A stretch of 64,000 nucleotides of DNA. Origin: an uncultured delta proteobacterium. GTDB taxonomy: Bacteria; Myxococcota_A; Polyangia; Palsa-1104. The DNA is taken from contig CAWAWS010000015.1 of the NCBI GenBank assembly GCA_963785725.1, positions 382,794-446,793 on the forward strand, in the 5' to 3' direction. The position numbers and the translations under genes are program-made. Every line of letters begins with the position of its first letter. Position 1 is the stretch's first letter. A model generated the notes under the pieces. That model was not told the DNA's origin. It saw only the letters and a list, made by a program, of their open reading frames with translations, and did not search any database. Positions 1-64,000 of this stretch are shown here, in pieces.

Positions 1-449
1 ATGCGCCGTGCCGAACGCGTCGTTGACGTAGACGTCGGCGTAGGACGCCAGCTGGCGCGCGAAGCGCGTCGTCGTTGGCCTCTTCGCCCGGGAAAAAGCG
101 CAGGTTCTCGAGCAGCGCCACGTCGCCGTCGCGCAGATCGTTGACCACTTTGCGCGCGCCGTCGCCGACCGCTTCGTCGGTGAGCAGCACCTCTTTGCCG
201 AGCAGCTCGGCCAGGCGAACGCCTACCGGCTCTAGCGACAACGCCGGCGTCGGACCCTTGGGACGGCCGAGGTGCGACGCCAAGAATCACGCGCGCGCCG
301 CGCTTGACCGCCTCTTGAATCGTCGGCAGCGACGCCTTGATGCGCGAGTCGTCGGCGACGCCACGCGCGGGCGTCAGCGGCACGTTGAAGTCGACGCGAA
401 TGAAGACCCGCCTGCCCTCGATGGGCAGGTCGGAGATGGACTTGATCAT
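1..449 (-). CDS. pgk: Phosphoglycerate kinase, 5' part; runs off the window and has two apparent +1 frameshifts (~285, ~65)
   Basis: Manual minus-strand translation from ATG at 449 (GAGGT SD upstream): MIKSISDLPIEGRRVFIRVDFNVP...(shift)ASHLGRPKG...LLENLRF...(shift)YVNDAFGTAH, all PGK motifs. Lies directly downstream of gap. Confidence 0.93.
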   Translation of the reverse strand, partial: MIKSISDLPIEGRRVFIRVDFNVPLTPARGVADDSRIKASLPTIQEAVKRGARVILGVAPRPSQGSDAGVVARAGRRSPGRAARQRGAAHRRSGRRRRAQSGQRSARRRRGAAREPALFPGRRGQRRRASRASWRPTPTSTSTTRSARR

Positions 450-475
450 GACGACCTCGCCAGCTGGGAAAGTGT

Positions 476-1492
476 TTAGAGGCCCTTGTTGGCGACGTAC
501 TTGGTCAGCTCGTAGAGCCGCGTGGCGTAGCCGGTCTCGTTGTCGTACCAGGCCACGACCTTGGCCAAGTCGCCGATGACGATCGTCGACTGCAGATCGA
601 CCGAGGCCGAGTGCGCGTCGCCGTTGAAGTCGATCGAGACCAGCGGCTCGTCGCTGACCGCGAGCACGCCCATGTACGAAGGATTCGCCGCCGCCTTCTT
701 GAAGGCGTCGTTGATCGCTTCCTTCGTCGCCGGCTTCTCGGTGCGCACGGTCAAGTCGACCATCGACACGTTCGGCGTCGGCACGCGCACGGCGAAGCCA
801 TCGAGCTTGCCCTTGAGCGCCGGCAGGACCTCCGACAGCGCCTTGGCCGCGCCCGTCGTCGTCGGAATCTGCGACATCGCCGCCGCGCGCGCGCGCCGCA
901 GATCCTTGTGCGGGACGTCGAGGATGACCTGATCGTTGGTGTACGAGTGCACCGTCGTCATGAGGCCGTGCACGATGCCGAACGTCTCGTGCAGCACCTT
1001 GGCGACCGGCGCCAGGCAGTTGGTCGTGCACGACGCGTTGGAGATGATGTGGTGCTTCTTGGCGTCGTAGGACTCGAAGTTGATGCCGATCGCCAGCGTC
1101 ACGTCGTGGCCCTTGGCCGGCGCCGAGATGAGCACCTTCTTGACGCTGCCCGAGACGTGCTGCTTGGCCTTGTCGCCGTCGGTGAAGCGGCCCGTCGCCT
1201 CGATGACGATGTCGACCTTGTGCTCACTCCACGGAATCTTGGCCGGATCCTTCTCGGCGATGATGGTGATCGCCTTGCCGTCGACGATGATCTTGCCGTC
1301 GGCCGCTTCGACCTTGCCCGGATAGCGACCGTGAACCGAGTCGTGACGGAGGAGGTGAGCCAGCGTCTTCGCATCGGTCAGATCATTGACTGCCACCACT
1401 TCGAGGTCGTTCGCGTAGCCGGCGGCTTGCCAGGCCCGCAAAAACGAACGCCCAATGCGACCGAAGCCGTTGATTCCGATGCGAGTTGCCAT
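476..1492 (-). CDS. gap: Type I glyceraldehyde-3-phosphate dehydrogenase
   Basis: GINGFGRIGR, active-site ASCTTNCL, WYDNE; GGAGG SD upstream. Confidence 0.98.
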   Translation of the reverse strand: MATRIGINGFGRIGRSFLRAWQAAGYANDLEVVAVNDLTDAKTLAHLLRHDSVHGRYPGKVEAADGKIIVDGKAITIIAEKDPAKIPWSEHKVDIVIEATGRFTDGDKAKQHVSGSVKKVLISAPAKGHDVTLAIGINFESYDAKKHHIISNASCTTNCLAPVAKVLHETFGIVHGLMTTVHSYTNDQVILDVPHKDLRRARAAAMSQIPTTTGAAKALSEVLPALKGKLDGFAVRVPTPNVSMVDLTVRTEKPATKEAINDAFKKAAANPSYMGVLAVSDEPLVSIDFNGDAHSASVDLQSTIVIGDLAKVVAWYDNETGYATRLYELTKYVANKGL

Positions 1493-1573
1493 GTTCTATT
1501 TATTCCTCCGCGGGCAGGACCATAAATCCCGATCGGTCTGCCGTCAACAGAGGTTGAGGAGAATTCGTAACTC

Positions 1574-1774
1574 TTACTTGGGTGACGAGTCGGGCTTGAT
1601 CTCGGTCGTAATCAGTCCAATCAGCTCGCTGGATAGGGCGACGATCTGTCGCGTCTCGTATCCGCTCTCGCGCAGCTGACGATAGATGCTCTTGGCGAGA
1701 ATTTTGACCGCCTTGTCGCGCTCGCCGCGGGATTGCGGCCCTTCCAACGCCATGCGGTCCAACAGTTGAGCCAT
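1574..1774 (-). CDS. Small helical hypothetical protein (66 aa, MAQLLDRMALE...KILAKSIYRQLRESGY...)
   Basis: C-terminal part of ORF 1574..1879; ATG at 1774 with GGGAGG upstream; protein-like composition. Confidence 0.75.
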   Translation of the reverse strand: MAQLLDRMALEGPQSRGERDKAVKILAKSIYRQLRESGYETRQIVALSSELIGLITTEIKPDSSPK

Positions 1775-1842
1775 GCTCTCGTAACCCTCCCTATTTCGCC
1801 CTGACCGCCCCGATCGACTGGGACGTGTCGCGCACCACGCAC

Positions 1843-1858
1843 TGCACGGGATATGCCG
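1843..1858 (-). promoter_or_regulatory. Putative sigma54 -24/-12 promoter for the 66-aa gene
   Basis: Minus strand reads CGGCATATCCCGTGCA (GG-N10-GC spacing), with an AT-rich tract just upstream (1878-1905). Confidence 0.5.
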
Positions 1859-2018
1859 TGTTTCTGACGCGGGGCGCAATATCGCAAGATCATGAATAAA
1901 TTATGGTCGGACCATTGTTCCGCGAACCTGGCTACGCACTTCGACGGCGAAAGCAGGGCGGGGGTGCGAAGCGCATTGCGCAGGCAAAAGCAACGCGGCT
2001 GTGGTAGCGGAGTGACCC

Positions 2019-3590
2019 GTGAAGCCGCTGCGCGTTTTGGAGCTGTTCGTGTCGCTCGACGAGGCGGAAGTCGCTGCCGTCGAACGCGCCGCTCGCATCG
2101 GCGGTTACGATCCGAACGCCGTCAGAGCCGTGGTGACGCGGCGTTCGCTCGATGCGCGCAAGGGTCACCCCATCGGCTTCCATCTAGAGGTGACGATCTG
2201 GCCGCAGCTGGCCGAGGCCGCCGATGATGGCGATGCCGCGCTGCCGCCGCCGGTTCGCGCGCGCGCCGGCTTACACATCATCGTCGTCGGCAGCGGGCCA
2301 TGCGGCACATTCGCGGCGTTGCGGCTGACCGATGCCGGCGCGCGTGTGACGCTCGTCGAGCTGGGCAAGCCGGTGCAGCCACGGCGACATGATCTGGCAA
2401 CACTCACGCAACGCGGCGGACTCGATCCGGACTCCAACTATTGTTTCGGCGAAGGCGGCGCGGGCACGTTCTCCGACGGGAAACTCTACACGCGCACGAA
2501 AGACCGCCGCGCGGTGCGAAGCGTGTTGCGCGCCTTGGTCGACCACGGCGCCGATGCCGACATCCTCGTCGATTCGCGGCCGCACGTCGGATCGAACCGA
2601 CTACCGAAAATCCTGATGGCCCAGCGTGCCGACCTCGAGGCGCGTGGCACCACCTACGTTTGGTCCGATGGCGTCACCGATCTCGTCTCCGTCAACGGTC
2701 GCGTCCGCGGCGTCCGCTGCGCGTCCGGCCGCGAGATCGTCGGCGACGGCGTCGTCCTCGCCGTCGGCCACTCGGCGCGCCCGCTGTACGAACGGCTGCA
2801 CGCGCTCGGTGTCGCCCTCGAGGCCAAGTCGTTCGCCGTCGGCGCGCGCGTCGAGCATGCCCAGCCGCTCATCGATCGCATTCAATACGGCGCCGCCTTT
2901 GGCCATCCGCGACTGCCGGCGGCGTTCTATCACGTCGCCGCCACCGTCCCGACGCCCGATGCGGGCGAGCGCGGCGTCTACAGCTTCTGCATGTGCCCCG
3001 GCGGCTGGATCGTCGATTCGTCGACGGAGCAGGGCGCGTTGTGCGTCAACGGCATGAGCTTGAAGCGCCGCGATTCACCGTTCGCCAACTCCGCGCTCGT
3101 GGTCACGGTCGAGCCGCGCGACTATTTGGGCCGCTACAGCGACGGTCCGTTGGCCGGCATCGAGCTACAGCGTGCGCTCGAGCGACGATCGTTCGAGCTC
3201 GGCGGCGGCGACTTCGTGGCGCCGGCGCAGCGGCTGGCCGATTTCGTCGCGCGCCGGCCGACCGAAGCTGCGCTGCCGTCGAGCTATCGCCCGCGCGTCG
3301 TCGGTGGCGACGTTCGCTCAGGCCTACCGCCGTTCGTCGGCGACGCCCTCGAAAAGGCGCTCTCTCGCTTTCAAAGAACGATGCCCGGCTTCCTCAATCC
3401 CGACGCGCAACTCATCGGCGTCGAGACGCGAACGAGCTCGCCCGTGCGCATCGTGCGCGACGACGGTCTCGCCTCACCGACGCATCCGGGCCTCTATCCC
3501 GCCGGCGAAGGCGCCGGTTATGCGGGCGGCATCGTGTCCGCCGCCGTCGACGGCATGCGCATCGCCGACGCCATCCTCGGCACCGGCTGA
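2019..3590 (+). CDS. FAD-dependent oxidoreductase (uncharacterised FAD-dependent dehydrogenase family)
   Basis: GSGPCG Rossmann motif, FGEGGAGTFSDGKL, SFCMCPGG, GEGAGYAGGIVSAAVDG. Confidence 0.9.
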   Translation: MKPLRVLELFVSLDEAEVAAVERAARIGGYDPNAVRAVVTRRSLDARKGHPIGFHLEVTIWPQLAEAADDGDAALPPPVRARAGLHIIVVGSGPCGTFAALRLTDAGARVTLVELGKPVQPRRHDLATLTQRGGLDPDSNYCFGEGGAGTFSDGKLYTRTKDRRAVRSVLRALVDHGADADILVDSRPHVGSNRLPKILMAQRADLEARGTTYVWSDGVTDLVSVNGRVRGVRCASGREIVGDGVVLAVGHSARPLYERLHALGVALEAKSFAVGARVEHAQPLIDRIQYGAAFGHPRLPAAFYHVAATVPTPDAGERGVYSFCMCPGGWIVDSSTEQGALCVNGMSLKRRDSPFANSALVVTVEPRDYLGRYSDGPLAGIELQRALERRSFELGGGDFVAPAQRLADFVARRPTEAALPSSYRPRVVGGDVRSGLPPFVGDALEKALSRFQRTMPGFLNPDAQLIGVETRTSSPVRIVRDDGLASPTHPGLYPAGEGAGYAGGIVSAAVDGMRIADAILGTG

Positions 3591-3618
3591 GCGCACGCCG
3601 TCTTCGCAGGCGCGTCGG

Positions 3619-3972
3619 CTACGTCGGTTCACCCATCGCGCGCAGCGCGTTCGTCAGCGACGACTGCTGCCGCGCCGTCAGGTTCTCGAATTTGACGCCG
3701 AGCGCATAGCCGCGGTCCGCTTCCGCTGTCCACTGCACCGTGCCGACGAGCTCCAGCCCACGCGCGCCCTCGGTCTCGATGCCATCCTCGACGATGAACA
3801 GCGTCAGCTGCAGCTGCTGGCCTTCGGCGATCGGCCGATCGACCTCGATACACACGCCGCCCGTCGACAAATTGCGCGTCGTGCCCGTCAACCTCGCGCT
3901 CTCCAGCTTGACCTCGGCCGAGAGCCGGACATCGCGGCGGGGCGCTCGGTCACGAGGATTCGTTACGCTCAT
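3619..3972 (-). CDS. Stand-alone PilZ domain protein
   Basis: RAPRR (RxxxR), NLSTGG (NxSxxG), C-terminal GVKF. Confidence 0.88.
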   Translation of the reverse strand: MSVTNPRDRAPRRDVRLSAEVKLESARLTGTTRNLSTGGVCIEVDRPIAEGQQLQLTLFIVEDGIETEGARGLELVGTVQWTAEADRGYALGVKFENLTARQQSSLTNALRAMGEPT

Positions 3973-3975
3973 CGG

Positions 3976-4338
3976 TCACTCCGTCGCTTCGTCATCGTTG
4001 TCTTCGCCACCATCGAGAAACTTGATGAACAGATCGAGGTAGGCGCGGTTCGTCGCGTCCAGTCGATCGAACTTCACGCCGATCTGGTAGCCGTTCTTGA
4101 GCGGCGTACACCACACCGTCGACGCCGGCAGCTGCAGATGCTCCGAGAACTCGGTCTCCGAGAACACCAGCGCCAGCTTCACCGCGCATTCCGAGTGCGA
4201 CGGCAGCGGGTTCGTCGCCTCCATGCAAAAGCCGCCGCGAGAAATGTCGTGCGTGCGGCCTGCGACCGTCGTCTCACCGACGGTCACCTCGGCGTCGAGC
4301 TCGATCGCGTAGCGCGGATGTTGTCGCTGCTCGTTCAT
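3976..4338 (-). CDS. Stand-alone PilZ domain protein with acidic tail
   Basis: RQHPR, DISRGG, IGVKF. Confidence 0.9.
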   Translation of the reverse strand: MNEQRQHPRYAIELDAEVTVGETTVAGRTHDISRGGFCMEATNPLPSHSECAVKLALVFSETEFSEHLQLPASTVWCTPLKNGYQIGVKFDRLDATNRAYLDLFIKFLDGGEDNDDEATE

Positions 4339-4898
4339 GGACCTGTCTTCCCCCGACTGAGCGCGCCGTCGGTCAGCCCATCCAACACCGCGGTCAGCTC
4401 ATCGATCTCGATGGCGCGGTCGATGGCATTGGGCGCTTCCGGCGTCTGCAACGCGTCGACTTGGAGTCGGCGCCGTTCGTAATAGAGCTGCGTGACGCGA
4501 ACCAACAGCTCCTCGCGTCGACTGGCCAATCGCTGCGCTTCACGGCTCGTGCGCAGCTCGTTGCGATCGAACACCAGCCGATCGAGCGACCACGCGGCCT
4601 CGAATTCGAAGTGCCACGTGTCGGCGTCGGTCAGCTCGATGCGGCCCGACGAATCAGTGGCCCACACTTCGTTGCCCCGACCGGCGCGCACGCGAAACGT
4701 CGGCATCAGCCCGGCTTTGCGCACGCGTCCGAGCCACGACTGCACGCGCTCGGGATGCACCTCGGCCAGGCGCGCCGCCGCTCGCTGCAGCTCGCGCACC
4801 GACGGCTCGCCCCGGAAACGATCGAGCACGGACAGATCCGCCGCCCACGCCGCATGTGGCAGCAGCAACAGCGACAAGAGCGTCAGCAGGCTCCTCAC
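4335..4898 (-). CDS. Secreted protein resembling a single OEP/TolC repeat
   Basis: Signal peptide (..AAWA|ADL), GLMPTFRV beta strand, AWSLDRLVF strand, long helices VTQLYYERRRLQ...LDGLTDG; 4-bp overlaps with both neighbours. Confidence 0.75.
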   Translation of the reverse strand: MRSLLTLLSLLLLPHAAWAADLSVLDRFRGEPSVRELQRAAARLAEVHPERVQSWLGRVRKAGLMPTFRVRAGRGNEVWATDSSGRIELTDADTWHFEFEAAWSLDRLVFDRNELRTSREAQRLASRREELLVRVTQLYYERRRLQVDALQTPEAPNAIDRAIEIDELTAVLDGLTDGALSRGKTGP

Positions 4899-5410
4899 GG
4901 CGCACGCTCACGATCGCCGGTCAGCACATCGAGCTCGGCCTGCGACTCCTCGGCGGCCAGCTGGCGCGCGACGTCGTCTTGGTGATCGCGCGCGTGCTGC
5001 CGTCGTCGCCACACGTCGGCGATGTGATCGAGCAGCCGCTGTCGGCCCGCCGAGCTCTGTCGTCGCGACTGCTCGGCGGCCACCGCGTCCAAGATCGGTG
5101 TTCGACCGAGCGGCCACGCCAGCTCACCGATGACCTGCGTGCTGCGATAGCCGAGCAGGGTCGGGGTGCGCTCGACGATCGCATGCACGCGCAACACCGG
5201 CATCCATTGCGCCGCCGCGAGCGCGCCGCCGCGACTGGGCTCGTCGTAACCGTTGTAGCGAAGGGCGCGCGTCATTAATGAGGCTGGTGCCGGCTCGTCG
5301 GCTCGGGCCGAGCTCGAGTGCACCATGACTGCGATCGCTAGGCTCATCCAGATCGCCGTCCGTCGATTTTCTCGCCGAGCCTGCGACGCTGTCAAGAAGC
5401 GGCTATGCAT
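4895..5410 (-). CDS. Secreted protein, divergent paralog of the adjacent single OEP/TolC-repeat protein
   Basis: ATG at 5410 preceded by GGAGG; signal peptide (..SSARA|DEP); WMPVLRV, LAWPLG, helices ending ELDVLTG. Confidence 0.62.
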   Translation of the reverse strand: MHSRFLTASQARRENRRTAIWMSLAIAVMVHSSSARADEPAPASLMTRALRYNGYDEPSRGGALAAAQWMPVLRVHAIVERTPTLLGYRSTQVIGELAWPLGRTPILDAVAAEQSRRQSSAGRQRLLDHIADVWRRRQHARDHQDDVARQLAAEESQAELDVLTGDRERAP

Positions 5411-5500
5411 GGACAGACCTCCAACTTGCTTGTGAGGACTTATCGGCGACGCTCGCGAGAAGTTGCGTGGTCGATGAAAAAATATTTTTCGCTCGTCGAC

Positions 5501-5529
5501 TTGACTGTGCGAATGTTCAGTCTTAGCTT
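5501..5529 (+). promoter_or_regulatory. Sigma70-type promoter of nrdJ (probably leaderless)
   Basis: TTGACT-17 nt-TAGCTT, 6 nt before ATG 5536; AT palindrome AAAAATATTTTT at 5478-5489 in the UP-element position. Confidence 0.65.
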
Positions 5530-5535
5530 CGCAAT

Positions 5536-7404
5536 ATGCTGCCAGTGCCACTTTCGCAGGCCGCAACGCCGTGGACGCCCAACGCGCTGACAGTGCTCGG
5601 CCGGCGCTATCAGCGACGGGATGGCGCCGGGCAGATCGTCGAGTCGCCGTCGGAGCTGCTGCTGCGCGTGGCGCGAGCGGTGGCGTCGGCGGAGTCGCGT
5701 CATGGCGGCGATGCCGAGCGCTGGCAGGCGCGTTTTCTCGACGCGATGTCGCGGCTCGAGTTTCTGCCCAATTCACCGACATTAATGAACGCGGGCAAGC
5801 AGGCGGGGCAGCTGTCGGCTTGCTTCGTGCTGCCGGTCGCCGATTCGATGCCCGAGATCTTCGACGCCGTGAAGTGGGCGGCGATGATTCAGCAGACGGG
5901 CGGCGGGACCGGTTTTGCATTCTCACGGCTCCGTCCGTCGGGTGATTTGGTGCGCTCGACGTCGGGCATCGCCTCCGGGCCGGTGTCGTTCATCGAAGTC
6001 TTCAACACGGCGACGGACGCGATTCGGCAGGGCGGCGTGCGGCGGGGTGCGAACATGGGCATCTTGCGCGTCGACCATCCCGACGTGCTGGAGTTCATCT
6101 CGGCGAAGTCGGACCCGCGGCGGCTGCGCAATTTCAACGTCTCGGTGGCGATTACCGACGAGTTCATGGACGCGCTGGAGCACGGGCGCGAGTACGCGTT
6201 GCGCAATCCGCGGTCGGGCGCCGAGGTCAAGCGGCTCGACGCCAACCGCGTGTGGCGGCTGATCGCGCAGCTGGCGTGGAAGAGCGGCGAGCCCGGCGTC
6301 ATCTTCATCGATCGCATCAACGCCGCCAATCCGACGCCGCAGCTGGGCGAGATGGAGTCGACGAATCCCTGCGGCGAGCTGCCGCTGTTGCCGTTCGAAG
6401 CCTGCAACTTGGGCTCGATCGACGTCGGCAAGCTGGTGCGCGGTGGGCAGCTCGATTGGGCGCGGCTGGGTGAGCTGGTGCGGCTCGGCGTCCGCTTTCT
6501 CGACGACGTGATCGAGGTGAACCACTATCCGCTGCCGCAGATCGAGACGATCACGCGGGCCAATCGTAAAATTGGGCTCGGCGTCATGGGTTTCGCGGAC
6601 GCGCTCATTCGGCTGCGCGTCGCCTACGATTCGGAGCGGGCGCTGCAGCTTGCCGACGAGCTGGCGGCATTCATCGAGCGTGAGGCGCAGGCGGCGTCGG
6701 CGGAGCTGGCGCGCGAGCGTGGGCCGTTCGCGAACTGGACGGGCTCGAAATGGGATCGCGCCGGCTCGCCGCCTTTGCGCAATGCGACGACGACGACCAT
6801 CGCACCGACGGGAACGCTGAGTATTCTCGCGGGCTGCTCGGGTGGGATCGAGCCGCTCTATGCGGTGTCCTTCGTGCGTCAGGTGCTCGACGGCGATCGG
6901 CTGATCGACGTGCATCCGCTGTTCGTCGAGGCGGCGCGCGCGGGCGGCTGGTATTCGGAGGCGCTGATGGCCAAGATCGCCGAGCGCGGGTCGGTGCGCG
7001 GGCTCGACGAGGTGCCGGCCGAGACGCAGCGACTGTTCGTGACGGCGTACGACGTCGCGCCCGAGTGGCACTTGCGGATGCAGGCGAGCTTTCAGCGTCA
7101 CGTGCACAACGCGGTGTCGAAGACGATCAATTTTCCGCGGTCGGCGACGGTCGAGCAGGTGGAAGCGGCGTATCGCGAAGCCTATCGGCTGGGCTGCAAG
7201 GGCGTGACGGCTTATCGCGACGGCAGCCGCGACGAGCAGGTGTTGTCGTTCGGCGAGACGGCGCGCGGCCGAACGACGGTCGAGACCGAGTCGCTCAAGG
7301 ACGGTGAACAGGGGCCTTGCAAGGAGTGCGGCGCGCCGATGCCGCCGGCACATCAGGGGGCGTGTACGGTCTGTCTGGAGTGTGGCTACTCGCGGTGCTT
7401 GTAA
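5536..7404 (+). CDS. nrdJ: Adenosylcobalamin-dependent (class II) ribonucleotide reductase with C-terminal Zn ribbon
   Basis: PNSPTLMNAG, LSACF, TNPCGE, EACNLGS, TIAPTGT, SKTIN, YRDGSR; C-terminal CxxC...CxxC; no ATP cone and no nrdB nearby. Confidence 0.93.
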   Translation: MLPVPLSQAATPWTPNALTVLGRRYQRRDGAGQIVESPSELLLRVARAVASAESRHGGDAERWQARFLDAMSRLEFLPNSPTLMNAGKQAGQLSACFVLPVADSMPEIFDAVKWAAMIQQTGGGTGFAFSRLRPSGDLVRSTSGIASGPVSFIEVFNTATDAIRQGGVRRGANMGILRVDHPDVLEFISAKSDPRRLRNFNVSVAITDEFMDALEHGREYALRNPRSGAEVKRLDANRVWRLIAQLAWKSGEPGVIFIDRINAANPTPQLGEMESTNPCGELPLLPFEACNLGSIDVGKLVRGGQLDWARLGELVRLGVRFLDDVIEVNHYPLPQIETITRANRKIGLGVMGFADALIRLRVAYDSERALQLADELAAFIEREAQAASAELARERGPFANWTGSKWDRAGSPPLRNATTTTIAPTGTLSILAGCSGGIEPLYAVSFVRQVLDGDRLIDVHPLFVEAARAGGWYSEALMAKIAERGSVRGLDEVPAETQRLFVTAYDVAPEWHLRMQASFQRHVHNAVSKTINFPRSATVEQVEAAYREAYRLGCKGVTAYRDGSRDEQVLSFGETARGRTTVETESLKDGEQGPCKECGAPMPPAHQGACTVCLECGYSRCL

Positions 7405-7447
7405 AGATGGGGTGGATTCCTTTAGTAAAGGGGCAAGGAGATCCACC

Positions 7448-7579
7448 ATGTCGATGAAGCACCCGGGAAAAAACCACGCCAAGGCGGCGAAGCTGCGGCG
7501 CGAGAAGGTTCAGTTGGCGAAGACGGAGAAGAAGGAACGACGGATTCAGCTGAGCGAGGCGCGCGCAGCCAAGAAGTAG
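7448..7579 (+). CDS. Small basic protein (43 aa)
   Basis: AAGGAG SD then ATG; MSMKHPGKNHAKAAKLRREKVQLAKTEKKERRIQLSEARAAKK; fills the nrdJ-hrpB gap. Confidence 0.7.
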   Translation: MSMKHPGKNHAKAAKLRREKVQLAKTEKKERRIQLSEARAAKK

Positions 7580-7582
7580 GCT

Positions 7583-10210
7583 GTGGCCTCCGCTGCGGGC
7601 AGGGCGTTGCCGCTGCTGCCGCTGCCGATAGATCCGCTTCTCCCTGAAATCGTGGCGTCGCTGCAACGGACGCCGAGCTTGGTGTTGGAAGCGCCGCCGG
7701 GCGCGGGCAAGACGACCCGCGTCCCGCGTGCGCTGCTCGATGGGGGCGTCGAAGGCGAAATTCTCGTGCTGGAGCCGCGTCGACTGGCGGCGCGACTGGC
7801 GGCACGACGCGTGGCGGAGGAGCTAGGGGAAAAAGTAGGCGAGCGCGTCGGATACCGCATTCGCTTCGAGGATGCGGTGTCGGCGCGCACGCGGATCGTG
7901 TTCGTGACCGAAGGCGTGTTGACGCGCCGATTGCTGTCGGATCCGGAGTTGAAGGGCGTGGGCGCGGTGCTGCTCGACGAGTTTCACGAGCGGCATCTGC
8001 AAGGCGACGTGGCGTTGGCGCTGCTGCGTCGGCTGCAGGAGCGGCGGCCCGAGCTGAAGCTCATCGTGATGTCGGCCACGCTCGATGCCGAGCCGATCGC
8101 GAGCTTCCTCGGCTGTCCGTCGCTGCGCGCCGAAGGGCGCCGGTTCGACGTAAAAATCGAATATGCGGCGCGGCCGAGCGAGCGGCCGCTCGAGAGCGAC
8201 GTGGCGGCGGCGGTGCGCGCGCTCGTGGCCGACGGTCTCGACGGCGACGTGCTCGTGTTTCTGCCCGGCGCCGCCGAGATTCGCAAGGCGCAGGCGGCGT
8301 GCGCGTCGATCGCGGCCGGCGCGCAGCTCGACGTCGTCATGCTGCACGGCGATCTGTCGCCGGCCGAGCAGGACAAGGCCGTGTCGTCGGGGCCGCGACG
8401 CAAGGTGATCCTGTCGACGAACGTGGCCGAGACGTCGATCACCGTCGAAGGCGTCGTGGCGGTGATCGACAGTGGCCTGGCGCGCGTGGCGTCGCTGTCG
8501 CCGTGGTCGGGGATGTCGACGCTGAAGCTGCAGCGGATTTCGCGCGCGTCGGCGACGCAGCGGGCGGGTCGCGCCGGTCGATTGCGGCCGGGCCGGTGCG
8601 TGCGGCTGTATACGCAGCACGATCACGACACGCGGCCGATGCAGGATGCGCCGGAGATTCGCCGGCTCGATCTGGCCGACGTGATGCTGCTCTTGGCGGC
8701 GTCCAATGTGCACGTCGACAAGCTGGCCTGGCTGGAGGCGCCGCCGGCGGCGGCGATCGAGGCGGCGCGCGGTCTGCTCGTGCGGCTGGGTGCGCTCGAC
8801 GGCCACGATGGCGTGACCGCGCTCGGGAGGCGGATGCTGCGCTTTCCGTTGCATCCGCGGCAGGCGCGGCTGCTGGTCGAGGCCGAGGCGCGCGGTGTCG
8901 GGCGCGACGGCTGCATCGTGGCCGCGCTCATCGGTGAGCGCGACCTCGTGTGGCAGCGGCCGCGACGCGCGGAATTCAGCGGCGACTCCGATCTGCTCGC
9001 CGATCTCGAGCGCTTTCGCGAGGCGGCGCGCGGCGGGCTGCAGCCGGATCGTGCGCGCTCGCTCGGGCTCGACGCCGGCGCGGCCCTGACGATCGATCGC
9101 GTGCGCCGGCAGCTCGAAGGGACCATCGCGCGTGGCACGCTCCCGGCCGATCCCGACGCGGCGCTGCGCATGAGCATCCTCGCCGGCTACTCCGATCGCG
9201 TGGCGCGGCGACGGCGGCGCGGCGAGTCCGAGCTGCTGTTGTCGGGCGGCGGCACGGCGCAGCTGAGCGAGGGCAGCGTCGTGCGCGACTTCGAGCTGAT
9301 GGTCGTCGTCGACGCCGAGCAGCGCGCGGACACACGCGCGGTTATGCCGGCGGCACGGCCCGGTGCGAATGCGCCACGCGGCCCGATGGGCAACGACGCG
9401 CGGCCGGGCGGGATCGTGGCGCGCAGCGCGACGGCGATCGAGGTCGACTGGCTGATCGATGTTGCGGCCGATCGCATACAAGAGACGCTGACTTATGCGT
9501 GGAATGCGACGGCCGAGCGAGTGGAGGTCGTCGAGCGCATGACCTACGATCAGCTGGTGCTCGACGAGCGCCGCGCCTGGCCGTCGCAGCTGCCGGCGTC
9601 GGACGCGACCGAAGTGGCGCGCGTGCTCGCCGAAGCTGCGCGGACGCGCGGGCCGCATACGTTCGTCGACGTCGAGTCGCTGGAGCGGCTGCGCGGTCGC
9701 GTGGCCTTCGTGCGCGCGAACGTGCCCGAAGCCAACCTGCCCGAGATCGGCGACGCGGAGCTGAACGCGACGCTCGGCGATGTGTCGCAAGGTCGAGACA
9801 GCTTTGCCGAGCTGGCGGACGCGGGCTTCTTGGAGGCGTTGACGGCGCGGCTGGGCGCGGGCGTGGGCGCGCTGTTGGCGAAGGAGGCGCCCGATCGCAT
9901 CGCGCTGCCCGGCGGACGGCCGATCAAAGTGCAGTATCCGCTGGGACAGGCGCCGTTCGTCGCCTCGCGGCTGCAAGACTTCTTCGGCATGGCGGCAGGT
10001 CCGACGCTGGCGCGCGGGCGTGTGCCGTTGACGCTGCATCTGCTGGCGCCGAATCAGCGCGCGGTGCAGGTCACGTCGGATCTCGCAGGCTTTTGGTCGC
10101 GTCATTATCCGGCGATTCGGCGTGAGCTCGGACGACGCTATCCGCGCCATTCGTGGCCGGAGGATCCGCTGCACGCCGAGCCGCCCGCGCCACGACCGCC
10201 GCGGCGTTAA
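7583..10210 (+). CDS. hrpB: ATP-dependent RNA helicase HrpB
   Basis: APPGAGKTT, DEFHER, MSAT, TNVAETSIT, QRAGRAGR, C-terminal RYPRHSWPEDP. Confidence 0.96.
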   Translation: MASAAGRALPLLPLPIDPLLPEIVASLQRTPSLVLEAPPGAGKTTRVPRALLDGGVEGEILVLEPRRLAARLAARRVAEELGEKVGERVGYRIRFEDAVSARTRIVFVTEGVLTRRLLSDPELKGVGAVLLDEFHERHLQGDVALALLRRLQERRPELKLIVMSATLDAEPIASFLGCPSLRAEGRRFDVKIEYAARPSERPLESDVAAAVRALVADGLDGDVLVFLPGAAEIRKAQAACASIAAGAQLDVVMLHGDLSPAEQDKAVSSGPRRKVILSTNVAETSITVEGVVAVIDSGLARVASLSPWSGMSTLKLQRISRASATQRAGRAGRLRPGRCVRLYTQHDHDTRPMQDAPEIRRLDLADVMLLLAASNVHVDKLAWLEAPPAAAIEAARGLLVRLGALDGHDGVTALGRRMLRFPLHPRQARLLVEAEARGVGRDGCIVAALIGERDLVWQRPRRAEFSGDSDLLADLERFREAARGGLQPDRARSLGLDAGAALTIDRVRRQLEGTIARGTLPADPDAALRMSILAGYSDRVARRRRRGESELLLSGGGTAQLSEGSVVRDFELMVVVDAEQRADTRAVMPAARPGANAPRGPMGNDARPGGIVARSATAIEVDWLIDVAADRIQETLTYAWNATAERVEVVERMTYDQLVLDERRAWPSQLPASDATEVARVLAEAARTRGPHTFVDVESLERLRGRVAFVRANVPEANLPEIGDAELNATLGDVSQGRDSFAELADAGFLEALTARLGAGVGALLAKEAPDRIALPGGRPIKVQYPLGQAPFVASRLQDFFGMAAGPTLARGRVPLTLHLLAPNQRAVQVTSDLAGFWSRHYPAIRRELGRRYPRHSWPEDPLHAEPPAPRPPRR

Positions 10211-10284
10211 AACAGCGAGCACGATCCTGCACGGCCCTCGGCAGCGCGGGATCGACGCTCATTGCATCGATCGGCAGGGCGCAA

Positions 10285-10320
10285 GCGCAGGCTCAACTGA
10301 CAAGCCACTTGAGCCTGCGC
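10285..10320. terminator. Perfect 12-bp inverted repeat downstream of hrpB
   Basis: GCGCAGGCTCAA-12 nt-TTGAGCCTGCGC; no clear U tract. Confidence 0.45.
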
Positions 10321-10700
10321 CCGGCCGGCGCTGCGGCCGACGCGCGCTTTGCGATCCGATCTTGTTCAGGGTCGATCCGCGCTGGCAACGGCAATGGGAC
10401 GACGTGAAGCGCATCTTGGCCGGCCGTGAGCATGTCGTGCGTTCGACCGAGCGACGGCAAGCGGCGCGGCGACGCAAGCAGCGCGGATCGCCGCGAAAGC
10501 GCAGGTAGCTCGTCCGCCCGTCGCGTGTCGACGCGACCGCGGTACGCGCGTGTGTGTCCTCGCCGTCGCTGTGCCGCGCCCGCCGAATCCCGGCGCGCAT
10601 ACCGAACGATCACGCGAGGCGTGCGCCGTTACACAAAACACACGCGAATTGTCGTCGCGGACAGCACGTACGCGCGGCACAAATGATACGCTGGCGATTC

Positions 10701-11390
10701 ATGGGTGCACCTGATACGCGGGTCCACGCGCGCATCCACATCTCGACCGTCGTCGAGGTGGCGACAGCCGACGGCAACGTCGAAGCGCAGCTGCGCGATC
10801 TGTCCAAAGGCGGCGCCCGCTTCCTCGCGCCGCGCGACGTCGGTAAAGTCGGGCAGTCGATCGAGCTCTACCTGCCGTCGCTCGGTGGTGAAGAGATCAC
10901 GGTCATGGCCGAGATCATTCGCGCGCTGCCCGGCACCGATGGGACGATGGTCGCCGTGCGCTTCGATGCCGTCGATCCGGCCATGCGCCAGCCGCTCAAC
11001 GATCTCATCGAAGTGCTGCTGACAGCGACGGGCGGCGGACAACGGGCAGCACCGCGAGTGGCCAAACGCATGGACATTCGTTATGGAGAGCTGGGCGAGC
11101 TGCGCGCGATCTTGGAGGACATTTCGCGCGGCGGCCTCGCCATGACCGTCGCCGATCCGTTGGTGCTCTACGAAGAGCTGGAAGTCACCGTGCCCGACAC
11201 GGGCGGCGAGCAGCTCATCATCCTGCACGCGCGCGTCGTGCATCAGCGCGCCATCGACGACGAAGGCACGACTGCCTATCGCGTCGGCCTCGAATTTTCG
11301 CCGCTGCGCGTGGAGAGTCGGCGCTGTGTCGATGGGCTCTTGAAAACGGTATTAGAGCTGATCGATGGCGTGACAGAAGACTTGAGCTGA
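10701..11390 (+). CDS. Tandem PilZ-PilZ protein
   Basis: Two motif sets: RVHAR/DLSKGG and RAAPR/DISRGG; ATG 10701 preceded by TGnTACGCT -10 box. Confidence 0.9.
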
Positions 11391-11404
11391 CTCATATTCT
11401 CCGC

Positions 11405-12373
11405 ATGCCGCAGCTGTTGTCGAAGACCGAGATGCCGCCCGCGTGGAAGCTGGAAGAGGAAATTCAGCGGCTCAAGAAAGAGCGCAACGCCGTCGTTCTC
11501 GCGCACTATTACCAAGAGTCCGAGATTCAGGATCTGGCCGATCACGTCGGCGACAGCCTCGGTCTGGCGCGCGCGGCGCAAAAGGCGGACGCCGATGTCA
11601 TCGCGTTCTGCGGCGTGCACTTCATGGCCGAAGTGGCGAAGATCTTGAACCCCGAGCGCACGGTCGTGCTGCCCGACATGGCGGCCGGCTGCTCGCTCGC
11701 CGACGGCTGTCCGCCCGATCAATTCCGCAAGTTCATCGACGCGCATCCGGGCCACTTCGTCGTCAGCTACATCAACTGCTCGGCGGCGGTGAAGGCGATG
11801 TCGGACGTGATCGTGACGTCGTCGAACGCGGTCAAGATCGTCGAGCAGATTCCGAAGGACACGCCGATCATCTTCGCGCCCGACAAGCATCTCGCGCGCT
11901 TCGTGCAGAAGCAGACCGGTCGCGACATGGTCGTCTGGCAGGGCACCTGCATCGTCCACGAGACCTTCAGCGAGCGGAAAATTCTCGATCTCATCCTGCG
12001 CAATCCGGGCGCCGAGCTCATCGCGCATCCGGAGTGCGAGGAGTCGATCTTGCGCCACGCCAAGTATGTCGGCTCGACGACGGGGCTCATCAAATACGCC
12101 GTGTCATCGCCGGCGCAGACGCTGATCGTGGCCACCGAAGAGGGCGTGTTGCACCAGATGCGCCGCGACGCGCCGGGCAAGATGTTCATCGCCGCCCCGC
12201 CGGAAGACGAGAGCTGCGCCTGCAATCAGTGTCCGCACATGCGCCGCAACACGATGGAGAAGCTCTATTTGTGTCTGCGCGATCTGAAGCCGACGATCGA
12301 GATGGACGAGACCTTGCGGCTGGCAGCCAAGCGTCCCATCGATCGCATGCTGGCGATGTCGACGGGGATCTGA
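11405..12373 (+). CDS. nadA: Quinolinate synthase A
   Basis: [44 protein letters not shown]. Confidence 0.97.
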
Positions 12374-12424
12374 CGGCAGCGACGGCCGCGTGCGCCGGAC
12401 GAACGCGGTGCTAAACTGCGGCCA

Positions 12425-12904
12425 GTGAGCACGTTCGACGAGCTGACCGAGTTTCAGGCGCTCAGTATCAAAGTGTCGGACAAGACGGCCAGCGACACCG
12501 AGCGCGCGCGTTGGCGCGATCTGCGCGAGCATTTGCGCGCGGCGACGCCGCCGGTGCCGTCGGCGACGCAAGCCGCGCCGCGGCGAACGCGCAAGCTCAA
12601 GGTCGGCTACGCGGCGATCGAGGAGCTGCACGCGACGTTCACCGAGCAGCTGTCGACGACCGGTCTCGAGCTGCGGCTGCCGGCACACGTCAAGCCGGAC
12701 ACGACGATGCTGGTGCGGCTGGAGTTGGGCGCGCCCGGTCCGCTCAACGTGACGGCGCGGGTGGCGTGGTGCCGTCGCGATGGCGGCCATTTCATCGCCG
12801 CGTTGGAGCTGCTCGGTCTGCGTGCCGACGAGCGCGAGCGAATCGAGGCGTGGCTGATCAGCGCTTCGGATCGAGGTCTCGATCCGTCAGCAGCTCGGAC
12901 GTAG
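12425..12904 (+). CDS. PilZ-like domain protein with N-terminal helical extension (degenerate c-di-GMP motifs)
   Basis: EQLSTTGL, ARVAWCR, ALEL pattern; TGnTAAACT 7 nt before GTG. Confidence 0.75.
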   Translation: MSTFDELTEFQALSIKVSDKTASDTERARWRDLREHLRAATPPVPSATQAAPRRTRKLKVGYAAIEELHATFTEQLSTTGLELRLPAHVKPDTTMLVRLELGAPGPLNVTARVAWCRRDGGHFIAALELLGLRADERERIEAWLISASDRGLDPSAART

Positions 12905-13114
12905 CCGCGCGACCGGGCGCTTTGTCGCGCGCATAACGATCGATGGCGCGCGCTTCGGGCAGCCGCGCGGTCAGCTCTTGCGCGTAGGCGTCGTCGGGGA
13001 AGAGGCTGACGTGCGCGACGTGCAGCGCGCGTAATCGCAATCGCGAGCTCATGAGTGCACTTCCAATGACATCGACAACAACGAGAACGCGCGCGACGAT
13101 CGGCGCGTGAACGG

Positions 13115-13317
13115 AAAAAACCGCAGCTCGCCCCGACGTCGCCGGCATACGCCGACGAGGGGGGCATCGACGTCGCGCGCGACGTCGGGGGAGACTGCGC
13201 GCCGCCGGAGGGGGGTCGGCGGCGTACCAGAAATGTCATCGCCGGCTGCCAAAGACGGCGCGCCAGCCATCGGGGCAATGGCGGCGGCGCGTGCGCTGGC
13301 GGTCGAAAACAACATGA
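13115..13317 (-). ncRNA. Candidate sigma54-dependent structured sRNA with C-run loops (Pxr-like architecture)
   Basis: Successive hairpins with C-rich unpaired segments (TGCCCCG, ACCCCCCTC, CCCCCCTC); terminal long stem followed by TTTTTT at 13115-13120; sigma54 box immediately upstream. Confidence 0.55.
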
Positions 13318-13327
13318 CTCTCACCAA

Positions 13328-13343
13328 AGCAAGTCGCAGGCCG
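13328..13343 (-). promoter_or_regulatory. Sigma54 -24/-12 promoter
   Basis: Minus strand CGGCCTGCGACTTGCT (GG-N10-GC with TTGCT); IHF-like site at 13360-13372 and palindrome GTCAA-N6-TTGAC at 13399-13414 upstream. Confidence 0.6.
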
Positions 13344-13500
13344 TTTGGCGACAGCGGGAATACAGGGGCTTACATCAGCCACAGGCATCCAAAGCGGGGT
13401 CAACTGACCTTGACTGGGGGATTCGATCCACACACGCGAGGTTGCGCACGCGTTCTGTCGTCGTTCGGCTGTCGTTCGGGCAGGCCTGGCGAGCGATTCG

Positions 13501-13515
13501 TGGCACGATAGGCGC
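13501..13515 (+). promoter_or_regulatory. Possible divergent sigma54 promoter for the 13547 lipoprotein gene
   Basis: TGGCACGATAGGCGC: perfect -24 box, weak -12 box. Confidence 0.4.
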
Positions 13516-13546
13516 GCGTGCGTTTGTCACGCCTACGCCCTAGCCT

Positions 13547-14713
13547 ATGTCGACGACGCCTCGCCGCACGCTCGCAGTCACGCTCGTTCTTGCCGCCGTC
13601 GGCTGCCATGCCGAGCATCACGCCGCCACGACCGACATGATGTCGTCGTCGGTGTCGGGCCCGACGCCGCCGGTCGAGCCGCGCGCCGCGACCGATCATC
13701 CAGCGGCGTGGCAGGTTCACGATAACGGCGGTCCGATCCAGCCGGCGCCGCGCGTCTACACCGTCATCTGGCCGGGCTCGGAGCAGATCGGGCAAGAGGT
13801 AGAGCAGTTCGTGAGCTGGATGTTGACGAGCGACTACTTCACGACGTCGCTGGCCGAATATGGTGTCGGCGCCGGGCAGAGCATGGGGCTCATCGTGCTG
13901 CCGAACGCGGCGCCGGCGACGATGATGGACGCCGACATTCAAGCGCTCGTGAAGCAGCTCGTGGAGAACGACCAAGTCGATCCGCAAAACGACGCCAACA
14001 CGCAGGTGGCGTTCATCATTCCGCCCACGACGACGGTCGTGGTGAGCGGCGAATCGACGTGCAATCAGATCGCCGGCTATCACGAGTCGCCGTCGACGTC
14101 GCTGCCGATCATCGCCTACGACGTCATCGCCGATTGCGACACCAGCGCCACCGAGCTCGACGGCCTGACCAAAGTGCTGAGCCACGAGATCGCCGAGGCG
14201 GCGACCGATCCCTTGCCGAACACGGGCTTTGCCGCCGAGCCGCCCAAAGCGCAAGAGATCAGCGATCTGTGTAACTTCGGCGAGGACTTGCCGATCGACG
14301 TGCCCGGTAATCCGCCGCAGCGTTATTGGGTGCAGCGGCAATATTCGAACGCGGCGGCGGTGGCGGGCAATCGCGAGCCGTGTGTGCCGCTGCCGTGGAC
14401 GCGGCCCTATTGGGGCGCCGCGCTCTATCCGCGCACGCAGACGATCGCGACCTCGAAGTCGCCGCAAGTGGTGCAGACGTGGATGGAGCCGTTCGCGTAC
14501 GGCGACGTGGGGACGATCCTGTGGGAAGTGCTCTCCGCGGATGACGGCATCATCGTCGATCCCGAGTCGGGCGTCTCGCAGGCGGGCGACACGATCCCGA
14601 TTCGCGTCACCATCGCCGATCCGTCGAAGCCGCACGTGTACGAGCTCGACATCGAGTCGCAGTCGGCGACGGCCGGCGCGAGCTTGTGGTTCACCTACGT
14701 CGTCGTGCAGTAG
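13547..14713 (+). CDS. Lipoprotein with Phi-1/EXORDIUM-like domain and C-terminal beta domain
   Basis: Lipobox AVGC; NGGPI..P.VY.VIW, GYHE, SHEIAEAATDP, EISDLC motifs. Confidence 0.7.
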   Translation: MSTTPRRTLAVTLVLAAVGCHAEHHAATTDMMSSSVSGPTPPVEPRAATDHPAAWQVHDNGGPIQPAPRVYTVIWPGSEQIGQEVEQFVSWMLTSDYFTTSLAEYGVGAGQSMGLIVLPNAAPATMMDADIQALVKQLVENDQVDPQNDANTQVAFIIPPTTTVVVSGESTCNQIAGYHESPSTSLPIIAYDVIADCDTSATELDGLTKVLSHEIAEAATDPLPNTGFAAEPPKAQEISDLCNFGEDLPIDVPGNPPQRYWVQRQYSNAAAVAGNREPCVPLPWTRPYWGAALYPRTQTIATSKSPQVVQTWMEPFAYGDVGTILWEVLSADDGIIVDPESGVSQAGDTIPIRVTIADPSKPHVYELDIESQSATAGASLWFTYVVVQ

Positions 14714-14717
14714 GCGC

Positions 14718-18486
<3,769 letters not shown>

Positions 18487-18653
18487 TGCAAGCGCGGCGC
18501 CCAGTCAATGCGTAGTGGTTCTAGTAGCTTGAAGGGTGGGAGCCGCTGCGATCGGGGAGTCGGCCCTCGGGTCTGTTGTCCCAGTAGTCAAAAAGCGTAC
18601 GCCGACGGTGCCGGCGATCCGATCGACTGTGCAGTCTGCTATTTTGCCGCGCC

Positions 18654-19664
18654 ATGTTGAGCTTCATTGCCGAGCGAGCCAGAGAAGACGCCGACGCGCT
18701 CGTCCGTCCGAGCGGTGAGCGGCTGACCTACGCGTCGTTGGCCATGGCGTCAGCGGCGGTAATGCAGGCGCTCGACGGACGTGTAGGCGAGATCGGCCGC
18801 CGCCTGGTCGGCATCGCCGTCGCCGATGCGGCCGGCTTCGTGGCGTCGCTGTTGGCGGTGTTGGAAGCGGGCGGCGTGGCGATGCCGCTCGATCTCGGGC
18901 TCGGTGAGGCGGCGCTGCAGGCCGAAGTCGAGCGGCTGCGCGCGGTCGCCGTCATCGTCGGTGACGCGGACGAGGACCGGCTCGACGTCATCGCCGGCGA
19001 CGCCGCTCGCCGCGAGCTGCCGCCGGAGTCGGCGCTGGCGCTGGCCGCCGACGGCCAGCGCGCCATCGTCGGCGCGCGGCCGCTCGGTCGCGCCGTCGAT
19101 GCCATCGTCGCCGATGCGGCGTGGACGGCGGCGACGCGCACGTCGCTCTACGGCGATCTGTCGCGTCCGGCGCTGCTGGTGCCGCTGTTGGCCACGCTGC
19201 GCGCCGGCGGCACGCTCGTCGATGGCGGCGCGCCCGCGACCACGACGGCCTGCGACTTGGCCGAGGCGCTGCGCATCGGCACGTTCGCCGAGGGCATCTT
19301 GCGTCCGCTGCCCGGCTGCGACTTCGTGTTCGCCGACGGCGAGCTGCTCGTCGACTGCCCGTGGCCGATGCTCGGCTATCTCGACGACGAAGCGGCCACG
19401 CGCGCCGCCTTCGTCACGCAGGGCGGCAAGCCGCTCGTGCGCGCGTCGTTCGCCATCGAGCGCCGCTTGGCCGCGCAGCCGGGCGTGCGCGAAGCGGCGC
19501 TGCTGGCGTTTCCGTACGCGGGCGGCGCGCGCTTGGCCGGCTTCGTCAGCGGCGCCGACGCGACGTTCGGCGGCGCGAAAGTGGCGACGCTCGAGTCGCT
19601 GCCGCACAGCGCCGACGGCACCATCGATCGCGTCAAGCTGCGCCGCATGTCGACGGCTGATTAG
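18654..19664 (+). CDS. Degenerate AMP-binding (ANL superfamily) protein
   Basis: LTYASL, GELLV..PWPMLGYLDDEAATRAAF, IERRLAAQPGVREAA, LPHSADGTIDR; only 336 aa and no TSGxTG P-loop. Confidence 0.7.
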   Translation: MLSFIAERAREDADALVRPSGERLTYASLAMASAAVMQALDGRVGEIGRRLVGIAVADAAGFVASLLAVLEAGGVAMPLDLGLGEAALQAEVERLRAVAVIVGDADEDRLDVIAGDAARRELPPESALALAADGQRAIVGARPLGRAVDAIVADAAWTAATRTSLYGDLSRPALLVPLLATLRAGGTLVDGGAPATTTACDLAEALRIGTFAEGILRPLPGCDFVFADGELLVDCPWPMLGYLDDEAATRAAFVTQGGKPLVRASFAIERRLAAQPGVREAALLAFPYAGGARLAGFVSGADATFGGAKVATLESLPHSADGTIDRVKLRRMSTAD

Positions 19665-19721
19665 GGGCTGCCCGGCCCCTAGCGCATAGCCAAGCGGCGC
19701 GATTCGCGTTACTTGACGGAG

Positions 19722-20429
19722 ATGGCGCTGATCTTCGAGCAGCTGTTCGATCCCGAGTCCTCGACGTTCACCTATCTCGTCGGCGATGGTGCGGCGGGCG
19801 TCGGCGTGCTCATCGATCCGGTGCTGGAGCAGCTCGAGCGCGACATCGAGCGCATACAGTCGCTAGGGCTGCGGCTCGTGCACACGCTGGAGACGCACGT
19901 GCACGCCGACCACGTGACCGGTGGCGGCGAGCTGACCGCGCGGCTCGGCGCCATGCCGCTCGTGCACGCGACGAGCCCGATCACGTGTGAGGCGCGCCGG
20001 GTCGTCGACGGCGATCGCGTCGCCCTCGGCGGCTTGACGTTGCGCGTGCTCGAGACGCCGGGCCACACGCCGGAGTCGGTCAGCTTCGTGCTCGACGGCG
20101 AGGTGGCGTCTGTGTTCACGGGCGACGCGCTGCTCATCGGCACCTGCGGTCGCACCGACTTTCAAGGCGGCGACGCCGGCGCGTTGTGGGATTCGGTGCA
20201 CCAAAAGCTGTTCACGCTGCCCGACGCCACCATCGTCTTCCCCGCGCACGACTACAACGGCCGCGTGCGCTCGACCATCGGCGACGAAAAGCGCGCCAAC
20301 AAGCGCCTCGCCGGCCACTCGCGCGACGAGTTCGTGACGCTCATGAACGGCCTCGGCCTGCCGCCGCCCAAGAAGATCGACGTCGCCTTGCCCGCCAATC
20401 TGAGCTGCGGGCGCGTCAAGCAAGCCTAA
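19722..20429 (+). CDS. MBL-fold hydrolase, persulfide dioxygenase (ETHE1-like)
   Basis: [50 protein letters not shown]. Confidence 0.92.
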
Positions 20430-20494
20430 GACACGACCGACTCGCGACGCCGGAAGCCGTCGGTGATATGGTGAGTCACCCCGGGTGGGGGCTC

Positions 20495-22609
20495 ATGCCA
20501 CGCGACCTGCCTATCGGCAACGAACGTCTGTTGATCCTGTTCGACGACGATTACGTCATCCGCGACTTCTATTATCCGAACGTCGGCAAGGAGAACCACG
20601 CCGGCGGCTATCCGTTCCGCTTCGGCGTCTTCGTCGACGGCAAGTTCTCGTGGGTGCGCCGCGACACCGGCTGGAAGATCGCGCGCGGCTACGAGCGCGA
20701 CACGCTCGTGACCGACGTCGTCTGCACGCACGACGAGCTCGGCCTCACCTTGCACTGCTCGGACTGCGTCGACTTTCACGAGACGTTACTGGTGCGCAAG
20801 GTTCGCGTCGTCAACAAGAGCGACCGCGAGCGCGAGGTGCGGCTCTTTTGGCACCTCGACTTCCGTATCAGCGAATCCGACGTCGGTGACACCGCCGCCT
20901 ACGAGCCCGACACGCAGACCGTCACGCACTACAAAGGCTTCCGCTACTTCATGGCCAACGTCATGGTCGACGGCAAAGCGGGCATCGAGCGCTTCGCCAT
21001 CGGGCAAAAAGGCGCGCCCGGCCGCGACGGCACCTGGCGCGACGCCGAGGACGACGGCAACCTCGGCATGAACCCGATCGCGCAGGGCGCCGTCGACAGC
21101 GTGGCCGCGGCCGCGACGAGGGTGCCCGGCAACGGCGAGAAGCTCGTCTACTACTGGATCGCCGTCGCCAAAGTGTGGGAAGGCGCGTGGGACGGCGCCA
21201 AAGAGCTGAACCTGAAGGTCGTCAAGCGCCATCCCGAGTCATTCATCGCGCGCACGCGATCGTATTGGCGCTTGTGGGTCAATAAGGAGCCGACCGAGTT
21301 CTTCGGCCTGCCGCCGTCCATCGTCGACCTCTACAAGCGATCGTTGCTCATCATTGCGACACATGTCGACGAGGGCGGCGGCATCATCGCGGCCAACGAC
21401 TCCGACATCATGCACTTCGCGCGCGACACCTATTCGTACGTCTGGCCGCGCGACGGCGCGCTCGTCGCCCACGCGCTCGACATGGCCGGCTACGGCGAGA
21501 TGAGCTATCGCTTCTTCGCCTTTTGTGCCGACGTCATCAAGCCCGAGGGCTACCTGCTGCACAAGTACAACCCGGACCGGTCGCTGGCGTCGTCGTGGCA
21601 TCCGTGGGTGGCGGGGCCGATTCAGAAGCCCGGCATGTCGCAGGCCGATCTGAAGCTCGGGCGCGCGCAGCTGCCGATTCAGGAGGACGAGACCGCGCTC
21701 GTCGTGTGGGCGATGTGGCGTCACTTTCAGCGCTATCGCGACATCCAAACGATGAAGCCGCTGTACGGTCGCTTCATCCGCAGGGCCGCCGACTTCATGT
21801 GCGGCTATCGCGAGCCGCACACGAAGCTGCCCGCGCCTTCCTACGACTTGTGGGAAGAGCGGCGCGGCATCTTGACGTTCACGTGCGCCGCCGTGCACGG
21901 CGGGCTGACCGCGGCGGCCGAGTTCGCGCGCGCCTTCGGCGACGACGAGCACGCCGAGCGCTACGCCGCCGCCGCCGCCGAGATCCGCGCCGGCATGGAC
22001 GCGCACCTGTGGCGCCCCGAGCTCGACCGCTTCGCGCGCATGGTCACCGTCGACGACGACGGCGTCGTCACCGTCGACGCGACGATCGACGCCTCCCTGT
22101 ATGGCGCGTTCGCGTTCGGCGCCTATGCTCCCGACGATCCGCGCATCGAGTCGACCATGAAGCAGGTGCGCGACCGCTTGTGGTGCAAGACCGAGGTCGG
22201 CGGCGTGGCCCGTTACGAAGGCGACTACTACCACGCCGTCAGTCAGGACACGCGCAACGTCCCGGGAAATCCTTGGTTCATCTGCACGATGTGGCTGGCG
22301 TTGCATATCGTGCACAAGGCCAAGACGGTCGAGGAGCTGCAGCCGGCGGTCGAAATCCTCGAGTGGGTCGATTCGCGGAAGCTGCCGTCGGGGGTCTTGG
22401 CCGAGCAGGTGAATCCTTACACGAATGCGCCCATGAGCGTGTCACCGCTCACCTGGAGCCATGCCACGGTCGTCGACGTGGTGCAGTCGTATCTCGAAAA
22501 ACGCGAGAGCGTCGAGCGCTGTCCGACTTGCGGCGGGCCAAAACGGCGCAAGATCGAAGGGTACGAGCGCAGCGATTCGGCAACGCCAACCGATCCGCAC
22601 ACTCACTAG
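20495..22609 (+). CDS. Glycoside hydrolase family 15 (glucoamylase/trehalase-like)
   Basis: YSYVWPRDGA, QEDET, YDLWEER, LAEQV, PLTWSHA. Confidence 0.92.
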   Translation: MPRDLPIGNERLLILFDDDYVIRDFYYPNVGKENHAGGYPFRFGVFVDGKFSWVRRDTGWKIARGYERDTLVTDVVCTHDELGLTLHCSDCVDFHETLLVRKVRVVNKSDREREVRLFWHLDFRISESDVGDTAAYEPDTQTVTHYKGFRYFMANVMVDGKAGIERFAIGQKGAPGRDGTWRDAEDDGNLGMNPIAQGAVDSVAAAATRVPGNGEKLVYYWIAVAKVWEGAWDGAKELNLKVVKRHPESFIARTRSYWRLWVNKEPTEFFGLPPSIVDLYKRSLLIIATHVDEGGGIIAANDSDIMHFARDTYSYVWPRDGALVAHALDMAGYGEMSYRFFAFCADVIKPEGYLLHKYNPDRSLASSWHPWVAGPIQKPGMSQADLKLGRAQLPIQEDETALVVWAMWRHFQRYRDIQTMKPLYGRFIRRAADFMCGYREPHTKLPAPSYDLWEERRGILTFTCAAVHGGLTAAAEFARAFGDDEHAERYAAAAAEIRAGMDAHLWRPELDRFARMVTVDDDGVVTVDATIDASLYGAFAFGAYAPDDPRIESTMKQVRDRLWCKTEVGGVARYEGDYYHAVSQDTRNVPGNPWFICTMWLALHIVHKAKTVEELQPAVEILEWVDSRKLPSGVLAEQVNPYTNAPMSVSPLTWSHATVVDVVQSYLEKRESVERCPTCGGPKRRKIEGYERSDSATPTDPHTH

Positions 22610-22618
22610 AGGGCTCCC

Positions 22619-24175
22619 ATGTCAGGACCGGCCGAAAGTCCGCACGAGAATCCGCTTCGCGAGGGTTTGCAGGGCGAGCGCATGCCGCCACCGACGACGA
22701 TGGTGATCTTCGGCGCGTCGGGCGATCTGACCAAGCGCAAGCTACTGCCGGCGCTCTATTCCTTGGCGCGCGACCGCTTGTTGCCGCCGGTGTTCAACGT
22801 CGTCGGCGTGGCTCGGCGCGACATCGGCGACGAGGCGTTCCGCAAGCAGATGCGCGATGGATGTGACAAATATGCGCGCCGGCGTCCGGTCGAGGAGACG
22901 CTGTGGCAGTCCTTCGAGCCGAACATCCACTACACGGCCGGCACCTTCGAGAGCGACGACACCTACAAGAAGCTCGAAGAGAAGCTGAACCAGATCGATC
23001 CCAAAGGCGAAACCGGGCGCGTCTTCTACTTGTCGACGCCGCCGTCGGAGTATCCGATCATCGTCAAGAAGCTGGGCGAGAGCGGGCTCATCAACAAGGG
23101 CGCCTACACGCGCGTCATCATCGAGAAGCCGTTCGGGCGCGACCTGGAGTCGGCCAAAGCGCTCAACAAAGAAGTGCACCAGCATCTGCGCGAAGATCAG
23201 ACCTATCGCATCGATCATTATCTCGGCAAAGAGACGGTGCAGAACATCCTCGTCTTCCGCTTCGCCAACGGCATTTGGGAGCCGCTGTGGAACGGCCGTT
23301 ACATCGATCATGTGCAGCTGACCGTCGCCGAGGCGATCGGCGTCGAAGGGCGCGGCGGCTACTTCGAGCAGGCCGGCATCGTGCGCGACATGGTGCAGAA
23401 CCACATGTTCCAGTTCTTGTGTCTGATGGCGATGGAGCCGCCGGTCGCGTTCGAGGCCGAGTCGGTGCGCGACGAGAAGCTGAAGGTGCTGCAGTCGCTC
23501 AGGCCGCTGCCGGTGACGCCGGAAGAGCTCGGCAAGCTCGTCGTGCGCGGGCAGTATTCGCAGGGCTTCGTCAACGGCGAGGAGGTCATCGCCTATCGCG
23601 ACGAGGCGGGCGTCGACAAGCAGTCGAACGTCGAGACCTTCGTCGCCATCAAGCTGCACATCGACAACTGGCGCTGGGCGGGCGTGCCGTTCTACTTGCG
23701 CGCCGGCAAGGCGCTGCCGAAGCGGGTCACCGAGATCGCGATTCACTTCAAGCGCGCGCCGCACTCGCTGTTCTCGAACGGCCCGAAGTCGCGCGGCCGG
23801 CTGGCCGACGAGCCCAACGTGCTGACGATCCGCATCCAGCCCGACGAAGGCATCTCGCTCAAGTTCTTCTCCAAGGTGCCGGGTCCGACGATGGATCTGT
23901 TGCCGGTGCCGATGGAGTTCCGCTACGGGACGTCGTTCGGCTCGGAGCCGCCGGAGGCCTACGAGCGGCTCATCTTGGACTGCCTGCTCGGCGACGGCAC
24001 CTTGTTCACGCGCGGCGATGAAGTGGAAGCGTCGTGGACCTGGATCGATCGCATCGAGAAGGCGTGGGCGACGGGACCGAAGCCGCAGCTGCCGAATTAC
24101 GAGGCCGGCAGCTGGGGTCCGACGGCGGCCGACAAGCTCATCGAGGACGACGGGCGCGTCTGGAGAAAGCCGTGA
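22619..24175 (+). CDS. zwf: Glucose-6-phosphate 1-dehydrogenase
   Basis: GASGDLTKRKL, EKPFG, RIDHYLGKE, RWAGVPFYLR, YERL. Confidence 0.98.
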   Translation: MSGPAESPHENPLREGLQGERMPPPTTMVIFGASGDLTKRKLLPALYSLARDRLLPPVFNVVGVARRDIGDEAFRKQMRDGCDKYARRRPVEETLWQSFEPNIHYTAGTFESDDTYKKLEEKLNQIDPKGETGRVFYLSTPPSEYPIIVKKLGESGLINKGAYTRVIIEKPFGRDLESAKALNKEVHQHLREDQTYRIDHYLGKETVQNILVFRFANGIWEPLWNGRYIDHVQLTVAEAIGVEGRGGYFEQAGIVRDMVQNHMFQFLCLMAMEPPVAFEAESVRDEKLKVLQSLRPLPVTPEELGKLVVRGQYSQGFVNGEEVIAYRDEAGVDKQSNVETFVAIKLHIDNWRWAGVPFYLRAGKALPKRVTEIAIHFKRAPHSLFSNGPKSRGRLADEPNVLTIRIQPDEGISLKFFSKVPGPTMDLLPVPMEFRYGTSFGSEPPEAYERLILDCLLGDGTLFTRGDEVEASWTWIDRIEKAWATGPKPQLPNYEAGSWGPTAADKLIEDDGRVWRKP

Positions 24176-25296
24176 GCACGCCAGCCGACAAAGGCGATCA
24201 TCTCGCCGAGTTCGAGCGCGGCGACGCCATCGAAGTGCCGGTCGGTCGCATCGAGGCCGAATTGGGCGGGCTGTGGCGGCGCGCGGCGCAGACGACCGGC
24301 AAGCCGAAAGCGGTGACGCGCGCCTGCTTGTGGAACCTCGTCATTCGCGTGCCCGACGCCGAGCATTTCTCCGCCATCAAGCGGCTCGTCGACGAGCTGT
24401 CGCAGCGGCTGCCGGCGCGCACGATCGTGACGCGGCCCGAGCTGCACTCGCCCGACGGCCTGCGCGCCTGGGTCGAGGCCAACTGGCGCCGTCCCGAAGG
24501 CACGGGCGCGGCGTCGGGCTCGGACGAAGTGACCTTGTGGGCGGGCGGCGCGCAAGTCGAGCGCTTGTCGTCGCTGGTGCGGGCGCTGCTCTATCCGGAC
24601 GCGCCGACGGCGATGTATTGGCCGGGCGCGCTGCCGGAGAAGCTGCGGCCGCACCTGCGCGAGCTCATCCACGAGGCCGATCGGCTCATCGTCGACACGC
24701 GCAAGCTGGTCGACGAGCACGGCTTGGGGCAGCTGTGCAGCATCGCCGCCGCCGATCCCGACATGGAGCTGGCCGATCTGTCGTGGCTGGGCATCTCGCC
24801 GCTGCGCGGAATCTTGGCGTCGCTGTTCGATCCGCCGCGCGATCCGACGCAGCTGCAGCGCATCGATCGCGCCCGCGTCACGTCGAACATTCAAGGCACG
24901 CAAGCGCGCGGCCTGTTGGCGCTCGGTTGGCTCATGTCGCGGCTCGGCTGGCACAACGCGCGCCGCCTGCCCGACGGTAAGTCGCTGCGCAGCTGGCAGC
25001 TCGAGCGCGGCGACGGCAAGGCGGTTCGTCTCGAGCTGGCGACGGCGACCGGGTCGTCGACGCACGGCGTGGCCGGCCTCGAGCTCTTCGCCGGCGCCGG
25101 CAACGACGACCGCTGGGCCTTGACGCGCGACGACTGCATCCACATCCGCTGCCCCGGCCTGCCGCCGCGCATGCAGCCGGCGCGCAGTCACGGCGACGCC
25201 GAGCTCTTGGCCTCGGCGCTCGGCGCGCGCGGTCGCGATCCCATGTACAAGCAGGCGCTGGCCTCGGCGGCCGCGCTCGTGGAGGCCACAGCATGA
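24172..25296 (+). CDS. opcA: G6PDH assembly/effector protein OpcA
   Basis: Between zwf and pgl with 4-bp overlaps (GTG 24172); IEAELGGLWR, RACLWNL, LLYPDAPTAMYW, LADLSW...LASLFD. Confidence 0.85.
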   Translation: MSTPADKGDHLAEFERGDAIEVPVGRIEAELGGLWRRAAQTTGKPKAVTRACLWNLVIRVPDAEHFSAIKRLVDELSQRLPARTIVTRPELHSPDGLRAWVEANWRRPEGTGAASGSDEVTLWAGGAQVERLSSLVRALLYPDAPTAMYWPGALPEKLRPHLRELIHEADRLIVDTRKLVDEHGLGQLCSIAAADPDMELADLSWLGISPLRGILASLFDPPRDPTQLQRIDRARVTSNIQGTQARGLLALGWLMSRLGWHNARRLPDGKSLRSWQLERGDGKAVRLELATATGSSTHGVAGLELFAGAGNDDRWALTRDDCIHIRCPGLPPRMQPARSHGDAELLASALGARGRDPMYKQALASAAALVEATA

Positions 25297-26030
25297 CGCC
25301 CATCAAGACCGCGCGCGGTGAAGTCTTCGTCTACGAGAACGCCGACGCCGTCGCGCACGCCGCTGCCGACGTCTTCGCCACCTGCGTCAAAGGCGTGCTC
25401 GCCGATTCGGCGACGGCCAAGGTCGCGCTGTCGGGCGGCTCGACGCCCAAAGCGCTCTTCAAGCTGCTGGCGTCGCCCAATTGGCGCGATCACATCGAGT
25501 GGAAGCGCATCGAGATCTTCTTCGCCGACGAGCGCTGTGTGCCGCCCGATCACGCCGACTCCAACTACCGGATGGCGCGCGAGACGCTGCTCGATCACGT
25601 GCCGCTGGCCGCCGATCACGTCCATCGCATCGCCGGAGAGCGTCCGCCGGCGGAGGCGGCGACGCATTACGCGCAGCTCCTGACGCGGCTCGGCGACCCG
25701 CCGCGGCTCGATCTCCTCTTGCTCGGCATGGGGCCGGATGGTCATACGGCGTCGCTGTTTCCGGGGACGGCCGTCCTCAACGAGCAGCGCGCGCTGGCGG
25801 CGCCGGTGTACGTGCAGCGGCTCGAGAGCTGGCGCGTGACGATGACGGCGCCGGTGTTGTCGGCGGCCTCGCACGTCATCGTGACCACGGTCGGCGACGA
25901 GAAGGCGAACGCGCTGGCGACGGCGCTCGCGGGTCCCGATGGCGCCGTGCCGATTCAGCTCGTGCACGCGCGTGACATGCGCTGGCTGGTGGACGAGGCG
26001 GCTGCGCAAAAGTGGCGCGCAAACCGTTAA
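25293..26030 (+). CDS. pgl: 6-phosphogluconolactonase
   Basis: ALSGGSTP, DERCVPPDHADSN, LLGMGPDGHTASLFP. Confidence 0.96.
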   Translation: MTPIKTARGEVFVYENADAVAHAAADVFATCVKGVLADSATAKVALSGGSTPKALFKLLASPNWRDHIEWKRIEIFFADERCVPPDHADSNYRMARETLLDHVPLAADHVHRIAGERPPAEAATHYAQLLTRLGDPPRLDLLLLGMGPDGHTASLFPGTAVLNEQRALAAPVYVQRLESWRVTMTAPVLSAASHVIVTTVGDEKANALATALAGPDGAVPIQLVHARDMRWLVDEAAAQKWRANR

Positions 26031-26067
26031 CTTCATGTATGGTGCGCGCTTCTAAGGAGATACGGAA

Positions 26068-26232
26068 ATGGCCAGCCGAACCAAGCGACGGGTCAAGCAG
26101 CGGTCCAAGGCGCACCGCAAAGTCACGAAGGCGAAGCGTACGCGCAAGAAGAAGGCGCATCCGAAGGTCGGCTACGGCGCCAAGAAGCGTCGCGCGCGCA
26201 AAGCGGCGCGTGTCGCCGCGCGCAAAGCCTAA
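26068..26232 (+). CDS. Ultra-basic 54-aa protein (not in the ORF track)
   Basis: TAAGGAG SD then ATG; MASRTKRRVKQRSKAHRKVTKAKRTRKKKAHPKVGYGAKKRRARKAARVAARKA*. Confidence 0.75.
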   Translation: MASRTKRRVKQRSKAHRKVTKAKRTRKKKAHPKVGYGAKKRRARKAARVAARKA

Positions 26233-26343
26233 GCGTTACGATCGCCTCGGCTTCGCAGCAGCAGCAGTTGTCGTTGCAGTTGTAGATAGGCTTGCGATGA
26301 CGGCGCCGACCGGCGCGCGTCACTTCCGATAGCCGAACGCCGC

Positions 26344-26383
26344 CGTCGCCGACGAAGAGGTCACGCCTCTTCGTGCGGCGACG
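26344..26383. terminator. Long hairpin between convergent genes
   Basis: CGTCGCCGACGAAGAGG-TCACG-CCTCTTCGT(G)CGGCGACG, 17-bp stem with one bulge. Confidence 0.5.
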
Positions 26384-26453
26384 TTCGTGCGTTCACGTGC
26401 GGCAATCGCGTCATGCATTGCGCGACGTGCGTGGGCGCGTGCGCGAAGCGGCG

Positions 26454-28311
26454 TTACGGCAGCGGCGGTAGGGCGGCCAGCGACGGCGGCAGCGCGCCGC
26501 GCACGACGACGAGCGCCGGGCCGTCGTCGAGCGCGGCCAGCCAGCCGGCCGGATCGGCGGCGCTGTCGATGATCGGCCAGGCGCCGAGCAGTCGCGCCTC
26601 GCACAGCCGGTCGGCCAAGATCCGGCGCGGACGGTCGCTCGCGTCGCCGTTGCCTTCGAGCGGCAACAGCGCGACGTCGTAGCCGAAGCGCGCGGCCAAG
26701 TCGGCGCCGAGCGCGGGCAGCGGACCGTCGGTGCACAGGTGTGCCGGCCCGCTCGGCGGCAGCTGATGCGCGCCCTGGCCGTGCACCACCGTCAAACGCG
26801 GCGGCGCGCCGTCGAGGAAGCGAGCCGCCGCCGCGCGCAATCGGAGCCGTCCGTCGCGCGCCCGCGCCAGCCTGAGGCGCGCCAAGATGCCGCGCCCGAG
26901 CGCTTCGTCCCAGCTGTCGTCGTCGGCGGCCGCGCCGTCGTTGAGAGCGCGCGCCAGAATCGCCGCCGGCACGCCGTCGTGACCGAGCAGCCGCGCGCCG
27001 TAGACGATCGCCAGCGCTCGCTGCGAACGCGGACCCAGCCCCAAGCGCTCGGCCGCCTCCGCCAGCTGCGTGTCCACGAACGTCGGCAGCGGCCGCTTCG
27101 TGCGCGGCTGCGCCAGGAGCTGCTCGGCCCAGTCGCACAGCCGCTCGCGCCACGCGCTGCCCGACGGCCCGGCTTCGGCCGCTTCTTCGTCTTCGCTCAG
27201 CTGCGCGTCGAGCTCCAGCTCTTCGGCGCCGTCGTCGCTGTCGGTCGTATCGAACGCGGCCGCGGCGCTGTCGGCGAGCGGCTCCGGCGCCAGCGCAACC
27301 GCGGCGGCGGCGCGGCCTTCGTGCAAGCGCGCGCGCCAGTCACCGGCCGATGCCGATGCCGGCGCCGCGCGTCGCCGTTCGCTCGGCGGTCGTCGCGGCG
27401 GCGCCCGCGGACGGCTTCATCGCTTCGGCCGCGACGACGCGCGGCAGCGGAATCCACTCCGGCGCGCCGCCGCCGCCCATATGCACGACGAGCATCGGCG
27501 GCATGCTCTCGACGACGCACATCGCCTGCGGCCCGGCCACCTCCAGCTCACGCCGCTCACCGCGCGCGAAGTCGAGCTCGACGAGCTTGGCCGCCGCACC
27601 GACGTCGTTGCGCGTGGCCACGATGAGCCGCGGCGACTCGGGATGGCCGGTCGCGCCCACGACCGGCGTCTCCAGATCGACGCGCGCCTGCAGACGCCCG
27701 TCGGAGTAACGATAGACCTCGATCGCCGCCTGCGCCGTCGTGCCCGCGATCCACAAGACGCGCCGCCGCGACGAGAAGCCGGCCATGGTCGCCGTCGCCA
27801 TCAGCGGCAAATTGAGGCGGAAGAGCGCGCGCCGGACCTGCGGATCCCAGCATTCGAGCTGCTGATCGCGACCGCGCGACGCCACCAGCAGCCGCTCTTC
27901 GGGCGCCGCCGTCGCCAACATGACCGGCTCGCGAATGGCGATCGGATCGAGGTAGATGCGGCTCGTGACGAGGACGATGCGCGGCTGCTCGAAGCTCTCG
28001 GTGGTCACGAGCGCCCGGCTCGGCATGAAGCAGACCGCGCGCAGCCGCTCTTCCAGCTCCAGCTGCGCCACCAGCTCCAGCGCCGGCAGCGAATAGGCCA
28101 TCAGCGACGTGCGACCATCGCCGGGCACGATGGCGAGCAGCTTGTCGCCGACGAAGCCGATCTGCGCGTTGCTGGCCTCGGGCGGCAGCGAGCGCGATGC
28201 CAGCTCCTGCTTCGACACCGCGTCGTAAAGAGTCAGCTTCTCGGCGGCGCAGACGACGTAGGGCTGATCCTCCGCCGCCACCAGCTCCGGCGCTCCCGGC
28301 ACAAGACGCAT
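26454..28311 (-). CDS. Hypothetical protein: beta-rich N-terminus, acidic linker, helical domain; probably one gene with a frameshift at ~27340
   Basis: ORFs 27340..28311 and 26454..27326 join across GGT GAC TGG CGC (GDWRARLHEG); the second ORF has no SD or clear start. Confidence 0.6.
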
Positions 28312-28370
28312 CGCTCGTTCATAGCGGAAAAGGCCGGTCGCGAACAGTCGCGCAGTCGCGCAGTCGCGAG

Positions 28371-28925
28371 TTACGGCGAGGTAAACGCGACCGGATCGAA
28401 ATCCGACGACTGCAACAGGCTCGACTCGGCGCCGGTGAAGAAGATGCCGAAGCCGACGTGCGAGCCGTCGACCATCGCGTCGAGGTAGATCGGGTCGGTG
28501 GACGAGACCATGTCGACGCCGTCGAGCGCGCTGCCGGGCGTGGACTCGAACGTAAAGGAGCTGTTGTCGCTGGCCAGCGTCAGGTTCTCGTCGCCGAAGA
28601 AGGGCAGGAGCTGCGTCGGGTCGAATTGGCCGTCGGTGGAGATGGTGCCGCTGTACTGCGAGGTCGAGCCGCTGAAGTCGCTCCAGGTGACGCGATAGCC
28701 GCCGTTGCCGTTGGCGGTGACGATGAAGCCGCGATCGTTGGCCGGCAGCTCGGACGCGGCGTTGGCGCGCACGCGATAGCCGGGCAGGCCTTGCGCGCCG
28801 AGCGGGTGCGCCTGGTCGAGCACGACGACGCCGCCGTGATCGTGATCGACGAAGCAGCCGGCCGCGGTCAGGCCGAACAGCGTCATGAGCGATAAGGACG
28901 AAAGAGAACGAAGGGCTAAGCGCAT
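28371..28925 (-). CDS. Hypothetical lipoprotein (beta-rich)
   Basis: Signal peptide with lipobox AAGC; typical codon usage. Confidence 0.8.
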   Translation of the reverse strand: MRLALRSLSSLSLMTLFGLTAAGCFVDHDHGGVVVLDQAHPLGAQGLPGYRVRANAASELPANDRGFIVTANGNGGYRVTWSDFSGSTSQYSGTISTDGQFDPTQLLPFFGDENLTLASDNSSFTFESTPGSALDGVDMVSSTDPIYLDAMVDGSHVGFGIFFTGAESSLLQSSDFDPVAFTSP

Positions 28926-28969
28926 GGCCGTTATACGCGCGAGCGGCGCGATTTGTTCAATGCGCGCGG

Positions 28970-30338
28970 CTAACGCAGCGAGCCTTCGCGCACGCCGCGG
29001 GCGACGAGGCCGAGCTTTTCCCAGCCTTTACGGCCGAGGCCGATCATCGAGCGCACGCGGCCGGCCAGCGACGGCTCGTTCACGGCGCCGCGCAAGACGG
29101 ACGACGTCGACTTGCGCACGACCGTCAGATATTCGCGCAAGAACGCCGGCAAGCGACTCTCGTGACCGGACAGGAGCGCCATCGAGCGGGCGCGCGCCTT
29201 CACCGAGTCGTTCCAATAGCGGAAGATGCCGTCGCGGATGGCGCGCGTGCCGTCTTCGGTGCCGCGGAAGACTTCGTAGAGCGCGTCGGCCAAGAGCTCG
29301 CGGGCGCGCACGAAGCGGTAACGCTCGGTCTGATAGCGCGCCAACGCGCGATCGACGGCGGCGCGATCGTGCAAGTCGACGGTGACGAGCGCGTCGGCGA
29401 GCAGCTGCGTGTCGTTGAGCGCGATGGTCATGCCCGTCGCCGTCAGCGGATGCGAGCAGCCGGCGGCGTCGCCGATGAGCGCCGCGCCCGGCACCGTGCA
29501 CTCGTCGGTGTAGATGGCGTAGTTGGCCGCGACCTCGATGTCGCCCGCGTCGAGCGCGCGCAACAAGCGTCGCGCGCACGGCTTCCGGCAGATGCGGCGC
29601 GTAGCTGGCGCGCAGCCGCGCGATCACCGCCTCTTTGCCCTTGTCCATGTCGCACGGCAGGTCGATGCAGGTGCGCGCGTCGCTCTTGCTGATCGGGTAG
29701 ACGAGGATCGGTCCCCACGCGCCCAAGAAGATGTGGCCGTAGCCGGGATTGGGCAGCGGGCAGCTCTCCAGCAGCGCCGCCGCCGTGAACGACAGGAGCG
29801 TGGCGCGCTCGGGGATCTCGGTGAGCGCGCGAATCTTCGAGTGTCGACCGTCGCAGGCGATGACGAGCGGCGCCAAGATCGGTCCGCTCGCGGTCATGAC
29901 GCCGATGACGCGCTCCTGATCGCGCACGAGCTCGGTCACGCGCTCGCCTTGGCGCAGCTCGATGCCCGCTTTGCCCGCCATGCGCGCGCGCAGCGTGTCG
30001 ACGAGCGCGTGGTGATCGATGGCGAAGCCGTGCGGCCGCGATCCGCTGATTTCGTCGTACGGCAGCCGCGTCGTCTTGCCGCTCGCCTGCACGCAGGCGA
30101 AGCCACGCACTTCGGCGCCGCCCGCGGTCTTCAGCGCGTCCCAGAAGCCGCGCGCCTCCAACACGTCGACGCCGTGCGGATGAATCAGCTCGCCGTTGAA
30201 GCGCGGATTCTTGCCCGCGCGCGCCTCGAGCACGAGGATTTTGCGGTCGCCGTCAGCCAGCGCCGTCGCCATCGCGCAACCGGAAAGCCCGCCGCCGACG
30301 ACGATGACGTCGTAACGAGGCGCGTTCTGAATCTGCAT
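28970..30338 (-). CDS. FAD-dependent monooxygenase, squalene epoxidase-like; frameshift at ~29565
   Basis: GGGLSG, RFNGELIHPHG, DGRHS, GHIFLG..GPILVYPI, then GDAAGCSHPLTATGMTIALND in the second frame. Confidence 0.8.
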
Positions 30339-30399
30339 CGGAAAGCGAGGGTACACGCGGCCTTGCGGTCACGCAACGGGCGGGCGATGATGTCGGGCG

Positions 30400-31602
30400 A
30401 TGGAGAATGTCCCGGCATACAAGGCCAGCTTCCGTGATCTGCCCGCCGACGAGCAGATCCGCTTGGCCTACGAGCACCTCGAGAACCTGCGTCAGGTCAA
30501 CGCCGGTTACATCGCGTCACCTTACTCGGGCGAGGCCGGCTATGACCGCTACGACGTCTACTGGTTGCGCGACATCATGTACGCCACCTACGCCTCGGAA
30601 TATTTGGGGCTGTACGAGAAGGTCAAGCAGTCGTACGGGCTCGTGCTCACCGTCTTCGAGAAGTTCCACCACAAGATCATCCGCGGCCTGCGCAAGAAGC
30701 CGGACCTGGCGCGCGCCAAAGGCGCCGTCGTGCACGCGCGCGTCCATCCGACGACGCTCGAAGAGATCACCGACGAGTGGGGCCACCATCAGCTCGACAT
30801 CTTCGGCCTCTTCTTGTTCAAGACGGGCGACCTGCAGAAGCAGGGTTTTCGCGTCATTCGCTCCAACGAGCACGTGCAGGTCGTCAAAGACATCCTCTCG
30901 TATCTGTGGACCGCGCGTTGGGATTCCGAGCCCGACTACGGCATGTGGGAGGAGGGTCCCGAGCTGCACAGCTCGTCGATCGGCGCCGTCTTGGCCGGCC
31001 TGACGATGTGGCACGACCACGGCTACTACGATTACAAATACAAAAACCATATCGATATCTCGGAATTGATACCGGTTTCGGAGCGCTTTCTCGAGGACGG
31101 CGCGCGCGCTTTGTCGCGGATTTTGCCGCGCGAGTCGGAGTCGCGTCCGTACGACTTGGCGCAGCTCTCGTTATTGTGGCCGTACAACATCTTGAAGGAT
31201 CAGTTCGCGCTGCAGGAGGAGATCCTCGACAACATCGAGAAGCACCTCGTGCGCGCGCATGGCGTCGTCCGCTATCCCGGCGATCGCTACTTCAACTCGA
31301 ACCAGAACGAGCCGTTCGGCAACGAAGCGGAGTGGCCGATTGGCCTGGCGTGGCTGTCGATCGCCTACTCGAAGCTGGTGTTTCAGGCCGAGCGCACGGG
31401 CGCGCCGCGGGCGACGGTCGAGCGCTTCACCGAGCGCGCGCGCATGCATCTGCTGCACTTGGAAGAGGTGGCGACGCCGGACGGCCGCATCGCCGAGCTC
31501 TTCACCGGCGGCAAGGCCAATCACAACCTGCCGCTCGGGTGGGCGCAGTCGCTCTATGTCGTGGCCAAGCTGTCGCTGCGCCGGCTCAACGAGCTGAAGT
31601 AA
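30400..31602 (+). CDS. GH15-like (alpha/alpha)6 protein related to the phosphorylase kinase alpha/beta N-terminal domain
   Basis: WLRD, WGHHQLDIFGLFL, PDYGMWEEG, ELHSSSIG, GVVRYPGDRY, EAEWP, PLGWAQSL. Confidence 0.8.
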   Translation: MENVPAYKASFRDLPADEQIRLAYEHLENLRQVNAGYIASPYSGEAGYDRYDVYWLRDIMYATYASEYLGLYEKVKQSYGLVLTVFEKFHHKIIRGLRKKPDLARAKGAVVHARVHPTTLEEITDEWGHHQLDIFGLFLFKTGDLQKQGFRVIRSNEHVQVVKDILSYLWTARWDSEPDYGMWEEGPELHSSSIGAVLAGLTMWHDHGYYDYKYKNHIDISELIPVSERFLEDGARALSRILPRESESRPYDLAQLSLLWPYNILKDQFALQEEILDNIEKHLVRAHGVVRYPGDRYFNSNQNEPFGNEAEWPIGLAWLSIAYSKLVFQAERTGAPRATVERFTERARMHLLHLEEVATPDGRIAELFTGGKANHNLPLGWAQSLYVVAKLSLRRLNELK

Positions 31603-31636
31603 GCTTGTTTAGATAAGGTTGTTGCGATAGGAAGGC

Positions 31637-31666
31637 GACGCCGGCTCGACCGATGGGCCGAGCCGG
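31637..31666. terminator. Hairpin between convergent genes
   Basis: CGCCGGCTCG-10 nt-CGAGCCGGCG. Confidence 0.5.
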
Positions 31667-31676
31667 CGACGGGGAA

Positions 31677-32270
31677 TTACGGGCAGGTGATGCCGACCTG
31701 GGTCACGGCGACGGCGCAGAAGTGCAGGCCCGGCACCATCGCGCTCGAGCAGCAGCTGGTCTGCAGCGCGCCCAAGACCTTGACGCCGGTGCAGTCGGTG
31801 TTCTCGTGGCACAGGCGCGTCGTGATCGTGGAGAAGTCGCTCGCGGCCGAGAAGTCGCAGGTGCCCGTGCACATGGCGTTGCCGCCGTTCAGCGTCGGCG
31901 TGCCGCCGTCGGGGGTGAGGCCGGACAGGCTGAGCGTGGCGCAGCAATCGGGGCTGGCGCTGGCGCAGTCTTCGGGGCCGTCGCAGGTGAGCGTGGAGCC
32001 GGTCGTGCAGCTGGCGGCCGAGGCGACGCACATCTCGCCGGTGACGGCGTTGTTGGCGGTCGTGAGGCAGCAGTCTTGGCCGACGGGACAGGTGGCGCTG
32101 CCGCAGACGACGCCGTTGGGCACGCGCGGGCTCATGTCGGGGCCGATCGTCATGTCGGCGCTGGCGGCGCCGCTCATGTCCGCGCCGGTTTTGGTCGCGG
32201 TCGTGGTGTCGTCACCGCAGCCAGCGACGGAGAACAAAGCACAGGACAAAATTAGGATGGTCTGGCGCAT
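31677..32270 (-). CDS. Cys-rich lipoprotein
   Basis: Lipobox VAGC, low-complexity linker, CDGPEDC and CC motifs typical of myxobacterial Cys-rich proteins. Confidence 0.82.
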   Translation of the reverse strand: MRQTILILSCALFSVAGCGDDTTTATKTGADMSGAASADMTIGPDMSPRVPNGVVCGSATCPVGQDCCLTTANNAVTGEMCVASAASCTTGSTLTCDGPEDCASASPDCCATLSLSGLTPDGGTPTLNGGNAMCTGTCDFSAASDFSTITTRLCHENTDCTGVKVLGALQTSCCSSAMVPGLHFCAVAVTQVGITCP

Positions 32271-32393
32271 GGCGGCATCAGATCACGCGCCGTCGATCGC
32301 CGTCAAGCAGTCGCTTCGGCAGCGCCGATTAAGCAGAAGTTTAATGCTGGCGGATATTCGGCGTGCGGCCGGTACATGCCGGCCGCGGGCGGG

Positions 32394-33374
32394 CTATTTC
32401 TTGCGGCGCAGCAGCTGATTGCCGGGACCCCACGACAAGATGAGGCTGTCGGGGTCGGCGACGTGGCCTTGGTAGCTGTCGAGGCGGCGCAGCGCGTTGT
32501 CGCACGGGCTGCGCATGGCGCGATAGTCGGTCTCGGTCAGCGTCAGCTTGTCGCCGAAGCGCTGGCCGCTCACGTTGTAGCGCGTGGTCGTCTCGTAGCG
32601 CGGCTGGTTGTTGCAGCTGAAGCTGGAGCCGTCGCCGCGCATGCGCGCGACGGTGCGGTCGTAGTAGCCGCTGACGCCGTCGGCGGTCTCGGTGAGGTGC
32701 CACTCTTCGCGCTCGTTGCGCTCGTCGCCTTCGGCGTCGATCGACCGCAATTCCCAGATCCAGACGCCGGCCACGGGCAGCGCCGTCTCCGGCTGCATCG
32801 ACGCCTGGCGCACGTCGCCGCCGTCGCCGTTGGGCGCGGCCAGCGGCGTCGGGCCGGCGTCGCTGCGGCGCACCAGCGTCTGGCCGGCTTCGGGACCCCA
32901 GCGCAGCGACAACATCGGGCCGCGGATGACGCCGATGTACGCGACCAAGTTGCGCGCGCCGTCGTCGCAGGGGCCGGGCTTGGCTTCGAAGGCGACCTCG
33001 CGCAACGTCACGTGGTCGCCCTCGACTTGGCCGGCCACGCGCACGCGCGTCGACTTGGTGAAGCCGAGCCGCTGATTGCAGCGAAAGAGGCGCTCGTCGA
33101 CGGACATCATGGTGACCGCGCGATCGTAGTAGCCCTCGACGCGCTGGCCTTTTTGCACGAGGTGCCACTCCTCCTGCTCGACGCGCATGTCGCCTTGGTC
33201 GTCGGTGGAGCGGAACATCCAGTCCCAGACGCCGCTCGTGTCGGTGCCGTCGGGGAGGGCCACGCTCAACGCGCGACTGGTCGCGGCTCGGCTGGCGGTC
33301 CGTCGCGGCGAGACGGCGGCGCAGCCGGCCCAACACAGGGCGAGCGAGGCGACGGCCATGAGGTGACGCTGCAT
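32394..33374 (-). CDS. Lipoprotein with two tandem homologous beta domains
   Basis: GGAGGAGG SD before ATG 33374; lipobox WAGC; duplicated GVW.W..RS.D..GD.R.E.EEWHL...GYYDR...F.CN...PCD...WGP. Confidence 0.85.
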   Translation of the reverse strand: MQRHLMAVASLALCWAGCAAVSPRRTASRAATSRALSVALPDGTDTSGVWDWMFRSTDDQGDMRVEQEEWHLVQKGQRVEGYYDRAVTMMSVDERLFRCNQRLGFTKSTRVRVAGQVEGDHVTLREVAFEAKPGPCDDGARNLVAYIGVIRGPMLSLRWGPEAGQTLVRRSDAGPTPLAAPNGDGGDVRQASMQPETALPVAGVWIWELRSIDAEGDERNEREEWHLTETADGVSGYYDRTVARMRGDGSSFSCNNQPRYETTTRYNVSGQRFGDKLTLTETDYRAMRSPCDNALRRLDSYQGHVADPDSLILSWGPGNQLLRRKK

Positions 33375-33470
33375 CCGAACCTCCTCCAAGACTCGTAAAA
33401 TATGCGACCTCGCTTTCATCATATCGCGATCAACATGCAGCCGCATGTCGAAATCGGCCGCATACAGCGG

Positions 33471-34103
33471 TCACCGGTTGCGCACCATCAACGACAGCTT
33501 GCGATACCAAGGCAGCGCGTACCACGCCGCAAGCTGCTGAAAGGACGTCTCGTCGTACAGATGCAGCGGGCCGATGTCGCCGCTGAAGCGGGCCACGAGC
33601 GACTGCTCGCGCAGGCCGCCCCAGCCGCCGCCGAGGTCGCTGTCGGGCACGAGCTGGGCGCGACCGAGCACGTAGACGGGATCGCCGACCGCGAGCGTGC
33701 GCACGAACGCCGTCAGCGACGCGGGCGGCGGGCGCTCGGCGTTCAGCGCGTGCTCGACGAAGGGCGCGCCCAGGTGCAGCTCGACGTCGGGATGCAGGCG
33801 GCCTTGCGCGTCGGCGATGCGCGCCAGAGCCGGCGTGGCGCTGCCGTCGCTGAAGTAGAAGTCGCGGCCGAGCTCGAGCGTCAACAGACGCGGACGCGAC
33901 AAGGGCGCCAGCTCCTCGACGTCGACGCGCGCGAGCACGGCGCTCGTCGCCGGCAGGTCGAACGGCAGCTCCACCGAGTGCGTGCCGAGCGGCGTCTGCG
34001 CCAACACCTGCCCGCGCACGAGATGCAGGTGGTGCGTGCTGCGCTGGAGCTCGGCGATGGGTTCGGGCGGCTTCGTGAAGCGGCGCGTGTGCAGGAGCGA
34101 CAC
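33471..34103 (-). CDS. Hypothetical protein
   Basis: Protein-like 3' part of ORF 33471..35132; GTG 34103 with TGnTACCGT 7 nt upstream; RTLAVGDPVYVLGRA motif. Confidence 0.6.
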   Translation of the reverse strand: MSLLHTRRFTKPPEPIAELQRSTHHLHLVRGQVLAQTPLGTHSVELPFDLPATSAVLARVDVEELAPLSRPRLLTLELGRDFYFSDGSATPALARIADAQGRLHPDVELHLGAPFVEHALNAERPPPASLTAFVRTLAVGDPVYVLGRAQLVPDSDLGGGWGGLREQSLVARFSGDIGPLHLYDETSFQQLAAWYALPWYRKLSLMVRNR

Positions 34104-34168
34104 GCGGTTGACGGTAGCACGCGGCGACGGGCCGCGCCGGTGACTGCCGTCAATCGTCGGCCGCGCGG

Positions 34169-36082
34169 CTACTTCTTTTCGCCGAAGAGGTCGAGCTTGA
34201 GCAGCGTCTCTTTGTCGGGCGAGATGACGAGCTTGCGCTTGGCCACGACGCCGAGATCGCCGTTCTTGAGCGCGATGGCGTGCGCGCCTTCGCCGAGCTC
34301 GATGGGCGCAAGCGGCGTCGTGCCCACCACCTTGCCGTCGATGGTGACCTCGGCCCACGGCGTCACGGCGACGCGCAGGTGGCCGTGACCGCGCGCCACC
34401 GCTCGCGTCTGCAGCTCGCGCGGGCGCAAGTCGACCTCGAGCGTGCGCGGAAACGCCAGCGTCGTCGCCGAGACGATGACGCGGTGATGCCCGGGCGACA
34501 GATGCAGCGCGCCGTCGATGCCGGCGCGTTCGGTGCGGCCGTCGACGACGAACGTCGGCTGCCCGTCGACCTGCACGCGCAGGATGGCGTCGTTGGCCGC
34601 GCTCATCGTCACCGCCGCCGGCACGAGCGACGGCTCCATCGACGGCGACGACGACGGCGACGGCCGCGCCACCGCTTGGCCTTGCGGCCGCGGCGCCGGC
34701 TGACCCGCGGACGGCGCCGCGCCACGCGTGCTCGCGGTCGGCGGCGGCGCGGTCTGCTCGACCGGCGTCGGCGAATGCGCCGTCGTCCTGCCGTGCGTGG
34801 CGCGACCGACGCAGGTGCCGAGCTGCGTCGCCGTGAGGAGCAGCACGCCCATGCCGACGACGCCGAGCGCCGCGCGCGCCGCCAGCCGCCGCTGCCGATC
34901 GCGCGCCGAGTCGAGCTCGGTGAGCTGCAGCGCCGGCACCGCTTTCGGATGGCGCAGCTCGATCACCAGCTCCGACGAATCCTCGATCGCCACCGACGAC
35001 GGCGTGTCCGCGCTCGTCACCGACGTCCCCGACGCCGCCGCCAACAGCGGGCGCGAGCCGGTGTCGGGCGCGTTGAGCCGCGCGCTGCCTTGCGACGGCG
35101 TCTGCTCGTGAACCGGCTCGTCCGACGGGCACAGCTCGGCCAACAGCTCGGCCACCGCGCGCGCCGACGCGTCGATGCCCTCGGCTTCGGCCACCGCTTC
35201 AATCGAATCGGCCAGCGCCTCGGCCGACGGCAGCCGCCGCTCGCGATCGCGCTGCAGCGCGCGCAACGCCACCGCGCCCAAGCCCGGCGGCACGCCCGGC
35301 CGCACCAGCTCGGGCGGCGGAATGTCGAGCGTCAGCACGCGATTGAGCGTCTCGGCGTCGTTGGCGCCGCGAAACAGCGGCCTCAGCGTCAGGAGCTCGT
35401 AGAGCACGATGCCGAGCGCGAACACGTCGACGCGCCGGTCGATCGTCTCGCCGCGAATCTGCTCCGGCGCCAAATAGGCGAACTTGCCCTTGATGGTGCC
35501 GGTGCGCGTCTGGTGCAGCTGCGACGCCGCCTTGGCGATGCCGAAGTCGAGCACTTTGGTCGTCCCGTCGACGCACAAGAACAGGTTGTGCGGCGTGACG
35601 TCGCGGTGCACGACGTTGAGCGGCTGCCCCTCGTTGTCGACGGCGATGTGCGCGTGATGCAGCCCGCGCGCGGCGTCGGCGACGATGCGCACCGCCGCGC
35701 CCAGCGGCAACTCGACCTTGGCGCGCGCCGCCTGGCGCAACAGCTCGATGGCCGGCTGACCGCGCAAATATTCGAGCGCGATGTAACAAGACTCGCCGAC
35801 CTGACCGGCTTCCAGCGTCTCGACGAGGTTGGGATGACGCAGCCGCTGACCGAGGCGACCTTCGTGGATGAAGAACTGCACGAACTCGGGGTTGGCGGCG
35901 TAATGCGGCAAAATCCGTTTGATGACGACCGGTTGGTGCAGCCGGACGTCTTCGGCCAACAGAATCTGCGCCATGCCGCCGAAGGCCAGCGTGCGCAGGA
36001 TGCGATAGCGGCCAAACTCGTCCGGCAACGCGCCCGGCGCCGTTCGCTCCCCGCCCACTACTTCATTGTTCGGCAGTCCCAT
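34169..36082 (-). CDS. Membrane Ser/Thr protein kinase with C-terminal PEGA domains
   Basis: FGGMAQI, VIKRI, HRDVTPHN, DFGIAK, GKFAYLAPE, TM segment, PWAEVTIDG..GTTP. Confidence 0.93.
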   Translation of the reverse strand: MGLPNNEVVGGERTAPGALPDEFGRYRILRTLAFGGMAQILLAEDVRLHQPVVIKRILPHYAANPEFVQFFIHEGRLGQRLRHPNLVETLEAGQVGESCYIALEYLRGQPAIELLRQAARAKVELPLGAAVRIVADAARGLHHAHIAVDNEGQPLNVVHRDVTPHNLFLCVDGTTKVLDFGIAKAASQLHQTRTGTIKGKFAYLAPEQIRGETIDRRVDVFALGIVLYELLTLRPLFRGANDAETLNRVLTLDIPPPELVRPGVPPGLGAVALRALQRDRERRLPSAEALADSIEAVAEAEGIDASARAVAELLAELCPSDEPVHEQTPSQGSARLNAPDTGSRPLLAAASGTSVTSADTPSSVAIEDSSELVIELRHPKAVPALQLTELDSARDRQRRLAARAALGVVGMGVLLLTATQLGTCVGRATHGRTTAHSPTPVEQTAPPPTASTRGAAPSAGQPAPRPQGQAVARPSPSSSPSMEPSLVPAAVTMSAANDAILRVQVDGQPTFVVDGRTERAGIDGALHLSPGHHRVIVSATTLAFPRTLEVDLRPRELQTRAVARGHGHLRVAVTPWAEVTIDGKVVGTTPLAPIELGEGAHAIALKNGDLGVVAKRKLVISPDKETLLKLDLFGEKK

Positions 36083-36322
36083 TCGCGGTCCATTTTCTCA
36101 GTCCGAACAATGCTTCGCAACCGTTTTCCTGACAAAAATCAAGCACTTTCATGTATTAAACAATCGGTAAAACCGAATACAGAATAAAGCTTACGAGCCT
36201 ACGACATGGGCTTACGACGGCGCGCTTTGCGGATATGCGAGGCAAGCAAAACTAAACGGATGGCGACGTCGTGACGCGCGGGCGTGGCGTCGGGTGGTCG
36301 ACGTGGCTGCGGGTTGCGCGCG

Positions 36323-36387
36323 GCGCTTTCGGTAGCGGTAGGCCCGTCGCGCACGCCGGATTTGGCGCGCTTTCGGTAGCGGTAGGC
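36323..36387. repeat. Two exact 21-bp direct repeats separated by 23 bp
   Basis: GCGCTTTCGGTAGCGGTAGGC at 36323-36343 and 36367-36387. Confidence 0.9.
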
Positions 36388-36575
36388 TAAAAGCGCATGC
36401 CGCGTTTTGCGCGGAACATGAACCAATCCTTGGCGAGAAAACCGGCTGGAACGAGCAGGAGGGCGCCGAAAATAGGCGCGCCGGCGACAATGACCGCGCC
36501 GGCGCCAACCGTCGCAGCCGTCGCCAACAGGCCCTTTTTGCGCGCGGTTTCCTTGTCCTTGTCAGCGAGCGACAT
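36387..36575 (-). CDS. Small membrane protein (62 aa)
   Basis: AAGGAGG SD; hydrophobic hairpin followed by basic tail WFMFRAKRGMRF. Confidence 0.8.
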   Translation of the reverse strand: MSLADKDKETARKKGLLATAATVGAGAVIVAGAPIFGALLLVPAGFLAKDWFMFRAKRGMRF

Positions 36576-36647
36576 CTTTCGCCTCCTTCAGCTAAAAGCG
36601 TACGTTCGTTTGCTTGCCTACGCAATCGTCCCGGGTACGATCACGGC

Positions 36648-38171
36648 ATGCTTGCAGAGGAGAACACGCCGCCCCGGGGGCAACATTTCCCGCGGCCGGG
36701 CGCGACGCTGACGCGGACGCAGATTTTCGTGCCGCTGGGCGTCGCAATCGCGCTGGTGGCGGGCGGTTACGCGTGGTCGCTGCAGACGACGCGCACCGTC
36801 AGCGGCCTGCGCGCCGGCGGCCAGCCCATCGGCGACGTGGACTTCGCGGCGCTCGACGGCGCCATCGGCAAGATGGTCGACGGCTATCTCGACACCCGCA
36901 TCGTCTTGGCGTTCGGCAAGGACGAGCGCGTCGTCAAGCGGCGCGACCTCGGCTTCGTCGTCGACGCCGCCGCGACCAAGGAGCTCGTGGAGAAAGCGGG
37001 GCGCACCGGCGATCCGCTGGCCGATCTGTCGCTGCGGGCGCGGGCGCGGCGCGGCAAAGTCGATCTCGACGTTCCCGTCGACGTCGATCGCAATAAAGCG
37101 CTCGAATTTCTCACCGAGCTCAAGGACGACGTCGATCGCGCGCCGGTCGACGCGCGGCTCGACTTGGAGCGGCACACGATCGCGGCGGCGCAGCCGGGCT
37201 ATCTCCTGCGCGTCTACGACTCGATGGTCGCCGTCGAGTATGCGGCGCGGTCGGGCGCGTCGCGGGTCGAGCTGTCGTCGGGATTGAGCCCGGCCAAAGT
37301 CAAAGAAGAGGACTTACAGGGCATCGACATCTCGACGGTGCTCGGCTATTGGGAGACGAAGTACACGTCGACGGGCGTCGACTCCGATCGCACCTACAAC
37401 TTGAAGGTCGGCGCCGATCACTTGAACGGCCACATCTTGAAGCCGCACGAGGTCTTCAGCTTCAACGACGTCGTCGGCGATCGCACCGAAAAAGAGGGGT
37501 ATCGCGTGGCGCCGGTGATCTCGGGCGGCGAGCTCATCGACGGCTTGGCCGGCGGCATGTGTCAGATCGCGTCGACCTTGCACGCGGCCTCGTTCTTCGC
37601 CGGGCTCGACATCGTGTCGTCGACGCCGCACTCGCGGCCGAGCGCCTACATTCCGATGGGGCTCGACTCGACGGTCGTGTATCCGACGACGGACCTGAAG
37701 CTGCGTAATCCGTACGATTTCCCGGTCGTCATGCATTACTCGGTGAATCAAGGCGCGGTGAAGGTGGAGCTGCTCGGCAAAGAGCGGCCGTACAAGGTCA
37801 TCTTCGAGCGCGAGATCAAGACGGAGACGGCGTTCGGCTCCGAGTCGCGCCACGATCCGGAGGCGCCGCCGTCGCAGCATTACGTCGCGCAGGAGGGCTA
37901 TCCCGGCTACACGCTGATTCGGCGCCGCTACATCTTCGACAAGGATGCGGTGCCGCGTTGGGTCGGGCCCGAGCTGCTCGCCGACATGATGCAAAAGCAG
38001 CACGCCAAGGCGGAGAAGAAGGAGCAGTGGGCGCTGCACTATCCGGCGACGACGCTGATTACGGCGTACGGGTCGGGGCCGTCGTCGCTGAAGCCGAAGG
38101 TGGCGCCGCCGTCGCACCATATTCCGCCGATTCCGCCGAGCGACAAGCCGATCTACAAGCTGCTGAAGTAA
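36648..38171 (+). CDS. VanW family protein with N-terminal TM anchor
   Basis: LNGHILKPHEVFSFNDVVG.RT..GY..APVI, GGMCQIASTL, HS...YIPMGLDSTV, DLKLRNPY. Confidence 0.9.
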   Translation: MLAEENTPPRGQHFPRPGATLTRTQIFVPLGVAIALVAGGYAWSLQTTRTVSGLRAGGQPIGDVDFAALDGAIGKMVDGYLDTRIVLAFGKDERVVKRRDLGFVVDAAATKELVEKAGRTGDPLADLSLRARARRGKVDLDVPVDVDRNKALEFLTELKDDVDRAPVDARLDLERHTIAAAQPGYLLRVYDSMVAVEYAARSGASRVELSSGLSPAKVKEEDLQGIDISTVLGYWETKYTSTGVDSDRTYNLKVGADHLNGHILKPHEVFSFNDVVGDRTEKEGYRVAPVISGGELIDGLAGGMCQIASTLHAASFFAGLDIVSSTPHSRPSAYIPMGLDSTVVYPTTDLKLRNPYDFPVVMHYSVNQGAVKVELLGKERPYKVIFEREIKTETAFGSESRHDPEAPPSQHYVAQEGYPGYTLIRRRYIFDKDAVPRWVGPELLADMMQKQHAKAEKKEQWALHYPATTLITAYGSGPSSLKPKVAPPSHHIPPIPPSDKPIYKLLK

Positions 38172-38191
38172 ATAAGCTTATATACGCAAGT

Positions 38192-39859
38192 TTAGATGCG
38201 GCGCAGCTCGGCGACGGTGGCGGCGGTCTCGCTGGCGCGCCGTTCGTCTTGCGCCAGCGATTCGGCGACGAGCGCGGCCAGCTCGGCGCGGCCGCGCGGC
38301 TCGTCGCGCAGCCGGCGTAGCTGCTCGCGCAGCGCGGCGGCGGAGGCGACGCGCGCGTTCGGGTCGGCGGCGAGCGCGCCGCCGATGACGTCGCCGAGCG
38401 GACCGCCGAGCGCGACGGCGCGCTGGCGCGGCAGCGGCGTGCCCGCCAAGAGCTGACGCATGATCGACACCTCGGACTCGCCTTCCCAGGGCGGCCGGCC
38501 GCTGGCCAGCTCGTAGAGCACGACGCCGAGCGCCCACAAGTCGACGCGCTGATCGTAGCCATGGCCGTCGCGCAGCTGCTCGGGCGCCATGTACGAGAGC
38601 TTGCCCTTCATCATGCCGGTCGCCGTTTCGCTCTTGCGGTCGGTGCAGCGGGCAATGCCGAAGTCGGTGAGCTTCACGTGGCCGTGGCGGTCGACGAGGA
38701 TGTTCTGCGGCGAGACGTCGCGATGGACGATGTCGAGCGGCCGTTCGTCGTCGCCGGCGAGCTGATGCGCGTGCGCCAGCGCGTCGGCGACTTGCAGGCC
38801 GACCTCGACGGCGGCCGCGGCGTCGATGGGCCGCTGTTGGCTGCGCGCGACGCGCAGCATGCGCGACAAGGGCGCGCCGTCGACGAGCTCCATCGCCAAG
38901 TAGAGCTCGCCCGCCGACTCGCCGGCTTCGATGAGCGTGACGATGTGCGGATGACGCAGCCTGGCCACGAGCCGCGCTTCGTCGAGGAACATGCGCACGA
39001 AGTGCGGATCTTCGGCCATCTCCGGGCGCAGCCGCTTCAACGCCACGTGCTGGACGACGTGGGCGAGCCGCTCGTGGCCGCCTCTGCGCGCGAGGAAGAC
39101 GTCGGCCATGCCGCCGCCGCCGAGGCGCCGCTCGAGCTGATAGCGGCCCAAGTGGTTGCCGAGCTGGCTCAGCGTGCGGAAGCGCTCGGCGAGCACGAAG
39201 GGGCCGGCCATGCCGGCGAGCGCCGCGAAGTAGCCGCCGAGCGGCAGCATCGGGTTGACGCCGAGCCCGATGAGCAGCTCGTGCAGCCCGATGAAGGGAA
39301 TGCAGAGCACGGGCACGGCGATGATGCGGCGCTCGAGCGCGCGCTCGCCGTCGCGGGTGAGGAGCGCGACCTGCAGCACGAAGCTCAGGCAGGCGTAGAT
39401 CATGCACAGGGCGAAGGCCCAGGCGGGGAGGGCCATGACGGCCGAGTGGACGCCGTGAACCGACAGCGGGACCAAGCGTTCGTCGTCGAAGAGGCCGCCC
39501 AAGATGCAGGCGATGACGACCGCGCAGAAGCCGCCGTAAGCGAGGACGGCGACGGCGTGGCGGCGCTGCCCGCGCGGCGAGAAGACGCCGGCCGCATATT
39601 GCGCGTGAAAGCCGACGCAGCTGAAGAAGACGAGGATGCCGATGAGCGCGAGGTAGAGGCGCGCGCGCAAAATCGTCGGCTCGTAGGCGAGCGTCATCTC
39701 CGCCAGCGCCGTCGCCGCCGTGAGCGCGAAGGTCAAGGAGTACCACCAATCGGCGCGCGAACGGGGCAGGCGCAGGGCCGAAACGGCGAAGGCGAAGCCG
39801 ATCATCAGCGACGCCGCCGCGACGACGAGGTGGCCGTAGATGTAGATCGACGCGAACAT
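38192..39859 (-). CDS. Multi-TM (about 7) sensor Ser/Thr protein kinase
   Basis: Hydrophobic N-terminal 230 aa; GGGGMADV, ALKRL, HRDVSPQN, DFGIA, GKLSYMAPE. Confidence 0.92.
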   Translation of the reverse strand: MFASIYIYGHLVVAAASLMIGFAFAVSALRLPRSRADWWYSLTFALTAATALAEMTLAYEPTILRARLYLALIGILVFFSCVGFHAQYAAGVFSPRGQRRHAVAVLAYGGFCAVVIACILGGLFDDERLVPLSVHGVHSAVMALPAWAFALCMIYACLSFVLQVALLTRDGERALERRIIAVPVLCIPFIGLHELLIGLGVNPMLPLGGYFAALAGMAGPFVLAERFRTLSQLGNHLGRYQLERRLGGGGMADVFLARRGGHERLAHVVQHVALKRLRPEMAEDPHFVRMFLDEARLVARLRHPHIVTLIEAGESAGELYLAMELVDGAPLSRMLRVARSQQRPIDAAAAVEVGLQVADALAHAHQLAGDDERPLDIVHRDVSPQNILVDRHGHVKLTDFGIARCTDRKSETATGMMKGKLSYMAPEQLRDGHGYDQRVDLWALGVVLYELASGRPPWEGESEVSIMRQLLAGTPLPRQRAVALGGPLGDVIGGALAADPNARVASAAALREQLRRLRDEPRGRAELAALVAESLAQDERRASETAATVAELRRI

Positions 39860-39965
39860 TTACCGCGCGATCATTGTACCGGAACTGTCGCGAGCGCGGG
39901 GTGACGCTTACTGCGGTGGCGCGGGGCTTTCTTTCGTCGTCGTCGCTGCGTAAGATTCCGAGCAC

Positions 39966-42677
39966 ATGCCTCGCCTCTGCGCCGTCGTCGTCCTGTTGAC
40001 GACGATGGCCGCGGCCGCTTCCGAGCTGCCGCGCTACGACATCTCCGTTCGCGTCGACGCCGAGGCGCGTCAGGTGAGCGGCCACGCGCGCATCGTCGTC
40101 ACCAACGGCAGCGCCGCGCCGGCGCACGAGATCACGCTGTGGCGCTTTCCCGAGCGCTTCGCCACGCGCTCCAAAGCGTTGAACGACTACAACTTCTATT
40201 GGGTCTATCCGACGCGCTTCAACGCCGGGCACATGCGCACCGGGCCCGTCGTCGTCGACGGTCGCGCGGCCAGCGTCGAGGTGCGCGACCATCCGCGCGC
40301 CGGGCCGGGCACGCTGCTGGCCGTCGCGCTCGACCCGCCGCTGGCGCCGGGCGCGCAGGTGACGATCGACGTCGACTTCAGCGACGACGTGCCCGAGCGC
40401 TACGGCGGCTTCGGCTGCGTCGGCGGCGACTGCACCTTGGTCGGCTTTTACCCGATGGTGCGCGAGCCCGGCCAGCCCGACGACGGCCAGCCCGGCCGCG
40501 GCGACTACCGCGTCACCGTCGCCAGCGCGCACACCGCCGACGTCACCGTCAACGGCGAGCTGCGCGCCATCACGCCGCGCGTCGGCGCCACCGAATATCG
40601 CGTCGGCCCGACGCCCGGCTTGACGCTCACCGTCGGCCGCCCGGCCTTGCGCCGCTACGAGCGCGTGCAGCGCGGCGTGCGCATCACGCTTTTGGCGCCG
40701 CATTCGCGCGGCGTGCCGTCGCCGTCGGAGTCGGTGCTGCCGTATCAGCCGGCCAACCGCATCGATCGCGTGCTCGATACGGCGGCCGAGGCGATCGACC
40801 TCTTGAGCGAGTGGGGCGTCCAGTTTCAGCCCGACGAAGAGTTACGCATCGTCGAAGGCAAGCTGCGCATTCAGCTGGCGCAGGCGCTGCCCGGCGTCGT
40901 GTTCGTGAGCGATCAGATCTTCGACATCTTCCCGCTCGCGCGCTTCTTGAAGTTTCACGAGTTCGAGCTGGCGCGCGCCATCTTCGAATCCTTACTGGCG
41001 CATCGCATTTATCGCAACGAGCGCAGCGACGACCTCGGCTGGACGCCGGGCGCGGGCGCGGCGCACCTCGTCGACTTGTACACGCTGCGCTCGTATCGCA
41101 AGGCGGAGTTCGCGCGCGAGATCCTCGCGTGGGCCAGCTTCATCCCGGCGATCGATCGCGTCATGTATGCGCCGCAAGTGCCGTTCGCGTCCTCGTACTT
41201 CTACACGCTCGAAGATCCCGATCCGCTGCGCGATTCGCTCATGCAGTTCGACAACGCGCGACCGACCGGCAAGACGCTGCACTCGAAGCTGACCGACCTC
41301 TTCGGCGCCAAAGTCGTCGACGACCTCACGCACGTGCAGGTCGGCGGCGGCTCCTTGCGCGCGGCCGCCGAGAACGCGCAGCACGGCTCGCTCGACTGGT
41401 TCTGGCGGCAGTGGCTCGGGCCTTATCCGTTCGTCGATTATCGCTTCACCGAGGTGAAGTCACAGCATCTCGGCAAAGGGCGCTGGCGGCATGTCGCGCA
41501 CGTCATCAAGCGCGGCGAGCATGCGCCGGTCGAGCCGGTCGAAGTGCGCGTCGAGTCGGGCGGCCGCTCGCTGACCGAGACGTGGGACGGCATCGGCGAC
41601 GGTCACGACTTCGTCTTCGACACGACGGGCCCGATCTCCTACATCGCCATCGATCCGCGCGGCCGGCTCGTCGAGGAGTTGCCGGGCGACAACAACGATC
41701 TCAAGTTCGACGATCGGCGGCCGCCGCGCTGGAAGTTCATCTACAACAACTTCGGCGGCCTCGTGTACTTCTTCCCGACGCTGGGCATCGATCTGTCGCT
41801 CGATTTTTCGCTGGCGCCCATCCTCGATCTCAAGAACAGCTTTCGCTTCGTCGTCTATCGCTCGCAGGCGACGCAAGCGGGCGTGCAAGCGTCGTATACG
41901 CGCTCGTACGGCAAGAAAGTGACGCAGGCGCATCTGACGTCGGCGTTCACCTGGACGGTCGGCGGCGCGCGCTTGGATCCGTCGTTCGCCGAAGCCGTCG
42001 GCGCCAAGAGCAATCCGGGCACGTCGGTGTCGGCGTCGATGGCGTGGAATTACGACGATCGCCTGTTCATCTGGGAGCCGGCGCGCGCGCTGTCGTTGGG
42101 CGCATCGGTGGGCGTCGTCGAGACCGTGCTCGACGACGGCGTCGTGCTCTCGCAGGCGACGGTCGCCGCCGGCTGGGAATCGATCGTGCCCATCGCCGAC
42201 GGGCACGGCCTGGCGTTCACCGTCAACGGCGCGGCCACGTTCGGCGACCTGAAAATAGCGCGGCAGATGTTGTCGGCCGGCGGCGGCACGGCCTTGCGCG
42301 GCTACGACGTGGCCGGCGAGCTCGGCCGCTGGAACGTGTTCGGCCGTGCCGAGTGGCGCCACAACTACACCCACGCGCTCAACTGGAACTTGATGCACTC
42401 GATCTACGTGCGCGGCATCGGCGGCGGCCTGTTCGCGGAGGCGGGCATCGTCAGCCCGTGCGAGAGCTACACGCCCAACGCGCACAGCGCCGCCGCCGAC
42501 GTCGGCTACACCATTCGCGTGTTCGCCGATTGGTTCGGCGTGTCGCAGACGACGCTCAACATCGATCTCGCCGTGCCGCTCGTCAGCAACAGCACGCGCG
42601 GCTGCTTCGGACCGATCGCCGGCGAGAAGAACCGCGTCCCGTTCGGCTTCTTCTTGAGCTTCGGCCCGCCATGGTAG
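39966..42677 (+). CDS. Secreted M1-aminopeptidase-like domain (no HEXXH) fused to an Omp85/BamA-like beta-barrel
   Basis: Signal peptide; YDISVRVD...VSGHARI..TN and LAPGAQVTIDVDF (M1 N-domain); LDWFWRQW; IDPRG; C-terminal LRGY, AEWR, GGLFAEAG, IDLAVPL, FFLSFG. Confidence 0.72.
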   Translation: MPRLCAVVVLLTTMAAAASELPRYDISVRVDAEARQVSGHARIVVTNGSAAPAHEITLWRFPERFATRSKALNDYNFYWVYPTRFNAGHMRTGPVVVDGRAASVEVRDHPRAGPGTLLAVALDPPLAPGAQVTIDVDFSDDVPERYGGFGCVGGDCTLVGFYPMVREPGQPDDGQPGRGDYRVTVASAHTADVTVNGELRAITPRVGATEYRVGPTPGLTLTVGRPALRRYERVQRGVRITLLAPHSRGVPSPSESVLPYQPANRIDRVLDTAAEAIDLLSEWGVQFQPDEELRIVEGKLRIQLAQALPGVVFVSDQIFDIFPLARFLKFHEFELARAIFESLLAHRIYRNERSDDLGWTPGAGAAHLVDLYTLRSYRKAEFAREILAWASFIPAIDRVMYAPQVPFASSYFYTLEDPDPLRDSLMQFDNARPTGKTLHSKLTDLFGAKVVDDLTHVQVGGGSLRAAAENAQHGSLDWFWRQWLGPYPFVDYRFTEVKSQHLGKGRWRHVAHVIKRGEHAPVEPVEVRVESGGRSLTETWDGIGDGHDFVFDTTGPISYIAIDPRGRLVEELPGDNNDLKFDDRRPPRWKFIYNNFGGLVYFFPTLGIDLSLDFSLAPILDLKNSFRFVVYRSQATQAGVQASYTRSYGKKVTQAHLTSAFTWTVGGARLDPSFAEAVGAKSNPGTSVSASMAWNYDDRLFIWEPARALSLGASVGVVETVLDDGVVLSQATVAAGWESIVPIADGHGLAFTVNGAATFGDLKIARQMLSAGGGTALRGYDVAGELGRWNVFGRAEWRHNYTHALNWNLMHSIYVRGIGGGLFAEAGIVSPCESYTPNAHSAAADVGYTIRVFADWFGVSQTTLNIDLAVPLVSNSTRGCFGPIAGEKNRVPFGFFLSFGPPW

Positions 42678-42709
42678 CGGGTGACGGTTTGGTGATATTG
42701 TAAGCGGCG

Positions 42710-43216
42710 ATGAGCGCCTTTTCGCCGACGCAAGCGGTCCGCCTGTTGGCGGAATTGGTGGAGCTCGATCGTCAAGTGCGCTCGCGGCGGCAGTCGCTGA
42801 CGCTGCAGCAGAAGCAGCGGCGCATGCAGATCGCGCAGGATTTGAGCCGCTTCGCGCTCGAGCGGCAGCGCGCCGGCTGGCTCGGCGGCGGCGAGCAGCG
42901 TCGTGAGCCGCGCGCCAATGTGCGGCTGCGCGTGCAGCTCGTCGGCGGGCCGCATCCGCTCGAGCTGCAGTCGGATTCGCTGGCCGTCGGTGGCATGAGC
43001 TTGACGTTGGGCTTCGCGTCGCGGCTCAACGACATCTTGCATCTGCGCATGGTGCCGGCGCCGCCCGACGAGCCGGTGGAGATCGAAGCCGAGATCATTT
43101 GGATCAACGCCGCGCGGCAGCGGGTGGGCGTGCGCTTCATCGACCTGCCGGAGGAGGGGCGCGAAATGATCGAGCGCCTCATCTTCTCCGATCTCGTCGG
43201 CTCGGGCGCAGTCTAG
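42710..43216 (+). CDS. PilZ domain protein with N-terminal helical extension
   Basis: QRREPR, SLAVGGM, AEIIW...VGVRF. Confidence 0.85.
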   Translation: MSAFSPTQAVRLLAELVELDRQVRSRRQSLTLQQKQRRMQIAQDLSRFALERQRAGWLGGGEQRREPRANVRLRVQLVGGPHPLELQSDSLAVGGMSLTLGFASRLNDILHLRMVPAPPDEPVEIEAEIIWINAARQRVGVRFIDLPEEGREMIERLIFSDLVGSGAV

Positions 43217-43232
43217 TCAGCGAGGGCGAAGC

Positions 43233-43262
43233 CCGGCGAGCGGCTCGAGGCGCGCTCGCCGG
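43233..43262. terminator. GC-rich hairpin (REP-like or terminator) between convergent genes
   Basis: CCGGCGAGCG...CGCTCGCCGG inverted repeat. Confidence 0.45.
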
Positions 43263-43273
43263 CTCGGGTGGCG

Positions 43274-44752
43274 CTAGTAATTGACGGGCGGGACGAGGCA
43301 GGTGCCGCCGCTGTTGAACGTCGGGCAGCTGCCGGGATCGCTGCCGATGCCGGCCTGGAAGCCGATCCACTTGTTGACGTAGTCGGAGTCGGCGCGCACG
43401 AGGCTGTTGTGCGTGGCCGTCTGATCGTAGCAGTAGCGCACGAGCGACGCGCCGACCTCGGTCGTGGCCGTGTCGTGAACGCACTGCGCCAGCGACGGCT
43501 TCAAGAACGTGTCGAGCGCGCCGAACCAGACGAGCATGGGCGCGCCGGCGGGATCGAGCGGCGGGCGATCGGCCTTCCAGCGCGACAGCCACAGCGTGCT
43601 GGCCGGGCTCGAGCAGTCGCCGGCGCCGTCGGCGCAGTTGACGCCGACGTCGCTGACGAAGCTCGCGTTGTAGATGTCGGACGAGCTCGTGCCGAGCATC
43701 GCCAAGCCGGCCGAGTCGTAGCAGGCGCCGCCGACGAGGACCTGCTTGGCGGCGGCGGGCATGGCGAAGTTGTCGGTGCCGTGGCCCGGTCCGTCGAGCA
43801 GCTCACCGACCGAGTAGAAGTACATCATCGAGTACAAGATCTCGGCGACGTCGTCGGTGGTGTTGGCGTTGGCGAAGGAGGTGGCGATGGCGGCCCAGAT
43901 GCCCATCGTCGGCCAGAACGGCGCGTAGGTGGCGATGCCGACGAGCGAGCCCTGCAAGCCGTATTTGCTGCTGTCGGCGTAGACCTGCGCGGCGAACGCG
44001 GCGTGACCGCCTTGCGAGTGGCCGACGATGGCGACCTTGTCGAACTTGGTCGTCAGCACGTTGTTGGCGGCGCGCGTGGCGTCGAGCACGGCGTGGGCTT
44101 CGTCGGCGGCCGAGAAGTAGCCCGGCGGCTGCCCGTACGCGAAGCCCGGATAGTCGGGCATGATGACGGTGTAGCCGTAGCCGGCGAGCGCGTAGAGATT
44201 CACCGGGAAGTCGTGCTGATCGGCGGCGGCCGGCAGCTTCGACAGGTCGGTGAGCGACGGCATGCAGCCGGCCGTGGTGCCGGGTGAGATGCCGACCGAG
44301 CCGTGCGCGAAGACGACGAGCGGCGCGCCCGGCAGCGGCTTGTCGGGAATCAGCAGCACCGCCGGCGTGTCGCCTTCGACGGGCGCGGTCGCGGTCGCCG
44401 GCGCCGCGCGCTCGGTGCGATAGGCGATGCGCCAGGTCCAGAAGCCCGACGGCAGCTCCGGTCCCGTGTACTGATAGCCTTTGGCGAGCGTGTTGACCTC
44501 GGCGGCGCTGACGGATTCGGACACGTTGCAGTGGAAGACGTCGCCGCGATTGGCGCTCGTATACGGCGCCAGCGTCGGCAACGTGTACAAGTCGCTGGCG
44601 CTGTCGGTGCACGCGACGGCGAGCGCCGGTGCCGGGCCGAGGCCGGTCGACATATCGGGTGGCGCGACGGCGGCGTCTTGGCCGCCCTTGTTACCGCTGC
44701 CGCCGCATCCCACTACGCTGACTGATAATAGAAGGCAGGTTAGGGATTTCAT
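43274..44752 (-). CDS. Secretory lipase-family alpha/beta hydrolase lipoprotein
   Basis: Lipobox VVGC; HGSVG, PDYPG, AVLDATRAA, nucleophile motif GHSQGG. Confidence 0.88.
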   Translation of the reverse strand: MKSLTCLLLSVSVVGCGGSGNKGGQDAAVAPPDMSTGLGPAPALAVACTDSASDLYTLPTLAPYTSANRGDVFHCNVSESVSAAEVNTLAKGYQYTGPELPSGFWTWRIAYRTERAAPATATAPVEGDTPAVLLIPDKPLPGAPLVVFAHGSVGISPGTTAGCMPSLTDLSKLPAAADQHDFPVNLYALAGYGYTVIMPDYPGFAYGQPPGYFSAADEAHAVLDATRAANNVLTTKFDKVAIVGHSQGGHAAFAAQVYADSSKYGLQGSLVGIATYAPFWPTMGIWAAIATSFANANTTDDVAEILYSMMYFYSVGELLDGPGHGTDNFAMPAAAKQVLVGGACYDSAGLAMLGTSSSDIYNASFVSDVGVNCADGAGDCSSPASTLWLSRWKADRPPLDPAGAPMLVWFGALDTFLKPSLAQCVHDTATTEVGASLVRYCYDQTATHNSLVRADSDYVNKWIGFQAGIGSDPGSCPTFNSGGTCLVPPVNY

Positions 44753-44824
44753 CCCGCCACTATATACCCGGCAGCGTGTCGAGAGAATGTTGCGTGACTT
44801 ATTTTTGCGTGACGCGGTCCGTCG

Positions 44825-46130
44825 TCAGGGCTCGATTTTGCCCATCAAACGCGGGAACGGGATGGTCTCGCGCACGTGGTGCAGGCCGCAGATCCACGGC
44901 ACCGTGCGCTCGATGCCGAGGCCGAAGCCGGCGTGCGGCACCGAGCCGTAGCGGCGCAGGTCGAGGTACCACTCGAAGGCTTCGCGCGGCAGCTTGTGCT
45001 CCTCGATGCGCTGCTCGAGCTCCTTCGAGATCGTCCTCGCGCTGCCCGCCGCCGATGATCTCGCCGTAGCCCTCGGGCGCGAGCACGTCGACGCCGAGCG
45101 CGACGCGCGGGTCTTGCGGATCGCGTTTCAAGTAGAACGCCTTGATGTCGGCCGGGTAGCGGTGGACCATGACCGGCCGATCGAACTCCTCGGAGATCAC
45201 CGTCTCTTCGTCGCCGCCGAAGTCGTCGCCGAACTTCGCGTCCTTGCCTTTCTTGTGCAGGATCTCGATCGCTTCGTCGTAACTGATGCGCGGGAACGGC
45301 TTCTGCATCGTTCTCGAGCTTGCGAGATGTCGCGCTCGAGGACTTCCAGCTCGGCGCGGCGATTGGCGAGCACGCGCTCTGACGACGTCGACGAGGAAGT
45401 CCTCGGCGAGGTCCATGTCGCCGTCGAGATCCATGAACGCGACCTCGGGCTCGACCATCCAGAACTCGGTCAGGTGGCGGCGCGTCTTGCGACTTCTCGG
45501 CGCGGAAGGTCGGGCCGAAGCGTAGATCCTTGCCGAGCGCCATCGCGCCGGCTTCGCCGTAGAGCTGGCCCGACTGCGTGAGGTAGGCCTTGCTCGTCGA
45601 AGTAGTCGACCTCGAAGAGGTTGCTCGTGCCCTCGCAGGCGTTGGGCGTGAAGATCGGCGCGTCGACGAGCGTGAAGCCGCGCGTGTCGAAGTAGTCGCG
45701 GATCGCCTTGATGATCGTCGTGGCGGACGCGCAGGATCGCGTGCTGCCGCTTCGAGCGCAGCCACAGGTGGCGGTGGTCCATCAGGAAGGCGGTGCCGTG
45801 CTCCTTCGGCGAGATCGGGAAGTCGGCCGTCGGCAAGGCGACGATCTGCAGCTCTTTGACGCCGAGCTCGACGCCGAGCGCCGAGCGCTTGTCCTCGCGC
45901 ACCGTGCCGGTGACGATGATCGACGTCTCCTGCTTGAGCTTGCCGACGTCGGCGAAGGTGGCCTCGGAGACCTCGGCTTTGCTGACGACCGCCTGCACGA
46001 TGCCGCTGCCGTCGCGGACGTGCAGGAAGTGGAGCTTGCCCTTGCCCGACATGTGATAGAGCCAGCCTTTGAGGGTGACCTCTTGGCCGACGAACTTGTG
46101 GAGATCCTCGACGTAGACGTGTTGCGCCAT
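44825..46130 (-). CDS. asnS: Asparagine--tRNA ligase, broken by several apparent sequencing frameshifts (~45020-45725)
   Basis: OB-fold [66 protein letters not shown] and RETIPFPR, spread over three frames. Confidence 0.95.
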
Positions 46131-46198
46131 CCGGGGTCGATAGCTCGACCCCGACGTGAAGTCAATTCGCCCGTCGCCGTGCTATACCAATGCCCGCC

Positions 46199-48749
46199 AT
46201 GAGCGACGAGAACGTCGAGAATAAAGTCACGAAGCAGGAACCGCTGGACGACAAGTACGATCCGCGCGCCGTCGAGCCCAAGTGGCAGGAGACGTGGAAG
46301 CGGGCCGAGACGTTCCGTGCCAAGCGCGACCCGTCGAAGCCCAAGTTCTTCGTGATGGAGATGTTCCCCTATCCGTCGGGGCGACTCCACATGGGCCACG
46401 TGCGCAACTACACGATCGGCGACGTCATCGCGCGCGTCCGGCGCATGCAAGGCTTTGCCGTGCTCTATCCGATGGGCTGGGACGCCTTCGGCTTGCCGGC
46501 GGAGAACGCCGCCATCAAGGCCGGCGTGCATCCGCGCAGCTGGACGCTGCAGAACATCGGCCACATGCGCGAGCAGTTCCTGCTTGCTCGGCCTGTCCTA
46601 CGACTGGACGCGCGAAGTCACCAGCTGCGAGCCCGAATACTTCGTGCACGAGCAGCGCATCTTCATCGAGATGTGGAAGCGCGGCTTGGCCTATCGCAAA
46701 TCGGCGACGGTCAACTGGTGTCCGAAGGATCAGACGGTGCTGGCCAACGAGCAGGTCGAAGACGGCCTGTGCTGGCGCTGTCGCTCGGTCGTGCAGCAGC
46801 GCGAGCTCGAGCAGTGGTTCCTAAAAGTAACCGAGTATGCGGATCGGCTGTTGGCGGACGCGAGCACCATCAAGTGGCCGGACAAGATCTTGCGCATGCA
46901 GGAGAATTGGATCGGCCGCTCGGAAGGCGCGCGCATCGAGTTTCCGCTCATGGATGGGCCGATCGCCTCGAACGAGACGGTCGACGTGTTCACGACGCGG
47001 CCCGACACGCTCTTCGGCGCCACGTTCATGTCCATCGCGCCCGAGCATCCGCTGATGCAGCGCGCGTCCGACGAAGCCAAGACCTTCGCGGCGCAGGTGG
47101 CCAAAGACGACAAGATCAAGCGCACGTCCGAGGACTACGTGAAGCTGGGCGTCGACACCGGGCTGCGCGTGCAGAACCCGATGACGCTGCAGCAGATTCC
47201 GGTCTGGGTGGCCAACTTCGTGCTCATGGATTACGGCACGGGCGCGGTCATGGCCGTGCCCGCGCACGACCAGCGCGACTTCGAGTTCGCGACGAAATAC
47301 GGGCTGAACAAGGTGGTCGTCATTCAGCCCGAGGGCGAGCCGCTCGACGCCGACACGCTGGAGGCGGCCTACGCCGGCGCCGGCAAGCTCGTGGGCTCGG
47401 CCGAGTTCGACGGCCTCGACAACGAGACGGCGAAGGCCAAGATCACGGCCAAAGCGGGCGAGGCGACGGTCTCGTATCGGCTGCGCGACTGGCTCTTGTC
47501 GCGGCAGCGCTATTGGGGCTGCCCGATTCCGATGGTCAAGTGCGAGACGCACGGCTACCAGCCGGTGCCCGCGAGCGAGCTGCCGGTGCGGCTGCCCGAC
47601 GACGTCACGCTCGCCGAAGGCGGCCGCTCGCCGCTGGCGACGCATCCGACGTGGTCGCAGACGACGTGCCCCGAGTGCGGCGGTCCGGCCAAGCGCGAGA
47701 CCGACACGATGGACGGCTTCATGGAGTCGTCCTGGTACTTCTTGCGCTACTGCTCGCCGCACACCGCCGACTGGCTCGACAAGGACGAAGTCGACTACTG
47801 GATGCCCGTCGACCAATACATCGGCGGCGCCGAGCACGCGACGAAGCACCTGATCTACGCGCGCTTCTTCACGAAGATGCTGCGCGATTGGGGCTGGATC
47901 AACGAGAAGATCAACGAGCCGTTCGCGCGCCTGTTGACGCAGGGAATGGTCGTCAAAGAGACCTATCGTTGCCCCGAGCACGACTGGCTGTATACGGAAG
48001 AGGTCAAGGACGGCCACTGCGTTCACTGCGGACGGCCGGTCGTCGTCGGACGCACCGAGAAGATGTCGAAGACGCTGCGCAACACCGTCGAGCCGCTGCC
48101 GCTCATCGAGAAATATGGCGCCGATACGGTGCGCGTCTTCTCGCTGTTCGCCGCGCCGCCGGAGTCGATGCTCGAGTGGAGCGACGCCGGCGTCGAAGGC
48201 GCGTGGCGCTTCTTGAACCGCGTCAATCGCGTCGTCGAGAAGTATGTCGCCAGCGGCTTCGCCGAAGTAGCCGATGAGGCGCTGCGGCAAAAGACGCACG
48301 ACACCATTCGCCGCGTCACCGACGACATCGGGCGCTTTCACTTCAACACGGCGATCGCGGCGATCATGGAGCTGGTGAACGCGATTTATGCGGCAAAGGC
48401 GGTCGATCGCGAAGCCGTCGAGTCGGTCGTCCGGCTGCTCGCGCCGATGGCGCCGCACCTGTCCGAAGAGCTGTGGTCGCGGCTCGGGCATCACGAATCC
48501 GAGATGCTGGCGACGCACGCCTGGCCGACGTTCGACCCGAGCGTGGCGGCGTTGAAGCGCATCCCGTATCCGGTGCAGGTCAACGGCAAGCTGCGCGGGC
48601 AGCTGGAAGCGGCGCCGGACGAGACGCAGGCGACGATCGAGCCGGCGGCGCGCGCGTTGGCGAGCGTCAAGCCCTGGCTCGACGGCAAAGAGGTGGTCAA
48701 AGTCGTCTTCGTGCCCGGCCGGCTCATCAGCTTCGTCGTCAAAGGCTGA
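46199..48749 (+). CDS. leuS: Leucine--tRNA ligase; one apparent frameshift at ~46583
   Basis: [13 protein letters not shown] (HIGH), [13 protein letters not shown], then [39 protein letters not shown]. Confidence 0.97.
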
Positions 48750-48790
48750 AACCCCTTGCGCTGAACCTTTGTTCAGCTCATAACGACGGG

Positions 48791-49831
48791 GTGGCGCTGC
48801 AACCGGTCTCCAATCCGCCCAACCCGTGGCTGTCGAGCGCGGTCGAATACCTCGACACCGACGGTGAGCCGCCGCCGCTGGCGCGGCTCGAGGTCTACGA
48901 AGACCACACGCGCAGCATCCTGGCGTCGAACGACTCGCCCGACATCGGCTTCGACTACTCGATCAACCCTTATCGCGGCTGCATGCATGGGTGCGCCTAC
49001 TGTTACGCGCGTCCCGGCCACGAATATTTGAGCTTCGGCGCCGGCACCGACTTCGACCGCAAGATCGTCGTCAAGCCGAAGGCGCCGGAGCTGTTGCGCG
49101 AGGCGTTCGACAAGCCGTCTTGGGCGGGCGCGCTCATCGTGTTCTCCGGCGTCACCGACTGTTATCAGCCGCTCGAGGCGCACTATCGCGTCACCCGCGG
49201 CTGCTTGCAGGTGTGCGCCGAGTATCGCAATCCCGTCGGCATCATCACGAAGGCGCCCTTGATCGAGCGCGACATCGACGTCTTGCAGGAGCTGGCGAAG
49301 GTGGCGCGCGTGGGCGTGACCATCTCGGTGCCGCTGTGGGATCCCGACAAGGCGCGGGCGATGGAGCCGTTCGTCGCGTCGCCGCTGCGGCGCATGAAGA
49401 CGATCGCGAAGTTGGCGGCCGCTGGCCTCGACGTCGGCGTCAACGTGGCGCCGATGATTCCCGGGCTCGGCGACGAGGACATCGCCGAGGTGCTGACGGC
49501 GGCGGCGGCGAGCGGCGCGACCCGAGCGGGGTTCGTGTTCTTGCGGCTGCCCGGTCCGGTGGCGGCGGTGTTTCAAGAGCGCGTGCGCGCAGCCTTGCCG
49601 TTCCGGGCAGAGCGCATCTTGTCGCGGGTGCGCGAGGCGCGCGGCGGCAAGCTGTACGACTCGACGTTCGGCAAGCGGCAACAGGGCGAAGGCGAGTATG
49701 CGGCGGCGGCCAAGGCGCTGTTCGACCAGACGTGCAAGCGGCTCGGGCTCAACAGCGGCGCGATGTGGTCGCAGCCGGCGGATACCTTTCGGCGGCCGCC
49801 GCGCGCCGGCGATCAACTCACGCTGTTGTAG
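48791..49831 (+). CDS. Radical SAM protein, PA0069/Rv2578c (SplB-related) family
   Basis: NDSPDIGFDYSINPYRGCMHGCAYCYAR, TDCYQPLE; GTG start at 48791. Confidence 0.92.
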   Translation: MALQPVSNPPNPWLSSAVEYLDTDGEPPPLARLEVYEDHTRSILASNDSPDIGFDYSINPYRGCMHGCAYCYARPGHEYLSFGAGTDFDRKIVVKPKAPELLREAFDKPSWAGALIVFSGVTDCYQPLEAHYRVTRGCLQVCAEYRNPVGIITKAPLIERDIDVLQELAKVARVGVTISVPLWDPDKARAMEPFVASPLRRMKTIAKLAAAGLDVGVNVAPMIPGLGDEDIAEVLTAAAASGATRAGFVFLRLPGPVAAVFQERVRAALPFRAERILSRVREARGGKLYDSTFGKRQQGEGEYAAAAKALFDQTCKRLGLNSGAMWSQPADTFRRPPRAGDQLTLL

Positions 49832-49958
49832 CGAAACGACGGCGCACGCTGCACATCGATGATCTGGCGCCGCATGACGAGACCTGCGGCGACGGTCCGC
49901 CGCTCGTGTTGCTGCTTGGACGCGGGCGTCGATTGGGCGCCGTTGGCGGCGTGATGCT

Positions 49959-51176
49959 TCAGGCGACGCGGGCGTGGTCGCGACGGATGATGCGGCCGCC
50001 GATGACGACGTCGGCGGCGAGCGTGGCGCCGAGATGCTGCGGCACTTGGCGGTGGTCATCGGCGTCCCAAATGACGAGGTCGCCGCGCGCGCCGGCGACG
50101 AGCCGGCCGGCGTCGCGGCGACCGACCGCCTGCGCCGCCGCGCGTGTCACGCCGCGCCAGGCTTGCGCCGCCGTCAGCCCCATCTGCGTGCAGGCGAGCG
50201 ACATCATGAGCGGCTGCGACTCCGACAGCGACGAGCCGGGATTGCAGTCGGTGCCGAGCGCCACGATACAGCCGGCGGCGTACAGCTTGCCCGCGTCCGG
50301 CCACGGCAGCCGCAACGTCAACGCGGCGCCCGGCAAGAGGTTGCACACGACGCCCGCGGCCGCGAGCTTGGCCGGCGCGCCGTCGCTCAGCTGCTCCAAG
50401 TGCTCGACCGATGCGGCGCCCAGCTCCGCGGCCAGCTCGGCGGCGCCGGTGTGCGTGAACTGCTCGGCGTGCACGCGCAGTCGCTTGCCGGCGCGCTTGG
50501 CCGCCTCCAAGATCTGCCGCGTCTCGGCCAGCGTGAAGGCGCCGGCGTCGCAGTAGACGTCGACCGCTTCGGCGTCGGCGGCGATCGGAATCAGCGTCTC
50601 GCAAAAGCCGCGCACGTAGTCGTCGCGATCGCCGTCGAGCGGCGGCACGTGCGCGAGCAGCGTCGGCGAGAGGTCGATCGGATGGCGCGGTCGTAGTCCG
50701 GCCGTCGTCTCGACGAGGCGCCGTTCGCCGTCGAGCGTCAGGTCGTAGCCGGTCTTGGCCTCGACGACGGTGACGCCGTGGCTGGCGAAACGATCGAGCC
50801 GCGCCAGCGCCGCCGACTGCAGCTCGTCGATGGACGCCGCGCGCGTCGCCGTCACCGTCGCGAGAATGCCGCCGCCCGCCGCTTGAATCTCGAGGTACGA
50901 CTTGCCTTGGTTGCGCAGGTCGAACTCGTGCGCGCGCGAGCCGGCGAACACGAGGTGCGTATGCGGATCGACGAGGCCCGGCGTCACCAAGCGACCGCGC
51001 GCGTCGAGCCGCGGCAGATCGTCGAGACCGCCCGGCAGCGCGCGCGCGGCGCCGGCGAAGACGACGCGCCCGTCGCGAACGACGACGGCCGCGTCGTGTA
51101 CGAGGCCGAGCTCGTCAGGGTCGTCGCTGTCACAGGTGACGAGCTCGCCGATGCCGGTGACGACGAGGTCATTCAT
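49959..51176 (-). CDS. hutI: Imidazolonepropionase
   Basis: [44 protein letters not shown]. Confidence 0.96.
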
Positions 51177-52827
51177 GATGCGGCACGCGCGGTCCGTGCG
51201 CGGCCGCGAAGTCGAGCGCCTCGGGGTAGCCGGCGTCGGCGTGGCGCAAGACGCCCATCGCCGGATCGGTCTGCAAGACGCGCTCGAGCCGCTTGGCGGC
51301 CGCGTCGGTGCCGTCGGCGAGCACGACCATGCCGGCGTGCTGCGAGTAGCCCATGCCGACGCCGCCGCCGTGATGCACGCTGACCCACGTCGCGCCGGCC
51401 GCGCAGTTGACCAGCGCGTTCAGGAAGACCCAGTCGCTGACCGCGTCCGAGCCGTCGCGCATGGCCTCGGTCTCGCGGTTCGGCGACGCCACCGAGCCGG
51501 AGTCGAGATGGTCGCGCCCGATGACGATCGGCGCTTTGACTCTGCCCGTCTTCACCAGCTCGTTGAACTTGAGGCCGGCTTTATGACGCTCGCCGTAGCC
51601 GAGCCAACAGATGCGCGCCGGCAGCCCTTGAAACTGCACGCGCTCCTTGGCCAACGTCAGCCAGCGCCGCAGATGCGCGTTGTCGGGGAACAGCTCCAAG
51701 ATCGCCTGATCGGTGACCGCGATGTCGTTCGGGTCGCCCGACAGCGCCGCCCAGCGGAACGGCCCTTTGCCCTCGCAAAACAGCGGCCGAATGTAGGCCG
51801 GCACGAACCCGGGGATATCGGCGAAGCCATCGACGCCGGCGAGCACGGCTTGGCCGCGCAAGTTGTTGCCGTAGTCGAAGACGTGCGAGCCCATGCGCTT
51901 GAGATCGATCATGGCGCGGATGTGCTCGGCCATCGAACGGCGCGCCAGCTCGATGTACTCCTTTTGATCGCGCTGCCGCAGCGTCTCGGCCTGACCGAGC
52001 TCGACGCCCGCCGGCAAATAGCCGCGCAAGGGATCGTGCGCCGACGTTTGATCGGTCACGAGATCGGGCACGACGCCGCGCCGCACCAGCTCCGGCAGGA
52101 CGCGGGCGCAGTTGCCCTCGAGGCCGACCGACAGCGCCCGCCCTTCGGCCTGCGCCTTTCTGCAGCGCGCCAGCGCGTCGTCGAGATCGCGCGCCTGCTC
52201 GTCGAGATAGCGCGTCTCCAAGCGGCGCTGGATGCGCGTCGGATCGACGTCGATGCCGAGGAAGACGCCGCCGTTCATCGTGACCGCCAGCGGCTGCGCG
52301 CCGCCCATGCCGCCGAGGCCGCCCGAGACGACGAGCTTGCCCTGCAAGGTCGCGTTGGGGCCGTAATGCACCTTCGCCGCCGACGCGAACGTCTCGTACG
52401 TGCCCTGCAAAATGCCCTGCGTGCCGATGTAGATCCACGAGCCCGCGGTCATCTGCCCGTACATCATCAGGCCCGCTTTCTCGAGCTCCCAAAACTTCTC
52501 CCACGTCGCCCAATGCGGCACGAGGTTGGAGTTGGCGATGAGCACGCGCGGCGCATCGACGTGCGTGCGCAGGACGCCGACCGCTTTTCCCGACTGCACG
52601 AGCAGCGTCTCGTCGTCGCCGAGGTTCTCGAGCTCGCGCACGATGACGTCGAACGCCTCCCAGCTGCGCGCCGCCTTGCCGGTGCCGCCGTAGACGACGA
52701 GATCCTGCGGCCGCTCGGCCACGTCGGGATCGAGGTTGTTCATGAGCATGCGCAGCGCCGCCTCTTGCGGCCAACCCTTACAGCGCAGCGTCGTTCCGTG
52801 CGGCGCGCGAACCGTTCGTGGCGTCAT
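51169..52827 (-). CDS. hutU: Urocanate hydratase
   Basis: [54 protein letters not shown]. Confidence 0.98.
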
Positions 52828-52861
52828 GGCGCGCACCTTACCAAATGTTACATTCGGAAGG

Positions 52862-53233
52862 GTGTTACGACGGATTCATCACGCGCAGATCCTGATTCCC
52901 GCCGGTCGCGAAGCCGAGGCGCGTCAATTTTACTGCCGGCTGCTCGGCCTCGTCGAAGTCGACAAGCCGGCGACGTTGAAGGCGCGCGGCGGCTTCTGGC
53001 TCGCCATCGGTGACGCGCAGCAGCTCCACGTCGGCGTCGAAGCCGACTTCGCCGATCGCTCGGGCACGCGCGAGCACGTGGCCTACGAAGTGGACGACTT
53101 GGAGGCCGAGCGCGCCCGCCTCGTCAGCGCCGGCATCCCCGTCAAAATCGGGAGCGAAGTCCCCGGCTATTTGCGCTGCGAATTGCGCGATCCGTTCGGC
53201 AACCGCATCGAGCTGATGCAGCCGATCGACTAA
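52862..53233 (+). CDS. VOC/glyoxalase family protein
   Basis: [37 protein letters not shown]. Confidence 0.9.
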
Positions 53234-54738
53234 GCCACGAGGCGGGAAGCGGCGACGGCGGCGAGGCTCATGATCGAGTGCTGCGGGTTGACGCCGGTGT
53301 TCGTCGGAAACACGCTCGCGTCCATGACGTAGAGCCGGTCGGTGCCGTGCACTTTGAGCTGCGGGTCGACGACGCTGGCGCCGGGATCGCGGCCGGCGCG
53401 GCAGCCGCCGAACAGGTGCGTCATGACCATGCTGTAGGCGCGCGGATCGAGTGGCGCCGCGTCGAACAGGCCGAGCTGCGACGGCGACGTGATCGTCTCG
53501 GGCAGCCCGGCGATGCCGCTGACGACTTCGCGGGCGCCGGCTGCGAAGTGCATCTCGGCCAGCTTACGCGCGCCTTGGCGCATGCGATCGAGGTCGCGAT
53601 CGGTCAAGTCGTAGCGGATCTTGTCGCCGAACAGGAGCGACGGGCGAATGTCGCCTTCGGCTTCCGCGCGCAACGCCAGCGCCCAGTTGGCCACGTAAGG
53701 CAGCTGCTGCAGCCGCTCGGCGAAGCGCGCCCCCGCGCCCGGCAACCGCGCCGCGGTCACCTCCGGCGGCACATTGATGGTCTCGAACTTGACACCCAAG
53801 GTGTCACGGAGGCCGTAGGCTTCGAAGCCCTGCGACGCGCCGGTCCATGCGTCGACGCGAGTGGGGTAGAGCCCCATGATCGCGGTGCCGGGATGGCCCA
53901 TGAAGTGGCGGCCGAGCGCGCGCGTGCGGAGCCCCGAGCGCCACAACAGGTTCGACGACTGGATGACGCCGCCGGCGACGATGACGCCGCGGCGCGCGCT
54001 CAAGCGGAACTTCTGGCTCGTCTCGGGGCCGTCGCCGCCGACGTGGCCGATGACGGCTTGCACGCGTCCTCCGCGCAGCTCGACGCGCTCGACGCGCGCC
54101 TGCGACACGACGACGGCGCCGTCCGCGACCGCGCGCACCAGCGTCGAGACGGCGGTCGACTGCTTGGCGGCGTTGGGGCAGCCGTGCAAGCAGCGGCCGG
54201 AGCCGCGGCAGTCGCGATCGTAACGGCGGATGAAGCGCGCCTCGATGCCGACCGCCTGCGCGGCCGTGCGCATGAGCAGATCTTGGCGGCCGGCAGTGAC
54301 GCCTTCGACGACGGGGCGAACCGACATCTCGTCCTCGAAGCGGGCGGCCCATTCGTCGAGGTCGCGCTCCGAGTAGTTGGCGAGGCCGAACTCGTCGTGC
54401 CAGCGCTTCAAGATGGCGGCGGGCAAGCGCCAGACGATGGCGGAGTTGACGAAGGTCGTGCCGCCGACGGCGCGGCCTTGCAGGATCGGCGTCGTCGCGC
54501 GGCCGAAGGCGACCTGCTTGCCTTGCGCGCGAAAGAGCCGCGCCATCGATTGGCCGGCGTTGGTGCCGACGCTCTTGGCGTCGACGCGCGGGCCCTCTTC
54601 GAGCACGCAGACGCTGGCGCCCGACGCGGCCAAGACGCGCGCCGCCGCCGAGCCGCCGGCGCCCGAGCCGATGATGACGAAGTCGAAGTCGGCGACGGGC
54701 ACGCCGGCGGAGGCGGCGTCGATGAAGCCGCCCTTCAC
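53230..54738 (-). CDS. GMC family oxidoreductase
   Basis: IIGSGAGG, GRAVGGTTFVN, C.GSGRC..GCP..AKQS, HLFGGCR, DASVFPT..GVNP; GTG 54738 overlaps the upstream stop. Confidence 0.92.
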   Translation of the reverse strand: MKGGFIDAASAGVPVADFDFVIIGSGAGGSAAARVLAASGASVCVLEEGPRVDAKSVGTNAGQSMARLFRAQGKQVAFGRATTPILQGRAVGGTTFVNSAIVWRLPAAILKRWHDEFGLANYSERDLDEWAARFEDEMSVRPVVEGVTAGRQDLLMRTAAQAVGIEARFIRRYDRDCRGSGRCLHGCPNAAKQSTAVSTLVRAVADGAVVVSQARVERVELRGGRVQAVIGHVGGDGPETSQKFRLSARRGVIVAGGVIQSSNLLWRSGLRTRALGRHFMGHPGTAIMGLYPTRVDAWTGASQGFEAYGLRDTLGVKFETINVPPEVTAARLPGAGARFAERLQQLPYVANWALALRAEAEGDIRPSLLFGDKIRYDLTDRDLDRMRQGARKLAEMHFAAGAREVVSGIAGLPETITSPSQLGLFDAAPLDPRAYSMVMTHLFGGCRAGRDPGASVVDPQLKVHGTDRLYVMDASVFPTNTGVNPQHSIMSLAAVAASRLVA

Positions 54739-55145
54739 GACGCGCTCCGACGAGCCAAGGGCGGCGCCAAGTCGTAAGCGCCCAGCTGCGCCAGCGTCGA
54801 CTCGTCGCACAGGAGCACCTGACACAAGAGCAGCTTCAGGAACACGGCCGACGTGCGCACGAGATAGACCCGATGCGCCAGTAAGCGTTCGAGCAGCCGC
54901 GCCTGCGCGTCCGCGTCGAGGCTGCCGAACAGGCGCGGGCGCGCCATGAGCCACAAGGGCGCCAGCCAGGCGATCCACAGCGACAGACGCATGACGATCG
55001 CGGCGTGCCACGGCGAGGTCGCGCACTCCTCGGCGTAGCGCGCGCCGGCGTCGATGCCGTCCAAAGCTCCGTCGAGCGCACCTTCGGGGACGAAGGCGCG
55101 GCCGATGACGCGGGCCCAGTCGATTTCGAACGGCAGCAAATTCAT
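54735..55145 (-). CDS. Small helical partner of the GMC oxidoreductase (gluconate-2-dehydrogenase subunit 3-like)
   Basis: Translationally coupled to the GMC gene; FGSLDADAQARLLERL motif. Confidence 0.65.
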   Translation of the reverse strand: MNLLPFEIDWARVIGRAFVPEGALDGALDGIDAGARYAEECATSPWHAAIVMRLSLWIAWLAPLWLMARPRLFGSLDADAQARLLERLLAHRVYLVRTSAVFLKLLLCQVLLCDESTLAQLGAYDLAPPLARRSAS

Positions 55146-55164
55146 GCCGTCACTATAGCCGTGT

Positions 55165-55695
55165 TTATGCGGCGACGAGGGGCATCAACGCGCGCAGCAG
55201 CGCCGGCCGATAGACCGGATCCTTCTCCGTCAAGGTGATGCGACGTCCGGCGATGTCGAGCGTCAAATAAAGCTCTCCGCCTTCGCAAAATAGTTTGAGG
55301 TGCAGCGCGAACGGAGACAGCTCGTCGCCGTCGCGCGACAAGAGCAGCGCCGCGAAGCGCGCCTCTTTGGGCGCGCTGCCGCGGCCGAACAGCTTGCGCC
55401 AGCGCGAGCGCGGCGGGATCGACGGCTGATTCCACGCCGTCGCCGCCGCCTCGACGAAGCGATCGGTGGCGATGCCGAGCGAGCGCAAGACGACGGCGCG
55501 CTCGACCGGTCGCGCCAGCGGGTTGATGGCGCCACCGACGCGCGACGGCTGCAGTCCGCCGCGCACGGCCAGCGTGAACGCCGCCTCCAAGCCGTGCGCC
55601 GTATTGCGCGCCAGCGTCGCCACCGCGCCATCCTCGGCGACGAACAGCTCGTCGGCCGCCATTACGAGCTCGGTCGTGGGCTCGTCGGACGTCAC
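55165..55695 (-). CDS. Hypothetical protein
   Basis: 176-aa ORF starting 5 bp after the hutH stop; normal codon usage. Confidence 0.65.
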   Translation of the reverse strand: MTSDEPTTELVMAADELFVAEDGAVATLARNTAHGLEAAFTLAVRGGLQPSRVGGAINPLARPVERAVVLRSLGIATDRFVEAAATAWNQPSIPPRSRWRKLFGRGSAPKEARFAALLLSRDGDELSPFALHLKLFCEGGELYLTLDIAGRRITLTEKDPVYRPALLRALMPLVAA

Positions 55696-55700
55696 AGCCG

Positions 55701-57233
55701 TTACTCGAGCTCCATATGCTTGCGCACGGCGTTCACGATCGAGCCATCATCCAGCAGCGCGCGCACTTTGACCAGATCGCGATAGACGGGCCGATCGGTG
55801 CCGAGCGTGGGCACGTGGGCGCGCAGCGCGTCGTGCGCCGCCGCCAGCGCCGGCCCCGGCCGATGCGGCGCGCGCAGATCCACGCCTTGCGCCGCGCACA
55901 ACAGCTCGATGCTGAGCGCGTGGCGCACGTTGTCGACGATGCGCGCCAGCTTGTCCGCCGCGTGCACGCCCATCGAGACGTGATCCTCGCGGCCTGCCGA
56001 CGACGGGATCGAATCGACGGACGCCGGATGGGCCAAGATCTTGTTCTCGCTCACGAGCGCCGCCGCCGTCACTTGCGCCATCATATACCCGCTGTTGAGC
56101 CCGGAGTCGGGCGTCAAGAAGGCGGGCAAGCCCGAGGACAAGTGCGGATTGACCAGCTGCTCGATGCGGCGCTCGCCGATATTGGCCAGCTCGGCCGCGG
56201 CGATTCCGGCGAAGTCGAGCGCCAGCGCCACCGGCTGGCCGTGAAAGTTTCCGCCCGAAATCATCTCGTCGGTGTCGGCGAACACGAGCGGATTGTCCGT
56301 CGCCGACGAGGCCTCGCGCTCGAGCACTTGGCGCGCGTAAGCGAGCGCGTCGCGGCTGGCGCCATGCACCTGCGGCATACAGCGTAAGGAGTAGGCGTCC
56401 TGCACCTTGCCGCAGTCTTTGTGGGACGCGACGATGCCGGAATCGGCCAGCAGGCGCACCAAGTTGCGCGCCGAGGCCGCCTGGCCGGGATGCGGGCGCA
56501 CGGCGTGGATGCGCGGATCGAACGCGCGCGGCGTGCCTTTGAGCGCTTCCAGCGACAGGGCGCCGATGATGTCGGCCAGTCGCGCCGCGTCCTCGGCGTC
56601 GATGAGCGCCAGCGCGCCGATGGCGGTCATACACTGTGTGCCGTTGACGAGGCTGATGCCCTCCTTGGCCTCGAAGGCGATGGGTTTGAGGCCCACTTTG
56701 GCGAGCGCGTCGCCGCCGTCGAGCAGCTGGCCGTCGACGATCGCTTCGCCTTCGCCCATGACGACCATCGCCAGGTGCGCCAGCGGCGCCAGATCGCCCG
56801 ACGCGCCCACCGATCCTTTGGACGGGATGACCGGATGGACGCCGCGATTGAGCATCTCCAGCAGCAAATCGGCCACTTCGGCGCGCACCCCCGAGTGGCC
56901 GAGCGACAGGACCTGCGCGCGCAAGAGCATCATCCCGCGCACGACCGGCTCCGGCAGCGGCGCGCCCACCCCGACCGCGTGCGAGCGGATGAGGTTGCGC
57001 TGCAAGTTGCGGATGTCGTCGGCGGAGATGCGCACGTCGGCCAAGAAGCCGAAGCCGGTGTTGACGCCGTAAACGGCCGGCGCCGCGTCGCCGCCTTGCT
57101 GGATTCGGTCGACCACGAGCCGCGCGGCGTCGATGCGGGCGCGGGCGTCGGCGCCGAGTCGTACCTTGTCGCCGCCGCGCGCCACGCGGGCAATCGCTTC
57201 CAGGGTCAAACGGTCGTCGCCGAGCGTATGCAT
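55701..57233 (-). CDS. hutH: Histidine ammonia-lyase
   Basis: YGVNTGFG, MIO motif GSVGASGDLAPL, VQDAYSLRC, GGNFHG, EDHVSMG. Confidence 0.97.
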   Translation of the reverse strand: MHTLGDDRLTLEAIARVARGGDKVRLGADARARIDAARLVVDRIQQGGDAAPAVYGVNTGFGFLADVRISADDIRNLQRNLIRSHAVGVGAPLPEPVVRGMMLLRAQVLSLGHSGVRAEVADLLLEMLNRGVHPVIPSKGSVGASGDLAPLAHLAMVVMGEGEAIVDGQLLDGGDALAKVGLKPIAFEAKEGISLVNGTQCMTAIGALALIDAEDAARLADIIGALSLEALKGTPRAFDPRIHAVRPHPGQAASARNLVRLLADSGIVASHKDCGKVQDAYSLRCMPQVHGASRDALAYARQVLEREASSATDNPLVFADTDEMISGGNFHGQPVALALDFAGIAAAELANIGERRIEQLVNPHLSSGLPAFLTPDSGLNSGYMMAQVTAAALVSENKILAHPASVDSIPSSAGREDHVSMGVHAADKLARIVDNVRHALSIELLCAAQGVDLRAPHRPGPALAAAHDALRAHVPTLGTDRPVYRDLVKVRALLDDGSIVNAVRKHMELE

Positions 57234-57240
57234 GCGCGCT

Positions 57241-57269
57241 TTGGTAGCCGAGCCCTAACCCGCCGTCAA
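57241..57269 (-). promoter_or_regulatory. Sigma70-type promoter of hutH (leaderless)
   Basis: TTGACG-17 nt-TACCAA, 7 nt before ATG; no SD. Confidence 0.5.
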
Positions 57270-57338
57270 GAACGGGGAAACCCGTTGCTTATCGGACGAT
57301 GCTCTATACAATGGACGGCCGAGGACCCGCGCCCGCCC

Positions 57339-60300
57339 ATGTCGACTGAGAAGGACGGCACAGAGGTGCCGCCGCCGCCGGACTCCGCCGAAGACGAAAC
57401 CTTCGACGACGTCACTCATGTCAAGCCGTTGCAGCCACCGCCGGGGGCCGCGGATTCGGCTCGCGTGCGGCTGGAGGCGCTGTCGGCCGAGCTCGACAAC
57501 CGCCCCGCGCCGCCGCCGCCCGTCGCTGCCGATGAGGCGGCCGACGCCGAGCCCGAGACGCTGGGCGACGACGAAGTGGTGGAAGAGGTCGCCGAAGAGG
57601 AAGTCCAAGAGTTCGACGCCGACGACCTGGACGAGCAGCCGAGCGTCGCCGCGCCGCCGCCCGTCGCCGCGCTCGACCGCGCCATCGCCGACGCCGAGCG
57701 CATGCTGGGCGACGAGGCGCATCACCGACTGAGCGCGCTCTACGAACGCGAGCTGGAGGCGCTAGCCAAAGGCGAGCCCGACAAGGCGCGCACGGCGCTC
57801 TATCAGCACGAGATCGGCGAGTTGACCGAGACCGGCGCCGGCGACGAGGGCGCGGCCGTCAAAGCCTACGCCAAGGCGCTGCAGTCGGACGCGACGCTGA
57901 AGCCGAACTTGTGGGCCATCGGTCGCGTGTTCGAGCGCCGCGCGCTGTGGCCCAATCTGCAGAAGCTGCTCGACGCCGAGATCCGTTTCGCGCGCACGCC
58001 CGAAGAGAAGGCCGAGCTGCTGACGGAAAAGGGCGTGCTGCTCGAGGAGCGGCTCGACGATGCCGCGGGCGCGCTCGAGTGTTACCAAAAGGCGGTCGAA
58101 GCGTCGCCGCAAGCGCTGGCGGCGTGGATGGCGCTCGAGCGCATCTTCGCGCAGCAGCAGGACTTGGCGAGCTTGGCGCGCATCTATCGCGGCATGGCCG
58201 ACGCCACGGCCGAGCCGGCGCGCAAAGTGGCGCTGCTGATCGATCTGGCGCGGCTGCAAGACAGCCTGCAAGGCGGCGGTCCCGACGAAGCGCACGCGCT
58301 CTTGCGCGAGGCGTTGGCCATCGGCGTCGACGGCGATCGCGTGCTCGACGAGCTGGAGCGGCTGGCCGAGCAGGCTGGCGGCGACGGTCATTACGACATG
58401 GTCGCGCTGCTCGACGAGCGCGCCGTTCGTCTGCAAGAGCGCGCCGCCGGCCTGCCCATCGAGCAGCGCATCCGCGCGGCCGAGCGGCTCGTGTCCATTC
58501 GTCGCCGGCAAGCGCAGATCGCGCGGGTTCGCGGCGAGGACGAGCGCGCCTGGATCGCGCTGCAGTCGGCGCTGCAAGTGGCGCCGGGCGAGATGCTCGT
58601 CGTGCGCGAGTTGGGCGAGCTGGCCGAGGTGCTCGGTCGCTGGGACGATCTGGCCGACCTCTTGGCCGCGCGCGTCGAAGCGGCGCCGCCGACGCGCAAG
58701 ATCGCGCTCCGTCTCGAGCGCGCCGAAGCGCTGCGCCGCGCCGGCAAGTTCGCCGAAGCCGACGCCGTCGAGGCGGAAGTGGCGCGCGACGAGCCGGGCC
58801 ATCTCGGCCTCTTGGTCTCGCGCGAACGCGCGGCGCTGGCGACGCGCGACTGGGAGCGGCTGGCGTCGTTGTGGCAAGCCGAGGCCGAGCTCGCCAACAG
58901 CGACGGCACGCCGACGGGCACGCCCGATCCCATCTGGGCGGCGACGGCGCTCGTGCAAGCGGCGGCGGCGCTGGCCGACCACCTGCAACGCGACACCGAG
59001 GCGCACAAGGCACTCGGTGACGCGCTGACGCTGGTGCCGCACTTCGCGCCCGCCGTCGACGCGCTGGAGCGGCTGTACGCGCGCACCGGCAAGCACTTCG
59101 AATACGCGGCGCTGCTCGAGAGCGAGCTCGAGCACTCGCCGTCGCCGGCGCGCGCCGAGCGGCTCCTCGAGCAGCTCATCGGCGAACGCGAGGCGCTCGA
59201 CGACACGGCGGGCGCGGCCCAGGCGGCGCGCCGGCTCGTCGCCTTGCGTCCCGACGACGTGCGGCTGCGCGTGCGGCTCTACGATCTCGATCGCGCCGCG
59301 CAGAAGCTCAAAGAGGCGAGCGACGATCTGGTCGAGCTGGCCGCGCTGTTGCCCGAAGAGCGCCGCGTCGACGTGCTCTTGGATCGCGCCGATCTGCTCG
59401 AGCATCGGCTGAACGATCCGGTCGGCGCCGCGGCCGCGTATCGCGAAGTGCTCGTTCTGCGGCCGGGCGACGCGCGCGCGGCGCAGGCGTTCGAGTCGCT
59501 GTCGCGGCGGCGCGCCAAGGATTCGGGACCGCACGAAGCGCCGTCGCCGCAGGCGTGGGACGATCTGGCGTCGGCCTTGCGTCGCGAGGCGCAGTCGTCG
59601 CTGAGCCAGGAGCGCATCAGCCACGCGCTCTTGAAGCTGGGCGAAATTCACGAGCGCGAGCGGCACCACTTCGGCGACGCGGCGCAGGCCTATCGCGATC
59701 TCCTCGATCGCGCGCCTGGCCAGGCGGCGGCGCTGCGCGGTCTGCAGCGGGCGCAGCGCGGGCTCGGCGACGATGCCGCGCGCGCCGAGACGATGGAGCA
59801 AGAGGCCGAGGCGCTGCCGCTCGAGTCGCGCGGCGAGCTCTTGGTGCAGCTCGGCGAGCTGTTCGAAGATGGCCTCGGGCAGCCCGAGCGCGCCGACGAC
59901 GCTTACAGCCGCGCGCTCGAAGCCAGCCCGACGGCGCACGCCGCGCTCGGCAAATTGCGCACGGCCGTGCGGGCGCGCGAGCCGGGCGCGATCGCCGAAG
60001 CCATCGGCCGCCTCGACAGCTACGTCGGCGCCGAATATCCGACGAACGACAACGGCGCCGCGCGCGCCGTCCTGCTCGACGAGCGCAGCGAGCTCGGCCG
60101 CCTCGCCGGCGATCAAGACGCGATCGCCCGGCTGGCCACCGAAGCGCTGGCGCTCGATCCGCACGCGCGGCTGCCCTGGCGCATGCGGGCGCGACTGGCG
60201 GCGCAGGCGCAGCAGGCGCTGGCCCTCGGCGACGCGTTGGCGGCGCTGGCCGAGCGCGCCGGCGATCCGGCGCTGCAGTCGGCCTTGGCGCGCCGCGCGG

Positions 60301-61646
60301 GCCTGTTGGCGCTGGCCTCCGGCGACGACTCGGGCGCGACCCAGATCAAAGTGCACGAACGGCTGCGCCAGGCGCACGCGCTGACGCCGTCGGACTCAGC
60401 GGCGCTGGTGGCGTTGTGCGACGTCGTCGTCGATCCCGATGCGCTCGGTGCGCGCGGCAAGCTGGCGGAAGGCCCGGCGCAGCTCGAGTGGCTCGTCGAG
60501 CACGCCGAGTCGCTGGAGGCGGTCGGTCGCCTCGCCGAAGCCGCGCAGGCGCTGTCCCGCGCGCTCGAGCTCGACGGCAAATACCTGCCGGCGCTGGAGC
60601 TGGCGCGCCGCTTGGCCCGCGCCGGCGGTGACGACAAGAGCTACGCCGCCGCGACCGCGCGCTTGGCCGGCGAGATCCTCGAAGGCGAGCGCGCGGCGTC
60701 GATTTATCGCGAGGCGGCGCTGGCGTTCGAGCGCGGCGGCGCGCGCAAAGAGGCCGCGGTCGCCTGGCGCGCCGTCCTCGATCGCACGCCGCTCGACGGT
60801 CAGGCCTTCAACCAAGCGCGCGACCTCATGCGGGCGCTGCACAAAGAGGAGTCGGCGCCCGGTCCGCTGGTCGAGCTGTACACGCATCGGCTGGAGCACG
60901 TGCGCGAGGCGGCCGATCGCGTGCGGCTCCTCGTCGAACGCTCGCAGCTGCTCGAGGACGAGGGCGATCGCGACCACGCGCAGCTCGACTTGCGCGCCGT
61001 CCTCGCGCTCGATCCGAGCCAGCCGGACGCGCTGCGCCGGCTCGGCGAGCTGCTGGCGGCGGTGCCGGCCGGTCGTGAAGAGGCGATCGTGCTCCTGTCG
61101 CGCTATCTCGAGGACGAGCACGATTGCGAGCGGCGACGGGCGGGGCTGTTGCGCTTGGCGGAGCTGCAAGAGGCGGCCGGTCGCGGCGAGGAGGCGGTGC
61201 ACCTGCTCGAGCAGACCATCGCGCTCGCGCCGACGCCGGTCGAGTCGCGCGGCGAGCACGAGAAGCTGGCGCAGCTGCTGGTGCGGCAGCGTCATTGGCA
61301 GCAGGCCGTCGACGTCCTGCGCAAGCTGGCCGACCTCTTCCCGGCCGGCAACGAGCGCGCCACGGTGGAAATTCGCGTGGCGACGATCTATCGCGAAGGC
61401 TTCGCCGATCCGCGCGCGGCCGTCGAGGCGCTGTTGCGCGCGCTGCGCTCGGATCCGCTGTCGATGGAGGCGCTCGGCAAGCTGATGCCGCTCGCCGACG
61501 CCGGCCACGTGCTGCCGATCGAGCTCGAGGAGAAGCTCGAGCGCGCCATCGACGAAGCGCGCGGTCAGGCGCTGGCGGCGCCGCTGGCCGTCGAGCCCTA
61601 TACGTCGTTGACGCGCTTGTGGGGCTGGCGCGGCGACGACGTATAG
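57339..61646 (+). CDS. Giant TPR-repeat protein with acidic Pro-rich N-terminus; truncated by the fold-back
   Basis: More than 1400 aa of repeated A..AY..AL...P....A..AL.R helical motifs; the stop codon falls at the inversion junction. Confidence 0.88.
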   Translation: MSTEKDGTEVPPPPDSAEDETFDDVTHVKPLQPPPGAADSARVRLEALSAELDNRPAPPPPVAADEAADAEPETLGDDEVVEEVAEEEVQEFDADDLDEQPSVAAPPPVAALDRAIADAERMLGDEAHHRLSALYERELEALAKGEPDKARTALYQHEIGELTETGAGDEGAAVKAYAKALQSDATLKPNLWAIGRVFERRALWPNLQKLLDAEIRFARTPEEKAELLTEKGVLLEERLDDAAGALECYQKAVEASPQALAAWMALERIFAQQQDLASLARIYRGMADATAEPARKVALLIDLARLQDSLQGGGPDEAHALLREALAIGVDGDRVLDELERLAEQAGGDGHYDMVALLDERAVRLQERAAGLPIEQRIRAAERLVSIRRRQAQIARVRGEDERAWIALQSALQVAPGEMLVVRELGELAEVLGRWDDLADLLAARVEAAPPTRKIALRLERAEALRRAGKFAEADAVEAEVARDEPGHLGLLVSRERAALATRDWERLASLWQAEAELANSDGTPTGTPDPIWAATALVQAAAALADHLQRDTEAHKALGDALTLVPHFAPAVDALERLYARTGKHFEYAALLESELEHSPSPARAERLLEQLIGEREALDDTAGAAQAARRLVALRPDDVRLRVRLYDLDRAAQKLKEASDDLVELAALLPEERRVDVLLDRADLLEHRLNDPVGAAAAYREVLVLRPGDARAAQAFESLSRRRAKDSGPHEAPSPQAWDDLASALRREAQSSLSQERISHALLKLGEIHERERHHFGDAAQAYRDLLDRAPGQAAALRGLQRAQRGLGDDAARAETMEQEAEALPLESRGELLVQLGELFEDGLGQPERADDAYSRALEASPTAHAALGKLRTAVRAREPGAIAEAIGRLDSYVGAEYPTNDNGAARAVLLDERSELGRLAGDQDAIARLATEALALDPHARLPWRMRARLAAQAQQALALGDALAALAERAGDPALQSALARRAGLLALASGDDSGATQIKVHERLRQAHALTPSDSAALVALCDVVVDPDALGARGKLAEGPAQLEWLVEHAESLEAVGRLAEAAQALSRALELDGKYLPALELARRLARAGGDDKSYAAATARLAGEILEGERAASIYREAALAFERGGARKEAAVAWRAVLDRTPLDGQAFNQARDLMRALHKEESAPGPLVELYTHRLEHVREAADRVRLLVERSQLLEDEGDRDHAQLDLRAVLALDPSQPDALRRLGELLAAVPAGREEAIVLLSRYLEDEHDCERRRAGLLRLAELQEAAGRGEEAVHLLEQTIALAPTPVESRGEHEKLAQLLVRQRHWQQAVDVLRKLADLFPAGNERATVEIRVATIYREGFADPRAAVEALLRALRSDPLSMEALGKLMPLADAGHVLPIELEEKLERAIDEARGQALAAPLAVEPYTSLTRLWGWRGDDV

Positions 61647-64000
61647 GGCTCGACGGCCAGCGGCGCCGCCAGCGCCTGACCGCGCGCTTCGTCGATGGCG
61701 CGCTCGAGCTTCTCCTCGAGCTCGATCGGCAGCACGTGGCCGGCGTCGGCGAGCGGCATCAGCTTGCCGAGCGCCTCACGACAGCGGGATCCGAGCGCAG
61801 CGCGCGCGACAGGCTCGACGGCCGCGCAGTCGGCAAAGCCTTCGCGATAGAATCGTCGCCACGCGAATTTCCCGCGTGGCGCGCTCGTTGCCGGCCGGGA
61901 AGAGGTCGGCCAGTTTGCGCAGGACGTCGACGGCCTGCTGCCAATGACGCTGCCGCACCAGCAGCTGCGCCGGCTTCTCGTGCTCGCGGCGTGACTCCGA
62001 CCGGCGTCGGCGCGAGCGCGATGGTCTGCTCGAGCAGGTGCACCGCCTCCTCCGCCGCGAGCGGGCGGGGGGGCGGCTGCGCCAAGCGCAACAGCCCCGC
62101 CCGTCGCCGCTCGCAATCGTCTCGGTCTCGAGATAGCGCGACAGGAGCACAATCGCCTCCTTCACGACCGGCCGGCACCGCCGCCAGCGGCTCGCCGAGC
62201 CGGCGCAGCGCGTCCGGCTGGCTCGGGATCGAGCGCGAGGACGGCGCGCAAGTCGAGCGGGCCGGTAGCAATCGCCCTCGTCCTCGAGCAGCTGCGAGCG
62301 TTCGACGAGGAGCGCGCGCGATCGGCCGCCTGGCGCGTCTAATGCGTGTACAGCTCGACCAGCGGACCGGGCGCCGACTCCTCCTTGTGCAGCGCCCGCA
62401 TGAGGTCGCGCGCTTGGTTGAAGGCCTGACCGTCGAGCGGCGTGCGATCGAGGACGGCGCGCCAGGCGGGAACCGCAGCCTCTTTGCGCGCGGGGGCGGG
62501 TTCGAACGCCAGCGCCGCCTCGCGAATAAATCGACACCGCGCGCTCGCCTTCGAGGATCTCGCCGCCTTTAGCGCGGTCGCGGCGGCGTAGCTCTTGTCG
62601 TCACCGCCGGCGCGGGCCAAGCGGCGCGCCAGCTCCAGCGCCGGCAGGTATTTGCCGTCGAGCTGAAGCGCAACGGACGACGCCTGCGCGGCTTCGGCGA
62701 GGCGACCTGACCGCCTCCAGCGACTGGGCGTGCTCGACGAGCCACTCGAGCTGCGCCGGGCCTTCCGCCAGCTTCCGCGCACCGAGCGCATCGGAATCGA
62801 CGACGACGTCGCACAACGCCACCAGCGCCGCCGAGTCCGACAGCCGTCAGCGCGTGCGCCTGGCGCAGCCGTTGAGTGCACTTTTGATCTGGGTCGCGCC
62901 CGAGTCGTCGCCGGAGGCCAGCGCCAACCAGACCCGCGCGGCGCGCCAGAGCCAACTGCAGCGCCGGATCGCCGGCGCGCTCGGCCAGCGCCGCCAACGC
63001 GTCGCCGGGGACAAGCGCCTGCTGCGCCTGCGCAGGCGGGCGCCGCCGCCGTGCGCCAGGGCCACTTCGCGCGCGGAATCGAGCGCCACGCTTCGGTGGC
63101 CAGCCGGGCGATGGCGTCTTTGATCGCCGGCGAGGCGGCCCGAGCTGGCTGCGCTCGTCGAGCAGGACGGCGCGCGCGGCGCCGTTGTCGTTCGTCGGAT
63201 ATTCGGCGCCGACGTAGCTGTCGAGGCGGCCGATGGCTTCGGCAATCGCGGGGAGGGCGCGCGCCCGCCGCGCCAGTGCGCGATTTGCCGAGCGCGGCGT
63301 GCGCCGTGGGCTGGCTTCGAGCGCGCGGATTGTAAGCGTCGTCGGCGCGCTCGGGGCTGCCCGAGGCCATCTTCGAACAGCTCGCCGAGCTGCACCAAGA
63401 GCTCGCCGCGAGGCTCGAGCGGCAGCGCCTCGGCCTCTTGCTCCATCGTCTCGGCGCGCGCGGCATGGGGCAGCCACTGCAGACGGCGAGGCGCCGCCGC
63501 CTGGCCAGGCGCGCGATGGGGGAGATCGCGATAGGCCTGCGCCGCGTCGCCGAAGTGGTGCCGCTCGCGCTCGTGAATTTCGCCCAGCTTCAAGAGCGCG
63601 TGGCTGATGCGCTCCCTGGCTCAGCAGACACTGCGCCTCGCGAGACGCGGCCAACGCCGAGGAATCGTCCCACGCCTGCGGCGACGGCGCCTCGTGCGGT
63701 CCCGAGTCCTTGGCGCGCCGCCGCGACAGCAACTCGAACGCCTGCGCCGCGCGCGCGTGGCGCCCGGCACAGGACGAGCACTTCACGATGCGCGGCCGCG
63801 GCGCCGACCGGGATCGTTTCAGCCGATGCTCGAGCAATCGGCGCAATCCGGGAGCACGTCGACGCGGCGCTCTTCGGGCGACGGCGCGGCCAGCTCGACC
63901 GGGATGCGTCGCTCGCCTCTTTGAGCTTCTGCGCGGCGCGATGCGAGATGGTAAGAGCCGCACGCGCAGCCGCACGTCGTCGGACAGCGAGGCAACGGTT
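61636..64000 (-). repeat. Inverted, indel-rich copy of ~59240-61608 (fold-back chimera)
   Basis: GTATAGGGCTCGACGGCCAGC at 61641 is the reverse complement of 61583-61603; minus-strand ORF fragments reproduce the TPR protein sequence with many frameshifts. Confidence 0.95.

Follow-up and report, generated by a model that had tools for sequence, protein, structure and literature searches.

A conserved, predicted C-loop RNA element written into a protease linker and kept at a reduced locus without the protease in a genus of Polyangia

A 107-nt RNA element, predicted to form two hairpins with C-rich loops, lies within an 88-codon reading frame (ORF1) behind a predicted sigma54 promoter in the stretch of DNA analysed here (the window, 64,000 nt). 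In relatives of the same genus of soil myxobacteria this element forms part of the coding sequence of a trypsin-like protease. Three stages can be read in public genomes: other genera carry the protease without the element, most of the genus has both, and the present lineage has the element without the protease. Because the element sits inside a reading frame, is constrained at the DNA level and has survived the loss of the protease, it is likely to be a regulatory RNA derived from an mRNA and not a free-standing gene. With confidence somewhat above even, we favour the explanation that the element is an ORF-internal sRNA, which would be cleaved out of its message and pair with G-rich ribosome-binding sites without Hfq. 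An earlier, sequence-only reading of this DNA had proposed a complete, stand-alone, non-coding gene of about 200 nt. This proposal was not borne out, as all 17 related loci are protease coding sequence. The features discussed are listed in Table 1.

Table 1. Position and strand of the features at the reduced locus and around it (window coordinates)
Feature	Position	Strand	Remark
Conserved structured RNA element, SL1 + SL2	13121-13227 (107 nt)	-	Core of the finding
SL1 hairpin, 7-8 bp, loop ACCCCCCUC	13200-13224	-	2 pairs changed on both sides
SL2, ~34-bp bulged stem	13122-13199	-	94% of cells paired; 23/34 pairs never vary
SL2 invariant loop CCCCCCU	13157-13165, including closing pair	-	Caps the long stem
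U-tract, six U	13115-13120	-	GUUUC or GGUUCUU in relatives
ORF1, 88 codons	13049-13315	-	ATG at ~+3 of predicted start; takes the place of the protease gene
Supposed 5' domain	13228-13317	-	Better read as 5' coding part of ORF1
ORF2, 64 aa	12858-13052	-	Start overlaps ORF1 stop (ATGA)
Sigma54 -24/-12 box (predicted)	13328-13343	-	Core invariant in this genome and 7 related loci; inherited from the protease gene
IHF-like site, degenerate	13360-13372	.	3 mismatches to consensus WATCAANNNNTTR
GTCAA-N6-TTGAC palindrome	13399-13414	.	This lineage only
TCCCCC, right half of GGGG..CCCC dyad	13416-13421	-	Dyad kept in relatives and outgroups
PilZ-domain gene, convergent	12425-12904	+	PF07238; end overlaps ORF2
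nadA, synteny marker	11405-12373	+	PF02445; adjoins the protease gene also in genomes G010 and G012
Lipoprotein-like ORF, divergent, 388 aa	13547-14713	+	Synteny marker; no Pfam match

The description of this DNA as encoding structured RNA with C-rich loops held for the 3' half of the proposed transcript. As a whole, the 221 nt reach a folding z of -5.2, a value matched by none of 200 shuffles, and the 3' element (13112-13228) reaches -5.7. The consensus structure obtained with RNAalifold is nearly identical, and the sense strand folds better than the antisense strand in 7 of 7 comparisons (z -3.7 vs -0.8 in locus L017). A terminator for nadA-pilZ on the opposite strand was considered and rejected, since that fold is weaker and has no U-tract. 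Both loops carry C6 in this genome; most relatives have C5 and C6. The SL1 loop has one C more here than in the relatives, so that the element is read in a different frame. The C-run of SL1 has been lost in the sister loci L020 and L031, which belong to one clade, and L031 has a UUCG loop; the SL2 loop is invariant in the five genomes found without the search pattern. Several G-U pairs of the relatives are Watson-Crick pairs in this genome. The stem is followed by six U here and by three in the relatives, and the stem plus T6 was not called by a simple terminator scan. At the place of the U-tract, 9 of 10 relatives have the rare codon GTT, which accounts for only 2 of the 184 Val codons of the protease domain; the U-tract is possibly a cleavage site or a partial terminator. 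A covariance model of the element (R1) found one copy per genome in five genomes of the genus and none in the 37 others of the order.

The host gene was identified by searching 41 genomes with positions 13090-13430, which gave strong matches in four same-genus genomes and only over about 13116-13235, and by recovering metagenome loci with a 26-base pattern. The element lies in frame inside the coding sequence of a protease in 4 of 4 genomes and 13 of 13 metagenome matches. The host gene encodes a trypsin-like protease of 344-380 aa (PF00089), and the element occupies the linker that joins the catalytic domain to a Cys-rich end resembling a membrane anchor. This tail looks like MYXO-CTERM; the sources give this name to some of the homologues, and the MYXO-CTERM model scored below its cut-off in one of the two proteases scanned. 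The start codon of the protease lies at about +4 of the predicted start in all seven loci with the promoter, which would make the message near-leaderless, and near-leaderless starts are also found in the orthologues of the protease. In three other genera, orthologous proteases (53-57% identical) have the promoter and unrelated linkers; all three are flanked by the same lipoprotein-like gene, whose homologues adjoin the protease gene within the genus as well as in the outgroups, and two are also near nadA. No orthologue of the protease was found in the present genome, which is 88% complete; the loss is thus derived. Relocation of the gene within the genome was rejected, as only paralogues of 31-40% identity were found, and an assembly error behind the missing protease and the extra C and T was rejected because contigs of four runs cover the site without gaps, although rpoN and rng are split in this assembly. 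Sigma54-like boxes occur shortly before the start of several trypsin-like protease genes of the family (L044-L046, L048, L055, L058, L067 and L069).

Selection on the element as nucleic acid was assessed in an alignment of 11 protease genes (four genomes and seven metagenome loci), from which five duplicates and an apparent chimera (L030) had been dropped. The element is more conserved than the catalytic domain both in DNA (93% vs 79% identity) and in protein (88% vs 73%). Fourfold-degenerate sites changed 10 times in 28 columns of the element vs 133 times in 103 columns of the domain, and the element lies below every domain window. As seven columns are fixed by the search pattern, the test was repeated without them, and 10 changes were found where 27 were expected (P 0.0005); in the four genomes alone there were 5 where 12 were expected (P 0.003). 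The 34-residue block is gapless in 25 of 25 homologous proteases and its flanking linker is rich in indels. Of 21 substitutions explainable by a single base, 15 leave the fold intact, against an expectation of 46% (P 0.017; P 0.08 when compared with linker-type residues only). Two of the remaining substitutions compensate each other, and one protein implies a joint change of A-U to C-G beside the loop. Over nine distinct DNA rows, 94.9% of cells are paired and three pairs have changed on both sides. However, 27 of the 41 pairs are without variation, and the covariation score was reached by 16 of 500 shuffles and can be yielded by kinship alone, so that covariation by itself is modest evidence. 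Synonymous recoding placed the element at z -1.8 to -3.5, although single windows of the protease domain also reach -2.9 and -3.4.

The present locus provides a comparison across reading frames. The element is translated in another frame here and yet shares 79-90% identity with that of nine relatives (pilZ, 69-75%; nadA, 85-86%), and the flanks of ORF1 barely align. The retention of the element through a change of frame, while its flanks diverged, indicates a constraint independent of the peptide. In close contigs, 8 of 8 element alleles keep the fold (P 0.013); counted by site, 6 of 6 do so where 4.7 were expected, which is not significant (P 0.12). The predicted protein P0006, in which the 3' half of the element is joined to ORF2 without the anchor region, represents a second rearrangement that kept the element. 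These data bear on the view that there is no RNA function at all, and that a Pro/Ser/Gly linker peptide or an inserted repeat folds as a by-product and is now a decaying remnant. Pro and Gly codons do pair by nature, and second positions hardly change in the relatives (2 changes in 34 codons). However, the constraint on synonymous sites, the unrelated linkers in the orthologues of three other genera, the single copy per genome and the sequence kept through the frame change as the flanks diverged have largely refuted this view, and we regard it as very improbable.

Is the reduced locus still coding? Variants of ORF1 were collected from contigs of four soil runs (three studies), in tables that omit differences near contig ends. 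The contigs span 13116-13274 or more without gaps, and one spans all of 13045-13425. There are 24 alleles at 20 sites, of which 16 are synonymous where 8.9 were expected (P 0.002). Counted by site, 12 are synonymous against 7.4 (P 0.025), and none of the other five frames gives a significant value. Outside the element, including the part past the U-tract, 9 of 14 sites are synonymous where 4.8 were expected (P 0.014). The indels listed number none inside ORF1 and four just upstream. A homologue of ORF1, P0001, is 74% identical and has an in-frame insertion; P0017, which was called in another frame, implies 7-9 synonymous among 9-10 changes and one inserted codon, its alleles being partly shared with those above. 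ORF1 matches no Pfam or NCBIfam family. Codon-level conservation of this very frame had been named by the sequence-only reading as the result that would speak against it, and the synonymous excess provides such conservation with moderate strength. The reduced locus thus appears to be still coding, with ORF1 under codon-level selection in close relatives, a conclusion of the same moderate strength.

The 5' half of the proposed transcript fared differently from the 3' half. The TGCCCCG loop of its hairpin is present (13271-13277), but the structure is not conserved: two of three in-stem alleles break the stem, and four of five alleles are synonymous. This part folds at only z -2.4, a value reached by 5 of 200 shuffles, and one related contig carries in it a diverged segment of 83 nt that has the same length. 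The domain is perhaps a remnant of the signal-peptide region, its likeness to signal-peptide DNA being weak (z 0.1-2.0). The flanks of ORF1 were also tried as homologues of the signal-peptide and anchor DNA and rejected, because the likeness was weak throughout. A stand-alone, untranslated sigma54 sRNA of 200 nt that ends at the six U, with ORF1 incidental, would agree with a promoter left intact after the protease had gone, with the lengthening of the U-tract to six and the replacement of several of the relatives' G-U pairs by Watson-Crick pairs, and with the precedent of OxyS, an sRNA that replaced its parent gene (PMC8825220). We nevertheless consider it improbable. The synonymous excess in ORF1 is found outside the element and past the U-tract as well, contigs of four runs show no indel inside ORF1 vs four just upstream, the insertions in P0001 and P0017 are in frame, the start position and the ATGA overlap are kept, and the 5' hairpin is unconserved. 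One of two products of this locus may still be an RNA of 200 nt that stops at the six U.

Every motif named in the sequence-only reading is present on the minus strand at its place, and those upstream of ORF1 differ in their conservation. The predicted sigma54 promoter was well supported: none of its -24/-12 bases varies among the four same-genus genomes, the same box precedes the orthologous protease in three other genera, YGGC-N7-TTGCW occurs twice in the window, and rpoN is present in this genome. The spacing used here is the one typical of sigma54. The palindrome exists as described, but is specific to this lineage and missing from the relatives; as the window holds 157 perfect palindromes of the 5-N6-5 type, seven of them with at least three A/T, it is weak on its own. 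Likewise, the IHF-like site is found where it had been placed, but the window contains 638 such sites with three mismatches to the consensus; a TAA is kept at the same distance in the relatives as the IHF-like site. The GGGG..CCCC dyad is the likelier candidate for an ancestral enhancer site.

Downstream, ORF2 is judged from its sequence to be a real small gene limited to the genus. Its third codon positions changed 91 times vs 54 and 52 times for the other two, and it was found in five genus genomes and one weak match among 301. No family or fold was found for it with Pfam, NCBIfam, ESM Atlas, Foldseek or VIA-align (best Z 2.9; model pLDDT 71). The stop codon upstream, of ORF1 or of the protease, overlaps the start of ORF2 in this genome and in 6 of 10 relatives. 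A gene of about 600 aa is located between nadA and pilZ in loci L017, L019 and L020, and is absent here and in genome G001.

The element and ORF2 co-occur exactly, in the same five genomes, and a role of the element in cis therefore fits as well. It could be a partial terminator, an RNase III/E processing site or a stem protecting the 3' end. In any of these forms it would fix the output of the upstream frame relative to that of ORF2 and would be gated by translating ribosomes. The overlap of the ORF1 or protease stop with the ORF2 start agrees with such a role, as do the fact that the element has remained covered by an open, coupled frame since the protease was lost and the C-loop hairpins found at the 3' ends of genes elsewhere in this genome, one of them followed by a U-tract. 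On the other hand, neither a terminator nor an RNase III site needs an invariant single-stranded C-loop, the relatives have only three U after the stem, termination at this point would leave a protease message without stop codon and anchor, and the terminator scan passed the stem over. We rate the role in cis, the main rival of the favoured explanation, as rather unlikely, though well above a negligible level. Termination of some transcripts at the six U and read-through of others would be compatible with both the trans and the cis readings.

In the favoured explanation, release of a trans-acting RNA, the locus would be transcribed from the sigma54 box under an enhancer-binding protein, ORF1 would be translated from a near-leaderless start and the translation of ORF2 would be coupled to it. 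An RNase of the E/G type would cut at the U-containing flanks and so free a fragment of about 105-115 nt, and partial termination at the six U would here also produce the proposed 200-nt RNA. The C-rich loop would then pair with G-rich ribosome-binding sites of target mRNAs and repress their translation, in the manner of 6C and Pxr. An RNase E/G gene is present in this genome and Hfq was not found in it (88% complete). Together with the invariant C-loop and the U flanks kept through rare codons, these observations fit release and chaperone-free pairing. The free-standing candidate RNA of like layout on contig C7, described below, also speaks for this explanation. The genome contains four complements of loop 2, none of them close to a predicted start, and the complement of loop 1 lies near 3 of 4458 crude starts, with no convincing target among them. 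As for its history, a family-level ancestor would have had the promoter and a protease with an ordinary linker, the element and ORF2 would have arisen in the genus, and the present lineage would have lost the protease domain by deletion but retained the promoter, the element, ORF2 and, between them, a remodelled frame of 88 codons.

The element resembles several known RNAs. By analogy, it would work like 6C or Pxr, but it belongs to neither. Like Pxr (RF01812), it is found in Myxococcota, is preceded by a sigma54 promoter (predicted here) and measures about 108 nt. Pxr has an essential C in a hairpin loop and is processed from longer forms (PMC5684412, PMC5568312, PMC10217877, PMC11928866), and it binds near SD sequences in M. 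xanthus, which lacks Hfq (10.1101/2025.09.11.675593). However, Pxr is intergenic, lies behind pxrK/pxrR and is known from Cystobacterineae, whereas the element is inside a coding sequence in the relatives and near nadA, PilZ and the lipoprotein-like ORF. Pxr also has three stem-loops with the functional C in loop 1, whereas the element has two and its invariant C-loop is the second. The kinship with Pxr that had been raised found no support in Rfam, with no RF01812 match at E up to 10 in 12500-14000; the whole genome had none either, in a search that is weak by itself because the control genomes hold no Pxr. Rfam as a whole gave only chance-level matches for the element.

With 6C RNA (RF01066) the element shares two hairpins with about six C per loop and a high-GC host without Hfq (here, none found). 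6C pairs through its C-loops without chaperones (PMC6486639), and the chaperone-free pairing with G-rich ribosome-binding sites suggested here is proposed by analogy with it. Unlike 6C, the element is nested in a coding frame, has a much longer second stem and lies behind a sigma54 box. The RF01066 model gave no match in this genome at E up to 1, and its control responded in 2 of 14 genomes, below the cut-off. The Streptomyces RNA Scr3202 (RF02833) is grouped with 6C as the closest C-loop RNAs. The CcsR/Cuckoo RNAs with CcaF1 likewise form two hairpins whose loops are anti-SD and share a transcript with the gene of a small protein, and RNase E frees CcsR1 at GUUUCC (PMC8034643), which is the sequence found after the stem in most relatives. 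The loop motif CCUCCUCCC, the tandem copies and the DUF1127 partner of that system are absent here, and the CC3552 model matched the element at chance level (19 bits against a cut-off of 50).

FtsO of E. coli is likewise an RNA inside a coding sequence (ftsI) with an excess of wobble conservation, 91% vs 67%, and is called in its paper the first ORF-internal sRNA with a shown role (PMC7815308). In contrast, FtsO acts as a sponge bound to Hfq and pairs through an unstructured region, whereas the element is highly structured, shapes a linker peptide and has outlived its host protein. OxyS, a fragment of a peroxidase mRNA, kept the parent promoter after the protein was lost (PMC8825220), and out-of-frame remodelled genes draw a new frame from an old gene (PMC8788219). 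Unlike in these cases, both states are alive here in one genus and the reduced locus keeps a selected frame. Documented cases of ORF-internal sRNAs are few, and that an sRNA arose from an mRNA is usually deduced in retrospect. In the literature covered by our search, which lay mostly outside subscription journals, no prior description of the element and no paper on sRNA in Polyangia was found. The element points to C-loop, chaperone-free control by RNA in this group, of a kind that scans of intergenic regions alone would miss.

Other C-loop hairpins were observed in this genome. A free-standing 6C-like candidate with two hairpins, CCCCCC loops and a U-run lies on contig C7 (~516540-516680, plus strand; L158/L161). 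It is 74-77% conserved in three of four genus relatives and in none of 10 other genomes, and matches Scr3202 weakly (24 bits against 52). The ORF downstream of it is presumably metF-like. Two arrays, related to each other and each made up of three or four C-loop hairpins, occupy intergenic sites at C19 78670-78850 (minus strand; L090), where a GH30 gene and a gene for an M24 peptidase flank the array, and at C3 451100-451210 (minus strand; L089), with a decayed copy of the GH30 end. They share 13 nt with the SL2 loop, fold at z -7.3 and were not found in 41 other genomes; Rfam gave nothing above chance for the C19 locus. Their hairpins were tried as homologues of the element and scored 32 (C3) and 24 bits (C19); since a plain palindrome scores 31, homology is not shown. 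Perfect hairpins of 16-17 bp with C-rich loops stand right after stop codons at C15:3979 (plus strand) and C3:35377 (minus strand), the second followed by a U-tract. In this genome CCCCCTC caps a stem of at least 8 pairs in 5 of 126 cases, against a background of 0.6%, two of the five being the present locus and two mutual duplicates.

Wider families were not supported. The loop 12-mer is present in 30 of 42 genomes, but when one match in each of these genomes was examined, from about 90 in total, it formed a hairpin loop in only 4 of 30 loci, where 2.5 were expected; three of the four were already known. A two-loop pattern gave 19 matches in 300 other genomes of the class, against 25 for the reversed control. 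We put forward, tentatively and with less than even confidence, the fullest form of our account. It holds that a 6C-type, Hfq-free RNA was written into the protease linker, its base pairs dictating the peptide, and that the enzyme has since been deleted, with the promoter, the RNA and the coupled small protein kept under a remodelled frame. The element would then be an sRNA gene that has come half the way to independence, and together with the free-standing RNA before metF it would belong to a set of C-loop RNAs in Polyangia that has not been described before.

Some observations concern the surroundings. At 14718-18486 (minus strand) of the window, Ser/Thr kinase and AAA parts stand in two frames, which form a single ORF of 1250 aa in the relatives; the split of these parts, and of the rpoN and rng genes, suggests indel errors of the assembly. 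Beside rng there is a sigma54-type box with a hairpin and a T-run, without a C-loop of this type. Finally, at 61560-61684 of the window an ORF ends in an inverted repeat whose arms, of about 52 bp, match almost perfectly and are separated by a short spacer.
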